A DNA stretch of 64,000 nucleotides, taken from Somniosus microcephalus (taxonomy: Eukaryota). Under the pieces are notes generated by a model. The model was not told the origin of the DNA and made no database searches. It saw only the letters and a program-made list of their open reading frames with translations. Below, piece by piece: positions 1 to 64,000 of the stretch. Position 1 is the first letter of the stretch; each line of letters starts with the position of its first letter. The translations under genes and the position numbers were made by a program. Where the stretch lies: positions 28,210,001 to 28,274,000 of the forward strand of contig CM126220.1 of the NCBI GenBank assembly GCA_052327205.1. Direction: 5' to 3'.

Positions 1-845
1 TCTCCTCCTTGAATGCCTCCCACTGCTCTGACACTGATTTACCTTCAGGTAGCTGTTTCCAGTCCACTATGGCTAAATCCCCTCTGAGCTTAGCAAAATT
101 TGCTTTTCCCCAATTTAGAATTTTTATTCCTGGTCTATCCTTGTCCTTTTCCATAACTACCATAAATCTAACAGAATTATGGTCACCAGCACCAAAATGC
201 TCCCCCACTGATGCGCCTTCTACCTGCCCAGCTTCATTCCCTAAAACTAAGTCCAGAACTGCCCCCTCCCTTGTTGGGCTTGCTACATACTGGCTAAAAA
301 AGTTCTCCTGGATGCATTTTAGGAATTCCGCACCCTCTATACCCTTCACGCTAATTTTATCCCAGTTAATATTAAGGTAGTTGAAATCCCCTACTATTAC
401 TGCCCTATAGTTTTTGCACTTCTCAGAAATTTGTCTACTTATTTGTTCTTCTATCTCCCTCTCACTGTTTGGGGGTCTGTAGTATACTCCCAGCAGTGTG
501 ATCGTCCCTTTTTTTGTTTTTCAATTCGACCCGTATGGCCTTGTTTGATGATCCCTCCAACATATCATCCCTCCTCACAGCTGTAATAGTTTCTTTAATC
601 AATACTGCAACCCCCTCCCCCTCCCTTTTTACCTCCCTCTCTATCCCGTCTGAAAATCCTGTAACCAGGAATGTTGAGCTGCCATACCTGCCCCTCTTTC
701 AGCCACGTCTCTGTAATAGCTATAATATCATAGTCACAAGTGCCCTCAGCTCATCTGCCTTGTTCGCTATACTCCTTGCATTGAAGTATATACCATTTAG
801 TACAGGCAAACCTCCTTGTTGACTACTGTCTAGCCCTTGATTCCT
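1..845 (-). mobile_element. CR1-type LINE fragment (APE endonuclease region of ORF2), degraded
   Basis: Minus strand encodes GVYYRPPN, VVIVGDFNYLNINW and an SDH-like motif typical of CR1 endonucleases; frameshifted. Confidence 0.8.
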
Positions 846-919
846 CTGTCCTTCCAATTTACTTTCTGCCTTTTTGTTTTCCTATTCCAGTTTTTCTTCC
901 CTCCCTATTGACTCTATAC

Positions 920-1152
920 CATCTTCCTGCCTCTTAATTTTCTATACTCAAGGGAATACAAGCCTAGTCTATGCACCCTGTCCGCATAATTTAGCGCCGG
1001 TATCATTCTGATGAACCTGCGCTGTATCCTCTCCAAACCCAATATATCCTTCCTGAGGTGCGGGGCCCAGAACTGAATGCAGTACTTAAGATGGGGTCGA
1101 ACCAGAGCTTTGTACAGCTGTAACATAATTTCAACCCCTTTGTATTCCATTG
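920..1152 (-). mobile_element. CR1 LINE fragment (C-terminal ORF2)
   Basis: ORF 914-1195(-) contains LYKALVRPHLKYCIQFWAPHLRKDILGLERIQRRF, the CR1 ORF2 C-terminal signature also seen in the other copies here. Confidence 0.85.
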
Positions 1153-1447
1153 AAATCCTAATGCTCAGTGCCATGGAATAGGATGCTGCATGCACAATCC
1201 AGCATTCTGCTCAGATCTGCATCAGAATGAGAAGGTGCCCTGCCTGAGTGGTGTCTCCCACCTTTCGTGAACGTGCTAAAGGTGACTTTAACAGAGCGGG
1301 TAGTCTGCCTGCTCACAAGGGTGTAGAGCCTTGCTTACAGGCAAAATGAAAGAACTAGGGATAAATTGCATTAAAAAAATCAAATTAGTTCTTTATCTCC
1401 ATCCTGAGGAAGACCTGGACTAATCTCACCTTTTATATTCTATGCAG

Positions 1448-1584
1448 ATTATGCCCTAGGGAAAGACTGCATTATGCATGGTTATATGCTGAAACTAGGA
1501 AACCCTTTCCTGACCCAGTGGCAACGTCGTTATTTCTACCTCTTTCCAAATCGGCTGGAGTGGAGAGGAGAGGGCGAGTCACGG
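1448..1584 (+). CDS. GRK3: GRK3 (beta-adrenergic receptor kinase 2) coding exon, start of PH domain
   Basis: Flanked by tatgcag| and |gtaagc; 137 nt; translates (D)[45 protein letters not shown], recognisable as GRK2/3. YMLKLGNP and GESR are GRK3-type. Confidence 0.96.
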
Positions 1585-2333
1585 GTAAGCAGTGTTGGAC
1601 TGACTGAAGTGAGGAGACTTGTTCTGTGAGTAGGCTTGTCACTGTCAGAATAGCACCGGGATAGTGGAGGTTGTACCAAGGTTAATGTGTCTCACTCAGC
1701 ATCTTTGAGTGTCGAGTGTATAGGGCACTGAAGATAAAAAGCATTCTGGTCAGATTAATTGGGGTGAGTTTCTGCTTATCCAGCCCATGAATTTTTATTA
1801 AAAATGATGTGCCAGGAGCACCAAAATGAGAAATCGCCTCTTATATTCCATAAATTGACTCATTGATAATGCGAGTAACAAAGCCCCAAGTGAATTATAG
1901 TCAATGCCATGCACGGGGTATCAATTGCATTCTGCGGCTCCTCATCATTCTGTCATACGATGTTATTAAGGAATTTAATTTAAAATGCTGAAAGCTTGCT
2001 ATAAACCTAAACTTTAAATGGGAGTGAAAGGGGAGATTTTCCGCTTAAGCACTGCCTGTACATGCAGAGAGCACATAAAGAGAAATTTTCGAACCACAGC
2101 CCATGGTCTTCATCCATTAATGTTAATGTGCAGAAAATCAGAAACTGGGGATGCGCAGTTTCCTGAAAGTGTGTGCCAGGAACGCCAAAACAGAAAGTCT
2201 CTGCTTAAATCGCTACAAGGATTGCGCTAGTGGTTCCAGTAACTTCACCGTGAAACATTTTTGCTGACAGTGTGGTCTGTTCTGGATTGTGACATCTCTG
2301 CATAAATGATGAAAACTAATTCAAGGTGGTGAC

Positions 2334-2498
2334 CAATGTTCCCTGTAATTTTTTTTGGGGTGTGCAGCCCCTTTAAGGGGCTGTGCGGCCCATTCAAAAT
2401 ACCGCGCATGTGTGGTTTTTACCTATTTAAAAGCCGGTGAGCCAGCTGCACGGGAGCTGCAGAGTGATGCACCGCCACGCAGCTTAAGGGGAATGTTG
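2334..2498. mobile_element. hAT-type MITE (~165 bp), older copy
   Basis: Ends CAATGTTCCC ... GGGAATGTTG (imperfect TIR); degraded 8-bp TSD gtggtgac/gaggtggc; same family as 43396-43570. Confidence 0.7.
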
Positions 2499-3339
2499 GA
2501 GGTGGCATAATCACATGTCGTACAATAACAAAAGTTACTACTTTGTTCACATGTCTGCTTTTGAGTTTTTTGCCTATTACCCAACTTTTCAAATTGGTTC
2601 AGGTATTGGCTTAAAGAGATCCTAATTTAAAAACCAAGTTAACATTGGGTGAAATTGGCTTGGATCCCCAAAGAATGCCCTAAATTCTCTTTTTAAAAAA
2701 AAAACAACAAAATCAAGATCAGCCCCTTTACATATGGGACGATGGAAGACAGCATGAGATCTTGGAGAGGGGGCGGGTGGGGAGGGGAACTTCGGTAACC
2801 CTCATCTCCATCCCGAAAGACGGCTCCCCTTGGTCTTTTAAAGATTGTAGTACACTGTCAGTCACTCTGAAGCCTCCTGAGGCAGTATTTAATCACCGAA
2901 ATCAGTCAGTGTGTTGCATTCTTAGAACTTTGTACTTCACAAGATTACAAGATAATTGTGGTTGAGGAATGCCACTCGACCCATCTTGTTCATTCAATGA
3001 CACTAAAGTTCCCCCATTTCAGCATCTCGTTGATTCCTAAACGATTGAAAGGTTTTTGTTCTACTATTCTATTCAGTAGTCCATTCCTTGTATTGATCAC
3101 TCTTTTGTGAAAAAAAAACCCTAATAACAGTACTAAATTTGCCTTTTACTAGATTGAACCTCTAGTTCTTTGTCCCACTCCTGCAATTTAGTTTAACCTT
3201 GTGGCTCTTTGCACTATCTCCCTGTGTCTCAGTGATCAGAACTGGGCACAGTACTCAAGGTGTGTGTGATCTGATCTGGGCACTGTACATTCTGATCATG
3301 ACTTTGTCGCTTATATTCCACTGATTTGGCTATATAAAG

Positions 3340-3770
3340 GAAGAAATAACTTGCATTTATATAGCACCTTTCACATCCTGAAGATGTCTCAAAACCCTTA
3401 ACAGCCAATGAATTTATTTTAAAGTGTAGTCACTGTTATTGAGGCAAATATGGCGGCCAATTTGCACACAGCAAGGTCCCACAAACAGCAGTTAATATGA
3501 TTTAGTAACAGTTGAGGGATAAATATTGGCCAGGACACCAAGAGAACTCCCTTGCTCTTCAAATAGTGCTGTGGTATCTTTTATGTTCACTTGAACTTGC
3601 TGATGGTTTAACATCTCACCCGAAAGACTCCAGCGCCAACAATGAAACACTCCGTCAGTACTTCACTTAAACGGCAGCCTAGGTTACGTACTCAAATCCA
3701 TAACTTGAATGGGACTTTAGCCCACAACCTTCTGACTCAGAGGCAAGTGTTACCACTGAGCTAAGCTGAC
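3340..3770 (-). mobile_element. tRNA-derived Deu-domain SINE (SacSINE1/AmnSINE-like)
   Basis: Minus strand: tRNA-like head (agcttagctcagtggtaacact...gagtcagaaggttgtggg), Deu core (gtctttcgggtgagatgttaaacc), tail gtgaaaggtgctatataaatgcaagt; homologous copies at 30655 and 31650. Confidence 0.8.
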
Positions 3771-6700
3771 GATATAGTTCAGCATTCTATTGGCTTTGTT
3801 GATTATTGCTCTGCATTGGTTGGACATGTTGGATATCAAGTCTACTAAGTCTCCTAGGTCTTTTTCAACTTCATCCTAGCCATTTCAACACCATTCATGC
3901 AGTACATGTTATGTCCATTTTTCCTTCCTACGTGCATTGGCTGTATTAAATTGGTAGAGCTTGCCACAGGCCACCTGGGATGTCACTTACTCAAAGAGGT
4001 GAAGGAGGTTGGTCAGGCAGGAATCCATCTGAATCCATGTTAACTGCTGTTGATTGTTATTTTTTGTACAGATAATCTTCAAGTTTACCCTGGTAATAGA
4101 TACTGTTATTTTACACAGGATTCAAGTAAGATTATGGGTCTGTAGTTGCCTGTGTCTGATATGATGCCTTTTTTGAATATATGCATCATCACACTGCCCT
4201 GCTTACAATATACTGGTACAGTACCTTCTCATTGCCCAGTGACACTCTCATTGCTTGTTAAGAGAGCCCACAAGGACAACTGGGTGGTAATGGAAATGCC
4301 ATACTGCTGCAGTAAGGGCGCTCTTCTGACATTGGGGCAGTAGGAAAGGAATTTGCTCTGCTTCTAGCTAGCCCTGTACCTGACCTGAGATTGCTCAATC
4401 AGACTGTGTAGAGGGAGCTTTAAGTCTGCAGCTAACCCATTCTATGCCTGACTTGAGGCTTGCCTAATAGGGGAGTGTAGAAGGATCTTCATTCTGCATC
4501 TAATCTGTGACGTACCTGACCTGTAGTGCTGAGCAACGCCACAAAGGTTAAAAAAAAAATCTGGCTCACACTTACAACATCCCTCACCAGGATGAACACA
4601 AATCATTCCCTGGAAAAATACAAAGAAAAGAGAAATCGAAAATAAATGATTAACTGCTGTGGGCAAACAGCACCGTGTTTGTGCAACACGACCTTTAACC
4701 CAGTCACGGCAGACACAGTACCTCAAATCAATAACAGATGTCCAGCATGCAGGTGGAATAAATGCCGCTATTGCAAGATTGTTGTACTCTGCCTCAAATC
4801 CAAGGATTCCGTGTGTAAAATAAAAGGCCGATGCGGGACATCATGGAAAATAAGCCATTGATTTGAGGTACACTGCAAACATGCATCTGTCTTGCCTGAG
4901 CTAAAAGGTCACGCCGCACAAACACACCGTTGTTTGTCCACAACAGTTAATCATTTATTTTGGGTTTCTCTTTTTGCATTTTTCCAGGAAATGTTTTGTG
5001 TTCATAGTGATGAGGGATGTTATTTCCAGTAAACAGACCTTTTACTTTTGCTGTGTTGTTAAGCATACATTCAGGTAAAGCACAGGTTAGATGCAGAGTG
5101 ACGATCCCTGCACACAGTCTGATCGAGCACAATCCCAGGCGAGATACAGATTGTAGCCTGCTTCATTTCAATGTGCCAATCTATACATACATATATATAT
5201 TTATGTGTGTTTTTGTTATTTTACATCTTTTTGTTTAAATAAAAGTTTAAATAATGCTTTCTTTTTCATGTCAGAAAACATAATATCTTCCCTATGGTAG
5301 CATTTCTTAGCTAATCTTTTTGATACTGCAAATGTCAATACCAGATCGCACATGTTTGATCACGCACATATACACAGTGGTATTTCATTGCCATGACGAT
5401 AAGCCACTATTGGAAGTTTCACTCTATGGGGAGCACTCTCAGGCTCATGTGACTGCATTTGAAAGTTTAAACATTTTAATTTTAACAGGGCTTCATTGCA
5501 GTGAGTAGATCAGTGCATCAATGCTCTATAAAGTGAGATCTAATCAAACAAAGGATTTGTCATGTTATTTTCCATCTAGGATGCCTGGATTATTTATAAA
5601 AGACGTAGGCTGGTAAGAACAATGCTATCAAACTATAGCATCTACCCTGCTCTCCCATGCTATAGTTGAAGTTTTATGAGTGTATTGTGGGGATGTCACG
5701 ATGAGCTTTATTAACATGTAGCTAGTCTTTTTCATCCCACATTGTCTCTCTGTCTCTCATTCTTCCCCTCTCCTTCAGCCAGCAGCTTAGCTATTGCAAA
5801 CTTGATTATTCAACTTGAGGTATGCTTTTAAATGTTATATTTTGTTTTTAGTATCTTCAACATCACCTCAGCCCTCCTTCACAGGGGCAGGGAGAGCAAC
5901 TTGGGCTGTGACTTCCTTTTTTCCTGCGGCAGGAACCCCTGTTTACCACATGACCGTCTTTCTGGAAGTTTAGCTGAAAACTGACGAAACTCAATCAACT
6001 TGAGGCAATTAAATGGCTTAGTGTCAAGCCGCAGGAAGTAGGGTTACACTGGGCACAGAATCCGTGTTCATTACCACCCTCCGTGTGAACCTCCCCTGGT
6101 GGCCCACCCTCTTTGTGTAAGGACTCTCCCTTGTGATCCAGTGTCCCTGTTCCCGATACATTTGATCGTGACATCCCTGCTGTAGTGGTTGTTTTTGTGA
6201 AGTGTTGTTTTTTTATTCTGTTTGGAAAATTACCCATACCTCTATAAACCACTGTTGCATAAGAATGCAAGTTTGAAATATCTGCAATTAGTAATGCACA
6301 GTGGGTACCAACATGACACCATATTTACACGATGAGTGGGTCCAACCAAATAGTGCATGAGCAATAATCGGGAATGTGACATGACAGCTAGGCCCTTGGG
6401 AGTAATAATATATTACACTATCCATAGGTTATGGGTTTTTTAAAAAGTTTTTTTCAACCATCCTTCTATGCCAATTTTCTCCTGCCCTTTCCTGTCCTGA
6501 TGGTCTTGACTGCTTGTTGGGGTAGTCATGATTATGTACATTCAATTGGCATTTAAAGCATCTTTTAACTTGACTAATTTCCAGATCAATCAACCTTATC
6601 TGGTTCCTGCAGATAGCCTGTCTCCTGTCTTTCATTTTGAAACATCGCAAAGAAGCATCCACTTCCATTTTGACCGTAACTATTTAAAAACAAACATAAA

Positions 6701-9700
6701 ATACAGAAATCCTCGTGTCCATCAGTGTACTTCTAGCAGAGGTCAGTCAACAGCAATCAGGAGCAGAAAGTTTGATTCATTATTCCCTTCCTAACCCAGG
6801 CATGCTGAACACTGAAGCCAATTGTAGTACAGGTACACTTACTGAACCCAGGCAGGGATCAGTGGCCTCAGAGCAGACCAGGGTAGCTGCCTCTTTTAAA
6901 GCCAGCTCACCTGTATCCACCAGTCTGTTGTATTGCACTCCGAATCTTACACTACCAAAAAAAAGCAGGGATTGTAAAGCAGTGGCATGGTAGATTGTGG
7001 GATTGTGTCCCCCCAAATAGTGCGTTCTTTGGGGATTGAGAAGTTTTCTGAAGACATTTCCCTCGAGATTAAATTGGTGGGCTAGAGTCCATGATAGGGT
7101 ATATTGTACATGGCCTGTGGAAAAAGCTGACTTGATGGGCCGAGCAGACTTTTCTTATTATGTGCTTTCTTAGGTTCTTCTATTTCCAAATTAATTATCA
7201 CTGCTGAATTGCTACCTGGGGTCACTATATAGGGGAGCCTTTGATAAATAAGCATTGACAAAGGACCGGGAACAGATCCTCAGTCCAGGTACATGATCAG
7301 GGAAGGTCCATGACACGGGGAGACTGCAGGACAGGAGGAAACTGATAAGATACACCTCTCCACCCCCCCCCCCCCCCCACCTTCCCCAAGTACACCACAT
7401 TGTTTCCACACTACTTAGCAGAACCATACTTTTTGGCGATAATACCACTCGGTGATAGTCAAAACATGAGTAGAATCATGTCTGCAGGCTTGTCTATCGC
7501 CATTCTTACAGAGACTTACCTGGTTGGGATTCTGCAAAGTGAATCACTCTGGTAGAAGCACTCCTTAACACTGTGCTGCTATACAGCTGGACATTTCCTA
7601 CTTTGAAAGTTTGATAATTGGTGCCGTGTGGTAATACTTCACAAAATACAACACCCTGGGAGAGTGCTAGGTGAAAGTTTCAATTTGTCCAGTCAGATGA
7701 GCCAATTTCAGCAGCACTGCTGTCAGAGGCATTGAGTATAGACCACAGAAGAGGACAAATTCAGATGGAGGTTTGTCCCCCAGACTGCGCTGTCTCACGC
7801 CTCCTAGTAGTCAGCACAGAGCACCATTGATGGAAGTATAGCAATGGGTCTCCTCTCACCTGCCCATCCTCTCAGACCAGTGTCAAGAAGATCAAAGAGG
7901 ATTGGGTATAGAAAAGAGAGATTAATACTGTAAAAATAAAAATAATCAGCACCACCGTGGCATCATGATTAGTACACTGGTTAATGCTCGTAATTCACAA
8001 ACATGATCAGTTCCCAATTTTGCTCATATTATTAGGTAGTAAGTGAAGCCACATTCCCAACAGAGGAGGGAGAATTCCCCTGGCCACTATTGTGTGTCTC
8101 CAAGCAGCCAGTTACAGAGCAGTTTCAGTGGAGGCCTGCTAACAGGTCATTGCCACCCACTCATTCAGGCAAAGGTACTGTACCTGGAATGGGACACCTG
8201 AAAAAGGGGAGGGGGTGAGAAACATAAAATGTGTTGCCTGTCCAACAAAAAATAATCTTAAAATTAAAGCCTGCCTGCCCTTTATTGGCAATGTGTAGTC
8301 GCTGAGGTGAGGATAGGCAATGAATCTGGCACAGAAGATTTTAATTTTCACCTAATTTGGATTCATATGCATCTATTGCTGCTTTTCTTTTTATAAATGG
8401 TGGTGTGCGTATGCCTCCATTAAAAGTTTTCCTCTGTGTGCTAGCATACCAGTAGCTGGGGGTAACTGTAGTGGAGGAACGTAGTTTGACTTGTGCTTGG
8501 TGTTTGTGGTTTAGTGGTGCCCATCCAACTTGCATTAATTCTCATCTGATGACGTAGCAGAGTATGCAACATATACTTGTCACTCTAGTGATATGACGGG
8601 GGCAGTTTATATCCATTCTGCCCAATGGAGACAGTATGTATCTGTCCTGGCAATCTGAAGGAGAGGGTTATATGTACTATCCCTGGTAGACTAGAAGGGA
8701 AGGCGTGTGTAATGCAGCATAGAGTTTCATTTCTTAGTATTTAGGCAATGGCATTGGAGCAGCACTGAGTGCTGGAGCTGGAACATACATCACCAAGGTT
8801 CAAATGTCCTCATTTCCATCCACCAGCACCCCCCCACCGCCCCCACCCCCCCCCCCCCCCGCCATATTGAAGATCTCAGGAAAGGTTGAAGTGAGGATCT
8901 TCACCTGCTGTTCTTGTGCACCTCTTGTCTGGTGGCCTGGACAGCCATGTGTGTCGATGCCTGCCTTCAAAAGCAAGATATTTCTATATAACAAGTGTCT
9001 TTGTGCTATAGGATAGTGTGCCACCAATTTGTTTAAGTTTGATCTTAATTGTGGCATCAGGGGAGTGTATCCAGCCTGGTGTTTCTCCACACACAAATAA
9101 ATCTGAGTTATAAAGCCTGGGACTACTCTCACCCACCCTCCAGAAGCCAGTTAGAGATCCTCTCCATGACCTGTCCCCATTCTCCACCCCTACTTCACAC
9201 CCGTCAGCCTCTCAGACTTGGAATGATTCAATGCCTTAAAGAAGGATGATATTTTTTCTTTTTTGTCAAATATATTTATACAGGATATGCCTTTATTAAT
9301 ATTTTTATTATTATGAAATGTATTTGTCCAAATTGTCTTAAGTTTTCCAAGGTGGGACCCTACCCAAGGCTCAGGAACTGCGCAGCAGCACAGACAGAGT
9401 TGATGCAACACAGCAAAGACTGATCTGAGACAGTCAATAACATTCTGAATCCTGTAGAATTTTTAAGACAGTGAGGAATATTAACAACCTCATCAACGTA
9501 CTTTCTTACCATATCGGAGGACAAATAGGAAGATCCCCAGTTTCAGAAGGAAGAGCTATGAGCAATGACTTGATACGCTAGTGGCCCTGAGTCTTCAAAA
9601 AACATCTCTCGGAGCTACGAAAGATATTTTAAAAGTTACAGAAAGTAAACCCAAAGAATTGGGTGGAGCTTTCAACTTCAGCAGTGGCGGGTGGAGTGGT

Positions 9701-10259
9701 AAAACAGGCAGTAGCGGAAGTCAGTGGAAAAGAAAATAGGGCAGAGGGGAAAACAGGTGGTCGATCGATTACTGCCTGTTTTACATCCCCCCCTGCCAAA
9801 TGCCGAAATTGACAGTTCCGCCTATTATTTTCAGATTGTGCCAGGCCAAGAGGGTGCAGGTTCAGGTTTGTGAAGTGGAAATTTAGGATAGACGTCAGTA
9901 AGTGTTTCTTTACGCAGAGGGTAATTAATAGCTGAAATGGGTTTTCAGAGACTGTGGCTGAGGCCAGGACACTGACATCGTTTAAGAGACAATTCGATAC
10001 TGCAATAGAAAGATGATCGGTTTTGATTAGTATTCTGAAAGGATAAGATCGAATGAACTGAAAGGCCTTTTACCTCCAAACCAATCCCTTTTTCTGGAAA
10101 TGCATCTCATTGTTTTTTGAACTCATTATACCGTCTTTTTTAATGGCCTTTCCTGGTAACTAATGCCACAACTCTATTAATCTTAAATTAAAAAGTTCCC
10201 TCTGATTTCCTAATTATTAACCTGAGTAAACCTGCTATTTTTTAATTTTATTAACTTTT

Positions 10260-10893
10260 AGTGGCAGGACAAGTTGATAAAGCTGTTAAAAAAAGTATAT
10301 GGGATGCTTGGCTTTATAACTAGAGGCATAAGAGTACAAAAGCAAGGAAGTGGTGCGAAGCCTTTATAAATCACTGGTTAGGCCTCAGCTAGGGTATTGT
10401 GTCCAGATCTGGGCACCACATTTTAAAAAGGATGTCAAGGCCTTGGAAAGGGTGCGGAGGAGATTTACCAGAATAATACTAGGGATGAGGGACTTCAGTT
10501 ATGTAGAGACTAGGATTGTTCTACTTTGAGCAGAAAAGGTTATGGGGAGATTTAATAGAGGTGCTCAAAATTATGAGGGAGACTATTTCCACTGGCGGGT
10601 GGGCCGGTAACCAGAGGACACAGATTTAAGATAATTGGCAAAAAAAAAACAGGGGGGCAATGAGGAGAATTTTTTTTACGTAGTGAGTTGTTATGATCTA
10701 GAAAGCACTGCCTGAAAAGGTGGTGGAAGCAGATTCAATAGTAACTTTCAATGGGGAATTGGATATAGACTTAAAAAGGAAAAATTTGCATGGCTATGGG
10801 GAAAGAGCAGGGCTAATTGAATCGCGCTTTCTAAGAGCCGGCACAGGTACAATGGGCCAAATGGCCTCCTTCTGTGCTGTAAGATTCCATGAT
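10260..10893 (+). mobile_element. CR1 LINE 3' fragment
   Basis: Degraded LYKSLVRPQLGYCVQIWAPHF, ending in the 3' tail ggcacaggtacaatgggccaaatggcctccttctgtgctgtaagattccatgatt. Confidence 0.85.
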
Positions 10894-11049
10894 TTATGGG
10901 ATGTGGGCATCGCTGGCAAGGCCAGCATTTATTGCCCATCCCTAATTGCCCTTGAGAAGGTGGTGGTGAGCTGCCTTCTTGAACTGCTGCAGTCCGTGTG
11001 GTGAAGGTACCCCCACAGTGCTGTTAGGGAGTTCCAGGATTTTGAGGTA

Positions 11050-12210
11050 CATAGGAGTAGGAGCTTGACCCTGTTCCGCCATTCTGTTAGATCATGACAG
11101 ATCTGTAGCTCAACTCTCTGTATCCACCTGTGCTCCATACCCCTTGGATACCCTTACCTAACAAAAATCTATTGATCTTGGTCTTGAAAATTTCACTTGA
11201 CCCATATGTGGAGAAAGTTACATATTTCCACTACCCTTTGTGTGAAAAACTACTTCCTGATTTCACTCCTAAATGGCCTACCTCTCATTTCTCTCTACCC
11301 TATTGAATCCCTTTGATATTTTAAAGATCTCGATTAGATCATCCCTCAACCTTCTGAACTCACTGGAATACAAACAAAGTTTATACAACCTGTCCTCATA
11401 ATTTAACCCTTTAAGCCCCGGTATTATTTTGCTGAATCTTCGCTATACCCAAGGCCAATATATCGTTCTGAGATGACTGGTGCATCTGCAATTTCCTCAC
11501 ATGTTTCTTTCAATATCTTCGGGTAGAAACCATCAGGTCCTGGAGGTTTCTCTATTTTAAATCCCATTATTTTCTCTCATCATTTTTTTTTATTTACATT
11601 AAACTTAAATTCCTCCCCTTGACTTATTTTTAGGTTCTCTTATACTGCTGGTATTTTGTCCTCTTACTGCACTGTGAAAATGAATACAAAGTATTCATGT
11701 AACAAGTCTGGCATTTTGTTATTGTCCATTGTAGTCTCACCTGCATCTATCTTCAGTGGTCCCACATTCCCCTTTAGCACTCTTCCTCTTAATATATTTC
11801 TAGGAAAAACTTTTGCTGTTAGCTTTGATATCCTTGCAAGTATTTTCTCATATTCCATTTTTGCACCTGTATTATTTTTTTATTGCTCTCCCAGTCTGCT
11901 GGATTTCCACTTTGCCTTGCATTTGTGTAAGCCTTTTCTTTTAGCTTGAAACTGTCTCTCACCACATTTGTTGACCAAGATTGCTTAACTACATAAGTGG
12001 AGCCTTTGCCTTTTCGGCGTATGTACTGCTTTTGTATTGTACCACATACTTCCATTGCCTGTAGGTTTACCCATTAACAGTTCACTCACTTCACTCTGGT
12101 CAATGTATTTCTCATCCCTTCGAAATTTGCCTTGCGTAAATTTAAAACCTTGGTTTGTGACTCCCTTCTCCCTCTCAAACCTAATATCAAATTTAATCAT
12201 TTTATGGTCA
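11050..12210 (-). mobile_element. Degraded CR1 LINE fragments
   Basis: CR1 tail at 11050 (acataggagtaggagc...), followed by remnants such as NVGPLKIDAGE...LLHEYFVFIFTV and SDHKMIKF on the minus strand. Confidence 0.75.
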
Positions 12211-13106
12211 CTATTTGCATCATGCAAGTCGTGCCTAATCTTCTGTTTCAGATTTGTCAAATTAGCAATGAATGCGCAATGACAGAAAATAAATTGCTCG
12301 GCCGTGTACTCTGATTTAATCCTCCAGCAGAGCCTGGAGATGTGTGGGTAGATGTCGTTTGATCTTTTTAAGGGCTGCGCCATTTACTGTAACATACAAC
12401 AAGCTTTGCAATTCCTTTGGAGATTGGGGAGTAGTAAACTAATTTGAAATAACATATCTGATAAATATGCCGCGAATTAGAAAACCTTGGTGATATTTAT
12501 GGGTTTTTAGACTAATCAATTTTCTTCCCGTCTAATCCTCCCAGTCATGCGCTGTGGACACAGGCCCAGAGGAAGAGCAGGCGACCGTTGACATTCCTAC
12601 AGCCTGCATCCAATTTCACCAGATGAATTTTCTCCTCCACCCCCTTCCAGTTAGTCAGACTCTTAACCTGTGCTTGATATTGCACATGATGACCCAGCAT
12701 AAATCGATATCTTGGGAAGTGGGCGGGCAAGGCTGAGCACTATCAGCAACCAAGTCTCACAGTCTTTACCACTTGCAAAGCACCAACACCAGGCCAAACT
12801 TCAGCATAGTTATCACAAAAAAGCACTGAGCTTCGCCATAAAACTCAACTCAGATGTCAGCTCTTCATTCAAGATCCCTCTTACATTGTGCATTTGTTAA
12901 TGTGCAGCCAGAAGTGTCATTAGCTAGACACCTCTCTTTCTAAGGTGGTTTCTCCCATAGCCAGGATGCCTGTACCTTAGGTAGTAAGTAGTGATAAAGA
13001 TGCTAGCACAGAACCAGATGCAACTCACAGCAAAAATACATTAATAAAGCATTTGAGATTCATCTCTGAATGAATTTAATTCTTCTTTTCTGATTTATTC
13101 AACTAG

Positions 13107-13220
13107 CAAAGCCTGCTGACAATGGAGCAGATAGTGTCGGTGGAAGAGACTCAGATTAAGGATAAGAAATGTATCCTCCTGCGGATTAAGGGAGGAAAGC
13201 AATTTGTGCTGCAATGTGAG
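13107..13220 (+). CDS. GRK3: GRK3 penultimate coding exon (PH domain)
   Basis: aactag| ... |gtaagt; 114 nt, phase 0/0; [38 protein letters not shown], in frame with both neighbouring exons. Confidence 0.96.
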
Positions 13221-13645
13221 GTAAGTGATTCTTGCAAGATAGGGAGGTGTGGAGATGTGTGCTCTGTCTCATCAAACTGAAGGTAGGCTGGCATTGGTGC
13301 AAGGGAGGAGGAACAAGGCATTCATTCCCCTCCCACTACCTCCAATTTGTTTTTGTTTTACAAATCATTATTTTAAACCACTCTTGTTCAAGAAAAGAGC
13401 TGCATTGTGACTATCCCAATCATTAAGAAAGGTCTTTACAATTATTCTTTTTACTATTCAATATCACATCAATCAATTTTGTTAAAGCTCTATTCATAGA
13501 GCATACTTGGTTCCATAACTGATAAAGGTTTCCTCTTGAAATGAGTGAAATTTGATCACTGTCCTTTCACCATGAGAATTGGGGTTCCACTCCAGCCAAG
13601 ACAGTGGGTTTCCTCCCTGTGATGCTGCACACCTGGAAGCTCAGT

Positions 13646-14404
13646 GGCCCAGAAATTCGGGCGGGGACTTCCCGCGGGTGCAAGACTCCGACCTGCACTT
13701 ACCTTGCGCGGGTCGTTGAGCTGTGGGCCCGCATGGGATTCCGATCCTGGGCCTCCTCCAACTGCCGGCGCGCAGTGCTTGTGTACCCTAGGGGCGCAGT
13801 TAGTTCGATGCGTCCCCTGGGATCACGTGGGCCATGGAGAGCCAATGGTAGCAGAGAATGCTTCATTCATAAGTTTGACAGGAAGAGCTGTCAAACCTAT
13901 AAATACTACAAGCCCCAAAACATCACTAAAATCTCAAATAAATTTTTTTTTAAATCACATTTTTAAAATAACTATAAATTACATGAAATAACTATTTTAA
14001 ACAATAATTTAAATTTTTGAAAAAGTTAATTACATTTTCTAACTGGGCTAAAAATAAACTTACCTTTCTTTAAAGTATTTAAAAATAATAAACCTGTGGA
14101 AAAAATGTTTTAATTTTAATTAATTCACCACTTACCTTGTTAAAAGCAGGCCTTGCGCCTGCTTTTTACATGTGTAACTCCTGGAGACTTATCCTCCCGG
14201 AGAAACCTGCAAAAAAAACGTAAGTTCCATGCGCACGCGCTGCCTCTCCGGCGCACGCGTTCACCTCTGAACCCTTTCCTTTAAGGGAACGGAAGTTCCG
14301 GTTTCCCGCGCATACGCAGTGCATGCATGAAACCGTCACTTCCATTGGGCTTACGGGTGAGTACCCCATGCGTACTCACCCGTGGAGACCCGAATTTCTG
14401 GGCC
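13646..14404. mobile_element. Non-autonomous DNA transposon (PIF/Harbinger-like MITE), copy 1
   Basis: 16-bp perfect TIR GGCCCAGAAATTCGGG...CCCGAATTTCTGGGCC; 3-bp TSD AGT (13643-13645, 14405-14407); closely similar copy at 22154. Confidence 0.88.
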
Positions 14405-15629
14405 AGTGTATTTTATCGCTTCTGGACCCTGAGTTTGAATCTAGCTTAGATGAAGATTGGATGCCTCCTCCCTATAATGTCTGTAAATGCCCTGAATTAA
14501 ATGTGATAATGTACACTCAGCCTAGATTTTAGATAATGAGTGTTCAAGGCACAGAACTGTCTAGTTTTTCAGCACAGTTAGTGCAATCCCATTAGTCTAC
14601 GCCTTATACATGCCTGGTTCCAGCCATGGACTTAAACAAAGGTAGTATGGAATAGAAATGTTATATTGCTTCACCAGGACATGCAGGAGTGGACTTGACT
14701 CAACGTATTACACAACAGCCCTGATTATATGAGGGTTTGTGAAGGTCATTTGCGTTAAAGAAATGTAACTGGTAGGACATAGGTCATAACTGTTTTAAAT
14801 AAAAGAAAAACCAGGTGCTGTGTGGATTAGACACTGATCTTTCACTTCTGGGGACAAGGGATGAATCCATCGTGGACTGATGGGATGAAAGCCTACTGTC
14901 TATAAGGCATGACCTGATTTGCCAGTCTCAATTCAGTTTCTCATGGGCATGGGCCCACACACAGAATTGCTCACAGTTTGGCACTCAGCATTCTCATTCA
15001 GAGAGGCTGCAGGATGGGTGATGCGCAGAATGGAAACCTCACACTGGTTGAGACAGAGGGAGCTTTATTCTCCATCTGACTATACTATACATGATGGAGA
15101 AGTGGACATAAAATGTAGGAAAATGTTCCATTCCCCAGGATGTCCATTCTTCACCCTGACGAAAACAAAAATCCTTTATGACAAAGTTGAATTGCACACT
15201 TGACACATGGAAAGAAGGGAGCATGCTCACCTTGGGCCATTGTAGTGCATCACAACTAAAGAGTGGGTCGGTTCTCTTTTAAACAAGTCTATTTCTTTTG
15301 TGGGATAAATTGGCCCGGGCTCCCAGTCCTTGCATTCGCCTAAGAGCCCCTGTTATGAAATGCTTATGTACGATCTTTGGATGAGGACAAGATCAGGCTG
15401 GGCTGAAATGCCCCACAAAATCAAATGAACTGCTAATATTGACCGTCTTAAGCACCCAAATAAAAAATGACCACTTTGGGGAAGGGATCAGAAGGCTGCC
15501 AGCGGTTGTAGAACCAATGCCCCAGCACCAATCAGTGGCTTCATGAGAAAATTGGGAAATCCAAATAAAAGTGCAGTGTCTTACACTGACTGACTTCTCT
15601 GCACTCTTCTTTGTGTGTTTTTTTCCCAG

Positions 15630-15791
15630 AGTGACCCAGAGTTCATCCAGTGGAAGAAAGAGTTAACGGAAGCCTTCAACGAGGCTCAGAGGGTCCTGCG
15701 GAGAGCTCCTAAGATGCTGAATAAGTCACGTTCAGCTGTGGTAGAGCTGACCAAACCCCCCCTCAGCCACAGGAACAGCAATGGGCTTTAA
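15630..15791 (+). CDS. GRK3: GRK3 final coding exon
   Basis: ttttcccag| acceptor; [53 protein letters not shown]; the RRAPK and HRNSNGL end are GRK3- rather than GRK2-type. Confidence 0.96.
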
Positions 15792-15926
15792 GAGAGAGCA
15801 CTTGTGTGTGAGTGGGGGAACAGAAACAAGAGACCTGAGGATGGTTTTGTGCAAACTACTTCTATATCACCTCGTATGTGGTCCAGCGTGTTGTTATTAG
15901 TTAATTATATGATCCCACAAAACAGG

Positions 15927-15966
15927 GTGTGTGTGTGTATATATATATATATATACATATAGATAG

Positions 15967-15997
<31 letters not shown>

Positions 15998-16016
15998 TAC
16001 ATGTATGTATATATGA
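15927..16016. repeat. (GT)n/(AT)n compound microsatellite
   Basis: gtgtgtgtgtgtatatatatat...atatatat is directly visible. Confidence 0.95.
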
Positions 16017-16414
16017 ATGTGAGACTTTCGGAACAGTTTGGCTGTGTATTTTCTATTGGAAGTATTGATGAACGAGTGTAGCATCTGTTAACTGCAACCA
16101 CAGTGACCACTGCGGTTCATGAGCCAACTCCACAGGAATGAACTAGAGGATGTTGCCAAATAATTTTGGAGAATTTATTTTGTCATGTGTCATTGCGCCC
16201 TGGTGGTGTTCTTTGCTTCATATCAGAGGGTCGGAGGAACATTGACATACAAAGCAAGTGGCTGACTGGACCTGTGTTTTCAGTCACTGATTTCACTCAG
16301 ATTTTTTTTTGCTCCTGGACTGCAACATATCACATAGAACATTGACACATCATCGGTGATCCATCCATCGCCATGGTTTCTCTGCTCGCAAAATGCTGTT
16401 TTGTGACATTATCT

Positions 16415-17001
16415 GTCACCATAGCACCGTGTGCCAATCAATATCATCGACATCTGACTTGGGTTTCTTTTCGCTGTTTCAGACTTGCTGTCTTGCCACA
16501 TATCTGTGTTTACCAGCTGCTGGTTTCTGTACGTACCCAACATTGGGTGATTGTAGACATCAGTTGGATGATGGATTGCTTTGTTTCCATGGTTACCAGA
16601 TGCCAATTCATTTCCTGGTTACCAGAGCAGTTACATTTGATTCTTGTTACACAGACTGAGATAAACAATGGTGTGTTGGTGCTTAATTTTGCCCCCCTCC
16701 CCCACCCTTCCCCACATCCCTGCCGATTGCAATGTTTCTATGACGACAAGAGAATAATTGCTACCACACTGGATCGCCAGGTTTCCAACGTGTTAATAAC
16801 CGCTATCTCTCAGCTGTCGCTAAGTTTTCATGGCTACATGGATGTTGCTTTGTGGCCTGTTTTGCTGATAGGGTTCAGTGGTTGCTAGATGACAACACAG
16901 TCACACTTCATTGTCGAGTTTCCATGGATAACGAATGACAATACATGGCTCAGTGTGTTCTGCCAAGTGTCTATGGTTACTGGATATATAACTATAGTTA
17001 C
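16415..17001. promoter_or_regulatory. Cluster of RFX X-box-like palindromes
   Basis: GTCACCATAGCACC 16415, GTTTCCATGGTTAC 16583, GTTTCTATGACGAC 16734, GTTTTCATGGCTAC 16824, GTTGCTAGATGACAAC 16881, GTTTCCATGGATAAC 16918, GTGTCTATGGTTAC 16967, ATAACTATAGTTAC 16988. Confidence 0.5.
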
Positions 17002-18284
17002 TGATTCATGACCCATCATGCTTCTGTGATGCCTGGTTCCAGCCATGGACTATTCTGCTACTGTTGGGCAATTTTCAGTTACTGTACTTAATTAGATGCG
17101 GATCTACAGACCTAGCCTGGTCCTGGTTTCTGTGTTCACAGATACTGATCCAGGATTACTGGACACCATTCCATTGTTAGATTACTTGTCACAGTTTGGA
17201 GGATTTTGAAATCATTGCGTTGATGGGACATTTACGTGCGCTCCAACCCGCACCTTTACTCCAGTGAAACAGAAAAAGTTAAGAATCCCTACATTCTACA
17301 ACACTTCTGATCCACACAGCACATGATTTGTTTTGTAAAGTCTTTGTCCCCTTCCCACCGTGAAGTGCAAAGTGCCAATGGACTTTACAGATTAAGGAAG
17401 ATTTTTAAAAAATGATCTAAGAGAAAAGTAAAATATTTATCATAGATATTACTGTGCAAGTGTACATAATGTTTAAGAACTAATATACCAAGAATTTGTG
17501 GTAACAACTTGAGAAAAATCTTTAAATGGTGATTGCGTAGCATGAGTTGCTTTATCGACATGTCTTCTATGAACAGTGACAACGCATTGTTACATCTTAA
17601 TAACTGGTCAGTCGCAACAAGGGTCAGCTATTAATCCGAATTTAGGGAGCAACATCAACGCTGAAATTCATTCTTTTTTGTTGCATTTTGTTTTAGCTAC
17701 AGTACCACTAAAATGTTTAAACCTCATATTTTGACTGTAAAAAAAAACACAAAGATGATGTGTATAGTTTTTTCTGGTTATATTTTTTGTTTAGGACTAC
17801 TGCATTTAGTGCGTACTGAAAAATAATAATAACAAGGACAGGATTGGGCTCAAAGTTTGCCACAACCATTGCCACAGTCATACTGCTTTAACAGAAGGGA
17901 GAGTCAGAGAACGATGGAACAAAACTAGTCTGCAGTGGGTCCCAAATGATTGCCATACAGGATGATGTCATAATGATTTCTGTTGCCAAGTGGGATGATG
18001 TCATTGGCTTCCTCTTTGAATCAGTGATGGATATGTACCCTGCCTTGTGGGGAGGCGGCACTGTTGAACCTAAAGAAGGGTATAGGGTAGCCATTTTGAG
18101 TTAAACTAATTGGTTAGTTAACACTGGTGCCTATGATACAATAAGAAAACTGATATACATCTCTTGCTCTTCCAGGAAAACCTTTTACCACCATTTTTAA
18201 CAGGTTGTTTCTTTTCTTTCCCTCCCCCCTCCCCCAACCACAAAAATAAATTAAAATGGGTACATTTGTAGCTGTTCTATTTCA

Positions 18285-18302
18285 CAGTGCCACCTGGTGG
18301 TA
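18285..18302 (-). promoter_or_regulatory. Candidate CTCF site
   Basis: Minus strand reads ACCACCAGGTGGCACTG, a close match to the CTCF core CCASYAGRKGGCRS. Confidence 0.55.
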
Positions 18303-19344
18303 AGGCAGCATTGGTGAGCAATTGCATGGACTAGAGATCATTTTATTTTTCTCAGAGTTCAAAAATACTATAGGGCTTTTCAAATTGATGTAATATTGTC
18401 ACGTTTCAGCCACATAAAGGAAATATTGATGCAGTTCATATGTTTCTAAATGAGAGTTGTACAGAGTCAATCTATACAGACCTCCTTACAAAAAAAAACT
18501 AATGCTTAAAGTGCTGTATGCAAATGAAAAATAATAGTTAACTTATTTAACCAATTAGTTGCTGAAATCAATAACTCACTAATTCTACATTGTTGTAGGA
18601 GTTATCTCTGATAATGCACTTTGATTTTTGTAGTTTTATTTTCTGGTCAAAAATTAACATTTCAAACAGAAGCTTTTCTGATAATGGCTTTGTTACCATA
18701 GTAACCCCATAATCCTGTAACACTCTGGTAGATTTTTGTCTTTACCACCTGGGCAGAGAACAGAAAGGAAAATTTGACAGGGAAGATTGCGATTCCCTAA
18801 CAGAACCCCCCTGAGTTCCTTCTATTTAAATGAATGGAAGGAGAATCGGGTGGATTTTGTAACCGGCGTGCTATCCTCCCTGCCCAATTTCCCTCTCTAC
18901 GCTCCACTCAGGCAATACTTAATAAAAAGACAAAAATCTATCCCACTGTCTTTCAAACATTGCTTAGTATGATTCCTCTATTAGTGAGACTGCCATAAAC
19001 AAGGCACATTATATCAATTAGTGTTATATGTTAGTAATCGACCAACTTTGTGTCAGAGACCTGAAATAGGCATCATAGGTTAACGTCATGACCCAAGATG
19101 GTTTAATAATGTGCATTGGCTGAGATTGTTAAAAAAAAACTTTAGTAATCTTGAAAAGCATAAGCAGCATAGAAAGAGCTAACTATTCTGATGACGTAAC
19201 CCAATAAATAAGTCCTCAGTACAAAACCTGTGAGCGCCAGTTGCGAATTTATTTATCTGATGATAGAGGGAAGTTGCTTATTAGAAGCAGATGTTCCTGT
19301 AACTTAGGAGCATCCTCTTCCCTTTGAATCAGTTTTGGATTCAG

Positions 19345-19810
19345 CCATGGTCTGCTGCTCGTGTCCTAACTCGCACCAAGTCCCGTTCACCCATCACCCC
19401 ATGTGCTCGCTGACCCACATTGGCTCCCGGTTAAGCAACGCCTCGATTTTAAAATTCTCATCCTTGTTTACAAATCCCTCCATGGCCTCGTCCTTCCCTT
19501 TCTCTGTAACCTCCTCCAGCCCTTCAACCCCCCGAGATCTCTGCGCTCCTCCAATTCTGACCTCTTGAGCATCCCTGATTTTAATTGCTCTGCCATTGAC
19601 AGCCATGCCTTCAGCTGCCAAGGCCCTAAGCTCGGGAATTCCCTGCCTAAACCTCTCTGCCTCTCTCCCTCTCCATCTTTAAGACGCTCCTTAAAACCTA
19701 CCTCTATCTCCTTATGTGGCTCGGTGTCATATTTTGTTTGATAATGCTCCTGTGAAGCGCCTTGGTGTGTTTCACTAAGTTAAAGTCGCTATATAAATAG
19801 ATGTTGTTGA
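19345..19810 (+). mobile_element. L2 LINE 3' fragment
   Basis: ORF 19403 HWLPVKQRLDFKILILVYKSLHGL...; 3' tail cctgtgaagcgccttgg...gctatataaatagatgttgttg. Confidence 0.85.
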
Positions 19811-19946
19811 GAACTTTGGGCTTTTGAATTTATGAAATTTCTTAATGCACGTTCTGTGAGTTGTAAAGAAAGCGTTTTATTTGATCTCCATATTAGTGAG
19901 CATGATACAAATATCATGTTTACATGATATCTGCATTAATGAAATA

Positions 19947-20460
19947 CAGGAAACTCTCATTTAAACGGCACCTAAATATCCGGAATTCTCTATTAACCGG
20001 CAAAATTCATACTCCGAAAACAACACCTCAATAACCGGCAATGTTGCCGAGTCCGAGTCTCCCGCGGTGGCCGAGTTAGTCAGTGGGGGTAGTTCTCCAA
20101 ACTGCCACTGCTCGGCTTCTTGGCGCTGTCGGGAGTCGGAACACCTCAATCCCCCTGTAACAGGAGTCTGACTCTCCCGCGCTGCCGGTAGTCTCTTCCG
20201 ATCCGCCATTGTTAAGTAATTAAAAAGTTATGGATTATCCTCAACTGGCAGTACTGTACTTAATCAAGCATCTTCCACCATCCATTTAACACAACATTCT
20301 GTAGGTGACTACCCAATTACTGTATACTGCACATTTCTTGATTTTTTCATTTTTGTTTGTTAAAAATAGCCTCGGTAGATAACCCTCTCCGTCATCCGGA
20401 ATTTTTAATCAACCGGCACCATCGCAGTCCCGTCGGTGCCGGATACCAAAGAGTTTCCTG
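19947..20460. mobile_element. Tc1/mariner (Tigger/pogo-like) non-autonomous element
   Basis: TIR CAGGAAACTCT...cggcacc at both ends, flanked by TA duplication (19945-19946, 20461-20462). Confidence 0.8.
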
Positions 20461-22153
20461 TATTCTTAAACAGTGCACGTTCTGTCAATATTATGGTGAG
20501 AGATACATGACCCAGAGGAGGCTACAAAAGAACATCAGAAATCATGGAATGATAAAATGCTGTTTGGGTCAATCAAGCCTCTTGTTTCCAAAGGCCATAT
20601 TCAGTTTGTTTTGTGATGCATCCTACCCCAAACCATTCCCTCTCCTGAGGAAAGATTCTGCAAAGTTTCTTTCTATCCCCAATGTTGGTACTTGTGGGAA
20701 GAAGAGTAAGGGGAGGAAACATTCACTAAATGACAAAAGGAGAAGAGAGACTTAGGGGTTCAGATACACAAATCTTTAAAAGTGCAATGACCAACCAATA
20801 AAACTACAAATAAATTTGGAATCGTAGGTTTTATAAATAGGGTCACAGAGTGTAAAAGCAAACAGGTAATGCTAAACCTATACAAATTATTGGTTAGGCT
20901 GCAGTAAAAGTGTCCAGTTTTGGGTGCCTTACTTTATGAAGGATGTCAAGGACATGAATAGAGAACAGAAGAGATTTACTAAGATGAGAAATTTTAGTTA
21001 TTAGGAGAGATTAGAGAAACTGGGGCTTTTCCCAGTAGAATAGAAACATTTAAGAGGCATCTGTAGTTCCAGAAAACCCTTTTATCCTGGGGCTGGGGAA
21101 AGCTAGACTGTGAAAGTGACCTCATCTTAAGTGTAATTATTAAGATTTTCCCAAGTTTTCCTTCCATCATCTCCTGAAGGCACGGGCTCATGTTGGGGCA
21201 AAGTTCCACAGGTGACAGCAGCCCTATAGTATCTCACCCAAATGGCCAATCATCAGGAGGTCTTTCGAACCCCTTATTTATTTGTGCAATATGTTTTATT
21301 CCCCTTTCTTCCTGCCTTGTTTCTTGTGTGAACATGCCCTCACCTCCAAGTGTCCTCCTTCCATCTTCCCAACCAGAGTACTGAACAGCCATGGCTCTGA
21401 ACATTTTCAAACATAGCCAATAAGACTTTAGGATAAGAAGTTTCATTTAACCTGGCAAGTTAAGACAGTGAGCAGAAGGTTCCTGGTGACAAGGGACCAG
21501 CCATGGATTGAAAGTACCTATAAAAAAAAAACTGTGCATAATTTTATGAATGAAGTGGATGTACCTCAGTAGTACTATTCCTCAGTAATTAATAGGCAAA
21601 AAACATGTTCAGAAAATCTCACCACAACCAGAACCCAACACTTTCTAGGCTGTCCTGCAGTATAGGACAGGGCCTTAATGCAGATAAACCGTAACATGTC
21701 ATGGTTGAAGTAGCCACAAGTGTTTCTTACTGCCTATAATGGTTGTATATTTTATTTATAATGGTTCTATATTTATTGCAATTTATATGCGTCATTAACA
21801 AAAACTGAACCTTAAACAGTGAACACCTAAATGGACGCCAACTATGAGCAAATACTAAGTTGGTGAGAAAAGAGTCACATTTCTGCTGGCTCTATCTGCA
21901 CTGTTCCCTCTTCCCACCATATTTGCAAGTGGACTATTTGACGATAATGTTTCATAACCACTATAAACTGGGAAATCTCACTGAACTAAATTTTCTTGGG
22001 AGGGAGCTTAAGGATGATTTTGAGGATTTTAATTGTGCCTAGCATATGCAGTAAGATTATTGATGACAAATATATGCTTAGGCTTTGTTTTTTGCGACAA
22101 ATGGGCAGATGTAAAATCTGTATATAAAAAAAAAAACATTTTACAGTATTGTT

Positions 22154-22916
22154 GGCCCAGAAATTTGGGTCGGAGGCTTCCTGCGGGTGCAAGCCTCCGA
22201 CCTGCACTTATCTAGCGCGCCAGCCTTTGTGCTGTGGGCCCCCGTGGGATTCCGATCCTGGGCCTCCTCCAACTGCCGGCGTGCAGTGCTTGCGTATCCC
22301 AGGGGCGCAGTTAGTTCGATGCGTCCCCTGGGATCACGTGGGCCATGGAGAGCCAATGGTAGCAGGGAATGCTTCATTTACAAATTTGACAGGAAGGGCT
22401 GTCAAACCTATAAATACTATAAGCCCCAAAACATCACTATATCTTCAAATAATTTTTTTTTTAAATCACATTTTTAAAATAAACTATAAATTACATGAAA
22501 TAACTTTTAAACAATAATTTAAATTTTTGAAAAAATTAATTACATTTTCTAACAGGACTAAAAATACATTTACCTTTCTTTAAAGTATTTAAAAATAATA
22601 AACCTGTGGAAAAAATGTTTTAATTTTAATTAATTCACCACTTACCTTGTAAAAAGCAGGCCTTACGACTGCTTTTTACATGTCTAACTTCTGGAGACTT
22701 ACCCTCCCGGGAAAACCTGCAAAAAAAAGCGTAAGTTCGATGCGCACGCGCTGCCTCTCCTGCGCACGCGTTCGACTTCTGAACCCCTTCTTTCAGGGGA
22801 ACGGAAGTGCCGGTTTCCCGCGCATGCGCAGTGCATGCACGAAACCGGCACTTCCATTGGGCTTACGGGTGAGTACCCCATGCGTACTCACCCGTGGAGA
22901 CCCGAATTTCTGGGCC
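22154..22916. mobile_element. Non-autonomous DNA transposon (PIF/Harbinger-like MITE), copy 2
   Basis: TIR GGCCCAGAAATTTGGG...CCCGAATTTCTGGGCC; 3-bp TSD GTT (22151-22153, 22917-22919); same orientation as copy 1. Confidence 0.88.
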
Positions 22917-25900
22917 GTTATATTTTGTTAATGCGCCTTTTAGACAGCACTTCTAAGTTATAATACATTTATCATAAGACCAGAGCCCAGTAACCCAGCT
23001 GAAATGTTGAGGTACAGCTGCAGAGGAGGTAGAAGTTATCAATGACTTCAATCTGGCTTCTTGATCTTGCCAAGTGTGCATAACCCGAAAACACTCCCTA
23101 AGTTACTACTGCTTACTTACTCATGATGCAATCTGGTAGCATAAGAGGAAAATCATTGCTCTCCATGTTTAAAGAGTAAAAATATGTGTTATGTATGTAA
23201 AGGCAGGTTTGTAAATATTCCTTAAATTACTTCCATTTGAAATGGCAAAAGAATTTGCAGATCATTAAAAGGCATCTGCAGTGAACATGAGGGCATTTCC
23301 CCATCTCGCTACAGTAATCAACCAGCAGTGACACTGTAACTTTGGAAGGGTGCTGTAACGCCTGTTTTGTTACCAGCTGAAGATCTGAGGTGTGTCTTTC
23401 AATACCAAAATTCACCAACTTTCTTACTAAAGAAATCTGTTTGAAAATTTGTGCAGTGATATTGATAGGTACATATCAGAATCAGAATGGGAATGAGGGG
23501 TAGCACATTTGGTGGAGTATGTAATAGTCATCCAATCAGAATCCTCCAATTTGCATCCTAAATGTTGTTTGAGTCACCGTCATCCGAAATCTCTAGTGAG
23601 ATCATGGTTGAAACAATCACTTTTGATGAAGGGAAACAAACCAGGATTCCCTTTACATTCTAACCTAAAACTCCTGGGGCCAGAAATCTGCAGGGTCGGG
23701 GAGGTCTCTTCATTGAAATGCGAATGGCGGGCACCTGGGCCAGTAGAGGGCATGTCTAGGGCACCCATCTGACCCAGAGGCTGGAAAGTAGGAAGTCTGC
23801 TGCCAGCCCAGGGGATGCTAGTGCCCCCCCACCCCCCCTACTCTCCAGAAACAAAGCCAAACTATCCTCAAGTCACAATCCAGGCTGGCCGGTCCAGTAC
23901 TTAGAGTTTCACTTTACGAACCGGCCGCCTGTGATCCACCAGACTGGTGCATGGCTAGGTCCATGAAGTCATAGTATTGAGAGTAATCCAGCCCTGCTCC
24001 TGCTATGCTGCTGGCCTTGTTTGTGACATGCTTTGGCTTCACCATAAACCAGGCTCGGTGGAATATTCAATGTAAGGTCGGGACCTGGTGTATCCAGGTT
24101 CTGGGCTAATTTGAGGCCCTTCCAGAGCACTCCCACTAGGGTTACAGCAGGAGTGTGCCAAAAGAGCTGTGGATTTCCAGCCCCCCCCCCCCCCGTCTTT
24201 GTAGACAGAATTTCTCAGTCACAATCATTAATGCAGTTGTAGGCATTGACGTCATAGAATTCAGTGATAATCTCAGTCTGTACAAACCAAAAATGCAGCC
24301 AAAGTACCCCATACATGGTTCATATACAATATTACACTGCAGCAGGGAATGATTTCACAGCTATGATCCAACCTCTGAATTCCAGTGGTTATAAACTGAT
24401 TTACGTTTCATTCTTGCAATGTCTAATATCATTGAAACCCCTCAGTTGCGTTTACACTCTGTACCCCTCAGATATATATTGGTTTAAATTATCATTTTAA
24501 ATTTAATGTTTAGAACTCAGAACAATTATTTTACTGAAAATCATGGCCTATAGTGAAGGATATTAAATAAAGGGAAAATTGTAAACGTTGGAACTGTGAA
24601 ATAGAAACAAAATGCTGGAACTACTGAACAGGTTGGTCAGTATCTGTAAATAGAAAGGATAGGTTATGACATTTCTGATATGTGTTCATCACCAGTACAG
24701 GATATCATTGAGGTTGAAAAGAACTGGAGAGAAAATGAGGTAAATGAGGAAGTAATGATTGGGTTACACAAAGTTTGGATTTTTAAAACAGTTATTACAT
24801 GCACACAATAATCTTGATTTACAAGAGGTTCTGTTATGCTATTGACCCCAATGGTCATAATGCAGATCTTCCAGTTCCCCCTCATATTGAGGGTGACACT
24901 CATTTCTGAACTATCATTCAAGTTTCTAATGTACCCACATTTATTGACTGGTATTATTACTATTTACTGGTATACTGTGTATGAAACAAGGCAAATGAAG
25001 AGTTTCTGATAACCCAAATCTTCTCTGTGGGTCTAAAGTAGTCATTGAATCCCCAACAAATTTAGCTACACCTTGTGCCATTGTCACTTTGTTATGTTTA
25101 CATCCTCATAACATTGTCCACAGGTTGGAAGGTTCAGTGGTGCTCCTGGTGCAAAATAAAATATTGCTGCATACACCCTCACAACACTCTCCAATTGGCT
25201 GCCCTATAGTTGATGAGGATAATCCTGTGGAACACTTTATAAGCCTGCATTACAGAGTAGGGGATAATGTGATAGAATCAGATCTGGATTGGCAAAGGAT
25301 GAGGGAAAATAACCAACCACCATCAATAGGCCTCTTCATCAGTATCTGTTGATTTTTAATCTGGAAGATGCTGATTTTAACAGACCAAGGGCTGATAAAG
25401 AAATGTAACTAAATGTGCCATCCTTCAACTTGGGCTCATCTCACATCGCACACACTTTACAACAAAGAGGTTTATTCTAAAAGATATCCCAAAAGCCAGT
25501 CTGAAATAACTTCCACTCAGATATAACACACGGATGCCAACTCTCACTTGTTTGGAGTGAGTCTGACTCCTATAAATAAGCACATCCCCATCTGTTTGAT
25601 TGGGTTTCCAACCCATTTCACTCTTTTTGATCATATAATTCTCACTCCTAATATTTTCCACGCATCTAGACCTGTCATACCTAGCCATTTCCTAACCCTG
25701 CAGGCAAAAAGACATGTATCAGTAATTGAGGGATAACGTTGAGCAGTGAGATGAGCTTGCACCTAAGCTTCAAAACACCATCAGCTGGGTAAGTGGGTAG
25801 GTCTTTCTGTTGAAATCTAATTTAATTGCGTTCATTGTGAAAGTCATACTGGCAGGTCATAGCAATGAAGCAGTGGCTTATGGCATCAGCTTGTGGCAAA

Positions 25901-28900
25901 TTTTGTGCCTTTTTGAGTCTCTGCACAATGAATAATTTGATTTTCATTAACTCCGTAGGTTTTTTTTTACTTTAAAATGGTATTTTTTGCACCAGTTTTC
26001 AGGGATGTGAAAGAAGCTGCTTTGCATTAATGAGGCTGTCTGAATCGGGTTAATTCCTGTACTTTATACTGCTGAAGAAATGCTTTTAAGGATGTACTGA
26101 GAGTTGCAGCATTTCTAGTGGCGGCCTACGTGGTTTAACAGTTAAGTGCTTTAACCCCCCCCCCCCCCCTTACTGAACCCCAAGTTTCATAAATCAAGTG
26201 CAAGTTGGGGGAGGGGTGTTTTGGGGAGAGAGGAATGTCAGCCATTATGCATGAGCTGTTTTGATCATGATTCCTATGGTGTTTGGCAAATGTGTTTCAA
26301 ATGATTTCTGAGCATGCTTAAGCTCGATCCTGGAGATCTGGCCATACTCGGATTCATGCCCATGACAATCGACCTGCAGCACAGTGGAGAGACTCTTAGA
26401 AAGAAACTCCAGGAAATTTGGGCTCAAGAATGTGTACATTCTGACATTTATCATGGAAGGCTTTGATTTGAACACAATTGGATTTCCATACAGAAAGTGG
26501 CCAGTTGGTAATCAAGAAGATTGCTTAATTTCAAACAAATGAAAGGATGACCATTGGCAGTGTTTCTACTTAAAGAGTATAATAAACGGAAAAGTAAATC
26601 ATGTAAAAGCTGGTGAAGCTCATATATCCTCGAACTTGCCCATCCCCTAACCCTTTGCTGTTTAATCTGGTCAATTATATTAATAAAAGGTGCGGCGGGC
26701 GCACCAGGGCTGGAGTGATCCAGGGTTGGGCATGTCTACAGTCATATTCAGTGGGACACATGCGTCAGATTATACGCGTGGTACAAAGCCCACATTAGTC
26801 CCCACGAAGATATGCTGCATCTTCAACTTCTATACAGTGCTTGAATTTAAAAAAAAGAAAAAAATGTTTTTTAAGCTTTTGTTTATTGACTGAATCTTGT
26901 TAGTATTATATCAAACTGATGTATATATTCTAAAAAAAAAGGAGCATCCTATATACAGAATGTCTGACCTCTTCCCTCCCTCTCTCCCCTATCCATCTAC
27001 CCTTCAGTCTTCAATCTGTATCTTTTCAAAAGGATTCTACTGTATTGTGTCATGGACGCAGCTGTATGTTTTTGGTGCCATGAACTCGGCTAAGCTGTCT
27101 TCAGTGTAAATGTCGGAATCGGTGGGGGGGAAGGAACCAGAAAGACATGTTATGTTATTTATTGTGAACCTGTCCTTTCGACATCATTGTGACATTCTGA
27201 CATTCCAAACTGAACTCTTGTCTGAATCATTACTGTGCATGTGGTCACATTATTGCTTCTCTGATTCTTTGCCCTATCTGAGGTTTCCCAGGAATTTCAA
27301 TGGACATTCTCTCCTCTGGTGAAATAGTTAGTAAAGGCAGCATATATCTGAGCCATACATAGGAACAGGAGTAGGCCAGTCAGCCCCTCGAGCCTCTTCC
27401 GCCATTCAGTGAGATCATGGCTGATCTGTATCCTAACTCCAACTACCTGCCTTGGCTCCATATCCTGTAATACCCTTGGCTAGCAAAAATCTATCAATCT
27501 CAGATTTAAAATTATTAATTGAACTGGCATCTACTGCCTTTTGTGGGAGAGAGTTCCACCCTTTGTGTGAAGAAGTGTTTCCTAACTTCTCTCCTGAATA
27601 TGGAACAGTAAAGTCAGTTTCCTGTCTTTAAAGAATAACCTAATCTGAGCCAGGGAGGCACTGCAATTGGCCTGAAATTAAAACCAGCCATCATTCCCAC
27701 TCTTAATTGCTATCCAGTAACCACCCTGATAGTAGACGTTGGATGTTGTGAGAACAGAATTAAGCTTGATTGTGTTTCTTCTTGCCCTGTTGGCTCACAC
27801 ATGAAGAATGGCCACTTGGGCGAGGTACTAGAGGGCTGTTGGCACCTAATGGAACCATATCCCAGCAAGAGTCAACTCTTTCAGGAGAGGAGGAGAGAAA
27901 ACTGGAAGAAAATGTTCTATTCTTCCAATGTGAAACATGGAATTTATCATAACAGTGGCTACTTCTTCCTATCTGACTAGAGTGCCATAAGCCTGCCCGA
28001 CTGAGGTGGTTTTACAATGGTAGTATTAATAACATTTGGATTTATAAAGCATCTTATCACATTGAAATGTCTCAAAGCACTTGACCAAATGAATGACTGT
28101 TGGAGCACAGTGACCTTTCTAGGATTGTGGTTTGGTGTACAGATTTAGAGCCGCATTCCTGCTGCAGCTAGCCGGGGCAAAAATAATGATGTATTAAAGA
28201 GTTAGGGTTTACCTGCAATGCAATTCTTCTCACACAGGCAGAGATTGAAGTTAGGCAGCAATAATCCTGCCACCACCTCCGCGGAATTTAATATTTCAAA
28301 ATGATGGCCAGGTCACATTTGGAGAAAAGTGAGAGCCGATCTAATTGGCATAATGGACAATGGTAAAGCACTCTCCCTCTAAAAACTGATAATGGATGCT
28401 GGGATCTGCACTAAAGCTGTGTTATTCCACTTGTTACTCGGAATTCGCTCGACATTTACTGTCAAGTCCTTCTTATTTATAGATTAAGCTGAGAATTCTA
28501 CTCGTCCCTGCTGGTGTGTTTGCGGTTTTCAGTCAAAGCTCTCTACAACATTCCATTTCAGGATCTGCGCACACAAGGACCTTGACGAGGAGATTTACAT
28601 ATTGCACGATTTATCACGACACCATGTCATTTATTTAAATTTTTCTGCAGAATGTGGTTGAAAATCCCATTTCGCCGCACTCCACATTCGCACTATTGCA
28701 TCACATTAGCTTTTGTTCCGTTTAGTTATATAGTTCAGGTGAATCACATTACATTTTATTTTACAGCTCGTGTGACAGTTCTTGTATACATAGGGAAGAT
28801 GCTGATTGAGAAGTGATAATCAGGATTTTTATTTCCAATTGACACTAAATGGACTTTTGACACATACAAGCTTTTGAAAGAAATATCAGTGAATGTTATT

Positions 28901-30654
28901 TACAGCTCCTAATGTATCAGCGAGCACTCTGTGTGGGAGTACATTATTCTATTAATCACACTGCAGCAGAAGACTGGAACTGCTTATTTTACATTGTAAT
29001 TTCAATCTGTTATATCTGACATGACTCACAGGTGTCTAAGTGCAGATCAATAGTTTTATAAGTGAAAATGGACAGTTTCTCCATCTGTATAAAATTTTAC
29101 AATGCTGAACAAATAGTTCCCAGATCCCCTCTAACAATGGCAGCAGCATCTGAGAAATGTTTGTTTGCAGAGCGGCAGCCTGTAATCGAATCTACCAACA
29201 GTATAAAGATCAGGCCAATAAATAATTCCGCAGCTCACATTAATGAGATGCTGCCTTTTCTAACTATACTTCATATAGCCAAGTATGTGAAATCCGGCAT
29301 AGCACTATAAAATCAATAATGGCCAAAACTGCACAAGCTGGCAGTACTAAAGGGCGTGAGACTGAATTGAAGTTTACAGTGGCGTCAAAGAATATGCATT
29401 GGAGGAGTCCTAGAAATTTAAACACAGGAGGCCATCTGGCCCATCATCCCTGTGCAGGTGCTAACTCCACATCAGATTTAATTTCAGTGTGTGTGGAGAA
29501 CCACAGCTATATACCTACACCCCATTACTCGTTTGCACATCATGTTGGAGGTTGAACATCATCCAATCACTGCAACCACCACAGAATGTGTTTTTGCTGA
29601 GGGTGAAATGCCTGACCCTGAAATTCCTGGAGGGCCGCTTGGCCTGGGGTTGGGATCAATTCAAGGTGGGAATGAATGCATCATGCCTGTAATGATGCTC
29701 CTGGAGGAGCTGCCAGCCAAAATGTAAGATAGCAGGCCCAGCAAGGGCTGAAAGAAACTCCTGTTCTTCACACTTTCTACTCCCAGTGGAGCAAGTGAGC
29801 CCTTGGGGACCCACTACCTTTCAGTCTCTTAAAGCCCTCAGTGGGCCTGACACCAGCTCTAAGCTGGCGAGAGTTCTGCCAAGTCCTTTTAAGAGTGGAA
29901 TTCCTAGGAGAACCTGGAAACTCCCTCAAACACATGTGGAAGGGGGGGGGGGGGGGGGGAGGTGGTGGTGGAAATACACCCACAACCCCCTCCCCCGCTG
30001 CAATTTAAAAGGCTAGTACAAAGGAGGCAGAATCTCAGGATAACCATGTTCCACCCAATATTTGTGCTCCCACAGGTGGAAATCAAGCTTTTTGCTCTTC
30101 AGCCCCAGGAATTTTGGGGCCCCTCTATTTAAAATAATTTTTGCCGACTTCTTGACTACACATCATTCCTAAGTGAATGCTGAAGTACACCGACACTCTG
30201 AAACCAGGCTGCCACAGGAAGAAATCCTATTTTTTGCTCCCTCCCAGTTGTGAAGTATCCTGCACTTACTGTTGGTTGCCGATTCATTATGTGGAAGGTT
30301 CCAGGAACAAACGTGTCCAATAGAACATTCAGATCTATTTCAGCCCGTCATTTCCTGTAATGAGAAATCAGAACATGAGGGAATTCTGCAATGAGCTAGT
30401 CAGATATTAGCACAAATGTTTATTAACAGCATCTATTTGAATCCAGCCGAGAATTAAAGTCTCTTAGCAATCGAGACTGAAGAGCTTAGGCAATATCTAG
30501 TGGGCATGGGTCCACAACACAAAACAATTCAGCACAAATTAGCAAAGCAGAGAGGCCACAAGCATTGCTGATTTGAGAAATAAAACTGTTACAGTGGTGG
30601 AGGCCACTCTTGGAATAGAGTTATGGTACAGATGTATATAATAGAAAAAAAATA

Positions 30655-31075
30655 ATTTATATAGCTCCTTTGACGACCTCAGGACATCCCATAGCGCTTC
30701 ACAGTCAATGAGGTATTTTTGAAGTGTCGTCACTGTTGTAACAGGCAAACGCAGCAGGTAATTTGTGCACAGCAAGGTCTCAAAAGCAGCAAAGAGTTTA
30801 ATGACCAGATAATTTTTGTTGTAGTGGTGTTGGCTAGGACCACGGGAGAACTCCGCTGCTTTTCAAACCATGCCATGGAATCTTTTACATCCAAACAATA
30901 GGGCAGACAAAGGCTTGGTTTAACGTCTTATTTAAAATACAGCACCTCTGATCGTGAAGCACTCCCATCAGTACTGGGCTTATGTGTCAACCTAGATAAT
31001 ATGCTCAAGTCTCTGGAGTGGAGCTTGAACCGGCAACCTTCTCAGAGGCAAGAGTGATACCACTGGGTCAAGGCT
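30655..31075 (-). mobile_element. Deu-domain tRNA SINE
   Basis: Colinear with the 3340-3770 and 31650-32108 copies. Confidence 0.75.
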
Positions 31076-31129
31076 GCTAGGAGGGGGAGCTTTATAACTA
31101 ACTCACTCATGCTATACCTACTATAGCAA

Positions 31130-31230
31130 AATGTCTTGACAAAGGGTTTATCTGAAACGTTGACTATTTTCTCTCCACGGATGTTGCCTGGCCTGCTGAG
31201 TTTTTCCAGCATTTTCTGTTGTTATTTCAT
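31130..31230 (+). mobile_element. Short repeat, probably a Penelope-like terminal repeat remnant
   Basis: gacaaaggg...tgaaacgttgactattttctctccacggatgttgcctggcctgctgagtttttccagcattttctg; related pieces at ~24600 and ~56610-56700. Confidence 0.5.
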
Positions 31231-31649
31231 GCTATACCTAACCTGAGTGTGCGCTATACCTAGCCTGAGAGTGCTTGATGCTAACATTTACCAGCATGAA
31301 CTATTGGGTATTTTTGTTAGTTTTTTACTGGATACCATGAAGACGGCATCAGGCCTAATATTCCAAAAACAAGTAAAAACCAAGCCATTGATTTTTGAAA
31401 GATGACACAAAACCTTTACCCCATTTTCAAAAACAGCTCCAAGCACCGCTCCACTTGTGTAGCTGGGGGAAGGGTGCAGTTATACTGTCCTGAGTTTGGA
31501 TGTTTGCAGATAGTAATTCTTCACAGAATTATGTGTGTTTCCTCTTCATTTCATGCCTCCGCCTCCTTGAGTCCTACTTAACCAGACCCACAATACTCTG
31601 TAGCTTCTCCATCTCTACCCAGACCTCATTGAACTCATATCTTGCATGA

Positions 31650-32108
31650 GAAAGAAAGACTTGCATTTATATAGCACCTTTCACGACCTGAGGACATCCC
31701 AAAGTGCTTCACAGCCAATTAAGTACTTTTGAAGCGTGGTCACTGTTGTAATATAGGAAACACGGCATCCAATTTACACACAGCAAGGTCCCACAAACAG
31801 CAATGTGATAATGACCAGATCATCTGTTTTAGTGATGTTGGTTCAGGATAAATATTGGCCAAGACACTGGAGAGAATTCCCCTGCTATTCTTGAAAATAG
31901 TACCATGTGATCTTTTACATCAACCTGAGAGGTCAAATGGGGTCTCGGTTTAAAGTCTCACCAGAAAGACGGCACCTCCGACAGCACAGCCCTCACTCTA
32001 CTGCAATGAAGTGTCAGCCTAGATTTTGTGCTCAAATTTCTGGGGTGGGGCTTGAACCCACAACCTTCTGACTCAAAGGTGAGATTGCTACCCATCTAAG
32101 CCATGGCT
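31650..32108 (-). mobile_element. Deu-domain tRNA SINE, full-length
   Basis: Minus strand: head ...tgagtcagaaggttgtgggttcaagccccacccc (B-box), Deu core gtcggaggtgccgtctttctggtgagactttaaaccgaga, tail gctatataaatgcaagtctttctttc. Confidence 0.85.
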
Positions 32109-32109
32109 T

Positions 32110-33490
32110 GCACTGAGACCCACAAGGTGCTTCCTCGACCAAAGTCCTGATCACTCAACTACCTCTCTTAATTCCAATTTTTGCTAACATAATCAACTAC
32201 TCCCTTTCTTTTGACAATATCCCTCTTTCAAAACTGCTATCATAATTTACTCCTTAAAAAGCCCACCCTGCAACTTTCCCTTCCTTTCTAATCTCCAGTG
32301 CATCATCATCACCAATCTCTGTGCTCACTTCTCCCATCAACCCCTGCTTAAATCCCTTCAGTCTGATTTCCACCTCAACCAAGACTGCAGTGGTCCTCAT
32401 GTGTGACTGCAATTACAGTTCATTATCTCTCCTCAATCACTCCATGGCCTTCAATATGGTTGATCACAATATCTTCCCCAGCTGTCTAGCCTTCATAATC
32501 CACCTCCAAAGCACCACTGCCACATGATTCTGTTCCTATCCCAATGTAGTCAGCATATCTCCTGCAATGGCCTTTCCTCCCATGTCTGCAGTCACTTCCA
32601 GAGTACGCCAAGGTTCCATCCTTTGCACAATCCCCCAGAAATCATCTAAATGCTGCCACTCAGTGATATAATTCATAAACATGATTAGCTTTCATGTATA
32701 TGCAAATGATACCCAGCTTTACCTCTTAAACCTCACCTTTAATTCCAGCTATGTTGGTGTGGTGTCTGACTGTTCAAAAACTTTCTGCAGTTCAACATTA
32801 CCAAGAGCAAAGCCACCCGGTTCTGATTTCACCAAAAACCAAGCACTTTCCCCCCGATCCCATCGCCCTTCCTAACTGATCCTTCAAGTTGAATCCAACT
32901 GTGCGTAAACTCATTGCCTTGTTCATCCAAGTTGAGCTTTAAACCCAATATCCAGTCCATCACCAAAACCATCTACTTTGTCCTCTGAAATAACATCTTC
33001 TTCCTACCTCATCACAAAAGTTGATAAAACCCTCCACACCTTTGTCATCTCCAAGCTTCAATTCTCCATTGTTGTGCTTGCCTCCCAAGCTTCAGCCTAC
33101 ATTATCTACCAACCTTCCCTTGTCGACAGCCTATCTCACAATAAATTCCATTGTCAGTGTCCATGCATTGTCCTCATTTATAACTTCCTCCTTGGCCATG
33201 CTGCACTCTACCTCTTGCTCATACCCTCCAGCTCTTTGATTGGTCCACTGGGCATCCTACCCATTACTGATGGCCAACCTTCAAACATTTTGCTCCAGGA
33301 TTCTGTAGTTCTCTTTGCAAATCCATCTGCTTTACCACATCACTCTGAACTTCAAAGCTTCCTTAACACCTGCCCCTTCAACTATAATTTCAGCCACTTT
33401 CCTTAACTCTTCCCTACTCTTGTTTAAGTCCAACTGCCACTTTGTGAAGGACCTTTAGATGTTTTTGCTACATTAAAGGGTGCCAGTTGT
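32110..33490 (+). mobile_element. Old degraded L2 LINE
   Basis: Remnants AFNMVDH, QGSIL and HVYANDTQLYL (L2 RT YADD region), plus an L2-type tail. Confidence 0.7.
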
Positions 33491-34769
33491 ACTATATTTC
33501 TATCCAGTCACTGCAGGAGTTCTGGGAAGGGGAGGCATCCTCTCTGAGGGCAGAGACCCAATCAAATATCTAGTTGATTATGAACTGGATTCAAATATTT
33601 GTGTCTCGTATCCTTAGACCATTGGGGATGATGAGCAGAGCACTAGTTTATATTTTCTTTGCTAATGCCATGCTGGGAAGTGACTAATGTTGAAGTTCAT
33701 ACATCAGAAAGCTGGAACTTTCAGCTCCTCAGTTCACTCCTTCCACAGAGCAGGCAATGTGACTGATGCAAAGCTCTGTCTCATGTTAAATCATAAAATG
33801 ACATTATATCTTTTTGATGTCAGTTTTAGACATGTCAAAATAATGTGATTTTAAAACAAAACTCTTAGCCACACTTTGAGAATAATTATTGTGTCCTTGC
33901 ATGGTGAAAGTGAGTTAATATGGTGATAGCTATTAGTTTCAAGGGGCGGTCAGGTGGCCCCTTCTGTTAGTGGGCTGTTTGTAACCAGAATCTAATCAGA
34001 TCAAATTTGTTTGGCTCATACCTTAGGCTGTTCCAATGGTAACGTGTGCTAATTCTTCACGACGGTAGCAGACGAGCTTATTTGAGATCGCTACAATCAC
34101 TAAGAGGGTTTCATGGCAGGTGACAATTCCAATGCACTTTGTTTTAGTCCTGATCTAGTAAATAAACAGCAAAGAGGCTGCTGTCCACATCCCATCCACT
34201 CAAGTGATAGAAATAATTAATAGTACAATTACCTGGCTGCTGAGAAAAAAAATTGAAGAGTTTCTTCAAAGGAACATGCCAAGTGTGAAAGAACTGCTTT
34301 GTTCTAGGGTGGCAAAGGCCAGTGGAGCAAAGTAGAAGTGTGTCTGACTTTCCCTATTCTGCAGCACTACTTTCAACCATTTGTTTCTGTGTCACATGAG
34401 TGAGACAGAACTCTAGGAGGCAGAGATGTACCCACATTATGATCATTCTAGACTCATTAAAAAAAATCTATAAACATATCTGATTTCAAGCTATTATTTT
34501 GGATACAGGAAGTTTAAAGTAGTATGTAAATCAAGCTTTGTATTGCAAATTATCTGCTGTATAATCTCTTGCTTCTGTGTCATTAAATATGGTGTAAATA
34601 AATTTGATCATTAGTTTTAGCCTGAACATGCGTTCTTGTAGCATGGTGTTTTCTGCCTTTTCAGAGAGTGCAGGAGTGCATGGTGGGTTTCTTCAAACCT
34701 CGGTGTATCGGTAAAAGAGTAATTGTTAATCATATGGTACGTTACCTCCTTATACAGCACGGCTAGCAG

Positions 34770-37700
34770 TGGGGAAATTTAAAAACAGAACGTGTCAGGA
34801 AGGGACAGAAGGTATGGAGTAAAAGGTAAAGTAGTAAAAGGGGAAAAAACAGGAACTAAGTGTCACAAAACATATTTGAAAGTTCTTTATCTGAATGCAC
34901 GTAGCATTCGTAACAAAATGAATGAGTTAACGGCACAAATAACTACATATGGGTATGATCTTGTGGCCATTACAGAAACATGGCTGCAGGGTGACCATGA
35001 CTGGGAATTAAACATACCAGGTTATTTAACAATCAGGAAGGACAGGCAGGAAGGGAGGGGAGGTGGGGTGGCTATGTTAATAAAGGAAGGAATCACTATA
35101 ATACAGAGAAATGATATTGGGTCAAAGGAGCAGGATAGTGAAACAGTTTGGGTAGAGATAAGGAATAATAAGGGGAAAAAAAACACTAGTGGGCGTAGTC
35201 TATAGGCCTCCAAACAGTTGCAACTCTGTTGGACGGAGTATTAATCAGGAAATAGTTGAGGCTTGTAATAAGGGAACAGCTATAATTATGGGGGATTTTA
35301 ACTATCATATTAACTGGACAAATCAAATTGGGCAGGGCTGCCTTGAGGATGAGTTCATTGAGTGTATTAGGGATGGGTTTCTTGAGCAGTATGTAACTGA
35401 ACCGACCAGGGGGCAAGCAACCTTAGATTTGGTCCTGTGTAATGAGACAGGATTAATTAAAAATGTCCTAGTAAAGGATCCCCTTGGAATGAGTGACCAT
35501 AACATGGTTGAATTCCATATTCAAGTAGAGGGTGAGAAGGTTGGATCTCAAACAAGCATGCTGAGCTTGAATAAAGGAGACTATGAAGGTATGAGAGCGG
35601 AATTGATTAGAGTGGACTGGGAAAATAGATTAAAGGGTAAGACGGTACATGATCAGTGGTGTACATTTAAGGAGTTATTTTACAACTTCCAAAAAAAATA
35701 TATTCCACTGAGGAAAAAAGGGTGTAAAAGAAAAGATAGCCATCCGTGGCTAAGTAAAGTAATTAAGGATAGTATCCAACTAAAAACAAGGGCATATAAG
35801 GTAACCAAATCTAGTGGGAGGATAGAAGATTGGGAAGTCTTTAAAAGGCAGCAAAAAATAACTAAAAGATTGATTAAGAAAGGGAAGATAGATTATGAAA
35901 GTAAATTAGCAAAAAATATAAAACAGATAGCAAAAGTTTCTATAGTTATATAAAAAGAAAAAGGGTGGCTAAAGTAAATGTTGGTCCCTTAGAGCATGAG
36001 ACCGGGAAATTAATGGTGGGAAACATGGAGATGGCAAAAACGCTGAACAAATATTTTGTATCAGTCTTTACGGTAGAGGACACTAAGAATATCCCAACAC
36101 TGGACAAACGGGGCTCCAGGGGGAGAGGAGCTAAATACGATTAAAATCACTAAGGAAGTGGTACTTGGTAAAATAATGGGACTCAAGCCGAATAAATCCC
36201 CTGGACCTGATGGCTTACATCCTAGGGTCTTGAGGGAAGTGGCGGTAGGGATTGTGGATGCATTGGTAATAATTTTCCAAAACTCCCTGGACTCAGCAAA
36301 GGTCCTGGCAGATTGGAAAACTGCTAATGTAACACCCTTATTTAAAAAGGGTAGTAGGCAGAAGACTGGAAACTATAGACCTGTTAGCCTAACATCTGTG
36401 GTTGGTAAAATGTTAGAGTCCATTATTAAGGAGACAGTAACGGGACATTTGGATAAACATAATTTAATAGGACAAACTCAGCATGGTTTCATGAAGGGGA
36501 AGTCATGTTTGACAAATTTGCTTGAGTTCTTTGAGGAAGTAACATACAGGGTGGTTAAAGGAGAACCAGTGGACGTAGTGTATTTAGACTTCCAAAAGGC
36601 ATTTGACAAGGTGCCACACAAAAGATTATGGCTCAAGATAAAAAATCACGGGATTGGGGGTAATATTCTGGCGTGGGTGGAGGATTGGCTCTCTAACAGA
36701 AAGCAGAGAGTTGGGATAAATGGTTCATTCTCAGACTGGCAACCAGTAACTAGTGGTGTTCTGCAGGGGTCAGTGCTGGGTCCCCAACTCTTTACAATCT
36801 ATATTAATGATTTGGAGGAGGGGACCGAGTGTAACATATCAAAGTTTGCAGATGATACAAAGATGGGAGGGAAAGTAGTGAGTGAGGAGGACATAAAAAA
36901 CCTGCAAAGTGACATAGACAGGCTAAGTAAGTGGGCAGAGATTTGGCAGATGGAATACAATACTGGAAAGTGTGAGGTTATGCACTTTGGCAGGAAAAAT
37001 CATAGAGCAAGTTATTATCTTAATGGCAAGAAACTGGAAAGTACTGTAGTACAAAGGGATCTGGGGGTCCTGGTGCATGAAACTCAAAAAGCTAGTATGC
37101 AGGTGCAGCAAGTGATTAAGAAGGCCAATGGAATGTTGGCTTTTATTGCTAGGGGGATAGAATATAAAAACAGGGAGGTATTGCTGCAGTTATACAAGGT
37201 ATTGGTGAGACCGCACCTGGAATACTGCATACAGTTTTGGTGTCCATACTTAAGAAAATACATAGTTGCTCTCAAGTCAGTACAAAGAAGGTTCAGTCGG
37301 TTAATCCCGGGGATGAGGGGGTGGTCATATGAGGAGATTGGGACTCTACTCATTGGAGTTCAGAAGAATGAGAGGCGATCTTATTGAAACATATAAGATT
37401 GTGAAGGGGCTTGATCGGGTGGATGCGGTGAGGATGTTCCCAATGATGGGTGAAACTAGAACTAGGGGGCATAATCTTAAAATAAGGGGCTGCTCTTTCA
37501 AAACTGAGATGAGGAGAAACTTCTTCACTCAGAGGGTGGTAGGTTTGTGGAATTTGCTGCCCCAGAAAGCTGTGGAAGCTGCATCATTAAATAAATTTAA
37601 AACAGAAATAGATAGTTTCCTAGAAGTAAAGGGAATTAAGGGTTACGGGGAGCGGGCAGGAAATTGGACATGAGTCTAGGTTCGGAATGGTCATAGCCCT

Positions 37701-38117
37701 GTGGGTAGTGGAGCGGGCCCAGGGGCCGTGTCGCCTGGTTCTGCTCCTACTTCTTGTGTTCTACTTCTGTGTTAGATTTCAGGAGATGATTTTATTCCTG
37801 TTCCTGGCTGGGGTGGAGATCGCCTTTACAGAAGGTAAGTACTGTTGAAAATATAGGGACAGAGTGATCTCCTGGACGAGTTTCGATCGCCTAGATGGGT
37901 CGGAGAGGAATTTCCCAGATTTTTTCTCCCAAATTGGCCATTGGGTTTTTTATCTGGTTTTTCGCCTCTCCCGGGAGATCACATGGGTTCGGGTGGGATG
38001 GAGAGTGATAGAAGATTTGAGGTTAGGATCAGATCAGCCATGATCTTATTGAATGGTGGAGCAGGCTCGAGGGGCCGATAGGCCTACTCCTGCTCCTATT
38101 TCTTATGTTCTTATGTT
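34770..38117 (+). mobile_element. Nearly complete CR1 ORF2 (APE endonuclease + RT) with frameshifts and composite 3' tail
   Basis: ORFs 34792, 35189, 36158 and 37329: VLYLNARSI, ITETW, VYRPP, MGDFN, SDH; RT KSPGPDG, NYRPVSL, DFQKAFD, QGSVLGP, FADD; tail cctatttcttatgttcttatgtt. Confidence 0.95.
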
Positions 38118-38597
38118 AAAGGTGCAAGTTTCAGATCCTAGGAGATGTGGAACCTGAATTTTGCTGTGAACATGAATAAAGAAAGTTGGGAAACAGCCAG
38201 TTGCAATGCTAGCAGCAGCCCTCGGGTAAATGATTGAAGGGGGGTGACCGGGTTAGGGAGGTGCGCTTTTGGAACGAGAGGTAGTGGTGGCTGGAGGGGA
38301 GGCAGCAGCAACAATCGGGACACTCCTGCTCCTCCCTCCCGGCTCCACCTTTAGTAAGTATATTTTAAAAACTCACCTTTTTTGTTGAGGCAAGGAAACA
38401 TCTGTTAGGTTGCCTGTAGGCCTGATTTTCCTGTCTGCAGCCGGAGTCGGGTGCCTCAGGACAAACCAATCTTGTAATGGGGGGCTCCAACAGGCCAGAA
38501 GCCCCTTATTTGCATATGCAAAGGGCCTAACGCCTGTTTCAGGCGTGGGCACTGAATTCCGATATATTGTCCTTTACCAATATGGCACATGGCGCAT

Positions 38598-39762
38598 TTC
38601 ATAGAAACATAGAAGATAGGAGCAGGAGTAGGCCATTCGGCCCCTCGAGCCTGCTCCGCCATTCAGTGAGATCATGGCTGATCATCCAAACTCAGTACCC
38701 TGTCCCTGCCTTCTCCCCACATCCCTTTAGCCTTAAGAAATATATCTAACTTCTTCTTGAATATATTTAATGAATTGGCCTCAACTGCCTTCTGTGGTAG
38801 AGAATTCCACAGGTTCACCACTCTCTGGGTGAAGAAATTCCTCCTCATCTCTGTCCTAAATAGCTTACCCCTTATCTTTAGACTGTGACCCCTGGTTCTG
38901 GATTCCCCCGCCATCGGGAACATCCTTCCTGCATCTAGTCTGTCTAGTCCTGTTAGAATTTTATAAGTTTCAATGAGATGCCCTCTCATTCTTCTAAACT
39001 CCAGCGAGTATAAGCCCAATCGACCCAATCTCTCCTCATACGTCATTCCTGCCATCCCAGATATCAGCCTGGTGAATCTTCGCTGAACTCCTTCCATGGC
39101 AAGAACATCCTTCCTCAGATAAGGCGACCAAAACTGCACACAATACTCGAGGTGTGGTCTCACCAAGGCCTTGTATAACTGCAGCAAGACATCCTTGTTC
39201 CTGTACTCAAACCCTCTTGCTATGAAGGCCAACATACCATTTGCCTTCTTAACCGCCTGCTGCACCTGCATGCTTACCTTCAGCGACTGGTGCACAAGGA
39301 CACCCAGGTCTCGTTGCACTTCCCCTTCTCCCAATCTATTGCCGTTCAGATAATAATCTGCCTTCCTGTTTTTGCCACCAAAGTGGATAACCTCGCATTT
39401 ATCCACATTATACTGCATCTGCCATGCATCTGCCCAATCACCCAACCTGTCCAAATCATACTGGAGTTTCTCAGCATCCTCCTCACAGCACACACGCCCA
39501 CCCAGCTTTGTGTCGTCTGCAAACTTGGAGATATTACATCTAGTTCCCTCGTCTAGATCATTAATATATATTGTGAATAGCTGAGGTCCTTGGACCGATC
39601 CCTGCGGTACCCCACTAGTCACTGCCTGCCACTCGGAAAAAGACCCGTTTATTTCAACTCTTTGCTTCCTGTCTGCCAACCATCTCTCTATCCAAGTCAG
39701 TACCTTGCCCCCAATCCCATGTGCCTTAACTTTACACGCTAATCTCTTATGCAGGACCTTAT
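38598..39762 (-). mobile_element. 5'-truncated CR1 LINE with open RT C-terminal frame
   Basis: ORF 38672-39679(-), 335 aa, with SGVPQGS, FADD and LVRPHLEYCVQFWSP; tail ctatcttctatgtttctatg. Confidence 0.95.
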
Positions 39763-42159
39763 TTCCAGATCCTACTTAGCGTGCACGACCTACCCGCCAT
39801 ATTGGAGGCTTAGGAGGATGTTGAGTGTCCGCAAAACGGGCGCTGTGCGGCTGAATTTCGAGGTCTTACTGTCTAGGCTTCCAATATAAAGAAATGCTGC
39901 TTGTTTAAGGTAAAGATCACTCTCGGCTACGGGTCCCTACGCCCAAAGAAAAATGCCACTTAAAATTTGCTTTGCCTGCTGAACTGAGTCAATGCTTTCT
40001 CAACAATGCCAACATTCCAACTCAAGAGCAGAAATAACAAACTATGAAACAGTCAAAATTTATAAATCAGCAAACTAGCGCCAGAAATGCAATTTTTTGA
40101 GACTTCTTGAGGCTGTGTTTTGCTTTACAGTACATTACAACAGGAAAGTGATTAAAGCTGCATAGAAACTTTTTCACAGTCTCACCGAGGCTGAAATATT
40201 ACATTTTTTTGGGCTGGTTCTGACCGGACTGAAGTCAAATACGCCAATCTAAAATAGAGACTAAATTCTGTTGGAACTGGGTGTTGGCAGAGGAAGCACC
40301 CGCTCCCACACTGGTGCACGTATGCAAAACCAGTTGTCCCCATTTACAACAACAACTTGTATTTATATAGCGCCTATAACGTAATAAAATGTCCCAAGGC
40401 GCTTCACAGGAGTGTTATAAGACAAAAAGTTACATGAGCCTGTAGAAAAGAAGGGTAATTTGTTTGCATGTCTTGTCAAACCAGGAAGTGGTTGAGCTTA
40501 CAGATTTTGACTGTCCATTACCTTTGCCTGAAATATCAATTTTAACTGGAGTGAATCTTTTCTCAGCTATGGTGCTAAGAAAATATTCTGCAAACTCTGA
40601 CGAGTAGGCCAATAACCAGAGGTCGTAGTTTTTTAAATCATTGGCAAAAGATCTAGAGGGGAGATGAGAATTTGTTTTCACTCGGAGAGTTGTCACTCTA
40701 CCTGAAAAGGTGATGGAAGCTGATTCCATTAATAATTTTAAAAGGGAGTTGGACAGGTACTTCAGGATGAGGAATTTGCAGGGTTATGGACAAAAAGCTG
40801 GGATGTGGGACCAAGCACGACTGCTCTTTCAAAGAGCCAGCACTGGCACGACGGGGCAAATGGCCTCCTTCTCTGCTGTAAGTTTCTATGATTCCATGAA
40901 ACTGCCTTTCAGAAGTTTCAGGCAAAAGAACCAGAGGGGAGTTGAGATTTTCTTTATGAATTACATGTGTGGCTTTTTCCCTATGCGCAGTCCTTTACAC
41001 TTATCGGCATTAAAGTCCATCTGTCATTGGTCTCCTCATTTACCAATTTTGTCCAACTCATTCTATAATCTATGAGCTGCCCGAAGTTCACTGGCCCATC
41101 TTCAAATTTGACCACTTTGCATCAAGTTTGTGAATCCAAGTAATTTATGTAAATCAGAAACAGTAGTGATCCCCAAACCAAGCTCTGGGGCACCCAACTC
41201 AGTACTTCCCCCGACCCCAGCGTAACTCCTCAAATGAGTATTCATTGGCTGAAGGGTAGAAAGCAATTTCTTATCCATTCCCTAATGTTTTGAGTTCTTT
41301 CACAGAATTTTGTCAAATGCCTTTTGGAGGTTTAGGTACACTTCATTGCAGACTTGGGTTGCCACTTCTTCAATGAAGTTTGGGAGGTGGGTCAGGCAGG
41401 ATCCTTCCTTTCTGAATCCATGTTAACTGTTGTGTACTTGGTTATTATTGTACAAATAATATTACATTTACTCCTGATAATCAATTCCATTATTTTATAT
41501 GAATGGAAATAAGACTAATGTACATGACGGTTTTGTCCTCCTTTTCGAATATGGCCACCAGTCTATTACTTCCCTAGTTTCCAGTAATTTTCAGTGTTTA
41601 GTCTCTTTCTGGGATAAATACCATCTCTCCCCGAGGATGTATTTGTCTTTGAAAATGGAGGGCATAACAACCCGGGCTGACTGGTCTCACCGAACATCAT
41701 AATCAGTGCACTTTCCAGTAGGACTCACTGGATAGGAATCAGGGCCACTGGTTGATTTCTCCCCACCCCGATCGTTCCTAACTCAGAAGTGTTGAGACCA
41801 ATGGTAACCCCTCAAGTACATCCCCTTCCCCAGCTAAGATAAGCTAACACAACGCACGCTAAGAATTGAAGCTGTACTCTCCTTTACTGTCACTGGGACA
41901 CTGGACAGGCATGCACCAGCTGAGCCATGGTGGGAAGCTGGTTATTACTTGTAATATTAAAATTCTCACCCTTATTTACAGATCCCTCCATGGCCTCGCC
42001 CCTTCCTATCTCTGTAACCTCCAGCCCTACAACTCTCAGACCTCTGTGCTTCTCCAATTCTGGCCTCTTGCGCATCTCGGATTTTAATCGCAGCACCATT
42101 GGTGCCTGTGCCTTCAGCTGCCTTGGTTCTAAACTCTGGAATACCCTCCCATGAGACTT

Positions 42160-42420
42160 TAAACCAAGGCACCATCTGGCCTCTCAGGTGGATGTTAAAG
42201 GAGAGTTCTCGCCAGTGTCCTGTCCAATATTAATCCCTCAACCGACATCACTAAAACAGATGATTTGGTCATTATCATATTGCTCTTTGTGGGACCTTGC
42301 TGGACACAAATTGGCTGCTGCGTTTTCTACATTACAACAGTGACTACACTTCCAAAAGTACTTACTTGGCTGCAAAATGCTTTGGGAAGTCCAGGAATCG
42401 TGAAAGACGCTATATAAACC
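42160..42420 (+). mobile_element. Deu-SINE 3' portion
   Basis: Same body as the other Deu-SINEs in opposite orientation, ending gtgaaagacgctatataaa. Confidence 0.7.
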
Positions 42421-42424
42421 TCTC

Positions 42425-42985
42425 AACAACAACAACAACTTGTATTTATATAGCACCTTTAACAATAGTAAAACATCCCAAGGCACTTCACGGGAGCATT
42501 TTCAAATAAAATTTGACACCGAGCCACATAAGGAGATATTAGGGCAGATGACCAAAAGCTTGGTCAAAGAGGTAGGTTTTAAGGAGTGTCTTAAAAGGAA
42601 GAACGAGAGGTAGAGAAACAGAAAGGCTTAGGTAGGAAATTCCAGAGTTTAAGGCCTAGGCAGCTAAAGGCACGGCCACCAATGGTGGAGTAATTAAAAT
42701 CGAGGATCCGCAAGGGGCAAGAATTGGAAAAGCGCAGAGATCTCGGAGGGTTGTAGGGCTGGAGGAGGTTACAGGGTTAGGGAGGTGTGAGGCCGTGGAG
42801 GGATTTGAAAACAAGGATGACAATTTTAAAATCGAGGTGTTGCTTAACCGGGAGCCAATTTAGGTCAGCGAGCACAGGGGTGATGGGTTAACGGGACTTG
42901 GTGTTGCAGTTTTCGATAAGTTGAGGTTTATGGAGGGTGGAAGATGGGAGGCCGACCAGGAGAGCATTGGAATAATCAATTCTGC
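42425..42985 (-). mobile_element. L2 LINE 3' fragment
   Basis: Colinear with 50903-51480; (GTT)n tail; IDYSNALLVGLP remnant. Confidence 0.85.
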
Positions 42986-43395
42986 ACCTCGCTTTAAGAC
43001 TGGGGTGACCATTTTCTGGGGACCGCCCCCGAGCAAACGATGTCCCCGGAAGAGTCTCCTGTTCACGAAGCTTGTCCCTGAATATGCGTAGATTCAAATC
43101 AGGAGGCACATGACCCCAAGCTGCCCTGCGGTCAGTCAGTAAAGTGGGGGGGGGTGTGTGGTGGAGTGGGTTCTGATTGGTGGGAGGAATGTCAATCTCC
43201 TGTTTTAACCAATAGATGCCGTGGACTCACTGAGGGACTTTAATTTATGCAGAGATCATGCTCTGTGGTCACAGTGCTCATGCTCTGCACCCCCACCCCC
43301 ACCGAATCCCCGGATCACATGCAGTTTTTTTGTGAAATTCGGTTGAAGAGAAAATGGCCCTGGAGCTAAAATGTCTGAGTAACAGGGGCCGCTGG

Positions 43396-43570
43396 CAATG
43401 TTCCCTGTAGGCTGCACTATGTTCTGCGTGGCCTGTTTCTTTCAATGCGCGGTCCCTTTAAATTTCTGCGCATGCGCGGTATTTCCGATGTAAAAGCTTG
43501 TGAGCGGCCTGCACGGGACCTTGCAAATTACTGCGTGACTGCACATGCCTGCAGCTTAGAGGGAACATTG
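43396..43570. mobile_element. hAT-type MITE (175 bp)
   Basis: TIR CAATGTTCCCT...AGGGAACATTG; perfect 8-bp TSD GCCGCTGG (43388-43395, 43571-43578). Confidence 0.9.
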
Positions 43571-44211
43571 GCCGCTGGTAACGGGCCTAAAGAGTGGACA
43601 CTGGAGCCGGACCATGTGGATGTCTCGGGAGCCGGATCAGAGCTCGCTCCGTGGCCTCAGCTGGTGTGGGTGGGTGTTGGGCTGTGAGGAGGGGGGAGGA
43701 GCTGGTGATTGCAGCCAGCAGATGCTGTGAACAACAGCCGCATTATTCAGGCGGAAAGTTCTTGTGCTGCTTTTTGCAGCTTCAATTTGTATCAAAATAA
43801 CAAAAATCAGCAACAATTCCCCCTTCCCTGGAGCCACCACATGTTCCTGGGTGCGCACAGTATGGCCATAGCATAGATGGTACAGCACTATTGCAGTTGC
43901 CATAGCTACGACACTGACTGAATGGCGTATGGAGTAGAACACACGCAAGATTTGAGATTCGATGTCAAAAAAGCGTAATTACTGCTTCAACAATCTGCTT
44001 CAAAAGAAGCAACAAAGTCTTCATGCCAGTTTTCTTGAAACAAGGAAATAGCACAGCAATCAATAATAAATCTGTGAAAAATAAATGACTTGGGCAGTGA
44101 TGTGAAGAGAATATCTGAATAAGCTGTACAGACAGTGGGTACGAAAAACTGATGTTCCTGAATAGTGTTATTGTATTATTTATAAACGGTGTCTGAATCA
44201 ATGTTCCCTGT

Positions 44212-44510
44212 TGATGTGCCTCAATAATTCCGAGACTCGAAGGTAGCAGAACAAAACAAGGCTTTTATTAACTTAGAACGAAACACGTAAGCGAGAGAGA
44301 TTTCGTCCTTCTGGAGATTGGGGCTAGACTGAAGCTAGCTTACAAACGGGGCCAGGTATGGGCGGAGCCCTACACACAGCACATTCCAGCACATTCCAGT
44401 ATACAATACAGCACATTCCAGTACACAATACAATGAGGTCTGGGGGAAGGGAAATGACACTGAAACCGATCTCAGTCACAGGCAGTGATGAATGGAAATA
44501 TTTCATCACA
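44212..44510 (-). repeat. 3' LTR (299 bp)
   Basis: Matches 48307-48573 except for 2 substitutions seen and a 32-bp tandem indel. Confidence 0.95.
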
Positions 44511-44520
44511 TTCACCCCTT

Positions 44521-47500
44521 CTATAGATTTAGTCTGTTCGGGGGTTTGATAGTCCTCTGCGACCGACGTGGCTGTTGCGGTGCCGCGGGTGTCGGCTGGG
44601 TGTCCCCAGTAGCCTCCTGGGTCTCTGCCGGGGGTGCCGCCAGGGTTGTTGAAGGGGTAGTTGGTGGGGGTACCGTTGGTTGGTGTTCTTCCGGGGGTGA
44701 TGAAAGAGTAGTGGGTGGGTAAGAGTTGCTGTGATCGTCGTTGCCGCTATTGCCGTGGTTGTTGTCGATGCCGGCTGGGGCGACGTCTTTTATGGACACG
44801 GTGTCCTCCCTTCCGTCGGCGTGCCGGACATATGCGTATTGGGGGTTGGCGTGGAGTAGGTGTACTGGCTCCACGAGAGGGTCCGTCTTGTGGCCCCTCA
44901 CATGCCTTCGCACGAGTACCGGACCTGGGGTGGAGAGCCATGACGGCATGGATACGCCTGAGGTGGATTCCCGGGGAAAGACAAACATTCGTTCATGAGG
45001 CGTGGTATTAGTGGCCGTACACAATAGCGACCGTATCGAATGGAGCACATCCGAGAGGACTTCCTGCCAGCGGGAGATAGGGAGGCCCTTGGTCCTTAGA
45101 GCTAGAGTGACTGCTTTCCATACTGTCCCGTTCTCTCGCTCCACTTGGCCGTTACCCCGGGGGTTGTAGCTGGTGGTACGGCTCGTGGCGATCCCCCTGG
45201 ACAGCATGTACTGGCGTAGCTCTTCACTCATGAAGGACGCCCCCCTATCCGTATGGATGTAGCTCGGCATACCGAACAGGCAGAACAGGCTGTTGAGGCA
45301 TTTAATGACCGTGGCGCTGGTCATGTCTGGGCAGGGGAAGGCGAATGGGAACCGGGAGTATTCGTCCACAATGTTCAGGAAGTAAACATTGCGGTCGACG
45401 GACGGGAGGGGGCCCTTGAAATCTAAGCTGAGCCGCTCAAAGGGCCGTGTAGCTTTGATTAAGTGGGCTCTATCTGGGCGGTAGAACCGAGGCTTGCACT
45501 CAGCGCAAGTGCGGCAGTTCCTGGTCAGGGACCGAACTTCCTCAATCGAGTAGGGTAAGTTACGGGACTTTATGAAGTGGAACAGCCGCGTGACCCCTGG
45601 GTGGCAGAGGTCGTTGTGGAGGGTCTGTAGCCGATCCCCGGTGGCGCTGGCACACATCCCTCGTGAGAGGGCGTCAGGGGATTCGTTAAGGGCCCCTGGC
45701 CGGTAAATGATGTCGTACTCGAAGGTGGAGAGCTCGATCCGCCACCTAAGAATCTTATCATTTTTAATCTTCCCCCTCTGTTTATTATTGAACATAAACG
45801 CTACCGACCGCTGGTCGGTAAGTAGGGTGAAGCGTTTGCCGGCTAGGTAGTGGCGCCAGTGGCGCACTGCCTCCACGATGGCTTGGGCCTCCTTTTCCAC
45901 GGAGGAGTGTCTGATCTCGGGCCCTTGGAGGGTCCTCGAGAAGAAAGCTACGGGCCGCCCCGCCTGGTTGAGGGTGGCCGCCAAGGCGAAGTCAGACGCA
46001 TCACTTTCCACTTGAAATGGAGTGTTCTCGTCCACTGCCTGTAGCGTGGCCCGCTCAATATCCTGCTTAATGCTTTTGAAGGCGGCGTGGGCCTCAGCAG
46101 AGAGCGGGAAAGAGGATGCTTTCAAGAGGGGGCGGGCTTTGTCGGAGTAGTTGGGGACCCATTGGGAATAATAAGAAAATAACCCCAGGCATCTTTTCAG
46201 GGCTTTGGGAGTGTTGGGCAGGGGCAGCTCCCGTAGGGGGCGCAATCGGTCGGGGTCTGGTCCGATTTCCCCATTCTCCACCACGCTGCCAAGTATGCAG
46301 AGGCGCGTGGTGTTGTAAACGTACTTGTCCTCGTTGTAGCTGAGGTTGAGTTTTTGTGCGGTTTTCAGGAACCTCTCGAGGTTCGAGTCGTGATCCTGCT
46401 GGTTGTGACCGCAGATGGTGACGTTGTCGAGGTAGGGGAAGGTTGCCTGCAAGTGGTGGTCATCGACCATGCGGTCCATCTCCCTCTGGAAGACCGAGAC
46501 CCCACTCGTCACCGCAAAGGGGACTCTGAGGAATTGGTAGAGGCGTCCGTTCGCCTCGAAGGCGGTGTACGGGCAGTCCTCTGGTCTGATAGGGAGCTGG
46601 TGGTACGCTGACTTGAGGTCGATGGTGGAGAACACCCGGTATTGGGCGATTTGGTTCACCATTTCTGATATGCGGGGTAGCGGGTAGGCGTCTAGTAGGG
46701 TGTACCTGTTGATCGTTTGACTATAGTCGATCACCATCCGTTTCTTCTCGCTACCCCTTACCACTACCACTTGGGCGCGCCACGGGCTGTTGCTGCGTTC
46801 AATAATGCGCTCTTTCAGGAGCCTGTCTACCTCGGTCGCGATAAACCGCCTGTCCTCCCAGCTGTACCTCCTGCTTTTGGTCGCTATTGGCCGGCAGTTA
46901 GGGGTAAGGTTCGCGAATAGCGAAGGCGGCTTTACCTTCAGGGTAGCCAGACCGCACACTGTGAGGGGCGGCTGGGACCAACCGTACTTGAGCGTGATGC
47001 TTTGGTGGTTGCACTGGAAATCCAGGCCCAAGATCACGCTCGCACATAGGTTCTTCATGATTAATACTTTAAAATTATCATATACAGTTCCGTTAACGCA
47101 CAATTGTACCGTGCAGTAACCCAGAATGGTCGATGTCTGGGTTTTGTCAGCCATAGAGATGGTACCCTGAGTAGGGACCTCCTTTAGGGAGAGTTGTTGT
47201 GCCAGTTCTGGGTGGATAAAGCTCTCCGTGCTTCCACTGTCAATTAAGCATTTAACCCGGCACCCGTTTACCTCGATGTCCACCATTGATCTGGATAGCG
47301 GGTGCGGCCTGGTCTGGTCCACTGTGACCGATGCCACTGTAGGGCCCTGATCGATACAAGATGGCGTCCACGCTGTCTGCTCACAAGATGGCGGACCCCA
47401 CGAGGTCGGGCAAGATGGCGTCCAAGGTGGCCGCTCCCACGGCGCACACGCGGCGGTGGCGGGTTTTCTGGCGGGGTTCCCTCTGCACACCTTCCCGAAG

Positions 47501-48279
47501 TGCCCCTTCTTACCGCACTTAAAGCAGGTGGTGCCTTTCGCCGGGCACAGGTTCCTGGTGTGCTTTGGCTGCCCGCAGAAGTAGCAGTTGGGTCCCTGAC
47601 GTGTCGCGGCTGTCGTAGGGCTTCTGGGGGGAGAGCGGGGCCCAGCCGGTGTCGGGCTGTCGGGCGGGGAAGATGCCTTCCAAGATGGCGGCGCCCTCGG
47701 TGCACACGTGGCGGTGTGGACGGCGCGGGCTGAAGAGTAGGCGTCCGAGTTTCTCTGGGCCACATCCAGGGATCGCGCGGTGTCCGCAGCCTGTTTCAGG
47801 TCCAACCCCGTTTTTTCCAGCAGTCTTTGCCGGATGTAAGTGGAGCTGAGGCCTGTGATGAAGGCATCGTGAACAAGCTCGTCAGTGTACACCGCGGCTT
47901 TTACATCTCGGCACTTGCAGTCTTTGCCAAGCATTTTCAGGGTGCTTAGGAACTCCTCCACCGATTCCCCAGGTCGCTGTGCGCGGGTGGCGAGCAGGTG
48001 CCTAGCATACACCTCATTCGTAGGCTGCTGGTAATGTGCCTTTAAGATGTCGCAGGCGGCCAGGTACGTCTCGGTGTCTTGGATGAGGGGGTAAACCCGG
48101 TGGCTTACCCAATTCCGCAGAATTCCGAGTCTCATCCTTGCAGCGTCCGTAGCGTCTTTGACGGCTGCGGAATTGTCCAGGAAGAATTCCATACACTCAA
48201 ACCAGTGTCCGAAGCGTGCTGATGCGTCCGGAGCATGTTGATCCAAATCCAAACGTTCGGGTTTCAGGAGTTGATCCAT
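44521..48279 (-). CDS. Gypsy gag-pro-RT-RNaseH-integrase polyprotein (1252 aa)
   Basis: Zinc knuckles CYFCGQPKHTRNLC and CFKCGKKGHFGKVC; protease LIDSGS; RT RMVIDY, IDLKSAYHQ, YLDN; RNase H SDASD, EKEA; integrase HHCC, LDFKGP, HTDRG, GQVERENG. RT-RH-IN order is Gypsy-type. Confidence 0.97.
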   Translation of the reverse strand: MDQLLKPERLDLDQHAPDASARFGHWFECMEFFLDNSAAVKDATDAARMRLGILRNWVSHRVYPLIQDTETYLAACDILKAHYQQPTNEVYARHLLATRAQRPGESVEEFLSTLKMLGKDCKCRDVKAAVYTDELVHDAFITGLSSTYIRQRLLEKTGLDLKQAADTARSLDVAQRNSDAYSSARAVHTATCAPRAPPSWKASSPPDSPTPAGPRSPPRSPTTAATRQGPNCYFCGQPKHTRNLCPAKGTTCFKCGKKGHFGKVCRGNPARKPATAACAPWERPPWTPSCPTSWGPPSCEQTAWTPSCIDQGPTVASVTVDQTRPHPLSRSMVDIEVNGCRVKCLIDSGSTESFIHPELAQQLSLKEVPTQGTISMADKTQTSTILGYCTVQLCVNGTVYDNFKVLIMKNLCASVILGLDFQCNHQSITLKYGWSQPPLTVCGLATLKVKPPSLFANLTPNCRPIATKSRRYSWEDRRFIATEVDRLLKERIIERSNSPWRAQVVVVRGSEKKRMVIDYSQTINRYTLLDAYPLPRISEMVNQIAQYRVFSTIDLKSAYHQLPIRPEDCPYTAFEANGRLYQFLRVPFAVTSGVSVFQREMDRMVDDHHLQATFPYLDNVTICGHNQQDHDSNLERFLKTAQKLNLSYNEDKYVYNTTRLCILGSVVENGEIGPDPDRLRPLRELPLPNTPKALKRCLGLFSYYSQWVPNYSDKARPLLKASSFPLSAEAHAAFKSIKQDIERATLQAVDENTPFQVESDASDFALAATLNQAGRPVAFFSRTLQGPEIRHSSVEKEAQAIVEAVRHWRHYLAGKRFTLLTDQRSVAFMFNNKQRGKIKNDKILRWRIELSTFEYDIIYRPGALNESPDALSRGMCASATGDRLQTLHNDLCHPGVTRLFHFIKSRNLPYSIEEVRSLTRNCRTCAECKPRFYRPDRAHLIKATRPFERLSLDFKGPLPSVDRNVYFLNIVDEYSRFPFAFPCPDMTSATVIKCLNSLFCLFGMPSYIHTDRGASFMSEELRQYMLSRGIATSRTTSYNPRGNGQVERENGTVWKAVTLALRTKGLPISRWQEVLSDVLHSIRSLLCTATNTTPHERMFVFPRESTSGVSMPSWLSTPGPVLVRRHVRGHKTDPLVEPVHLLHANPQYAYVRHADGREDTVSIKDVAPAGIDNNHGNSGNDDHSNSYPPTTLSSPPEEHQPTVPPPTTPSTTLAAPPAETQEATGDTQPTPAAPQQPRRSQRTIKPPNRLNL

Positions 48280-48306
48280 AGTGTTGAAAAAATAAGTTAA
48301 TAAAAT

Positions 48307-48573
48307 TGATGTGCCTCAATAATTCCGAGACTCGAAGGTAGCAGAACAAAACAAGGCTTTTATTAACTTAGAACGAAACACGTAAGCGAGAGAGATGTCG
48401 TCCTTCTGGAGATTGGGGCTAGACTGAAGCTAGCTTACAAACGGGGCCAGGTATGGGCGGAGCCCTACACACAGCACATTCCAGTACACAATACAATGAG
48501 GTCTGGGGGAAGGGAAATGACACCGAAACCGATCTCAGTCACAGGCAGTGATGAATGGAAATATTTCATCACA
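48307..48573 (-). repeat. 5' LTR (267 bp)
   Basis: Minus strand TGTGATG...GCACATCA; contains GC box CTCCGCCC and AATAAA. Confidence 0.95.
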
Positions 48574-48606
48574 CCTGTAATTTTTTTTTGGGTGCGCGGC
48601 CCATTC

Positions 48607-50632
48607 ATAAGAACATAAGAAATAGGAGCAGGAGTAGGCCATACGGCCCCTCGGGCCTGCTCCGCCATTCAATAGGATCATGGCTGATCTGAATCTGGAC
48701 TCACATCCACTTCCCTGCCCTCTCCCCGTAACCCCTAATTCCCTTATCTGCTAGGAAAATGTCTATCTCCATTTTAAATTTATTTAATGTTGCAGCTTCC
48801 ACAGCTCTCTGGGGTAGCAAATTCCATAGATTTACTACCCTCTGAGTGAAGAAGTTTCTCCTCATCTCAGTTTTGAAAGGGCAGCCCCTTATTCTAAGAT
48901 TATGCCCCCTAGTTCTAGTCTCACCCATCAGTGGAAACATCCTCCCCGCATCCACCCGATCAAGCCCCCTCACAATCTTATATGTTTCGATAAGATCGCC
49001 TCTCATTCTTCTGAACTCCAATGAGTAGAGTCCCAACCTACTCAACCTTTCCACATACGGCAACCCCCTCATCTCTGGAATCAACCGAGTGAACCTTCTC
49101 TGAACCGCCTCGAGAGCAAGTATATCTTTTCTTAAATATGGAAACCAAAACTGCACGCAGTATTCCAGGTGTGGCCTCACCAATACCCTGTATAACTGCA
49201 GCAAGACTTCCCTGTTTTTATACTCCAACCCCCTTGCAATAAAAGCCAAGATTCCATTGGCCTTCCTGATCACCTGCTGCACCTGCATACTAACTTTTTG
49301 TGTTTCATGTACCAGGACCCCCAGATCCCTTTGTACTGTAGCACTTTGCAGTTTCTCTCCATTTAGATAATAACTTGCTCTTTGATTTTTTCTGCCAAAG
49401 TGCATAACCTCACACTTTCCAACATTATATTGCATCTGCCAAATCTCTGCCCACTCACTTAGCCCGTCTATGTCCTTTTGCAGGTTTTTTATGTCCTCCT
49501 CACTCACTGCTTTCCCTCCCATCTTTGTATCGTCGGCAAACTTGGATATGTTGCACTCGGTCCCTTCCTCCAAATTGTTAATATAGATTGTAAAGAGTTG
49601 GGGTCCCAGCCCTGACCCCTGCGGAACACCACTAGTTACTGATTGCCAGCCCGAGAACGAACCATTTATCCCAACTCTTTGTTTCCTGTTAGATAGCCAA
49701 CCTTCCACCCATGCCAGTATATTACCCCCAATCCCGTGATTTTTTATCTTGATCAGTAATCTTTTGTGTGGAACCTTGTCAAATGCCTTCTGGAAGTCCA
49801 AATACACTACATCCACTGGTTCCCCTTTATCCACACTGTACGTTACATCCTCAAAGAATTCGAGCAAATTTGTCAAACATGACTTCCCCTTCGTAAAACC
49901 ATGCTGACTCTGTCTTATTAAATTATGTTTATCCAAATGCTCTGTTACTGTTTCCTTAATAATGGACTCCAACATTTTGCCAACCACAGATGTTAGGCTA
50001 ACTGGTCTATAGTTTCCAGCTTTTTGTCTACTTCCCGTCTTAAATAAGGGTGTTACATTAGCAGTTTTCCAATCTGCCTGAGTCCAGGGAGTTCTGGAAA
50101 ATGATCACCAATGCATCCACAATTCCTACCGCCACTTCTCTCAAGACCCTAGGATGTAGGCCATCAGGTCCGGGGGATTTATCCACCTTAAGTCCCATTA
50201 TTTTACTGAGTACCATCTCCTTAGTGATTTTAATCGTGTTTAGCTCCTCCCCCCCCCACATTGCCCCCTGTTTGTCCAGTGTTGGGATATTTTTAGTGTC
50301 CTCTACTGTAAAGACTGATACAAAATATTTGTTCAGTGTCTTTGCCATCTCCATGTTCCCCACCACTAGTTTCCCGGTCCCATCCTCTAAGGGACCAACG
50401 TTCACTTTAGCCACCCTTTTTCTTTTTATATAGCTGTAGAAATTCTTGCTATCTGTTTTTATATTTTTTGCTAGTTTACTTTCATAATCTATCTTCCCTT
50501 TCTTAATTAATCTTTTAGTTATTGTTTGCTGGCTTTTAAATGCTTCCCAATCGTCTATCCTCCCACTAGATTTGGCTAATTTATATGCCCTTGTTTTCAG
50601 TCGAATACTATCCTTTATTAATTTACTAAGCC
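48607..50632 (-). mobile_element. 5'-truncated CR1 LINE
   Basis: ORFs 48701-49987 and 50058-50414(-) with RT motifs; highly similar to the 34770-38117 copy. Confidence 0.95.
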
Positions 50633-50902
50633 ACGTGTGCGTTTTTTGACATCAGAATGCCATGGAGCCGGCTGTGCGGCCAAGCAGCTAAACGGGATGG
50701 TTGGTCGGAATGCGCTTCAGCAGTGTGGTGTCACATCCGCGGTAATTATATACACAATTGTTTTGCATTTGTAGTGTATCTGTGCAACTGTTAAAATATA
50801 AGCTTCTAAAAACAAATTGCCTTGCTACGCTGCGCAACCTGCATTTTCCGTCCTGGCTACTTGGCCGTGCTCCCACCCTGTGTCTCCCCGGATTCAACGG
50901 CA

Positions 50903-52660
50903 GCAACAACTTGTATTTATATAGCGCCTTTAACATAGTAAAACGTCCCAAGGCGCTGCCCAGGAGTATTTTAAAACAAAAAATTTGACACCGAGCCACA
51001 TAAGGAGAAATTAAAGCAGGTGACCAAAAGCTTGGTCAAAGAGGTAGGTTTTAAGGAGCGTCTTAAAGGAGTAAAGAGAGGTAGCGAGGCGGACAGGTTT
51101 AGGCAGGGAATTCCAGAGCTTAGGGCCTAGGCAACAGAATGCATGGCCACCAAAGGTTGAGCGATTATAATCAGGGATGCTCAAGAGGGCAGAATTAGAG
51201 GAGCGCAGGTATCTCGGGGGGTTGTGGGGCTGGAGGAGATTACAGTGATAGGGAGGGGCGAGGCCATGGAGGGATTTGAAAACAAGGATGAGAATTTTGA
51301 AATCGAGGCGCTGCTTAACCGGAAGCCAATGTGGGTCAGTGAGCACAGGGGTGATAGGTGAACGGGACTTGGTGCGAATTAGGACACGGGCAGCCGAGTT
51401 TTGGATGACCTCAAGTTTACGTAGGGTAGAAAGTTGGAGGCCAGCCAGGAGTGTGTTGGAATAGTCAAGTCTAGAGGTAACAAAGGCATGGATGAGGGTT
51501 TCAGCAGAGGATGAGCTGAGGCAATGGCAGAGACGGCCGATGTTACAGAGGTGGAAGTAGGCGGTCTTTGTTATGCTGCGGATATGTGGTCGCAAGCTAA
51601 TTTCAGGGTCAAATATGACACCAAGGTTGCGAACAGGGTGGTTCAGCCGCAGACAGATGTTAGGGAGAGGGATGGAGTCAGTGGCTAGGGAACGGAGTTT
51701 GTGGCGGGGACAGAAAACAATGGCTTCGGTCTTCCCAATATTTAACTGGAGAAAATTTCTGCTCATCTAGAACTGGATGTCGGAGAAGTAATCTGACAAT
51801 TTAGAGATCGTGGAGGGGTCAAGAGAAGTGGTAGTGAGGTAGAGCTGGGTGTCGTCAGCGTACATATGGAAATTGACGCTGTGTTTTCGGATGATGTCGC
51901 CAAGGGGCAACATGTTGATGGGAAATAGGAGGGGGCCAAGGATAGATCCTTGGGGGACACCAGAGGTAACGATGTGGGAGCGGGGAGAGAAGCCGTTGCA
52001 GGTGATTCTCTGGCTCCGATTAGATAGATAAGAATGGAACCAGGCGAGTGCAGTTTCACCCAGCTGGACTACGGTGGACAGGCGTTAGAGAAGGATGGAG
52101 TGGTCAACCGTATCAAAGGCTGCAGACAAGTCAAGAAGGATGAGGAGGGATAGTTTACCTTTGTCACAGTCACAAAGGATATAATTTGTGACTTTGATGA
52201 GAGCCGTTTCGATACTGTGGCAAGGGCGGCAACCTGATTGGAGGGATTCAAACATGGAATTGTGGGAAAGATGGATTTGGGAGGCGACGACACGTTCAAG
52301 GACTTTGGAGAGGAAAAGAAGGTTGGAGATGCGGCGGTAGTTTGCAAGGACAAAGGGGTCAAGGGTTGGTTTTTTGAGGAGAGGGGTGATGACGGCAGAT
52401 TTGAGGGAGAGGGGGACAGTACCTGAGGAGAGAGAACCGTTAACAATGTCAGCTAACATGGGAGCCAGAAAAGGAAGTTGGGTGGTCAGCAGTTTGGTGG
52501 GAATGGGGTCGAGGGAGCAGGAGGTGGGTCTCATGGACAAGATGAGCGTGGAGAGGTCACGAGGGGAGATTGGGCGAGAAACTGGAGAAAGATGCAAGTT
52601 CAGGGTTAGGGCAGGGGGGGAACCTTAGAGGAAGTTTGTCCCGGTGAAGTGGCAGAGGCA
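50903..52660 (-). mobile_element. L2 LINE (RT region, frameshifted)
   Basis: ORFs 52085(-) (LDPIPT, NYRRISNL, DLSAAFDTVDH) and 51011(-) (LQLNIGKTE, SRLDYSN, HWLPV); (GTT)n tail. Confidence 0.92.
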
Positions 52661-52769
52661 CTTCGGGTTAGAAAATATGCTCACCCTATTTAAAAAGTTC
52701 CTTAAAACCTACCTCTTTGACCAAACTTTTGGTCACCTGTCCTAATATGTGGCTAGGTGTTTGATAATG

Positions 52770-53695
52770 CTGTACTCCGAACTCCAAACCATCGTCAACA
52801 CCTTCACCGAAGCGTACAGGAGCATAGGCCTTACACTAAACATCCGTAAGACAAAGGTCCTCTACCAACCTGCCCCTGCCACACAGTACTGCCCCCCGAT
52901 TATCAAAATCCACGACAAGGCACGACAACATGGACCACTTTCCATACCTCGGGAGCCTACTGTCAACAAGGGCAGACGTCGACGACGAAGTCCAACACCG
53001 CCTTCAGTGTGCCAGTGCAGCCTTCGGTCGCCTGAGGAAGAGAGTGTTTGAAGACCAGGACCTCAAACCCAGCATTAAGCTCATGGTCTACAGAGCAGCA
53101 GTGAGACCCGCCCTGCTGTATGCCTCAGAGACATGGACCATGTACAGCAGGCACCTCAAAGCACTGGAGAGGTACCACCAATGCTGCCTCCGCAAGATCC
53201 TGCAAATCCATCGGCAGGCCAACATCCCAGCATCGAAGCTTTGACCACGCTCAATCAGCTCCGATGGACGGGTCACATTGTCCGCATGCCCGATACGAGA
53301 TTCCCAAAACAAGCGCTCTACTCGGAGCTCCGGCAAAGCAAGAGAGCCCCAGGTGGACATAGGAAATGCTTCAAGGATACCCTCAAAGCCTCCTTGAAAA
53401 AGTGTAACACCCCCATCGACACCTGGGAATCCCTGGCCCAAGACCGCACAAAGCGGAGGAGAAGCATCCGGGAAGGCGCCGAACACCTCGAGTCTCTTCG
53501 CCGGGAGCAAGCGGAAGCCAAGCGCAGGCAGCGCACGTCAACCCAAGCACCTCACCCAACCGCCCCTTCAACCACCATCTGCCCCACCTGTGACAGAGAC
53601 TGTAGGTCCCGCCTTGGACTCATCAGTCACCTGAGAACATTTTTAATGTGGAAGCAAGTCATCCTCCGGTCCGAGGGACTGCCTAAGAGAAGAGA
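52770..53695 (+). mobile_element. RTE-clade LINE 3' fragment
   Basis: FPYLGSLLS, AFGRLRKRVF, LLYASETWT, QLRWTGHIVRM and C-terminal CPTC...HLRT zinc finger; (GAA)-like tail. Confidence 0.9.
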
Positions 53696-53849
53696 ATGCT
53701 GTACTATATTAGTGCAAGTTATTATTATAATAATAATATAATCCTTATCACTATGTAATAATGGGATCACCGCATTGAGCCAGTACTGATTGCTCTTTAC
53801 ATTTTCCTGCCTCTGCATTTTTTGGGGGGGGTGGGTGTGGTGTCACCAT

Positions 53850-54280
53850 TGCGGGAGCTGAGAGCGGGGTGTGGTGTCACCACCGCTTTAGGACGATGCC
53901 TGGGAGCTGGGGCAGATCGCGGAAGAGGCGCAGCGATGATGGGCCGGCGGAGAAGGAGCTGCTGCTCGGGGCCGCGGTCCCTGCCCTTCACCCGGAGGCT
54001 CGCCTATTTTGACGGCGAGTTCGAGCGGCTGTGCCGGCGGCTGCTGCCCGCCTCCGAGCCCGAGTGGCGCCGGGTGCTGGAGCCTCTGCTCCGCTGCGGC
54101 GCTGCACCGACCGGTGCCCGGGTTCGCTCCGGCCGCCGCACCATGGCGCTGGCCGCCGCCGCCCTGCTCTTGCTCGCCTGCTGCTTCCTCCTCTGCAGCC
54201 GCCCCGGCGCTCGCTTCCTGAGCTTCTGTGGCCGGGCTCTGCTCATCCAGGTCGGTATCCGCCTCGACCTCTGTGAAAGG
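53850..54280. promoter_or_regulatory. CpG island / 5' end of the downstream gene
   Basis: Abrupt GC- and CpG-rich stretch, not matching any repeat in the window, containing the first coding exon. Confidence 0.8.
53936..54250 (+). CDS. C6orf89/BRAP-like membrane protein, exon 1 (N-terminal helix + TM segment)
   Basis: ATG ATG G with good Kozak context; MMGRRRRSCC...YFDGEFERLCRRLL...MALAAAALLLLACCFLLC...CGRALLIQ; donor cag|gtcggt, phase 0. Confidence 0.75.
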
Positions 54281-54356
54281 TTGCACTGCCAATACTTTCA
54301 AATATCTCTTTTATTGTAGTGGATGTGAGAGGGATTCTAAGAAACGCCGTAAACCC

Positions 54357-54612
54357 ATCTTGCATTGATCTAGCGCCTTCAACTTAGTAAAACGTCCCAA
54401 GGCGCTGCACGGGAGCGTCATCAAACAACATGTTTTAACAGCCAGCCACAAAAGGAGAACGTAGGCCAGATGACTAAAAGCTTGATCAAAGAGGTGGGTT
54501 TTAAAGAGCGTCTTAAAGGAGGAGAGAGGCGGAGCGGTTTAGGGAGGGAATTCCAGAGCTTAAGGCCTAGGCGGCAGAAGGCATGACCACCAATGGTGGG
54601 GCGATTTAAAAT
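54357..54612 (-). mobile_element. L2 3' end fragment
   Basis: Colinear with 50905-51170. Confidence 0.75.
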
Positions 54613-55134
54613 CGCTCAGTGGACCCGCCATCCAAGGGATAGCAGCAGCAGCTCCCGAGCTGGCATCAAATGATCCGCCGCACTCACCAGTCTATTCTCC
54701 CCCCCAATCCTACTAATCACACTGTGCACTTGAGCATAGTTGACTTCCCAAAGTCGAATGCACTTCTACTCTGCAGTTCCGCCCCTTGGTGCTGGGTGGG
54801 CTTTATTGAAGACATTTTGGAATTTCAGAACATAAGAAATAGGAGCAGGAGTAGGCCCTTCGAGCCTGCTCCGCCATTCAATGAGATCATGGCTGATCTT
54901 CTACCTCAAGGCCTTAGAGAGGGGCAAACTTGTTTATTTCTGTTTTTCTGAGGTCTCTGGAATTTGGGCTTGGGATCCACGTGGCCATTGACTGGCCAGG
55001 ACTCCCAGTTGGTTTGGGACTCAGTTTAAAGTGAAGGGAGGGGTCGTTGGGTTTATTAAGTTAATTTTCCAAGATGGAATTTTCTGTTCTGAATTAGTTG
55101 TTACCACCAGTCAGTCTAACATTTTCTGTTTTTA

Positions 55135-56280
55135 GAATTATAGGATGATACAGCACAGAAGGAGGCCATTCGGCCCATCGTGCCTGTGTCGGCTCTTTGG
55201 TAGAGCTATCAAACTAGTCCCACTCCCCTGCTCTTTCCCCGTAGCCCTGCAATTTTTTCCCCTTCAAATATTTATCCAATTCCCTTTTGAAAGTTACTAT
55301 TGAATCTGCTTCCATCATCGTTTCAGGCAGTGCATTCCAGATCATCATAACTTGCTGTGTTAAAAAAAAAAAAAAAAAAAAATGTTTCCTCATGTCGCCT
55401 CTGGTTCTTTTGCCAAGCACCATAAATCTGTGTCCTCTGGTTACCAACCCTTCTGATACTGGAAACTGTTTCTCCTTATTTACTCTGTCAAAACCATTTA
55501 CGATTTTGAACACCTCTATCAAATCTCCTCTTAACCTTCTCTACTCTCAGGAGAACAACCCCAGCTTCTCCAGTCTCTCCACAAAACTGAAGCTCCTCAT
55601 CCCTGGTACCATTCTAGTAAATCTCTTCTGCACCCTCTCTAAGGCCTTGACACCCTTCCTAAAGTGTGGTGCCACAATACTCCAGCTGAGGCCTAACCGG
55701 TGTTTTATAAAGGTTTACCATAACGTCTATGCCTTTGTTAAGAAAGTCAAGGATCACGTATGCTTTTGTACCAGCCATCTCAACTTGTCCTGCCACCTTC
55801 AAAGATTTGTGTGCAAAACACCCCCAGGTCGCTCTGCTCCTGCACACCTGTTAAAATTATATCATTTAGTTTATATTGCCTCACCTCATTCTTCCTACCA
55901 CAGTGTATCACTTCACACTTCTGTGTTAAATTTCATCTGCCATGTGTCTGCCCATTTCACCTGTCTGTCTATGTCCTCCTGAAGTCTGTTACCATTCTCC
56001 TCATTTTTACGACATTTCAGAGTTTCGTGTCATCTGCAAACTTTGAAATTACACCCTGTATACCCAGGTCCAGGTCATTAATATATATCAAAAAGTGCGG
56101 TGATCCTAATACTAACCCCTGGGGAAAACCCCTGTATACTTCCCTCCAGTCTGAAAAGCAACTGATCACCGATACTGTCTGCTTTCTGTCCCTTAGTCAA
56201 TTTTGTATCCGCACTGTCTCTAATCCCACAGGCTTCAATTTTGCAATTACGTGGTACTTTGTCAAAAACCTTTTGAGATT
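55135..56280 (-). mobile_element. CR1 LINE 3' fragment, degraded
   Basis: IEVFKIVNGFDRV...FKRELDKYL, FADD-like, LYKTPVRPQLEYC. Confidence 0.85.
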
Positions 56281-56914
56281 CCTGAATTTGTAACCACTTT
56301 TGATCGGCTGGGATAAGCAGGTGGATCTGACAACAGCTTTCTCTGCTTAGCTTGGGGGTTGTGTGTCAGCTGGTGAGCTGTCCGCCAAATAGATCAAGAA
56401 GGTTATCGGTTCGGTCCACGCAATGTGCATGATTAATTTGTACAAAGTAAGTGTCTTTGTTACTCTATTTGCTGGATTCAGGATATACTCTGTCTGTACC
56501 CAGCAATTAAATCCATAACCAGCCAAGGCATTGGGTCATTCAGCAACTTACTCAGACTCGCTAAACTGGACTCAATGTCCTGGCTGCAGGAGATCACAGA
56601 CCTCGACATATCAACAATAGCAAAATACTGTGGATGCTGGAAGTTTGAAATAAAACAGACGCTGCCGGACCTGCTGAGCATTTCCATCAATTTCTGTTGT
56701 TATTCCTCAACATGCCCATGGTTTGAGATGAGGCAGTTGTCACTTAATATTTTGGGATTGTGTGTCTGTAGTTTTATAAAAATCATTTAAAAATTACTCT
56801 CTTACTTAAAGCAATGCAGAGAATATTAGCCAGGTTTTAAAGAAAGGGGAAAAAACTATACAGGCAACTCAGTTATAAACTACACACCAGTTCTGTTATT
56901 GGGGTTCTAGGGTG

Positions 56915-57410
56915 AGGGTGGTGCTGGCAACAGGGATTTCAGCCACAGGTCTAGACAGGTGCTGGTATCAGGGATTCTGGCCCACACTAGACTAATGCTT
57001 GCATTGGAGATTCTGGTTTCATGATGCTGGTTTCAGGGATGCTGGCACCAGATTTACATTCATGTTGGAGATTTCGGCCACTGGATTAGGCTAGGCCTGG
57101 TTCTGACATCCTGGCTCCAGGCTTAACTTGATGCTGGTATTGGGGATCCAGACCCTGTTCATGCTGTATTGGTGATTTCAGCTGCAGGTTTAGTCATAAT
57201 AAATCCTGGTTCCAAGCCGAGGCTGGCGCTGGCATCAGAGCTCCCAACCTCAGGCCTTGGCCAGTGTTGGTATCAGTGATTCTGGCTCCAGGCCTGGGCA
57301 AATGATGGTATTGAGGATCTTGGCCCCAGGCCTCTGCTGGTAGTGGTATTGGGATCCTGGTCGAAGGCCTAGGCAAATGATGGTATCAGTGATCCTGGAT
57401 CCAGGTCAAG
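56915..57410. repeat. Degenerate minisatellite
   Basis: Recurring unit like (ga/gg)tgctggtatcagggat(t/c)ctggc..caggcctagg, roughly 30-40 nt, about a dozen decayed copies. Confidence 0.65.
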
Positions 57411-57575
57411 GGCAGTAACAGTGCCAGTGCCAGTATTGTGTTTTCCACTCCAGACCTAGGTCCCTGCTTCTCTGGGGATCCCATTCACCTAATACAAGAT
57501 GATAAACAGTTGGGGAGGGAGCAAGTTTGAATGATGGAGAATTTCTAATGGAAACACATTTCTTCTTGTCTTCAG

Positions 57576-57686
57576 TTGCTGCCTTACTGGGACTGGACAC
57601 TGTACTCCAACACTGACTGCCTCATCGGGAACCCCTATTACTTTGAGAGAGGCCTTGAGTCCTTGCAGCTCACAGACTGCATCAAT
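57576..57686 (+). CDS. C6orf89-like gene exon 2
   Basis: cttgtcttcag| ... |gtgagt; 111 nt; LLPYWDWTLYSNTDCLIGNPYYFERGLESLQLTDCIN. Confidence 0.85.
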
Positions 57687-58199
57687 GTGAGTTCAGAAGC
57701 ACTGTGACAAGAGTTTCTAAAATTATACCTTGAGATCCTTATAAAGCTGGAGTGGGACCTCCACTGAGAGAGTTCAAATCCTATTCATGCCTCAAATGAC
57801 ATTGGCATTCAGGTTCCCCCTTGAAGCCAAGTTTCACCATTGTGGCCAAGCCAACAAGGGATGGGATTGAATAATGTTTGGGTGTCTTTTGTCATCTCTC
57901 AAACAATGTCTGCCAAATGGACTGTCTCATACTCCGAATGGAGATGTACTATGTTGATGCAGAAACACATTGTGCAAGTGGAAAAGAGGAAACACAAAGT
58001 CCTTTTGACGTAAGCTTATGTTTCCTATTGGTGATTTAAATCACCAGTGCAGCAAAATACAAATGATAATTTGAATTATTTAATTTGTGGTAAATTATTT
58101 CTAAGTTATAATAATGTTTGGAGAATAGGAGCTTTCCTGATGGCTCAGTGGGTAAAGATTCTACATTTGGTCAGGACAGTACTGGGCACCACAATTGAG

Positions 58200-59003
58200 T
58201 CTTCTTCTTAGGCAGTCCCTCAGAACCAAGGATGACTTGCTTCCACATTAAAAATGAGTTCTCAGGCGACTGATGAGTCCAATGCGGGACCTACAGTCTC
58301 TGTCACAGGTGGGGCAGACGGTGGTTGAAGGGGCGGGTGAGTGGGTTGACGTGCGCTGCCTGCACTTGTCTTTCGCTTGCTCCCGGCGAAGAGACTTGGT
58401 GTTCGACGCCTTCCCGGATGCTTCTCCTCCACTTTGTGCGGTCTTGGGCCAGGGATTCCCAGGTGTCGGTGGGGATGTTACACTTTTTCAAGGAGGCTTT
58501 GAGGGTGTCCTTGAAGCGTTTCCTCTGCCCACCTGGGGCTCTCTTGCTGTGCCGGAGCTCCGAGTAGAGCACTTGTTTTGGGAGTCTCGTATCGGGCATG
58601 CGGACAATGTGACCCGTCCATCGCAGCTGATTGAGCGTGGTCAAAGCTTCGATGCTGGCCTGAGCAAGAACACTGACGTTGGTGCGCCTATCCTGCCAAT
58701 GGATTTGCAGGATCTTGCGGAGGCAGCATTGGTGGTACCTCTCCAGTGCTTTGAGGTGCCTGCTGTACATGGTTCATGTCTCTGAGGCATACAGCAGGGC
58801 GGGTATCACTGCTGCTCTGTAGACCATGAGCTTAGTGCTGGGTTTGAGGTTCTGGTCTTCAAACACTCTTCCTCAGGCGACCGAAGGCTGCACTGGCACA
58901 CTGAAGGCGGTGTTGGACTTCGTCGTCGACGTCTACCCTTGTTGACAGTAGGCTCCTGAGATATGGAAAGTGGTCCACGTTGTCCAAGGCCTTGTCGTGG
59001 ATT
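58200..59003 (-). mobile_element. RTE-clade LINE 3' fragment
   Basis: ORF 58303-58770(-) is nearly identical in protein to the 52930/53133 ORFs; tail aagaagaag. Confidence 0.9.
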
Positions 59004-59263
59004 GAGTAACCTGCCTACAACTCACTGTCTGGGCTCATGCATGGATAGTGACTATTTGGAGGATGCCTATCATCTGTGAACCATGCCGTAGTGAGAATTG
59101 GTGCTTTTGGAGAGAATTTGAAAAAAACCCCACTGTAGATGAAAAGTATTTGTTTTAAACAGCGAGCATCTGGACTGATCATGGGGGATTGCTTGCCCTC
59201 CTGCTTCAAGTTGTTACAGTTCTTTTTTTGAAGCCTTATATGTTTGTGCATCTGTTTGTTTAG

Positions 59264-59419
59264 GTATGCCGCAGATACCCAACAGTGGAATCTCTGCACA
59301 GAGCAGATCCAAAAGTTGTTCTCCAGAATTACCTGCGTCAGAATCTGCCCCTCATAATAACGGATGGGGCAGAAGAATGGGTTGCGCAGAGAGAGTTTAC
59401 TGTGCCATTCCTAACCCAG
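59264..59419 (+). CDS. C6orf89-like gene exon 3
   Basis: tgtttgtttag| ... |gtcagt; 156 nt; VCRRYPTVESLHRADPKVVLQNYLRQNLPLIITDGAEEWVAQREFTVPFLTQ (P-hhh-TD...W, as at the N-terminus of JmjC/cupin-like domains). Confidence 0.85.
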
Positions 59420-60695
59420 GTCAGTGAACAAGGAGTTTTTTTTTAAACCTCTTTCCGACTTCATGAGTGAATAGAGTGGACCATTACACAATGTGCTGTG
59501 GGCACAGGAGCTACCCCACAATCTCCAATGATACAGCATCATGACAGCTGAAGTTGTAACTACTGGGCTAGTGCTTGACTAAGATTTAAACTCTCATCTC
59601 CAGGTGGGGCAATTGCCTCTTGAAAGATGTTCCATTGTTGTATTTGACGGTGGGTGCCCTATAATGAGGTCTTGTGCTCGGTCCCAGAAACCTCGAGGCA
59701 GGAGTCCTACTGCTGGAGCTCCCAGACATCGAGTTTGGGTCTTAACCGCTGCAGCCACAGCTAACAAACAAGGAAATTAATCCTGCATGTGTGGATGGGG
59801 GTGATTAGAGGCCTCGTGGGGGGGTCTCTGATCACGGGGGGGTGGGTTAGGTAGGGACCCTGAATCCAGAAGGTAGGTATAAAGCCACTTAGCTCCTGGA
59901 TCCAGCAGTCCCTGCCTCTGATTAACTGCCGGGTTTCACACAGGCAGTTAAATTCAAAATGGAGGGGGAAAAAGAGGCTTCCAGCCTCGTTACAATATTT
60001 AAATTGAGGTAATGCCCCCTGGGAGCGGGTTGGTCGCCCGCCTCCCGCCCCGCCTTTGGCAAAACAGGAAGTGGGCGGTTTGGAGGCAGGGCCAAGTCGG
60101 GAATCCCATTTTTAACAATTTAACTGCTCCAAACCCATCTTTTTTTTAGGGGAAAATTCCGGCCTTAATATCCAAACTTGTGAACCTTGTGGTTGATGTG
60201 GAGGTTAATGTCTTCAATTGTTACTTCTGGCAGATGTTTAGGGACTAATGAACTCTCTGGTTATGGGTTTGAGATTTATTTGATATTTGAATCCTTGATC
60301 TCAGTGCTCATGTTATTTTTTCATTAGGGTGTGGGGTGTCCCACCCGGTAGGTGGGTTGAGGTGAAAGAGCAACAAACCCAAATCTCAGCTTGCAGTGAT
60401 AGTGACTCCTATTGGTCCAGCATGGGCAGTCCTATCATTACAGTTGGCAACCTGAAATTGATGTGCATTGCTCTCGGGAGGAGACTGGATGGGGTTGGGC
60501 GAGCGCACATGGTGGGGTGGGGTTGGGCGGGATGGGGGTGGGGGGTCCGCGGTGAAGAGATGGGTCACGCAGTTGAGGGCATGAGGGAGGAGCTGGTGAA
60601 ATGGGTAACAATGAAATCGGGGAGGGGCGGGGGGCAGACAAGTAACACAAAGACTTGGGCACGTCGCTGATCCTGAGTTGCTGTCTCTTTTGCAG

Positions 60696-60832
60696 TTATA
60701 CAGTAGTCACCCAGTGCTGCAGAACACAATGGTATGCAGTTATTGGGACTCTCATCACTCGCTGGAGAACAGCCCTGGTGCCTTCTTAGAAAAGGTCCAT
60801 CGACAGAGGCTTGCCCAGTGGGCGATTCAGTG
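60696..60832 (+). CDS. C6orf89-like gene exon 4
   Basis: ctcttttgcag| ... |gtaaga; 137 nt, phase 0/2; LYSSHPVLQNTMVCSYWDSHHSLENSPGAFLEKVHRQRLAQWAIQ(W). Confidence 0.85.
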
Positions 60833-62623
60833 GTAAGACGGGGCTTCTGTGCTAACTGGTAAATGCAGTGTTAGATTCTCCTAAACCTCAGCTGCGATTT
60901 CATCAAAACTCGACGCCGCACTGAAATGTTTGTCTATTAAAAGTCTTGCGTCTAACACATTGGTTACACCTCAAAGTGTAACACTTGACGGTGTCACACA
61001 AAGTGCATGTTATCCTTGCTCATAGCAACAAATCACAACCAAACAGGTAGATGACCTACTAATAAACAAGCAACATTTAAAAGAAAATCAGTAATTTCTT
61101 GCTGGTTTCTTCTGACTTTGATAACCTGACTTGCCCCCAAAGGGAGGAATGGGGGTTTATTGCGTCTTGCTTCTATTATATGTGAACATCAAATAACACT
61201 CCAGCAGTCTGTCCTGTCCATCATTTCTTCATCCGGATTGGAGTACTTTTCTTTTTAAGCCATCCATTAAAAAACATGACAGCCTTGTGTAGTTCTCACT
61301 CCAAATTTCTTGACTCTGATAACTCTTAACTTTTCAGTTGTGACTCCACACTCCATTCATGTTGGCAATTCTTTTGTGGGCGGGGAGAGGCAATCCATTA
61401 CTCCCGTTATGCTGATAGAGTTAGATGAGGAAAGATGAGAGGAGGCTCGAGTCGAACATAAACGCCGGCATGGACTGGTTGGACCGAATGACCGAATTTC
61501 TGTGCTGTATATCCTATGTAAAAACATATCCCTGTGCGGTTAAGAAGGCTCTTAATCATAAATTGACATGATAATTTGTTGTTGTAAACATATACAGAAA
61601 GTACTTTTTGATCAGTTTTGGATACATAAGGTTTGGCCATTTGCTTAGCATCAGTAGCACTATTATTTAAACCGTGGGTACAACGTTATCTTTTAAAGAA
61701 TGTCCAAACAGCAAATAAAATAGTGTTTTAACCCTCTCCCATCTGATGCATTCCTAACATTTCCTACACACACTTAGCTGATTGCTAATTGGCTGCTGTG
61801 TGTTGTCAGTTATCAAATCAAGACTTCCCATGGATAGCATGAGTCTGCCACTGCGCTCTCCCCTCTGCCACCGCCCACAACACTCTACCTGTTGACTCTT
61901 CCATTAACATCTGTCCATACATAATCCCACCATCTCAATTTGGCTTTCCACATCGTCATCTCCCAGCTGTCACTCATTCCGTCATCTTCTGAGGGGTCCC
62001 AATCTTCATCCACACAACACATGCCCTGCGCCCGGGTGGCCCTGGAGATGGAGCACGCGGTGTCCGCCGGCGCGCTCGAGCACTCCCGTGACCGGTGGGC
62101 GCCGCGGGGACTGGAGTGCATAATTGGATTGGACAACCAAATTTTAATTTGATTTGCTAAGGTTTATTTAAAGTTTTAGAGGTTTAATTACAGTTTATTT
62201 GTTTAATTTATTTGGTCCTTTTAAAAGAGGAACACATGCCCTGCCGATGCCAATCTTCTTGTAAATTATTAATTTTGCAGACAGACCACTACACTATTGA
62301 GGTATTTTTCTCACTCTATGGTCATGTCTCTCTTCACATTGTGTTTCAAATGGATGCTGTCCATCGCAGCCACATTATCGTGCATCATACTTGTTTTAGT
62401 TTTTGTATTCATCTATACTCTCTGAAACAGTGGTGACCTGCCTTGAATTGGCAGATTGACTGGACTTAAATGGGTGTGGTGAACTGGCTCGAATTGAGGA
62501 TAAATTTCACACCAGTTGGTGTTGCAGACTTGTGGTCTGAGCTGAGGTTGTTGGAGCTCGTTTCAGCCGTGATGTTTAACCATTGAATGGTGACCATAGA
62601 TAAGACAGTTTATTTCTACACAG

Positions 62624-62774
62624 GAAGAATTGCAACAAAGCAGCAGCGAAGGTGATCCGTGCGTTTTATCAGCGACCCTACTTCCTCCCTCCAGTAGTGG
62701 AATTGGCAGAGTCCAACTGGTTGCTGATGGCGTCGCGAGCAGAGAATAGTGGGATAGAGGACACATTCGTAAAG
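62624..62774 (+). CDS. C6orf89-like gene exon 5
   Basis: ttctacacag| ... |gtaaaa; 151 nt, phase 2/0; (W)KNCNKAAAKVIRAFYQRPYFLPPVVELAESNWLLMASRAENSGIEDTFVK. Confidence 0.85.
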
Positions 62775-63071
62775 GTAAAACAATATTTGCTTTAATTGGA
62801 CAAGGATGTGGATGAGTGGTCCACGGTTTATTGCAGGTGCATGAGCATTGATGGGCCTGATACTTTCTAACCCTTTTCGTACGTTTGTTTCTGGATGGCA
62901 TCTGCTCAAACACTTCTACAACTGTTTCTGGACCTTAGATGATGATATACCAGTTTATTTATTTGATACTGGTAGTTTGTGAGCTCAGTCATTCTGGCAA
63001 CTGGAGCAGCCATGTGGATTAACTGTGAGCTGATGGAGAAATGCTGAGAGCTTTCTCATTTTTTTGCGCAG

Positions 63072-63207
63072 GTGAGCGATCATGATGGGGACCTGCTGAT
63101 GTGGATCGCTCAGCTACAGGGGGTTTTTGAGGTTCAGCTCTTACCCAAGGACATATGTGCAGGCAAATGTACCCATTATACCCTGCAGCTTTCACCTGGA
63201 GAGACAG
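63072..63207 (+). CDS. C6orf89-like gene exon 6 (gene continues beyond the window)
   Basis: tttttgcgcag| ... |gtatgc; 136 nt; VSDHDGDLLMWIAQLQGVFEVQLLPKDICAGKCTHYTLQLSPGET, a cupin-like W.AQ..G...L.P...C...C....L.PGE segment. Confidence 0.85.
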
Positions 63208-63854
63208 GTATGCAGAGCAGCACTGCGGGACAGTGCGATTGTGTGTCATTATATGTATAGTTCAGATTCCTATTCATTCTAATACAGAGGTGTATTGGTA
63301 TGTGCCGGTGGTGAAATATGCTACCTTACTGATTGGAGATGTTACTAACAAATTCTTGAGACTGCTGGTAACGCGAGATGAGGTTCAGCATGTACGTGAT
63401 GATGACCTAAAGCCACAGGTACCAGTGTGGGCCTTCCATTACCTGCGGCTTTAGGTCATCATTCGGTACAACAACAATTTATTGATGACAACATCACCAG
63501 TAGCCATTCAGTGTGTACATCCTCACCATCATGGCTCAATGTGGCATCTCCTACTCAAACTCATTCTTTCCCATGGCCTGAAGATGGTAGAACTCCACAC
63601 AGCCCCATCTCCCCCCCCCCCCCCCCCCCCCCCCCCCGGTCTTCCTCTTGCAGGATTAGGTCTTTTATACCATTTAACAGCTTCCGTTATTTATTTATTT
63701 TTTATATTTAATTTAAAAATGAATCCTACCATTTATTGCCATGTACTGTGACTGAGGTAATATCTCTGTCTTTTGCAAAGATACACATGGTTTGATGGGA
63801 ACATTGTAACTGTGAGATTTATTGGACTTATAAATGTTGACTTTTAGGAGTTCC

Positions 63855-64000
63855 CTTGCCTGGCGCACTACTGGGCCTTGCAGACCAGGAAGGTCCCAGG
63901 TTTGATCTCTGATCTGTGTTGAGTTAACTGATCTTAGCTGGGGCAGCAGTTGACGTGATGCAATTGGCCGCCAGGCTACTGAGCTATGGAGGAAAACATC
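63855..64000 (+). mobile_element. SINE-like fragment (LF-SINE-like tRNA head)
   Basis: gcagaccaggaaggtcccaggtttgatctctgatctgtgttgagttaactgatcttagctggggcagcagttg; resembles decayed pieces near 41770-41930(-). Confidence 0.5.

Follow-up and report, generated by a model that had tools for sequence, protein, structure and literature searches.

A Ty3/Gypsy element on the minus strand

The window, i.e. the whole stretch of 64,000 nucleotides analysed here, contains a complete Ty3/Gypsy LTR element of 4.4 kb on its minus strand; all coordinates given below for this element refer to that strand. Comparison of the LTRs delimited a 5' LTR of 267 nt with TG...CA ends (48307..48573) and a 3' LTR of 299 nt (44212..44510), which differ from each other by 2 substitutions and a 32-nt insert. 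The element is flanked by a 5-bp target-site duplication, ACAGG (upstream copy 48574..48578, downstream copy 44207..44211), and a polypurine tract (44511..44522) precedes the 3' LTR. The direct LTRs with TG...CA ends, the target-site duplication and the polypurine tract are Ty3/Gypsy hallmarks, and the element is young. One uninterrupted open reading frame of 1252 aa (44521..48279) encodes gag-pol, in which a domain search identified gag with CCHC knuckles, protease, reverse transcriptase (RT), RNase H and integrase, in the Gypsy order. The RT is closest to that of Ty3, and the best match among solved structures is Ty3 Gag-Pol (E 2.4e-55). The leader between the 5' LTR and the gag ATG measures 27 nt and contains no TGG.

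Other repeats are found in the window. LINE remnants, recognized as broken open reading frames with RT domains, are located at 35162-37387 (+), where an endonuclease domain is present besides RT, at 38672-39775 (-), at 48701-50104 (-), with an end just outside the Gypsy 5' LTR, and at 52085-52624 (-). Two repeats of ~760 nt (about 13650-14415 and 22155-22925), ~92% alike and 8.5 kb apart, each possess short terminal inverted repeats and internal palindromes; this pair is likely a non-autonomous DNA transposon rather than a pair of LTRs.

An earlier note on this DNA, made from the sequence alone, had seen no chromodomain in the element and judged that it was not a chromovirus, and our analysis agrees on both points. 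No Chromo match was obtained in the 1252-aa protein or among 120 homologues; the same model gives 150 scored matches elsewhere in the genome. Chromodomain-bearing elements were located in the same genome and 12 regions were fetched, 7 of which had usable LTR pairs and 5 none. The RT-RNase H of the window element is 30-32% identical to that of these chromoviruses, which stand on a separate long branch (SH-aLRT 99) in quick trees with a midpoint root, the second of which comprised 30 of 63 rows; this places the lineage relative to the chromoviruses of the same genome. The closest named RT-RNase H homologues come from a catshark and a ray, which makes a cartilaginous fish the likely host; others, at ~50% identity, belong to a nematode, an isopod and a damselfly, the comparison being of proteins only. 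RTs of the same clade as the window element were also seen within two of the chromovirus regions (L199 and L202), so that members of the lineage can lie inside or next to other LTR elements.

A covarying duplex between leader and LTR

The 13 nt at the primer-binding-site position (48293..48305) are the exact reverse complement of an LTR motif (48358..48370) that includes AATAAA, a putative poly(A) signal (48359..48364). The motif is the 5' arm of this duplex, hereafter P1, and a candidate self-primer; the 3' arm begins 1 base past the 5' LTR, after a single unpaired A (48306). The leader was also compared with dinucleotide-shuffled LTRs, and in 10,000 of these its longest complement did not exceed 11 nt (0/10,000 reached 12). 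The copy of the motif in the 3' LTR (44263-44275) has no adjacent partner strand. The earlier note had described a primer position devoid of TGG, a perfect 13-nt pairing with the AATAAA-bearing motif and a partner strand confined to the 5' end; all three observations stand, and all its coordinates proved correct. Taken as a whole, the 181-nt region has an unremarkable folding energy (z -1.29): what stands out is where the helix lies and how it covaries, rather than its energy.

The pairing is kept throughout the family of the window element, in 30/30 loci including the window (29 over 13 nt, one over 12), and the genome contains 3475 exact junctions of LTR end and primer site of this family (control, 0). 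A pattern that describes sister families and excludes the family of the window gave 3021 genome matches (control, 0). Among sister-family loci, 28/30 carry a perfect 13-mer whose sequence is different and compensated. One locus (L028), in which two families of the lineage lie within 3.5 kb, holds a second family, in which LTR motif and primer site both differ from those of the first and match each other. Further loci were collected from metagenome data (80), from bacterial genome bins (8) and from a more distant family of the same genome (30). The lineage was thus also seen on eight contigs of bacterial genome bins (L141-L148), where it is likely due to contamination by host or animal DNA. Viral contigs yielded no relatives, as none of 18 pattern hits was confirmed.

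Compensatory covariation in related elements, on which the earlier note had made its proposal depend, was strongly borne out. In order to avoid circularity, an unbiased test was anchored on the gag start; enough upstream DNA was present at 132 of 138 sites, which formed 33 groups. In 27/33 groups the pairing spans 11-18 nt and is matched by no more than 1 of 200 shuffles. The six misses comprised two groups with a G-U pair within the duplex (L114, L137), two from a family in which the leader measures 100 nt and the duplex lies beyond the 40 nt scanned, and two broken copies. In this long-leader family, 20/28 copies pair over at least 11 nt. Its loci (L211-L240) belong to the same lineage, with a leader of 100 nt against 16-45 nt elsewhere and the duplex still at the LTR end.

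Pairing, second-helix and U5-leader helix counts were based on 29 families, obtained from the 33 groups by removing two duplicates (one of L076 and one of the L214 family), L100, which has no intact 5' end, and L237, which has an insertion before gag. These 29 families have 27 distinct 13-mers, each matched by its own LTR, and TGG is present in 0/29. On average 12.76 of 13 positions pair with the family's own LTR against 8.13 across families, the best of 10,000 permutations reaching 9.59; the value of 12.76 is inflated since the register was chosen by maximising the 13 pairs, and the gag-anchored test is the unbiased one. The edge of the duplex is sharp, with pairing in 29/29 families at position 13 and in 15/29 at position 14. 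Positions 12-13 pair in 29/29 families with three to four pair types, whereas positions 14-18 form 2.00 of 5 pairs, barely above the 1.63 found across families. The spacer base is A in 26/29 families and is complementary to the base after the motif in 0/29. Compensatory changes affect nearly every position, among families whose RT-RNase H identity with that of the window goes down to about 47-55%; as the families are related, these counts are not independent events. Rare primer-site variants were also examined: 4/4 of those fetched are uncompensated in their own LTR, and two more loci turned out not to vary in the 13-mer. These variants are consistent with decay after insertion and lend no support to rewriting of the site from the LTR motif. 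The pairing is real and lineage-wide.

A second helix, P2, begins at the base after the motif, inside U5, typically as RCC...GGY. It reaches at least 4 bp in 22/29 families, compared to 8.3 expected from shuffles that preserve its first four bases, and its first pair is G-C, G-U or A-U in seven families each. In the window, P2 pairs 48352..48357 (5' arm, from the first base past the candidate primer) with 48313..48318 (3' arm) and is present in the minimum-energy fold. Because P2 starts right after P1, the predicted cut, between 48358 and 48357 at the 3' edge of the candidate primer, would fall at the junction of the two helices. P1 is predicted to form locally, with a mean probability of 0.73-0.99 in the 29 families.

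Transcription start, priming and poly(A) masking

The 5' LTR of the window element contains a GC box (48455..48464), which we take to be Sp1-like and whose counterpart in several sister families lies ~90 nt upstream of the duplex, and a degenerate TATA-like box (48434..48441) 71 nt upstream of the duplex, a spacing matched by TATAAAG at 70-71 nt in sister families. Overall, in families of the same genome a GC box together with a TATA (or TATA-like) box precedes the duplex by 70-92 nt, by patterns picked after the sequences had been viewed; most other families have no TATA by simple pattern. A box at this distance predicts a start ~40-60 nt before the primer, which would then be internal and carry a 5' tail. 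No TATA-like box was found in the lineage 30 nt upstream of the duplex, where the chromoviruses have one, so that the Tf1 geometry may not hold. A terminal primer is suggested by the sharp edge of the 13-bp duplex and by AG at positions 11-10 in 23/29 families, which we assume to be an initiator-like context. We lean slightly towards a start ~40-60 nt upstream of the primer in the families of this genome, with a primer that would be internal, unlike that of Tf1. In four LTRs (L028, L033, L050, L055) TGAGTCA/TGACTCA, presumably an AP-1-like site, also follows the TATA box at ~20 nt; sister families keep it, though its orientation may differ.

RNA reads from two runs of a related organism were mapped to 48000-48600. 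On both strands they continue past the two LTR ends into flanks that vary, so that read-through dominates. Coverage extends to gag and is biased towards one strand in one of the runs; near the motif, neither starts nor poly(A) ends were seen to pile up in these two runs. The depth on one strand falls sharply at 48273-48314 in both runs, for which divergence, indels or a stem are possible causes.

The earlier note had proposed either self-priming without a tRNA, or a structural switch concealing the poly(A) signal of the 5' LTR, or both. The first part is favoured over a pure switch, and masking is retained as a plausible side effect in 20/29 families. The sequences make it most likely that a non-chromoviral animal Gypsy lineage primes itself independently of tRNA, with a fold distinct from that of Tf1/sushi and with masking as a probable side effect.

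It is unlikely that the duplex is a mere switch and that the primer comes from elsewhere. The partner strand does exist at the 5' end alone, AATAAA or ATTAAA does lie inside the duplex in 20/29 families, where masking of the 5' signal is plausible, and repression of the 5' signal by structure is generally assumed for HIV-1 (PMC5961354). However, 9/29 families retain the duplex, with its 1-nt offset and its 13 bp, although no canonical signal falls inside it, and in L061, L063 and L144 a canonical signal lies downstream of the duplex, outside P1; priming thus explains the conservation better than masking does, although the point is softened by weaker variant hexamers, which we believe some of the nine families to carry. 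Moreover, a fixed 1-nt offset and a fixed length of 13 bp are needed by priming and not by a switch, which would also leave the element without a primer site. The RTs of Ty3 and CaMV cut RNA/DNA hybrids 11-13 nt from the polymerase site (PMC11363490), and the closeness of this distance to the 13 bp of P1 is suggestive only.

Self-priming could also use another copy of the motif, at the RNA's 3' end or in a second packaged RNA, instead of a fold-back of the 5' end. The same motif is present in both LTRs, so that covariation is blind to which copy pairs, and it would stand at both RNA ends if it lies upstream of the poly(A) site. Against this, the local fold already provides P1 at the probabilities given above, and cutting the 3' copy of the same molecule would presumably remove the stretch required for strand transfer; we hold this route to be quite improbable.

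Priming by a tRNA is the rule for LTR elements (PMC7472051), and a host tRNA, a tRNA fragment or another small RNA might prime here as well, the match to the LTR being incidental. The host tRNA set was sampled only: among 31 distinct genes of three types the longest complement to the site was 8 nt, a weak test since the Rfam tRNA search mostly returned one tandem array. TGG is nevertheless absent from 29/29 families, and the 27 different site sequences follow their own LTRs, which makes a tRNA primer very unlikely. The array itself consists of tRNA-Cys genes with a period of ~1.6 kb (G000:C24, about 42.90-43.07 Mb, L150-L178).

Finally, chance complementarity of AT-rich sequence inherited by descent, to which the composition of the motif and the unremarkable folding energy might point, is refuted by the LTR shuffles, none of which reaches 12 nt, by the gag-anchored test and by the 29-family covariation, with its compensation at nearly every position across distant families.

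How self-priming from P1 might proceed can be outlined by analogy with Tf1, in which the RNA's first 11 bases anneal to the primer site and RNase H cleaves after base 11 (PMC7175516), within a fold of three duplexes (PMC10085805). The 5' RNA would fold into P1 and P2, and the RNase H of the element would cut at their junction (48358/48357). From the new 3' end the RT would then copy the spacer A plus 51 nt of the LTR, giving a strong-stop DNA of 52 nt, which would be transferred to the RNA's 3' end via the short segment that separates motif and poly(A) site. Plus-strand synthesis would copy the primer and rewrite the primer site from the LTR motif, thereby keeping the complementarity. In retroviruses the plus-strand primer site is indeed copied from the primer (PMC7472051), so that a self-primer would by itself maintain LTR and site complementary. 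In the 20/29 families in which the primer holds the signal, P1 would hide the poly(A) signal in the 5' LTR only.

Going further, we tentatively suggest, though with less than even confidence, that an animal-wide Gypsy lineage evolved self-priming independently of Tf1/sushi, with an internal primer, and that the poly(A) signal excised at the junction of the two helices becomes the 3' end of the primer. One duplex of 13 bp might thus block premature 5' polyadenylation, supply the primer and remove the tRNA site that host tRNA fragments target.

Significance and comparison with known systems

Self-priming has been reported for chromoviruses (Tf1/sushi, Tcn1) and, in plants, for Copia elements of the TAR lineage (PMC6317226, PMC4600332, PMC5341516); for animal Gypsy elements, the literature examined describes it in Tf1/sushi chromoviruses, from which the present lineage is separate. 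The latter is abundant, with at least 3475 + 3021 junctions in this genome and relatives in ray, catshark, nematode, isopod and damselfly (proteins only). These observations suggest that tRNA-free priming either arose a second time or is of older descent, in a version that uses a different RNA fold. They are relevant to a proposal in the literature, according to which tRNA priming was preceded by hairpin priming, in a paper modelling LTR elements that links hairpin priming to chromoviruses (PMC3601003). Since the primer site is where 3' tRNA fragments exert silencing (PMC7472051), the lineage is also predicted to escape it. As it has no tRNA site, LTR finders that require one would score such elements as incomplete. 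Because the predicted cut site is exact and the helices covary, a short RNA would suffice to test the mechanism directly. We found no description of this pairing in the literature searched, whose scope left Repbase, GyDB and most subscription journals outside, and by term search the main texts of three surveys of animal Gypsy clades do not discuss primers (PMC6238403, PMC2871265, PMC8220671). Several known systems nevertheless share one or the other of its features.

HIV-1 primes with a tRNA. Its 5' polyA hairpin resembles P1 in that the AAUAAA of the 5' repeat is part of an RNA structure (PMC5961354), but this hairpin is local and unrelated to priming, whereas the partner strand in the present lineage is the primer site itself. 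The dictyostelid Skipper elements are likewise Gypsy elements and have a pyrimidine-rich stretch in place of TGG; unlike the present lineage, they are chromoviruses, and their source reports no complementary region in the LTR (PMC5006619). For plant TAR-lineage Copia elements (Houba, Osr-1) and for Tcn1 chromoviruses, self-priming has been predicted from the same kind of complementarity between post-LTR sequence and LTR (PMC6317226). These are Copia elements or chromoviruses of plants and fungi, in contrast to the non-chromoviral animal Gypsy lineage described here.

The closest resemblance is to Tf1/sushi, including Tf1/Tf2 of Schizosaccharomyces pombe and Tj1, which also have no tRNA site and a primer site complementary to their own LTR. 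The same genome allows a direct comparison, as its sushi-like chromoviruses showed a perfect 11-nt self-complement in 4/7 LTR pairs, with the same 1-nt offset as in the present lineage. A TATA-like box stands 30 nt above their primer, which is separated from the LTR end by ~155 nt and is far from the poly(A)-like signal; this arrangement is the geometry described for Tf1. Four of these sushi-like chromoviruses (L202, L206, L207, L209) are young, with LTRs 96-99% alike, the 11-nt self-primer and AGTAAA as poly(A)-like signal, so that two different self-priming Gypsy lineages would share the genome. The present lineage differs from Tf1/sushi by its lack of a chromodomain and by an RT-RNase H 30-32% identical to that of the chromoviruses of the same genome. 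Its duplex is 13 bp long instead of 11, stands 20-67 nt from the LTR end instead of ~155 and overlaps the poly(A) signal in most families, and its TATA-like boxes lie 70-92 nt upstream instead of 30. The U5-leader helix of the Tf1 'pretzel' was detected at p<=0.05 in 1/29 families, against 4/4 chromovirus copies (from two families); the second helix that the lineage conserves is P2 instead. Given the low RT identity and the separate branch, we conclude that the element would work like Tf1/sushi without being a member of that group.
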